In this document: positions 1 through 14,420 of the stretch, piece by piece | Layout: each line of letters opens with the position of its first letter | Numbering within the stretch: position 1 is the first letter of the stretch | IMG/VR virus record: IMGVR_UViG_2574180220_000003 | Reading direction: 5' to 3' (one strand) | DNA: 14,420 bases | Source: a virus | Taxonomy: Duplodnaviria > Heunggongvirae > Uroviricota > Caudoviricetes | Program-made: the position numbers and the translations under genes | Notes under the pieces: model-generated | What the model was told of the DNA's origin: nothing | The model's database searches: none | Seen by the model: only the letters and a program-made list of their open reading frames with translations

Positions 1-1131
1 TCAAATGACCAGTTTTTTCCATTCCTTACCGCGTGCGTCGTTGTAAATATCGGTCATTTTTTGATTCGAATGGCCTAGCAAAATTTTGGTATCAACCCCC
101 TGCTCTCTGAACAATCGCTCTGATAAAGATCTCTGCTCATGGAAAGAGGGAGGGGTGCCATTAGCACGCCAGTTGTAATCCACAGAATCCCGGGCTTTTT
201 TAAATGCAACGGTTAATGTTGCTGGCTTAACCATCCCGCCGCGCTTAGCTGTCCCTTTCGCGTGATGGTGGTGCAATAGCCACGGACTAAGAACGCAATC
301 GCGGCAGGATGACACCACATCATCCAGGGTGAGATTTAATTTATCGCAACGCAGAGCCAGAGGGATGGCAATCCGGGTTCCTGTTTTTTGCTGTTCGACA
401 TGAAGATAACCATCCCGGATATCCGAAAATTGCATTTTGCAAATATCTGAAAGGCGCTGGCCTGTCATCAGTGCCAGCAGCATACCGCGCTGTAAAAAGT
501 AACCATCCTTTTCCGCTGCGTTATAAATCATCATCCACTCATCAAAAGTCAGTCGCTGTCTTGATATCCGCACCTGCGGTTTTTTTGCCGATTCTGCAGG
601 GTTAAAGCCTGGCGGGACATCGCCCGTTTGCTGAGCTTCCCGGAAAACATCGATCAGTACCTTCCTGAAAATTTGTCCCATTCTGTTATGTCCTCTGGCC
701 TTGTACTCTTCCAGTACTGATACCACATCTTTTACGGTTATGGCATCTAACGGTCTGGTGCCAAAACGTTCATCAAATACCCTGAGAGGGGCCGCTTTCT
801 GTTTCAGCGTGTTGAGTTTGATCTCGCCGTTTTCATATCTTTCCTGTTGAATTTTTCTGTAATTATTCAGAAAAATGGTAACGGTTGATGAACCGCCGGT
901 ATCACTAATAATTTTCTCCTGCAGACTGAGCATTTGTTCCATTTGCTGCCGGGCAAGACGGCTGTTCGCTTCTGCTGCAATAGTTTCTGCCAGTTTCTGG
1001 TCAATACTGCCGAGACCGTGATTTTTGCCTGTTATGGGATGCCTGTAACGCCAGTAAACTTTGTTATTTCTTTTGTCAAAATACGGAGATAATCCCGGAA
1101 CATTGGTTTTATATTTTCGCGGGCGCGCCAT
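1..1131 (-). CDS. int: Phage tyrosine integrase (site-specific recombinase); stop codon at 1-3, so the gene is complete at the window edge
   Basis: 376-aa ORF with the integrase-like C-terminal region (HHHAKGTAKRGG ... LLGHSNQKMTDIYND, candidate catalytic Tyr in DIYND). It is terminal in the element and immediately downstream of an excisionase-like ORF. Confidence 0.88.
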   Translation of the reverse strand: MARPRKYKTNVPGLSPYFDKRNNKVYWRYRHPITGKNHGLGSIDQKLAETIAAEANSRLARQQMEQMLSLQEKIISDTGGSSTVTIFLNNYRKIQQERYENGEIKLNTLKQKAAPLRVFDERFGTRPLDAITVKDVVSVLEEYKARGHNRMGQIFRKVLIDVFREAQQTGDVPPGFNPAESAKKPQVRISRQRLTFDEWMMIYNAAEKDGYFLQRGMLLALMTGQRLSDICKMQFSDIRDGYLHVEQQKTGTRIAIPLALRCDKLNLTLDDVVSSCRDCVLSPWLLHHHHAKGTAKRGGMVKPATLTVAFKKARDSVDYNWRANGTPPSFHEQRSLSERLFREQGVDTKILLGHSNQKMTDIYNDARGKEWKKLVI

Positions 1132-1357
1132 CTTCCAGTATCCTCTTCAAAGCAGGGTGATCTGTGGCGATCACCTCCGGCTTGTTTACCATTCCGACAA
1201 AGCGAGCTTGCGGATCCACTCGCCAGCGTCTTCCAACTTTTTTGGGGAGAGGAAATATCATTCCGGCTTTAGCGTATTTACTTAACGTACTCGGAGTTGG
1301 GACCGGTTCACTGAATTCCTCTTTTGCCCACTCAGTGAGCAGAATAAGTCTTGCCAT
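1109..1357 (-). CDS. xis: Excisionase / small DNA-binding recombination directionality factor
   Basis: 82-aa basic ORF immediately upstream of int, overlapping its start by 23 nt. It contains a KKVGRRWRV-type winged-helix motif typical of Xis proteins. Start codon uncertain (no clear SD). Confidence 0.6.
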   Translation of the reverse strand: MARLILLTEWAKEEFSEPVPTPSTLSKYAKAGMIFPLPKKVGRRWRVDPQARFVGMVNKPEVIATDHPALKRILEDGAPAKI

Positions 1358-1421
1358 GAGCGTCGTTCGCTAATCATGGTCGCCGCCACTATAGCTGGTG
1401 GGCAACGACCGGGGTTGAACA

Positions 1422-3893
1422 TTAAAAATCAGCCTGATTCGGGATCATTTTTTGCCAGATAACTGAAACGTATTTTGCCTGGTAACGGGCGTCATCAAGT
1501 GCATTATGGCGCTCACCTTCGAATGGAATAGCCGTTCTGGCATCGAAGTCTATGGCTTTCCCCAGCTCAACGATTGTGCGTACATCGCGATCGTTGTAGT
1601 AACGCCACGGGCAGGGGATCCCCTGCCGTTCGTATGAACGGCGCAAAATCGTGTTGTCGAAGTTGGCTCCATTTCCCCAGACCTGAACAAAAAATTCACC
1701 GGAGTTTTCGTCGATAAATTCCCGCAATTGTAACAGTGCATCATCTAACGGGATTTCATCGGTCATAATGGCAGACTGCGCTTCACGTGATTGCTTCAGC
1801 CACCTTTTAATGACGTCACGATCAATGACTCCGCCAGCAGTTTCCAGATCGATAGTCTTACTAAATTCCGGTCCCATATCTCCGGTTTGCGGATCGAAAA
1901 ATATTGCACCTATTGAGATAATCGGGGCATCAGGATTTTTTCCCATGGTTTCAAGGTCGATCATTAGATGGTCACACGTCCTGCTGGTGGATGTGATAAC
2001 GTGATGACCGTTCATCGCAATTAAGGGATCTGCCGTCTCGCCAGTTTCACTATCGCTGGCGTGATCCTGAGCGCTACCAGCATTCTCCTTGTGTGGATGT
2101 TCAGCGCCTTCGATTTCCTTCGGATCATTTTCCTGAACTTCAACCTGATTCTCTTCATCGAATGTTTCCTGGTATGTTGCGTCACCCATCACCGCGCCAC
2201 AATCAGGGCAGTTGCCGCCACCGCTTTGACCGCAGGCGGTGCAGACTTTTTCCGGTTCCTGTTGCGCTACTGGCTCAGGTTGTTTCGTTTCTGGCTCGTT
2301 TTGTTGCGTATTTGGGCTGTTTTGTTCCGCTTTCTGGTCGTTCTGTTCCGATTCTTGCTGGTTCTGGTTTACAGAATCGCGGGTTTCAATCCCCTTTACC
2401 CATTTCGGATCATTCGGGTCGCTAATCCCTGCAACAAATTCTCCGCGAGAGGCAGCAAGCAACTTATCGGCGTCAGGCTGGCTGATATTGGCTGCCTGCA
2501 TAATTTTGTTTACTTCGTCAGCGGTAACTTTTACCGGCTCTGGTTGTGCGGTCGTGTCAGATGCACCAGTATTTTGTTGTGAACCTGAGTACGTGCCGTT
2601 TTTACGTGCGAAGTATTCCTCTTTTGTGATTTCCGTAGCTCCCAAGGCTAGTGCTTTTTCCAGACCAGAAAGTTTGTTTGCGCGACCGTATTTTTCGCCA
2701 TCCTTGTCGGTGAAGAGGAAGTAGAACGGCCCCTCACGCTCTACAGATGGTTCGACTTCCACTTTGCATTCGGTTTTTTCGTTGCCCGGAATTGCCGTTT
2801 CCACTGCATCAGTTTCTGGTACTGGCGACGAGAGAGTATCAGTTGCGCTCTGATTTCTTCCTTCATCTTCAAACACGCCCTTTGTAGTCAGGTATTCAGT
2901 AATGTATTTGTTCAGTGCCACAGGGTCTTTGTGAATGTCGATCGGACGTTCACGGACAAGGCCAAAAATAGTCTGGCGGTCGTAGCGAAGGGCATCAGGC
3001 TGTTTGCGCATTGATGCCGAGATACGCTTCCAGTCTTCGCGGTCGTTGTCGATAACTTCATTTTTTGCCCAGCGATGGATGCTGCCGTCAATGTTTCCGG
3101 CATCCACATCACCAGGCCAGAGAGCGTAGGCCAGTTCGTCATCCAGTGTTTTCCATGTCTGCTTGTATTCGCGATGAATGGCAGCAATGACCGGGCTGAT
3201 TTTTCCTGTTGAATTTTCACTGTGCTGTTGATTGGTTCTGGCGCGGGCGAGATCAACAACAGACGTGTATTTTCCGGTTTCCTTGCGTTCACCTTCGCGA
3301 CGTTTTTTCCAGATGCGCATCTCTGCCTGAATTTCGGGCCATTTGGCACCAGGCTTACATTTATGCTTAACCCACCCGATGGCATGCAGCTTAAGCTCCG
3401 GATACATGGCGTTAACTTCTGGCATTTTCATCAACGCTTCAACGATATGGCCGTCGAATGTTGCCATGTCTTCCTGCAACAATTCCTGTGCGCTAATAAC
3501 CATATCAACGGTGATGTTTTCACATGTGTCGAACTTAACCATGACAGCGTTCTGTACTTCAGGGGCCAGCTTGTCAAAAGTGACGTTCATCGGATCGGAT
3601 TCAGTCTCAACCGGGACAAAGGAAGCAGACTCCTCATCCCAGCGGTTTTCCTGCATATATTCAGCATCCCAGGAATCGAGGGCAGGGCGGGGTATACCGG
3701 GTTTATCCTCGCAGACAAGAAATTTATAAGCGCAGTCCTGAGCAGCCGGATAATGTTCCAGGAATTGCCAGTGAAATTTTGCGCGGGCGCGACGTTCATC
3801 ACCGGCTTCAATGGCAGTGGCTACAGCGACGGCACCTTCTTCCTTTATTGCCTGTTCGTCCGGAATGGCGGCGCAAATAAAGACTTTACTCAT
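1422..3893 (-). CDS. Large recombination exonuclease-like protein ('exodeoxyribonuclease VIII'-type annotation) with C-terminal DEDDh (DnaQ-like) 3'-5' exonuclease domain
   Basis: 823-aa ORF with SD GAGG about 11 nt upstream of the ATG at 3893. C-terminal motifs DLETMG (Exo I), WGNGANFD (Exo II) and HNALDDARY (Exo III). Central CTACGQSGGGNCPDCG zinc-ribbon-like motif and a Q/E/P-rich low-complexity linker. Position in the leftward operon matches a phage recombination gene. Confidence 0.75.
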   Translation of the reverse strand: MSKVFICAAIPDEQAIKEEGAVAVATAIEAGDERRARAKFHWQFLEHYPAAQDCAYKFLVCEDKPGIPRPALDSWDAEYMQENRWDEESASFVPVETESDPMNVTFDKLAPEVQNAVMVKFDTCENITVDMVISAQELLQEDMATFDGHIVEALMKMPEVNAMYPELKLHAIGWVKHKCKPGAKWPEIQAEMRIWKKRREGERKETGKYTSVVDLARARTNQQHSENSTGKISPVIAAIHREYKQTWKTLDDELAYALWPGDVDAGNIDGSIHRWAKNEVIDNDREDWKRISASMRKQPDALRYDRQTIFGLVRERPIDIHKDPVALNKYITEYLTTKGVFEDEGRNQSATDTLSSPVPETDAVETAIPGNEKTECKVEVEPSVEREGPFYFLFTDKDGEKYGRANKLSGLEKALALGATEITKEEYFARKNGTYSGSQQNTGASDTTAQPEPVKVTADEVNKIMQAANISQPDADKLLAASRGEFVAGISDPNDPKWVKGIETRDSVNQNQQESEQNDQKAEQNSPNTQQNEPETKQPEPVAQQEPEKVCTACGQSGGGNCPDCGAVMGDATYQETFDEENQVEVQENDPKEIEGAEHPHKENAGSAQDHASDSETGETADPLIAMNGHHVITSTSRTCDHLMIDLETMGKNPDAPIISIGAIFFDPQTGDMGPEFSKTIDLETAGGVIDRDVIKRWLKQSREAQSAIMTDEIPLDDALLQLREFIDENSGEFFVQVWGNGANFDNTILRRSYERQGIPCPWRYYNDRDVRTIVELGKAIDFDARTAIPFEGERHNALDDARYQAKYVSVIWQKMIPNQADF
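2239..2400. repeat. Imperfect short tandem/low-complexity DNA repeats inside the exonuclease gene (encode the Q/E/N/P-rich linker)
   Basis: Repeated variants of ctggttc/gtttcgtttctggctcgtt visible by eye; the minus-strand translation gives ...QNQQESEQNDQKAEQNSPNTQQNEPETKQPEPVAQQEPEKV... Confidence 0.4.
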
Positions 3894-3985
3894 TTTGTTT
3901 TACCTCATTACAGATTTAAGGGTGAACAAATCCCTGCCATTGCTGGCATATAAGAATGAAACCGGATATTTATTACGGAACTGTT

Positions 3986-4177
3986 TTAAAGACCTGCCGG
4001 GATTTCGTTATTATCCTGGTGAATAACTTTATCGACCGGGTAACAGTTACCGGGAATTTTCTGTTCGGTTGCTGCAGTCACACACTCCTGCATTGTCCTG
4101 TGAACACTGACTGCAATATCAACTGGCTCTCCGGAAACAAGAAAAACTGTCAGAACAAGTGCAAATGCTGTATTCAT
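3986..4177 (-). CDS. Hypothetical small protein (63 aa) with N-terminal hydrophobic segment (signal peptide or membrane anchor); possible Kil/exclusion-type accessory protein
   Basis: ATG at 4175-4177 (minus strand) overlaps the stop of the upstream gene in an ATGA arrangement. Sequence MNTAFALVLTVFLVSGEP... carries a hydrophobic core; the mature part has 2 Cys. An alternative start 9 nt upstream (MLAMNT...) is possible. Confidence 0.35.
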   Translation of the reverse strand: MNTAFALVLTVFLVSGEPVDIAVSVHRTMQECVTAATEQKIPGNCYPVDKVIHQDNNEIPAGL

Positions 4178-4362
4178 TGCCAGCATCCTTTTTGTATCGG
4201 ACGTAAACGGGCCAGCATTGAAAGAATGCATATTTTATTTAATAGCTCCCGTTCGTGTTTTCTCTTGTTAATGGCATCTTCAGTAAATACAGGGTTACTG
4301 ATAGTGACACCAATTTCAAAACAACCTTCAGACGTATTAACGTTTGGTAATAACGTTTCCAT
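4174..4362 (-). CDS. Hypothetical small protein (62 aa), first gene of the leftward operon
   Basis: Internal ATG at 4360-4362 (minus strand) preceded by SD GAGGA about 8 nt upstream. Translationally coupled (ATGA) to the downstream small gene. No recognisable motif. Confidence 0.35.
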   Translation of the reverse strand: METLLPNVNTSEGCFEIGVTISNPVFTEDAINKRKHERELLNKICILSMLARLRPIQKGCWQ

Positions 4363-4718
4363 TATCGCGTCCTCAACAATGAATTTTGTGATGCGGTGCC
4401 TGGTGCCTCCAGGTGACGTTAACCAGTTAACAATTAACGCCGGATACAGAGAATCCACCCATAACACTGTTTTTGGTTTTAACTGTTCCGCGTGCGCTCA
4501 GCCGCATTCACCACATCACAAAATTCACTTTAAAAAGGGCGGCAGAGCAGTCACGGAGTAAAACTGATACCGCCAAACGTCACCAGAAAATTGATAACAG
4601 AGGGCGTTGCAGCGGGGTTGTCACTTAAGCGTATGGTCAACCTGACAACCCGGTGTCCTCAACGGGGGAAGGAATACCGGAACTCGGTCTGGTTATCGTT
4701 AAGCCAGGCCGTGAATCA

Positions 4719-5702
4719 ATGTCAGCATTCCATAACGGCAGAATACTGGTGGAGCCGGAATCAAAAAGCATGCGTAATCTGCCGTCCGGGGTCGTTCCTG
4801 CCGCTCGCCAGCCGCTGGTGGAAGACAAAACATTGCTGCCGTTTTTCAGTAACGCACGGGTGATTCGTGCTGCTGGTGGTGCTGGTGCATTGTCTGACTG
4901 GCTGTTGCGCCATATTAAATCCTGCCAGTGGCCACACGGCGATTATCATCACAGCGAAACCGTCATTCACCGTTATGGTACCGGCGCAATGGTGTTGTGC
5001 TGGCACTGCGACAACCAGCTGCGTGACCAGACATCCGAATCACTCGAGCAACTTGCTCATCAAAACCTGTCAGCATGGATGATTGACGTCATCGGTCACG
5101 CAATAAGCGGTACGCAGGAGCGTGAATTATCTTTGGCTGAATTATCCTGGTGGGCGGTCCGCAATCAGGTGGCGGACGCGCTACCGGAAGCGGTATTACG
5201 TCGTTCGCTGGGGTTGCGTGCGGAAAAAATCCGCTCAATGTACCGTGAAAGCGACATCGTACCGGGAGAGCAGACCGCCACCAGCATACTGAAGCAGCGC
5301 ACAAAAAATCTTGCGCCGCTGCCTCACGCCCACCAGCAAACCCCGCCACAGGAAAAGACGGTGGTCAGCATTGCCGTTGATCCGGAGTCACCGGCTCAGT
5401 ATCTCCAGCGCCAGAAATCACAACGGGAAGAGATGCCTGTATACACGCGTTGGGTAAAAACGCAGAAATGCATGACGTGTGGCAATCAGGCAGATGATCC
5501 GCATCACATCATTGGTCATGGACTGGGAGGGATGGGAACAAAGGCTGATGATTTGTTTGTTATTCCGCTGTGCCGTAAATGCCATAGCGAACTACACGCC
5601 GGGGTAAAAGATTTTGAAGAAAAACACGGCAGCCAGCTGTTGTTGCTGATTCGTTTTTTAATGCACGCGAGAAATTCGGGTGTTCTGAAGTGGAAAGCAT
5701 AA
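4719..5702 (+). CDS. DUF968-like nin-region protein with C-terminal Cys/His (HNH-like) motif; start uncertain (the ORF track extends to a GTG at 4653)
   Basis: Long ORF ending in CMTCGNQADDPHHIIGH...CRKCHSELH, a Cys/His cluster resembling those of lambdoid DUF968/YdfU-type proteins (from memory). Its stop abuts the rusA ATG (TAAATG). Candidate starts are ATG 4719 or ATG 4767. Confidence 0.65.
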   Translation: MSAFHNGRILVEPESKSMRNLPSGVVPAARQPLVEDKTLLPFFSNARVIRAAGGAGALSDWLLRHIKSCQWPHGDYHHSETVIHRYGTGAMVLCWHCDNQLRDQTSESLEQLAHQNLSAWMIDVIGHAISGTQERELSLAELSWWAVRNQVADALPEAVLRRSLGLRAEKIRSMYRESDIVPGEQTATSILKQRTKNLAPLPHAHQQTPPQEKTVVSIAVDPESPAQYLQRQKSQREEMPVYTRWVKTQKCMTCGNQADDPHHIIGHGLGGMGTKADDLFVIPLCRKCHSELHAGVKDFEEKHGSQLLLLIRFLMHARNSGVLKWKA

Positions 5703-6083
5703 ATGACTGAACGCATAGAATTTGTTTTGCCTTACCCGCCAACGGTGAACACTTACTGGCGACGCCGTGGCAGCACATATTTTATCTCGGAGGAGGGAAA
5801 GCGTTATCGCCGGGCTGTGGCGCTTATTGTTCGCCAGCAGCGGCTGAAATTAAGCCTGTCCGGAAGGCTGGCGATAAAGGTGATTGCAGAGCCACCGGAT
5901 AAGCGTCGTCGCGACCTGGACAATATCCTGAAAGCACCGCTGGATGCGCTGACGCATGCGGGAGTGTTAATGGACGATGAGCAGTTTGATGAAATCAATA
6001 TCGTTCGTGGTCAGCCAGTATCTGGTGGACGTATGGGGGTGAAGATTTACCCCATAATGCATGAAGAGCAGGTCAAAAAATGA
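5703..6083 (+). CDS. rusA: RusA-family Holliday junction resolvase (crossover junction endodeoxyribonuclease)
   Basis: 126-aa ORF with LPYPPTVNTYWRRRG ... PDKRRRDLDNILKAPLDALTHAGVLMDDEQ, matching the RusA pattern including the catalytic acidic cluster. Position immediately upstream of Q is as in lambdoid nin regions. Confidence 0.88.
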   Translation: MTERIEFVLPYPPTVNTYWRRRGSTYFISEEGKRYRRAVALIVRQQRLKLSLSGRLAIKVIAEPPDKRRRDLDNILKAPLDALTHAGVLMDDEQFDEINIVRGQPVSGGRMGVKIYPIMHEEQVKK

Positions 6084-6901
6084 AACTGGAAGATTTACCG
6101 AAATACTACTCCCCAAAATCCCCCGGCCTGACTGATGCATCGGCCTCAACGTCGAAAGATGCGCTGAGTATCACTGATGTGATGGCCGCGCAGGGCATGA
6201 CACAGAATCGGGCTGAGATGGGGTTTTCTGCGTTCCTTGGGAAAATGGGCATTAGTATGAATGACAGAGAGCGGGCAACAGAATTGCTGACAGAATATGC
6301 ACTCAGTCGGTGTGATCGCGTGGCGGCGTTAAGAAAACTCCCGGCAGAAATAAAACCGGTAGTGATGCGCATTATGGCTTCGTACGCTTTTGAGGATTAT
6401 GCCCGCAGCGCAGCGAGTAAAAAGCAGTGCCCTTGTTGCGATGGGGAAAAATTTATTGAAAGCGTAGTTTTTACAAACAAGGTCCAGTATCCGGATGGTA
6501 AGCCACCAGTGTGGGCAAAGTGCACAAAAGGCGTGTATCCGTCTTACTGGGAAGAATGGAAAAAAGTCAGGGAGGTGGTAAAAGTTGCCTGTCCGGAGTG
6601 TGGCGGAAAGGGTGAGGTTTCCACCGCCTGTAAGGATTGCCGTGGGCGTGGTGTCGCCATTCATCGTGAAGAGTCGGTAAAACGTGGTATGCCTGTTATC
6701 AGAGATTGCCAGCGTTGTGGTGGTCGTGGCTGTGAAAGGCTGCCATCAACGGAGGCATTTAATGCCATATGCAAAGTGACGAGTGCTATCACGCTTGATA
6801 CGTGGAAAAAATCAGTGAAACGCTTTTACGATACGTTGGTGGTTCGGTTTGACATTGAAGAGGCATGGGCGGAGCGGCAGTTAAAGAGGGTAACGCGATA
6901 G
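6080..6901 (+). CDS. Q: Late-gene antiterminator, lambda Q family, with extra CxxC zinc-ribbon insertions
   Basis: Start overlaps the rusA stop (ATGA). N-terminal YYSPKSP ... ITDVMAAQGM and C-terminal FYDTLVV ... RVTR resemble lambda Q as recalled from memory. Multiple CxxC pairs (CPCCDG, CPECGG, CKDCRG, CQRCGG). Followed directly by a PR'-like promoter. Confidence 0.82.
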   Translation: MKLEDLPKYYSPKSPGLTDASASTSKDALSITDVMAAQGMTQNRAEMGFSAFLGKMGISMNDRERATELLTEYALSRCDRVAALRKLPAEIKPVVMRIMASYAFEDYARSAASKKQCPCCDGEKFIESVVFTNKVQYPDGKPPVWAKCTKGVYPSYWEEWKKVREVVKVACPECGGKGEVSTACKDCRGRGVAIHREESVKRGMPVIRDCQRCGGRGCERLPSTEAFNAICKVTSAITLDTWKKSVKRFYDTLVVRFDIEEAWAERQLKRVTR

Positions 6902-6906
6902 TGTTG

Positions 6907-6950
6907 TTGATTTTTCCCGAATCTGTGGTAAATTTGCTCTAACGATGGGC
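6907..6950 (+). promoter_or_regulatory. Lambda PR'-like late promoter with probable qut site / sigma70 pause element
   Basis: -35 TTGATT (6907-6912), 16-bp spacer with TGn, -10 TAAATT (6929-6934), followed by ...GCTCTAACGATGGG, which closely resembles lambda PR' GGGTAAATTTGACTCAACGATGGG (from memory), including the AACGAT pause-inducing element. Confidence 0.6.
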
Positions 6951-6982
6951 GTTTTATGCCTGACGTTAGAAGATTTTTTACA

Positions 6983-7007
6983 CCCCGCCGCCTGGCGGGG
7001 TTTTTAT
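6983..7007 (+). terminator. Intrinsic terminator (tR'-like) ending a short late leader transcript
   Basis: 7-bp GC stem ccccgcc/ggcgggg with 4-nt loop, followed by TTTTTAT. Confidence 0.65.
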
Positions 7008-7127
7008 AACTGAAATCGCGTCAGTACAGTAAACGCGCTGGTGGCGGTGAATACCTGTCTTTCAGCTTGCTGGCTTTTTCGACAAGAGTTATTGGTGTGT
7101 CACGTTAACCGGAAAAGGGAAAAAGAC

Positions 7128-7325
7128 ATGCTGAAACAGCAGGATATGACAGAAACCGCCAGAGTGGTGTTTAATGAATTAAGCGTTACCGAACCGGCGA
7201 CAGTCGGGGAGATAGCGCAGAATACTTACCTTTCACGCGAACGCTGCCAGTTAATACTGACCCAGCTGGTTATGGCGGGTCTGGCAGACTATCAGTTCGG
7301 TTGTTACAGACGCCTTCCGCAGTGA
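7128..7325 (+). CDS. Hypothetical small helix-turn-helix-like protein (66 aa)
   Basis: ATG at 7128 with SD AAGGGA about 8 nt upstream. The segment ATVGEIAQNTYLSRERCQLILTQLVMAGL looks like a (winged) HTH. The ORF track's longer 7041 start lacks an RBS. Confidence 0.45.
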   Translation: MLKQQDMTETARVVFNELSVTEPATVGEIAQNTYLSRERCQLILTQLVMAGLADYQFGCYRRLPQ

Positions 7326-7336
7326 AGGCTTTTTTA
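7312..7336 (+). terminator. Possible intrinsic terminator overlapping the stop codon of the small HTH ORF
   Basis: Stem gccttc/gaaggc (6 bp, 6-nt loop) followed by TTTTTTA. Confidence 0.4.
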
Positions 7337-7352
7337 TTTGTGGTAAATGGGC

Positions 7353-7383
7353 GGCTGGTGGGTGTTAGGGGCACCCACCAGCC
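7353..7383. repeat. Perfect 12-bp inverted repeat (ggctggtgggtg / cacccaccagcc) with 7-nt spacer
   Basis: Read directly from the sequence; no T-tract follows. Lies between the small HTH ORF and the methyltransferase gene. Confidence 0.7.
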
Positions 7384-7475
7384 ATCTGCTCATGCGTTGG
7401 GTTCACAAGCAAACCTCAGGCCCACTGCTTTGCGCAAAAGCAGAATGAGCCTATCAGAGACAGGCTTAATGATCC

Positions 7476-14420: not shown

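Follow-up and report, generated by a model that had tools for sequence, protein, structure and literature searches.

Immediately upstream of an exonuclease gene, two small genes run leftward and overlap by four nucleotides in a phage-derived stretch of 14,420 nucleotides (IMG/VR record IMGVR_UViG_2574180220_000003; this whole stretch is hereafter the window). What do these genes encode, and are they still expressed in the place where they now lie? An earlier note on the same DNA had read them as accessory genes of the kil/cIII/sieB type in the pL operon of a lambdoid phage, with a host-killing or exclusion function, and had recognised neither ORF. To judge from their sequences, it is virtually certain that they are dicB and ydfD, which close a dicBF-type operon (dicF-dicB-ydfD) as its last two intact genes, in a lambdoid prophage beside ompW. 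Both are already known as named, experimentally studied genes. What is unusual about the copy in the window is only the loss of its promoter and repressor by deletion. The whole explanation, which joins this identity to a mechanism transferred from K-12 and to the probable silence of the window copy, is in our judgement very likely to be right.

The product of the first ORF matches the Pfam family PF05358 from end to end (positions 1-62 of 62, E = 1.7e-37, 127.4 bits against a cut-off of 27) and the NCBIfam model NF049927 ('cell division inhibition protein DicB') with 132.7 bits (cut-off 100). Strain 300709 has the very same protein (WP_000449192.1, 100% identity), there annotated as dicB, and identity with the K-12-type (Qin) DicB is 89%. 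Similarly, the product of the second ORF matches PF07358/DUF1482 (model positions 1-57 of 57, E = 3.7e-25, 88 bits against a cut-off of 25) and PHROG 1092 (positions 1-63 of 63, E = 2e-37); it is 100% identical to WP_001090200.1 and to the annotated ydfD of strain 300709, and shares 94% identity with WP_001083297.1, the 'lysis protein YdfD' of the K-12 type. Remote-homology searches of Pfam, NCBIfam and PHROG thus place both ORFs in families, and the RefSeq annotation of identical copies names them dicB and ydfD, so they are by no means unrecognisable. Within the Pfam scan (E up to 0.1), only DicB, DUF1482 and one unrelated sub-threshold match were returned, with no match to the lambda Kil, CIII or SieB families. 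The earlier comparison with kil, cIII and sieB was right about the kind of function and, in intact relatives, about the pL-type position, but wrong about family membership.

Table 1. Coordinates of the features of the window, with strand and the basis of each entry.
Feature	Coordinates	Strand	Details
dicB (ORF1)	4174..4362	-	62 aa; ATG at 4362, TGA 4176-4174, stop codon included; METLLPNV...GCWQ; read from sequence
ydfD (ORF2)	3986..4177	-	63 aa; ATG 4177-4175, TAA 3988-3986, stop codon included; MNTAFALVLTVFLVSG...PAGL; read from sequence
ATGA stop/start overlap (dicB TGA and ydfD ATG)	4174..4177	-	read from sequence
Shine-Dalgarno GAGGA of dicB	4370..4374	-	7 nt before ATG; read from sequence
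Shine-Dalgarno-like AAGGA of ydfD, within the 3′ end of dicB	4186..4190	-	8 nt before ATG; read from sequence
DicF sRNA gene, full length	4537..4588	-	Rfam RF00039, 76.7 bits (gathering score 48); model 1-52 of 52, untruncated; 174 nt upstream of dicB
Hairpin TGCCAGCAATGGCA and T-rich tail	3935..3948	-	38 nt after the ydfD stop; terminator-like scan
Exonuclease gene, next downstream	1422..3893	-	823 aa; PF16473 Rv2179c-like 3′-5′ exonuclease, residues 642-813, E = 3.1e-63
Deletion junction	4675..4676	.	window 1-4676 = L004 501-5176; window 4675-11097 = L004 12311-18734 (BLAST)
Two tRNAs (Ile, Arg per relatives' annotation)	8575-8647; 8751-8824	+	Rfam, above gathering scores
STnc100 sRNA, downstream of Q-like gene	9524-9713	+	Rfam, 132 bits, above gathering score
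IS009, inside tail-fibre-assembly region	12845-13043	+	Rfam, 224 bits, above gathering score

Read on the minus strand, the coordinates, the sizes of 62 and 63 codons, the ATGA overlap, the Shine-Dalgarno sequence of dicB and the hydrophobic N-terminus of the second ORF all agree exactly with the earlier note (Table 1). The AAGGA that ydfD has of its own is absent from that note. The overlap suggests that translation of ydfD is probably coupled to that of dicB; this coupling is uncertain, since ydfD also has its own AAGGA. A 4-nt overlap of the same type is found in four of the compared records (L002, L005, L007 and, as GTGA, L006). Frame length and the 4-nt overlap (ATGA or GTGA) survive 16-50% protein divergence among the K-12-type, mEp460, PPompW and Klebsiella phage copies, and the frames are thus conserved in homologous loci. 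Together with the full-length family matches, this conservation indicates that the leftward overlapping genes just upstream of the exonuclease gene are real. Counts of changes by codon position, made against L002, L013 and L006, show many non-synonymous changes in both dicB and ydfD and point to fast evolution; such counts alone are no proof of purifying selection, and it is the conservation of frame and length and the family models, rather than these counts, that identify dicB and ydfD as real genes. The mechanical ORF list gives longer versions, of 97 aa from GTG 4467 and of 81 aa from ATG 4231. The 81-aa version of ydfD, which some metagenome gene callers use, was rejected on the basis of a stop codon or a missing start directly upstream of the conserved Met/Val in L013, L011 and L006; the RefSeq annotation uses the 63-aa form.

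The order dicF-dicB-ydfD is that of the Qin prophage of E. coli K-12. With DicF upstream and the exonuclease gene, xis and int downstream, the synteny also matches mEp460 and PPompW as well as Qin. In intact relatives, dicB and ydfD belong to a pL-type operon that leads from the immunity region, with its cI/cro-type switch, towards exo-xis-int, and the promoter of this operon in K-12, dicBp, is similar to lambda pL (PMC6832061, PMC10448788). The 823-aa protein encoded next downstream is annotated as an exonuclease in relatives. Its sole recognised domain is the C-terminal Rv2179c-like DEDD 3′-5′ exonuclease, and Pfam finds none in the first ~640 residues; its counterpart in K-12 Qin is truncated by IS2. 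Between ydfD and this gene, the terminator-like scan marked a hairpin with a T-rich tail, in a region where terminator-like sites are no more frequent than in shuffles (Table 1). The exact 14-mer of the hairpin occurs at the same place in L002, L005, L006 and L013, and it is kept exactly even in PPompW, whose ydfD-like protein is 50% identical. It is possible that this hairpin forms the 3′ end of the dicFB-ydfD transcript. The K-12 operon yields a ydfABC-dicFB-ydfD transcript, and no longer species was detectable (PMC10448788).

Matches to positions 3900-4650 were found by megablast in 4662 of the 5426 complete E. coli genomes, in which RefSeq labels the genes 'dicB: cell division inhibition protein DicB' and 'ydfD: DUF1482 family protein' or 'lysis protein YdfD'. 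The locus is present in active lambdoid phages too. A dicB homologue with a ydfD homologue beside it is found in 20 phage records, every one of them from Escherichia (e.g., mEp460_ev081, Tritos and PPompW phages), and YdfD-like proteins occur in 28 phage records, eight of which are Klebsiella, Citrobacter or Salmonella phages without a detectable DicB. At 41-50% protein identity, the ydfD length of 62-63 codons, the 4-nt overlap and the place directly before the exonuclease gene or gene cluster are all kept. In two Klebsiella phages (L007:2891-3192 and L010:1391-1692), a DUF1482 gene without a DicB homologue follows an unrelated 37-aa ORF with an ATGA overlap, and downstream of it come a small 'DNA breaking-rejoining protein' gene and exodeoxyribonuclease VIII. 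Thus, the partner differs between genera and the overlap is kept. A search of 5.8 billion proteins gave 282 DUF1482 clusters, a part of which bear the name YebW family; a literature search on DUF1482 by name found no papers.

The functions of both genes have been studied in K-12. MinC, once bound by DicB, is brought via ZipA to the septum, where it depolymerises the Z ring, and DicF represses the translation of ftsZ (PMC6832061, PMC10448788). Short-term expression of dicBF cuts lambda infection; DicB is responsible for this effect, which requires that DicB interact with MinC and is exerted at the ManYZ-dependent entry of DNA (PMC6832061). Induction of YdfD results in lysis which, in the account that PMC8835842 gives in citing Masuda 2016, is abolished by co-expression of dicB or sulA and is hence division-dependent. 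The toxicity of YdfD has been confirmed independently (PMC9782134), and its binding to IspG has been reported from pull-down, SEC, ITC and FRET experiments, with rescue by ispG overexpression or HMBPP (Lu et al., PMC8835842). Host killing or exclusion, the type of function expected from position, is therefore what has been found experimentally for the K-12 orthologues (DicB, PMC6832061; YdfD, PMC8835842, PMC9782134). In this case, positional reasoning, by which small leftward genes of early operons tend towards host killing or exclusion, gave the right kind of answer.

By analogy with the Qin orthologue of K-12, the 62-aa DicB would bind MinC and bring it via ZipA to the septal ring, where FtsZ would be depolymerised and filamentation would follow. 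Acting via MinC, it may also impair the inner-membrane proteins ManYZ and block the injection of lambda-like DNA, which amounts to superinfection exclusion. With 89% identity between the two proteins, MinC binding, ZipA-dependent division inhibition and ManYZ-dependent exclusion are all expected of the DicB in the window. The 63-aa YdfD, with a hydrophobic N-terminal segment and an acidic C-terminal domain, would by the same analogy lyse cells only if they are dividing; it would bind to IspG and inhibit this enzyme of the MEP isoprenoid pathway, and envelope synthesis would be starved of lipid carrier. Co-expressed DicB would prevent lysis by YdfD, and the conserved 4-nt overlap would tie the synthesis of YdfD to that of DicB, such that the net output of the operon should be filamentation and exclusion rather than lysis. 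The DicB and YdfD variants of the window are assumed to be active. For K-12 YdfD, both halves of the protein are needed for full activity, trimming either terminus costs activity, and even one-residue truncations weaken it (Lu et al., PMC8835842).

The second question, whether the genes are still expressed, turns on the deletion junction upstream of dicF. Compared with L004, 7.1 kb are missing from the window (L004:5177-12310), with a 2-nt microhomology at the junction. The missing segment of L004 carries ydfC, ydfB, a ydfA-like (DUF1391) gene, the pL-like promoter (dicBp) and a LexA-family CI-type repressor, and also cro, ydaT, the genes for replication, hokD and the initial 28 nt of the DUF968 gene. 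The deletion ends 88 nt upstream of DicF, and the dicF-dicB spacer is retained. A 241-nt query spanning the junction was matched at a coverage of at least 80% in 0 of the 5426 complete E. coli genomes, and exact 33-mer and 21-mer searches of the GTDB species representatives did not find the junction either. The loss of the promoter had escaped the earlier note.

In K-12, transcription of the whole operon starts at dicBp, which precedes ydfA, and an internal promoter was not found by primer extension and Northern blots (PMC10448788). On the minus strand of the window, no sigma-70-like site scoring at least 9/12 was found between 3850 and 5300, and only 8/12 sites lie between 4363 and 5000. The promoter-like scan offered nothing convincing as a replacement promoter for dicF-dicB-ydfD. 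Since the ~7 kb deletion took away the pL-like promoter and no good sigma-70-like site is left, we infer that dicF-dicB-ydfD in the window is intact but probably transcriptionally silent.

The same genes could still be expressed, either from a promoter inside the operon, ahead of dicF or of dicB, or by read-through antisense to the DUF968, rusA and Q genes, and would then yield DicF, DicB and YdfD at a low constitutive level. With the repressor gone, their synthesis would be unregulated and might result, for example, in a permanent low-level phage exclusion. According to the passage of PMC11430063 that cites it, RegulonDB lists two further promoters, of which one precedes dicF and the other dicB; if these internal promoters are real, the window copy need not be silent. 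The dicF-dicB spacer and the 88 nt upstream of dicF, which are both retained, would leave room for them, a weak 8/12 promoter-like site lies at 4554-4527 (-), and both ORFs are intact, their products being 100% identical to copies in intact prophages. However, primer extension and Northern blots show no promoter within the operon (PMC10448788), the scan gave no 9/12 site on the minus strand, and all the upstream neighbour genes lie on the opposite strand. The intactness of the ORFs, moreover, is explicable by a recent deletion. We therefore regard continued expression as unlikely, if by no means negligible. If it were true, the deletion, which is unique to the window, could have made a repressor-free, weakly constitutive dicF-dicB-ydfD module, domesticated by the host for phage exclusion, although this is very doubtful. 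The joint loss of promoter and repressor is the pattern to be expected if loss of the repressor alone would unleash lethal genes, and it is the viable route to losing the repressor of an operon with three toxic products.

The whole of the 14.4 kb window is what extensive deletion has left of a prophage, with ompW on one side and a partial duplicate of ompW on the other. It begins with int (1-1131), xis and the exonuclease gene (1422-3893), followed by ydfD, dicB, dicF and the junction at 4675/4676. Beyond the junction are the 5′-truncated DUF968 gene, rusA, a Q-like antiterminator gene, a DNA methyltransferase gene, tRNA-Ile, tRNA-Arg and iraM, then a second junction near 10561-11097 and, after it, tail-fibre remnants. 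The DUF968/HNH-like gene (4653-5702, +) has lost its first 28 nt and now reads from GTG 4653 in the DNA next to dicF, with a new N-terminus (MSSTGEGI...) and no visible Shine-Dalgarno sequence; this GTG is probably a dead chimeric start. At the second deletion (~10561-11097), a SASA-family (NanS-like) esterase gene has kept its 5′ part, now joined to the 3′ part of the gene annotated in L003 as 'terminase gpA endonuclease subunit'. The lysis cassette and the terminase small subunit of L003 are missing from the window.

The hydrophobic N-terminus of YdfD raises the further question of where the protein acts. Residues 1-15 have a mean Kyte-Doolittle value of 1.96, the highest in the protein, and the hydropathy maximum falls at residues 1-15 in all the homologues compared, so that the segment is kept even in distant ones. 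Its hydrophobic core is AFALVLTVFLV, and its uninterrupted hydrophobic run of ~13 residues is followed by G-E-P-x-D; the n-region is without Lys or Arg, and VSG/E fits the -3/-1 rule of signal peptidase, as read from the sequence. The hydrophobic N-terminus is real and conserved and may be a signal peptide or a membrane anchor, but it lacks a positively charged n-region and its run has only ~13 residues. AlphaFold2, with 64 sequences, predicts helices at 3-15 and 19-38 at moderate confidence only (pLDDT 70.9, pTM 0.45), too low to tell a transmembrane from a soluble protein, and a profile search of the PDB at E up to 1 found no match to a solved relative. Masuda et al. reportedly described in 2016 a hydrophobic N-terminal domain of 22 residues in YdfD and proposed membrane association.

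Ten residues are invariant in nine diverse YdfD-like sequences (L7, V8, G16, C32, E38, Q39, C45, P47, P60 and A61). The pair C32/C45 is thus kept across nine copies with identities of 36-100%, taken from phages of Escherichia, Citrobacter, Salmonella and Klebsiella, and C-x12-C is found in 112 of 120 database clusters. A C45S allele (protein P0004; codon 4045-4043, -), with no other difference from the window protein, forms a cluster of 1053 member sequences and may be a common, attenuated form of the toxin. The invariant cysteine pair hints at an exported, disulfide-bonded domain, and such a domain would fit poorly with IspG as a cytoplasmic target. YdfD would then act at or across the inner membrane, with the N-terminal segment as an export signal or anchor, a periplasmic C-terminal domain bearing a C32-C45 disulfide and, as target, a division-linked step of envelope synthesis, as with other single-gene lysis proteins. 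Besides the cysteines, the conserved hydrophobic N-terminus, the fit of VSG/E to the -3/-1 rule and the need of YdfD lysis for ongoing cell division (in the account of Masuda 2016 cited by PMC8835842) would all agree with such a location. Set against it are the uncharged n-region and short hydrophobic run, the very common C45S allele (1053 member sequences), which may itself be inactive, and the binding of IspG in pull-down, SEC, ITC and FRET experiments and the rescue by ispG overexpression or HMBPP (PMC8835842); the two-helix hairpin predicted by AlphaFold2 (pLDDT 71) also speaks against it, but is not decisive. An action at or across the membrane instead of on cytoplasmic IspG is in our view quite unlikely, and it is very doubtful that YdfD kills from the periplasmic face at a division-linked envelope step and that the published IspG mechanism is incomplete or wrong. 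That mechanism comes from the pull-down, ITC, FRET and rescue data of one laboratory, without enzyme kinetics (PMC8835842). The cysteine pair, set against a cytoplasmic target, offers a modest lead for research on small phage toxins.

It is hardly conceivable that the dicB and ydfD frames are chance or that the true gene is the antisense ORF (3956-4561, +), which is long (201 aa) and lies opposite ydfD, dicB and dicF, because length and overlap of both minus-strand frames persist at 16-50% divergence and both give end-to-end matches to curated family models, whereas the antisense frame is interrupted elsewhere (longest 129 aa in L002, 122 aa in L013 and 103 aa in L006). Only the window and relatives nearly identical to it keep this ORF open, and it was rejected as a chance ORF.

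The main use of the dicB and ydfD result is thus the correct annotation of the window; the locus is present in most complete E. coli genomes, and its discovery value is little. Compared with its counterpart in Qin, the DicB of the window has the same length of 62 aa, the same place between DicF and ydfD and the same 4-nt overlap, but differs at seven of the 62 residues (E2/K2, H36/Q36, L47/V47 and the C-terminal residues 55-57 and 61), mostly within the C-terminal eight. The prophage that carries it lies at ompW and not at the Qin site, and the DicA-type repressor and dicBp are deleted here. Like Qin YdfD, the YdfD of the window has 63 aa, a hydrophobic N-terminus, C-x12-C, the C-terminus PAGL and a place directly after dicB with the ATGA overlap, and it differs by four of the 63 residues (T3/S3, A6/V6, V33/M33 and N57/I57). 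The DUF1482/PF07358 family to which Qin YdfD belongs also includes YebW.

Both proteins have parallels beyond Qin. Haeusser et al. are said to have found in 2014 that lambda Kil blocks FtsZ-ring assembly in a ZipA-linked way. DicB is likewise a small pL-operon protein that blocks FtsZ-ring assembly with a link to ZipA (for DicB, PMC6832061), a character shared with lambda Kil and Rac KilR; it differs from them in that there is no sequence relationship (Pfam finds DicB only) and in that it acts via MinC, not directly on FtsZ. YdfD, in turn, resembles the single-gene lysis proteins phiX174 E, Qbeta A2 and LysM. It is small, has a hydrophobic N-terminus and lyses growing or dividing cells, and it blocks the supply of envelope precursors rather than degrading murein (PMC8835842). 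In contrast to these proteins, YdfD belongs to a lambdoid prophage with a dsDNA genome, in which a separate holin-endolysin cassette is, or was, present; the target reported for YdfD is IspG and not MurA, MraY or MurJ, and its gene lies in the early-left operon, outside the lysis cassette.

Follow-up and report, generated by a model that had tools for sequence, protein, structure and literature searches.

A probable lambdoid late-gene control cassette downstream of a long, phi80-like Q gene in a prophage remnant

Genes and signals in the window

The DNA stretch analysed here, called the window in its full length of 14,420 nt, corresponds to a heavily deleted prophage. The left part hosts int, xis, exonuclease (minus strand) and DicF, then a DUF968 gene, located 64 bp from DicF, RusA and Q. 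Genes for immunity, replication, lysis and head formation were not found in the window. The features identified from Q onwards are the following.

6080–6901, + strand: antiterminator Q gene, 273 aa (Pfam PF03589, E 4.4e-51; phmmer match to PDB 7UBM, E 3.7e-39)
7128–7325, + strand: first downstream ORF, 65 aa, with weak winged-helix similarity (TrmB, E 0.0026, below the family cut-off)
7312–7329, + strand: terminator-like hairpin followed by a T run, from a terminator scan (ORF and hairpin region together, 7128–7335)
7476–8525, + strand: N6/N4 DNA methyltransferase gene (PF01555, E 6.1e-43)
8575–8650, + strand: tRNA-Met (ARAGORN)
8751–8827, + strand: tRNA-Arg (ARAGORN)
9127–9145 and 9683–9704, + strand: further terminators (terminator scan)
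9524–9713, + strand: sRNA of the STnc100 family, with a strong terminator

PF03589 denotes the Q-lambda family (Yin et al. 2022, PMC9388147). This assignment, together with the match to PDB 7UBM, excludes a Q protein of a non-lambda family. Residues 1–113 of the window protein align with residues 1–113 of lambda Q, and residues 182–273 with lambda residues 116–207 (PDB 7UBM). Between the two blocks are 68 extra residues, which include two additional CxxC pairs and are inserted at the arm base, where the zinc-ribbon "arm" of lambda Q leaves the "body". The same insert is found in phi80 gp17, and a shorter one in YdfT of E. coli K-12. All five aligned Q proteins share the torus-forming N-terminal residues and the C-terminal VTR without change, and the zinc ligands are conserved. 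By sequence the protein is lambda-like, in the long form typified by phi80. The view that a lambda-Q-like protein is encoded upstream of the promoter is thus correct as to family, though this is not plain lambda Q. Because of the 68-residue insert, DNA recognition is not simply transferable from the lambda structure.

The Q frame is open over its full length, and the stop codon lies 40 nt before the predicted transcription start, A6941, so that a gene of the Q-lambda family is found directly upstream of the promoter described below. Beyond the STnc100-type sRNA reside a sialate O-acetylesterase gene and then tail-fibre and tail-fibre-assembly genes, all on the + strand; the genes downstream of the terminator tR′ are accordingly co-oriented. 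The order Q, gap, ORF, methylase and tRNA is the same in phage Stx2_EH1910, where stx2AB follow.

The earlier note had proposed that everything to the right of the promoter depends on Q. For so degraded a prophage this is overstated: + strand terminators are present at 7312–7329, 9127–9145 and 9683–9704, and separate promoters may serve the sRNA and the tRNAs. In EPEC, relatives of STnc100 came to light as expressed sRNAs (bioRxiv 10.64898/2026.05.13.724894). The STnc100-type sRNA is likely driven by its own promoter, and perhaps the tRNAs are too.

None of the complete E. coli genomes carries the window as a contiguous segment, the best match being split into 4 pieces over 28 kb. Of 5426 complete E. 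coli genomes, at least 1063 contain 80% or more of the region 6700–7480, and O157 genomes have up to 5 copies. Because the prophage is devoid of immunity, replication, lysis and head genes, expression of its own Q may never occur in this host.

Promoter, pause site and terminator

The elements recognized in the Q-downstream gap are all on the + strand and are listed in their order along the DNA.

6907–6912, + strand: -35 hexamer TTGATT (direct reading; TTGACT in lambda, TTTACT or TTGCAA in the same register in relatives)
6913–6928, + strand: 16-nt spacer TTTCCCGAATCTGTGG, candidate Q-binding element (direct reading)
6926–6928, + strand: extended -10 motif TGn, here TGG, the final three bases of the spacer (direct reading)
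6929–6934, + strand: -10 hexamer TAAATT, the same as in lambda PR′
6935–6940, + strand: 6-nt discriminator TGCTCT (direct reading)
6941–6949, + strand: predicted start A6941 and sigma-dependent pause element AACGATGGG, matching lambda +1 to +9 at 9/9 nt
6941–6967, + strand: predicted 5′-terminal stem-loop (AACG 6941–6944 pairs with CGUU 6964–6967; inner stem 6947–6952 with 6956–6961)
6955–6958, + strand: putative pause site TATG
6982–7008, + strand: intrinsic terminator tR′ (hairpin 6982–7001, U-tract TTTTT 7001–7005)

The -35, TGn and -10 motifs and the downstream pause-like element are all in the places where the earlier note had seen them. Comparison was made with the lambda reference segment NC_001416 43800–45300, in which +1 is position 44587 and PR′ reads TTGACT-17 nt-TAAATT-TGACTC-AACGATGGG. 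The alignment succeeded, with promoter, pause element and predicted start corresponding base for base. From -14 to +9 the two sequences share 19 of 23 bases, all 4 mismatches being in the discriminator, and the -35 hexamers agree at 5/6 positions. The predicted start at A6941 derives from the 6-nt discriminator and from homology to lambda. The promoter is missed by a generic sigma-70 scan, its match to the consensus being 8/12 positions, one below the threshold of 9 set by the tool; the TGn extension probably offsets the low hexamer score. The pattern TTGAYT-N15-18-TAAATT-N6-AACGAT has a single hit in the window and none in 200 dinucleotide-preserving shuffles.

The pause element is made of a -10-like hexamer, AACGAT (+1 to +6), followed by GGG. 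By sequence, it qualifies as a sigma-dependent pause element, being the same as lambda +1 to +9. According to Pukhrambam et al. 2022 (PMC9191641), sigma-dependent pausing with scrunching at lambda PR′ follows the consensus T-3 N-2 Y-1 G+1. In lambda this is TTCG, at +14 to +17, and the RNA end of the paused complex is at +16. TATG, at +15 to +18 in the window, is the sole TNYG within the first 24 transcribed nt; its match to the consensus places the predicted 3′ end of the paused RNA at +17 (T6957).

The tR′ hairpin, ACCCCGCC-GCCT-GGCGGGGT, has 8 pairs, 7 of them G-C, and a loop of 4 nt. Counted from A6941 it spans +42 to +61, in agreement with the claim that a terminator lies about 45–65 nt past the start. 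With release 6–8 nt past the stem, the leader RNA is predicted to measure 66–68 nt and to end at about 7006–7008. Folding of the complete leader gives -26.5 kcal/mol (z -3.8), and the structure features a 5′ stem-loop, a single-stranded, A/U-rich linker (AGAAGAUUUUUUACA) and a GC-rich terminator hairpin with a U-tail. The hairpin with its T5 run, the fold z-score and the conserved position described below all point to an intrinsic terminator placed past the pause site and before any late gene.

The likeness to lambda is thus extensive. A Q gene of the same Pfam family lies directly upstream; the -10 TAAATT, AACGATGGG at +1 to +9 and the 6-nt length of the discriminator are shared, as are a TNYG pause site within +14 to +18 and an intrinsic terminator ahead of the late genes. 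The differences are as clear. The spacer, to which Q binds in lambda, measures 17 nt there (TATTGAATAAAATTGGG) and 16 nt in the window, and the two sequences are unrelated; TGn is present in the window and absent in lambda. The sequence TTGACT, located 1 base before the pause element in lambda, is a -35-like motif used by repositioned sigma region 4. In the window this motif is degraded to TTGCTC, and it is not conserved among relatives. Finally, the lambda leader measures 194 nt, against about 66 nt in the window, and lambda Q lacks the 68-residue insert.

Conservation and variation among relatives

Similar arrangements were found in other characterized phages. In phi80 (JX871397), gp17 is a long Q of ~270 aa, 40–41% identical to the window protein over its full length. 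The record annotates pR′, a Q site just past the -35, a -10 and a terminator, the latter 46–74 nt downstream, which corresponds to a leader of about 80 nt; a -10-like pause element, AACGCT, lies at the transcript start. In contrast to the window, phi80 has TTGCAT and TAGATT as -35 and -10 hexamers, a 7-nt discriminator and AACGCT as pause hexamer, and lysis genes, rather than a methyltransferase gene and tRNAs, are found directly downstream. In P22, the sequence from -10 to +8 is almost the same as in lambda and the window, and a hairpin starting at about +29 predicts a leader of about 62–66 nt; P22 gp23, however, is a short Q of 207 aa, and the spacer is of the lambda type. The Qin prophage of K-12 (ydfT, or quuQ) and phage SfV both feature a Q-lambda-family gene, a -35, a -10, AACGATGGG, a 5′ stem and a terminator ~40 nt further on. 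Ayreon shares the layout, and its record, like that of SfV, marks the homologous hairpin as a terminator. The predicted Qin leader is about 69 nt long, and no RNA is annotated there. Qin and SfV differ from the window in having a Q of 250 aa, ~40% identical, a lambda-like spacer (TTTTTCAAAAAATATGG) and no TGn.

Relatives were scanned using one genome per species. Forty-one Q-homologue loci were collected, with Q identities of 38–97%, in at least 15 genera of Enterobacteriaceae, including Escherichia, Klebsiella, Enterobacter, Kluyvera, Silvania, Leclercia, Yokenella, Phytobacter, Mangrovibacter, Kosakonia and Buttiauxella. An element resembling AACGATGGG (up to 2 mismatches) was found 40–95 nt past the Q stop codon in 38 of the 41 loci. 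In 36 of these 38 a terminator hairpin starts between +11 and +51, whereas the background rate at other positions of these loci is 3.9%. This shared layout, added to homology, backs the reading of the promoter and pause element proposed in the earlier note. The -10, the pause element and the spacing are kept across genera, and the flanking sequence is not. Positions T-12, A-11 and T-7 of the -10 are retained among the aligned relatives, as are A2 and T6 of the pause element, even where the hexamer varies. Terminators keep their position between lineages and not their sequence, and belong to several unrelated types (CCCGCC..GGCGGG, CCTCGC..GCGGGG, AAGCCCTGCGG..CCGTGGGGCTT).

Predicted leaders measure 57–75 nt across the motif-bearing loci. 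As P22, phi80, SfV and K-12 Qin share the layout of these relatives, the 194-nt 6S RNA of lambda is an outlier. A terminator 25–50 nt past the start, with a short leader of a predicted 57–80 nt, is the norm in the Q-lambda family, and lambda is exceptional. The predicted leader of the window is indeed far shorter than its lambda counterpart, as had been noted, and this is no oddity. The comparison corrects a textbook bias toward the long 6S leader of lambda.

A second set comprises 78 loci from viral contigs in which Q is at least 90% identical to that of the window. The scan of the contigs with the five-protein alignment returned close relatives (at least 90%) only, and distant ones came from separate scans with the Q proteins of ES18, YeP3 and Edno5. 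In the 78 close relatives the -35, the spacer and the -10 are almost invariant; the variable parts are discriminator, linker and terminator loop.

Spacers sort with the type of Q. The block TTCC[CG][GT]AA was found at all 25 loci encoding a Q at least 53% identical to the window protein (clade A) and at none of the 13 others. Twelve of these 13 more distant loci carry instead a TTCAAAA block, which resembles lambda. With loci registered on +1, the promoter consensus of clade A, window included, reads TTtAcTTTTCCcgAAtCTGTG.TAAtTT; that of clade B, the SfV/Qin type with a 250-aa Q, reads TTGCaat.TTCAAAAAaaaTGG.TAggAT, and resembles lambda TTGACTTATTGAATAAAATTGGGTAAATT. TGn was found at 23/25 clade A loci and in none of clade B. 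The annotated Q site of phi80, TCGCGGA, occupies the same place as TCCCGAA within the window spacer and resembles it. Such sorting is what is expected of a Q-binding element evolving with its protein, and on these grounds the spacer is the predicted Q site. The spacer types provide ready-made specificity classes for the study of DNA recognition by long, phi80-type Q proteins.

The same data bear on whether the resemblance to PR′ might be coincidental, the hairpin simply ending the Q transcript or marking a joint at which phage modules recombined. BLAST matches do break at the hairpin, at about 6981–6985; some phages share Q, promoter and hairpin, others the hairpin and the downstream ORF only, and in Ayreon the hairpin is duplicated and flanks an inserted gene. 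A mosaic joint, however, is compatible with a role as tR′, and chance would have to account for a motif never recovered in the shuffles, for a -10, pause element and spacing kept across genera and for a spacer that follows the Q clade. The comparative data effectively refute a coincidental resemblance, which we regard as extremely improbable.

Predicted operation of the cassette and its leader RNA

The interval 6907–7008 is very probably a lambdoid late-gene control cassette, made of PR′, a Q-utilisation site and tR′, and controlled by an antiterminator of the Q-lambda family. It is of the known Q-lambda type, in a phi80-like subclass with a spacer type of its own, and leaves the known mechanism unchanged. 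The steps outlined here are modelled on those described in PMC9388147 and PMC9191641. Sigma-70 RNA polymerase would initiate at A6941 from TTGATT, a 16-nt spacer and TGn-TAAATT. Sigma region 2 would then re-bind AACGAT in the non-template strand, at +1 to +6, giving a scrunched pause with an RNA of 16–17 nt. If Q is missing, escape would be slow, transcription would terminate at 6982–7005, and an RNA of about 66 nt would be released. If Q is available, it would bind the spacer between -35 and -10 (TTTCCCGAATCTGTG), and Q and NusA would assemble a nozzle on the RNA-exit channel before polymerase reaches the hairpin sequence. The modified polymerase would be able to read past tR′ and later terminators into the 65-aa ORF, the methyltransferase gene, the tRNAs and beyond. 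The predicted start of a late, or "moron", transcription unit is placed at A6941, and its first terminator at 6982–7005, in a very common prophage type. In Stx2_EH1910 and similar relatives, stx2 lies downstream in the same transcription unit.

The deletions raise the question of whether the cassette still works. It might be a fossil, intact in sequence and functionless, in which Q cannot be expressed from its own gene, only the terminated by-product is made, and nothing downstream depends on Q. The missing modules, a sialate-esterase gene running straight into tail-fibre genes and the scattering of the window in complete E. coli genomes would fit such decay. On the other hand, promoter, pause and terminator elements are all intact, identical or nearly so to those of complete phages such as Evi and Stx2_EH1910; the Q frame is full-length; and a second prophage in the cell, if its Q is of this type, could provide Q in trans, as is conceivable in O157 strains with their multiple copies. 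Loss of function is on balance improbable.

Leaders terminated at tR′ may have functions of their own. StxS is an sRNA made from the PR′ leader by termination at tR′ in Stx phages, and such leaders have been proposed as a general source of sRNAs; it derives from a longer precursor, cut by RNase E at +173 to give a 74-nt sRNA (PMC7547250). The window leader would be similar to StxS as a constitutive PR′ transcript ending at tR′ in lysogens. The StxS phages differ in having another Q and promoter type, and no sequence relation between StxS and the window leader was found. On this precedent the terminated leader of ~66 nt might be a functional product in lysogens, acting in trans and probably binding Hfq. 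It has the typical build of an sRNA, a stem-loop at the 5′ end being followed by unpaired nucleotides and then by a GC hairpin that ends in a U-tail, and the region is widespread in E. coli. Against this, the leader has no Rfam match; the linker is its least conserved part, both in close relatives and across genera, unlike a seed region; and A-rich tracts ahead of hairpins are common among terminators. A trans-acting sRNA seems unlikely.

Known RNAs were compared with the leader. In the interval 6850–7480 no Rfam family was detected, even at E up to 10, save for chance-level scores, which rules out Esr41, AgvB, AsxR, STnc100 or another Rfam identity for the leader. A multicopy prophage sRNA of 66 nt, HnrS (described in 2026, PMC13502914), was considered for its similar size and location. 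The 3′ end of K-12 mazF and the 5′ region of hha were compared with the leader; the leader contains no complement to the 3′-terminal 15 nt of mazF or to the ribosome-binding site of hha, and is not HnrS. RefSeq records hold no annotation within the Q-downstream gap. Literature searches with the AACGATGGG string, or with quuQ/ydfT and sRNA, returned nothing useful.

The 5′-terminal stem-loop has a minimum-energy fold of -9.3 kcal/mol (z -2.46), and 90.6% of cells are paired, against 29–42% when the partner is slid. In lambda, the corresponding pairing involves +1 to +5 and +19 to +23. A literature search found no described 5′ stem in lambda 6S RNA, and to our knowledge none has been described for a PR′ leader. 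A stem at the very 5′ end is said, after work by Emory, Bouvet and Belasco in 1992, to be the classical requirement for the 5′ stabilisation of mRNA in E. coli. We tentatively suggest that the leader may be more than a by-product: in phages of the Q-lambda family, lambda and P22 included, the stem-loop could shield both the leader and the late mRNA from 5′-end-dependent decay, and could make the ~66-nt leader a stable regulatory RNA. If so, such an RNA would be present in about a fifth of complete E. coli genomes.

In almost every relative, the first 4–5 transcribed bases (AACGA, part of the pause element) are complementary to a (U)CGUU found 12–34 nt downstream. Where the transcript start differs, so does its partner.

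AATGA, partner UCAUU: the ES18-like clade
AACAG, AACAC and AACAA, partner UGUU: ES18, Erwinia phage 49 and locus L208 (L028 and L030 by inspection)
AAGGA and AAGAA, partner UUCUU: Yersinia phages

Of 146 distinct contexts, 120 have the exact reverse complement of +1 to +4 between +12 and +34; two equally sized control windows contain it in 13 and 19 of the 146. The table of AACG/AATG by CGTT/CATT reads [[87,3],[5,20]], with a Fisher p of 7e-15 that ignores phylogeny. Some findings weigh against the stem. In 18 fixed-register sequences, the inner hairpin showed no significant covariation relative to shuffles, as its changes are mostly one-sided. Recent point variants of the hexamer inside the clade of the window are uncompensated. 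Covariation is confined to the outer AACG/CGUU stem, and became visible only after more distant lineages were added. The covarying stem offers a small, testable lead on the stability of late mRNA. Its predicted stability, also a point against it, varies, being good in the window, lambda, YeP3 and the Enterobacter type, and nil in phi80, ES18 and the AATG type.

The start and end of the late leader

The first four or five transcribed bases of the predicted late leader (AACGA, in the pause element) are complementary to a (U)CGUU motif found 12–34 nt downstream.
6941-6967, complementary 5' segment of the late leader, identified by sequence complementarity; counterparts at 788-810 in lambda (comparison locus L001) and in comparison loci L006-L238
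The same pairing is found in lambda and P22, and covaries between lineages (AATG/CATT, AACA/TGTT, AAGG/TTCTT). Of 146 distinct contexts, 120 contain a partner of the leader start; the control windows contain one in 13 and 19 of 146. As judged from base complementarity, the segments would fold into a stem-loop beginning exactly at the 5' end of the RNA.

At the opposite end of the leader, BLAST similarity among phages stops exactly at the tR' terminator hairpin (window ~6981-6985). Phages are split at this point: some share Q, promoter and hairpin, others the hairpin and the downstream ORF only. In phage Ayreon (locus L048) the hairpin is present in two copies (514-557 and 1193-1231), which flank an inserted lipoprotein-like gene. 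The sequence comparisons suggest that the terminator serves as a recombination joint for the exchange of modules and morons.

An insert in the antiterminator Q

The Q protein carries an additional segment, located at the point where the zinc-ribbon arm of lambda Q departs from the body.
6419-6622, insert of 68 residues (Q residues 114-181) with two extra CxxC pairs, CPCCDG ... CPECGGKG
The same insert is found in phi80 gp17, and a shorter version in K-12 YdfT. Its match to the DnaJ CXXCXGXG domain is below the family cut-off. The insert is likely to fold as a second zinc ribbon, and may account for the differing Q-binding spacer.

Apparent deletions and rearrangements at the flanks

Upstream of Q, just 64 bp separate a small RNA gene from the beginning of a DUF968 (ydfU-like) gene on the plus strand (window 4537-4652).
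4537-4588, minus strand, DicF sRNA (Rfam, 76.7 bits)
In K-12 Qin the two are in contrast ~5 kb apart, and the dicA/dicC immunity region and relBE/hokD reside in between. The junction looks like a deletion joint left by loss of the immunity and replication region.

Lysis, terminase and head genes were not found in the window, and the late region (10320-14420) has therefore undergone deletion and rearrangement. It includes:
10320-11132, sialate-esterase-like gene, overlapping the start of the tail-fibre gene
11021-12502, tail-fibre gene, followed by a tail-fibre-assembly gene (12502-13086)
13141-13809, SAM-methyltransferase gene, in opposite orientation to the tail-fibre genes
13866-14135, second, truncated tail-fibre-assembly fragment, after the SAM-methyltransferase gene

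Rfam matches downstream of the late promoter

The matches in this interval include:
9524-9713, STnc100-family sRNA, full-length (132 bits)
12845-13043, IS009, full-length (224 bits)
7352-7416, minus strand, Pseudomonas sRNA P26, weak (24.2 bits, E 0.009; sub-threshold, cut-off 36)
The STnc100-family sRNA is located 3' of the tRNAs, and features a strong terminator (9683-9704). A 2026 preprint (bioRxiv 10.64898/2026.05.13.724894) links STnc100 to the EPEC sRNAs PasD1 and PasD2, neighbours of PF03589 Q genes. The IS009 match falls wholly within the tail-fibre-assembly gene, and may here denote merely conserved coding sequence. The P26 match, which covers a GC-rich palindrome (GGGCACCCACCAGCC...) in the intergenic region that separates the 65-aa ORF from the methyltransferase gene, is probably due to chance.
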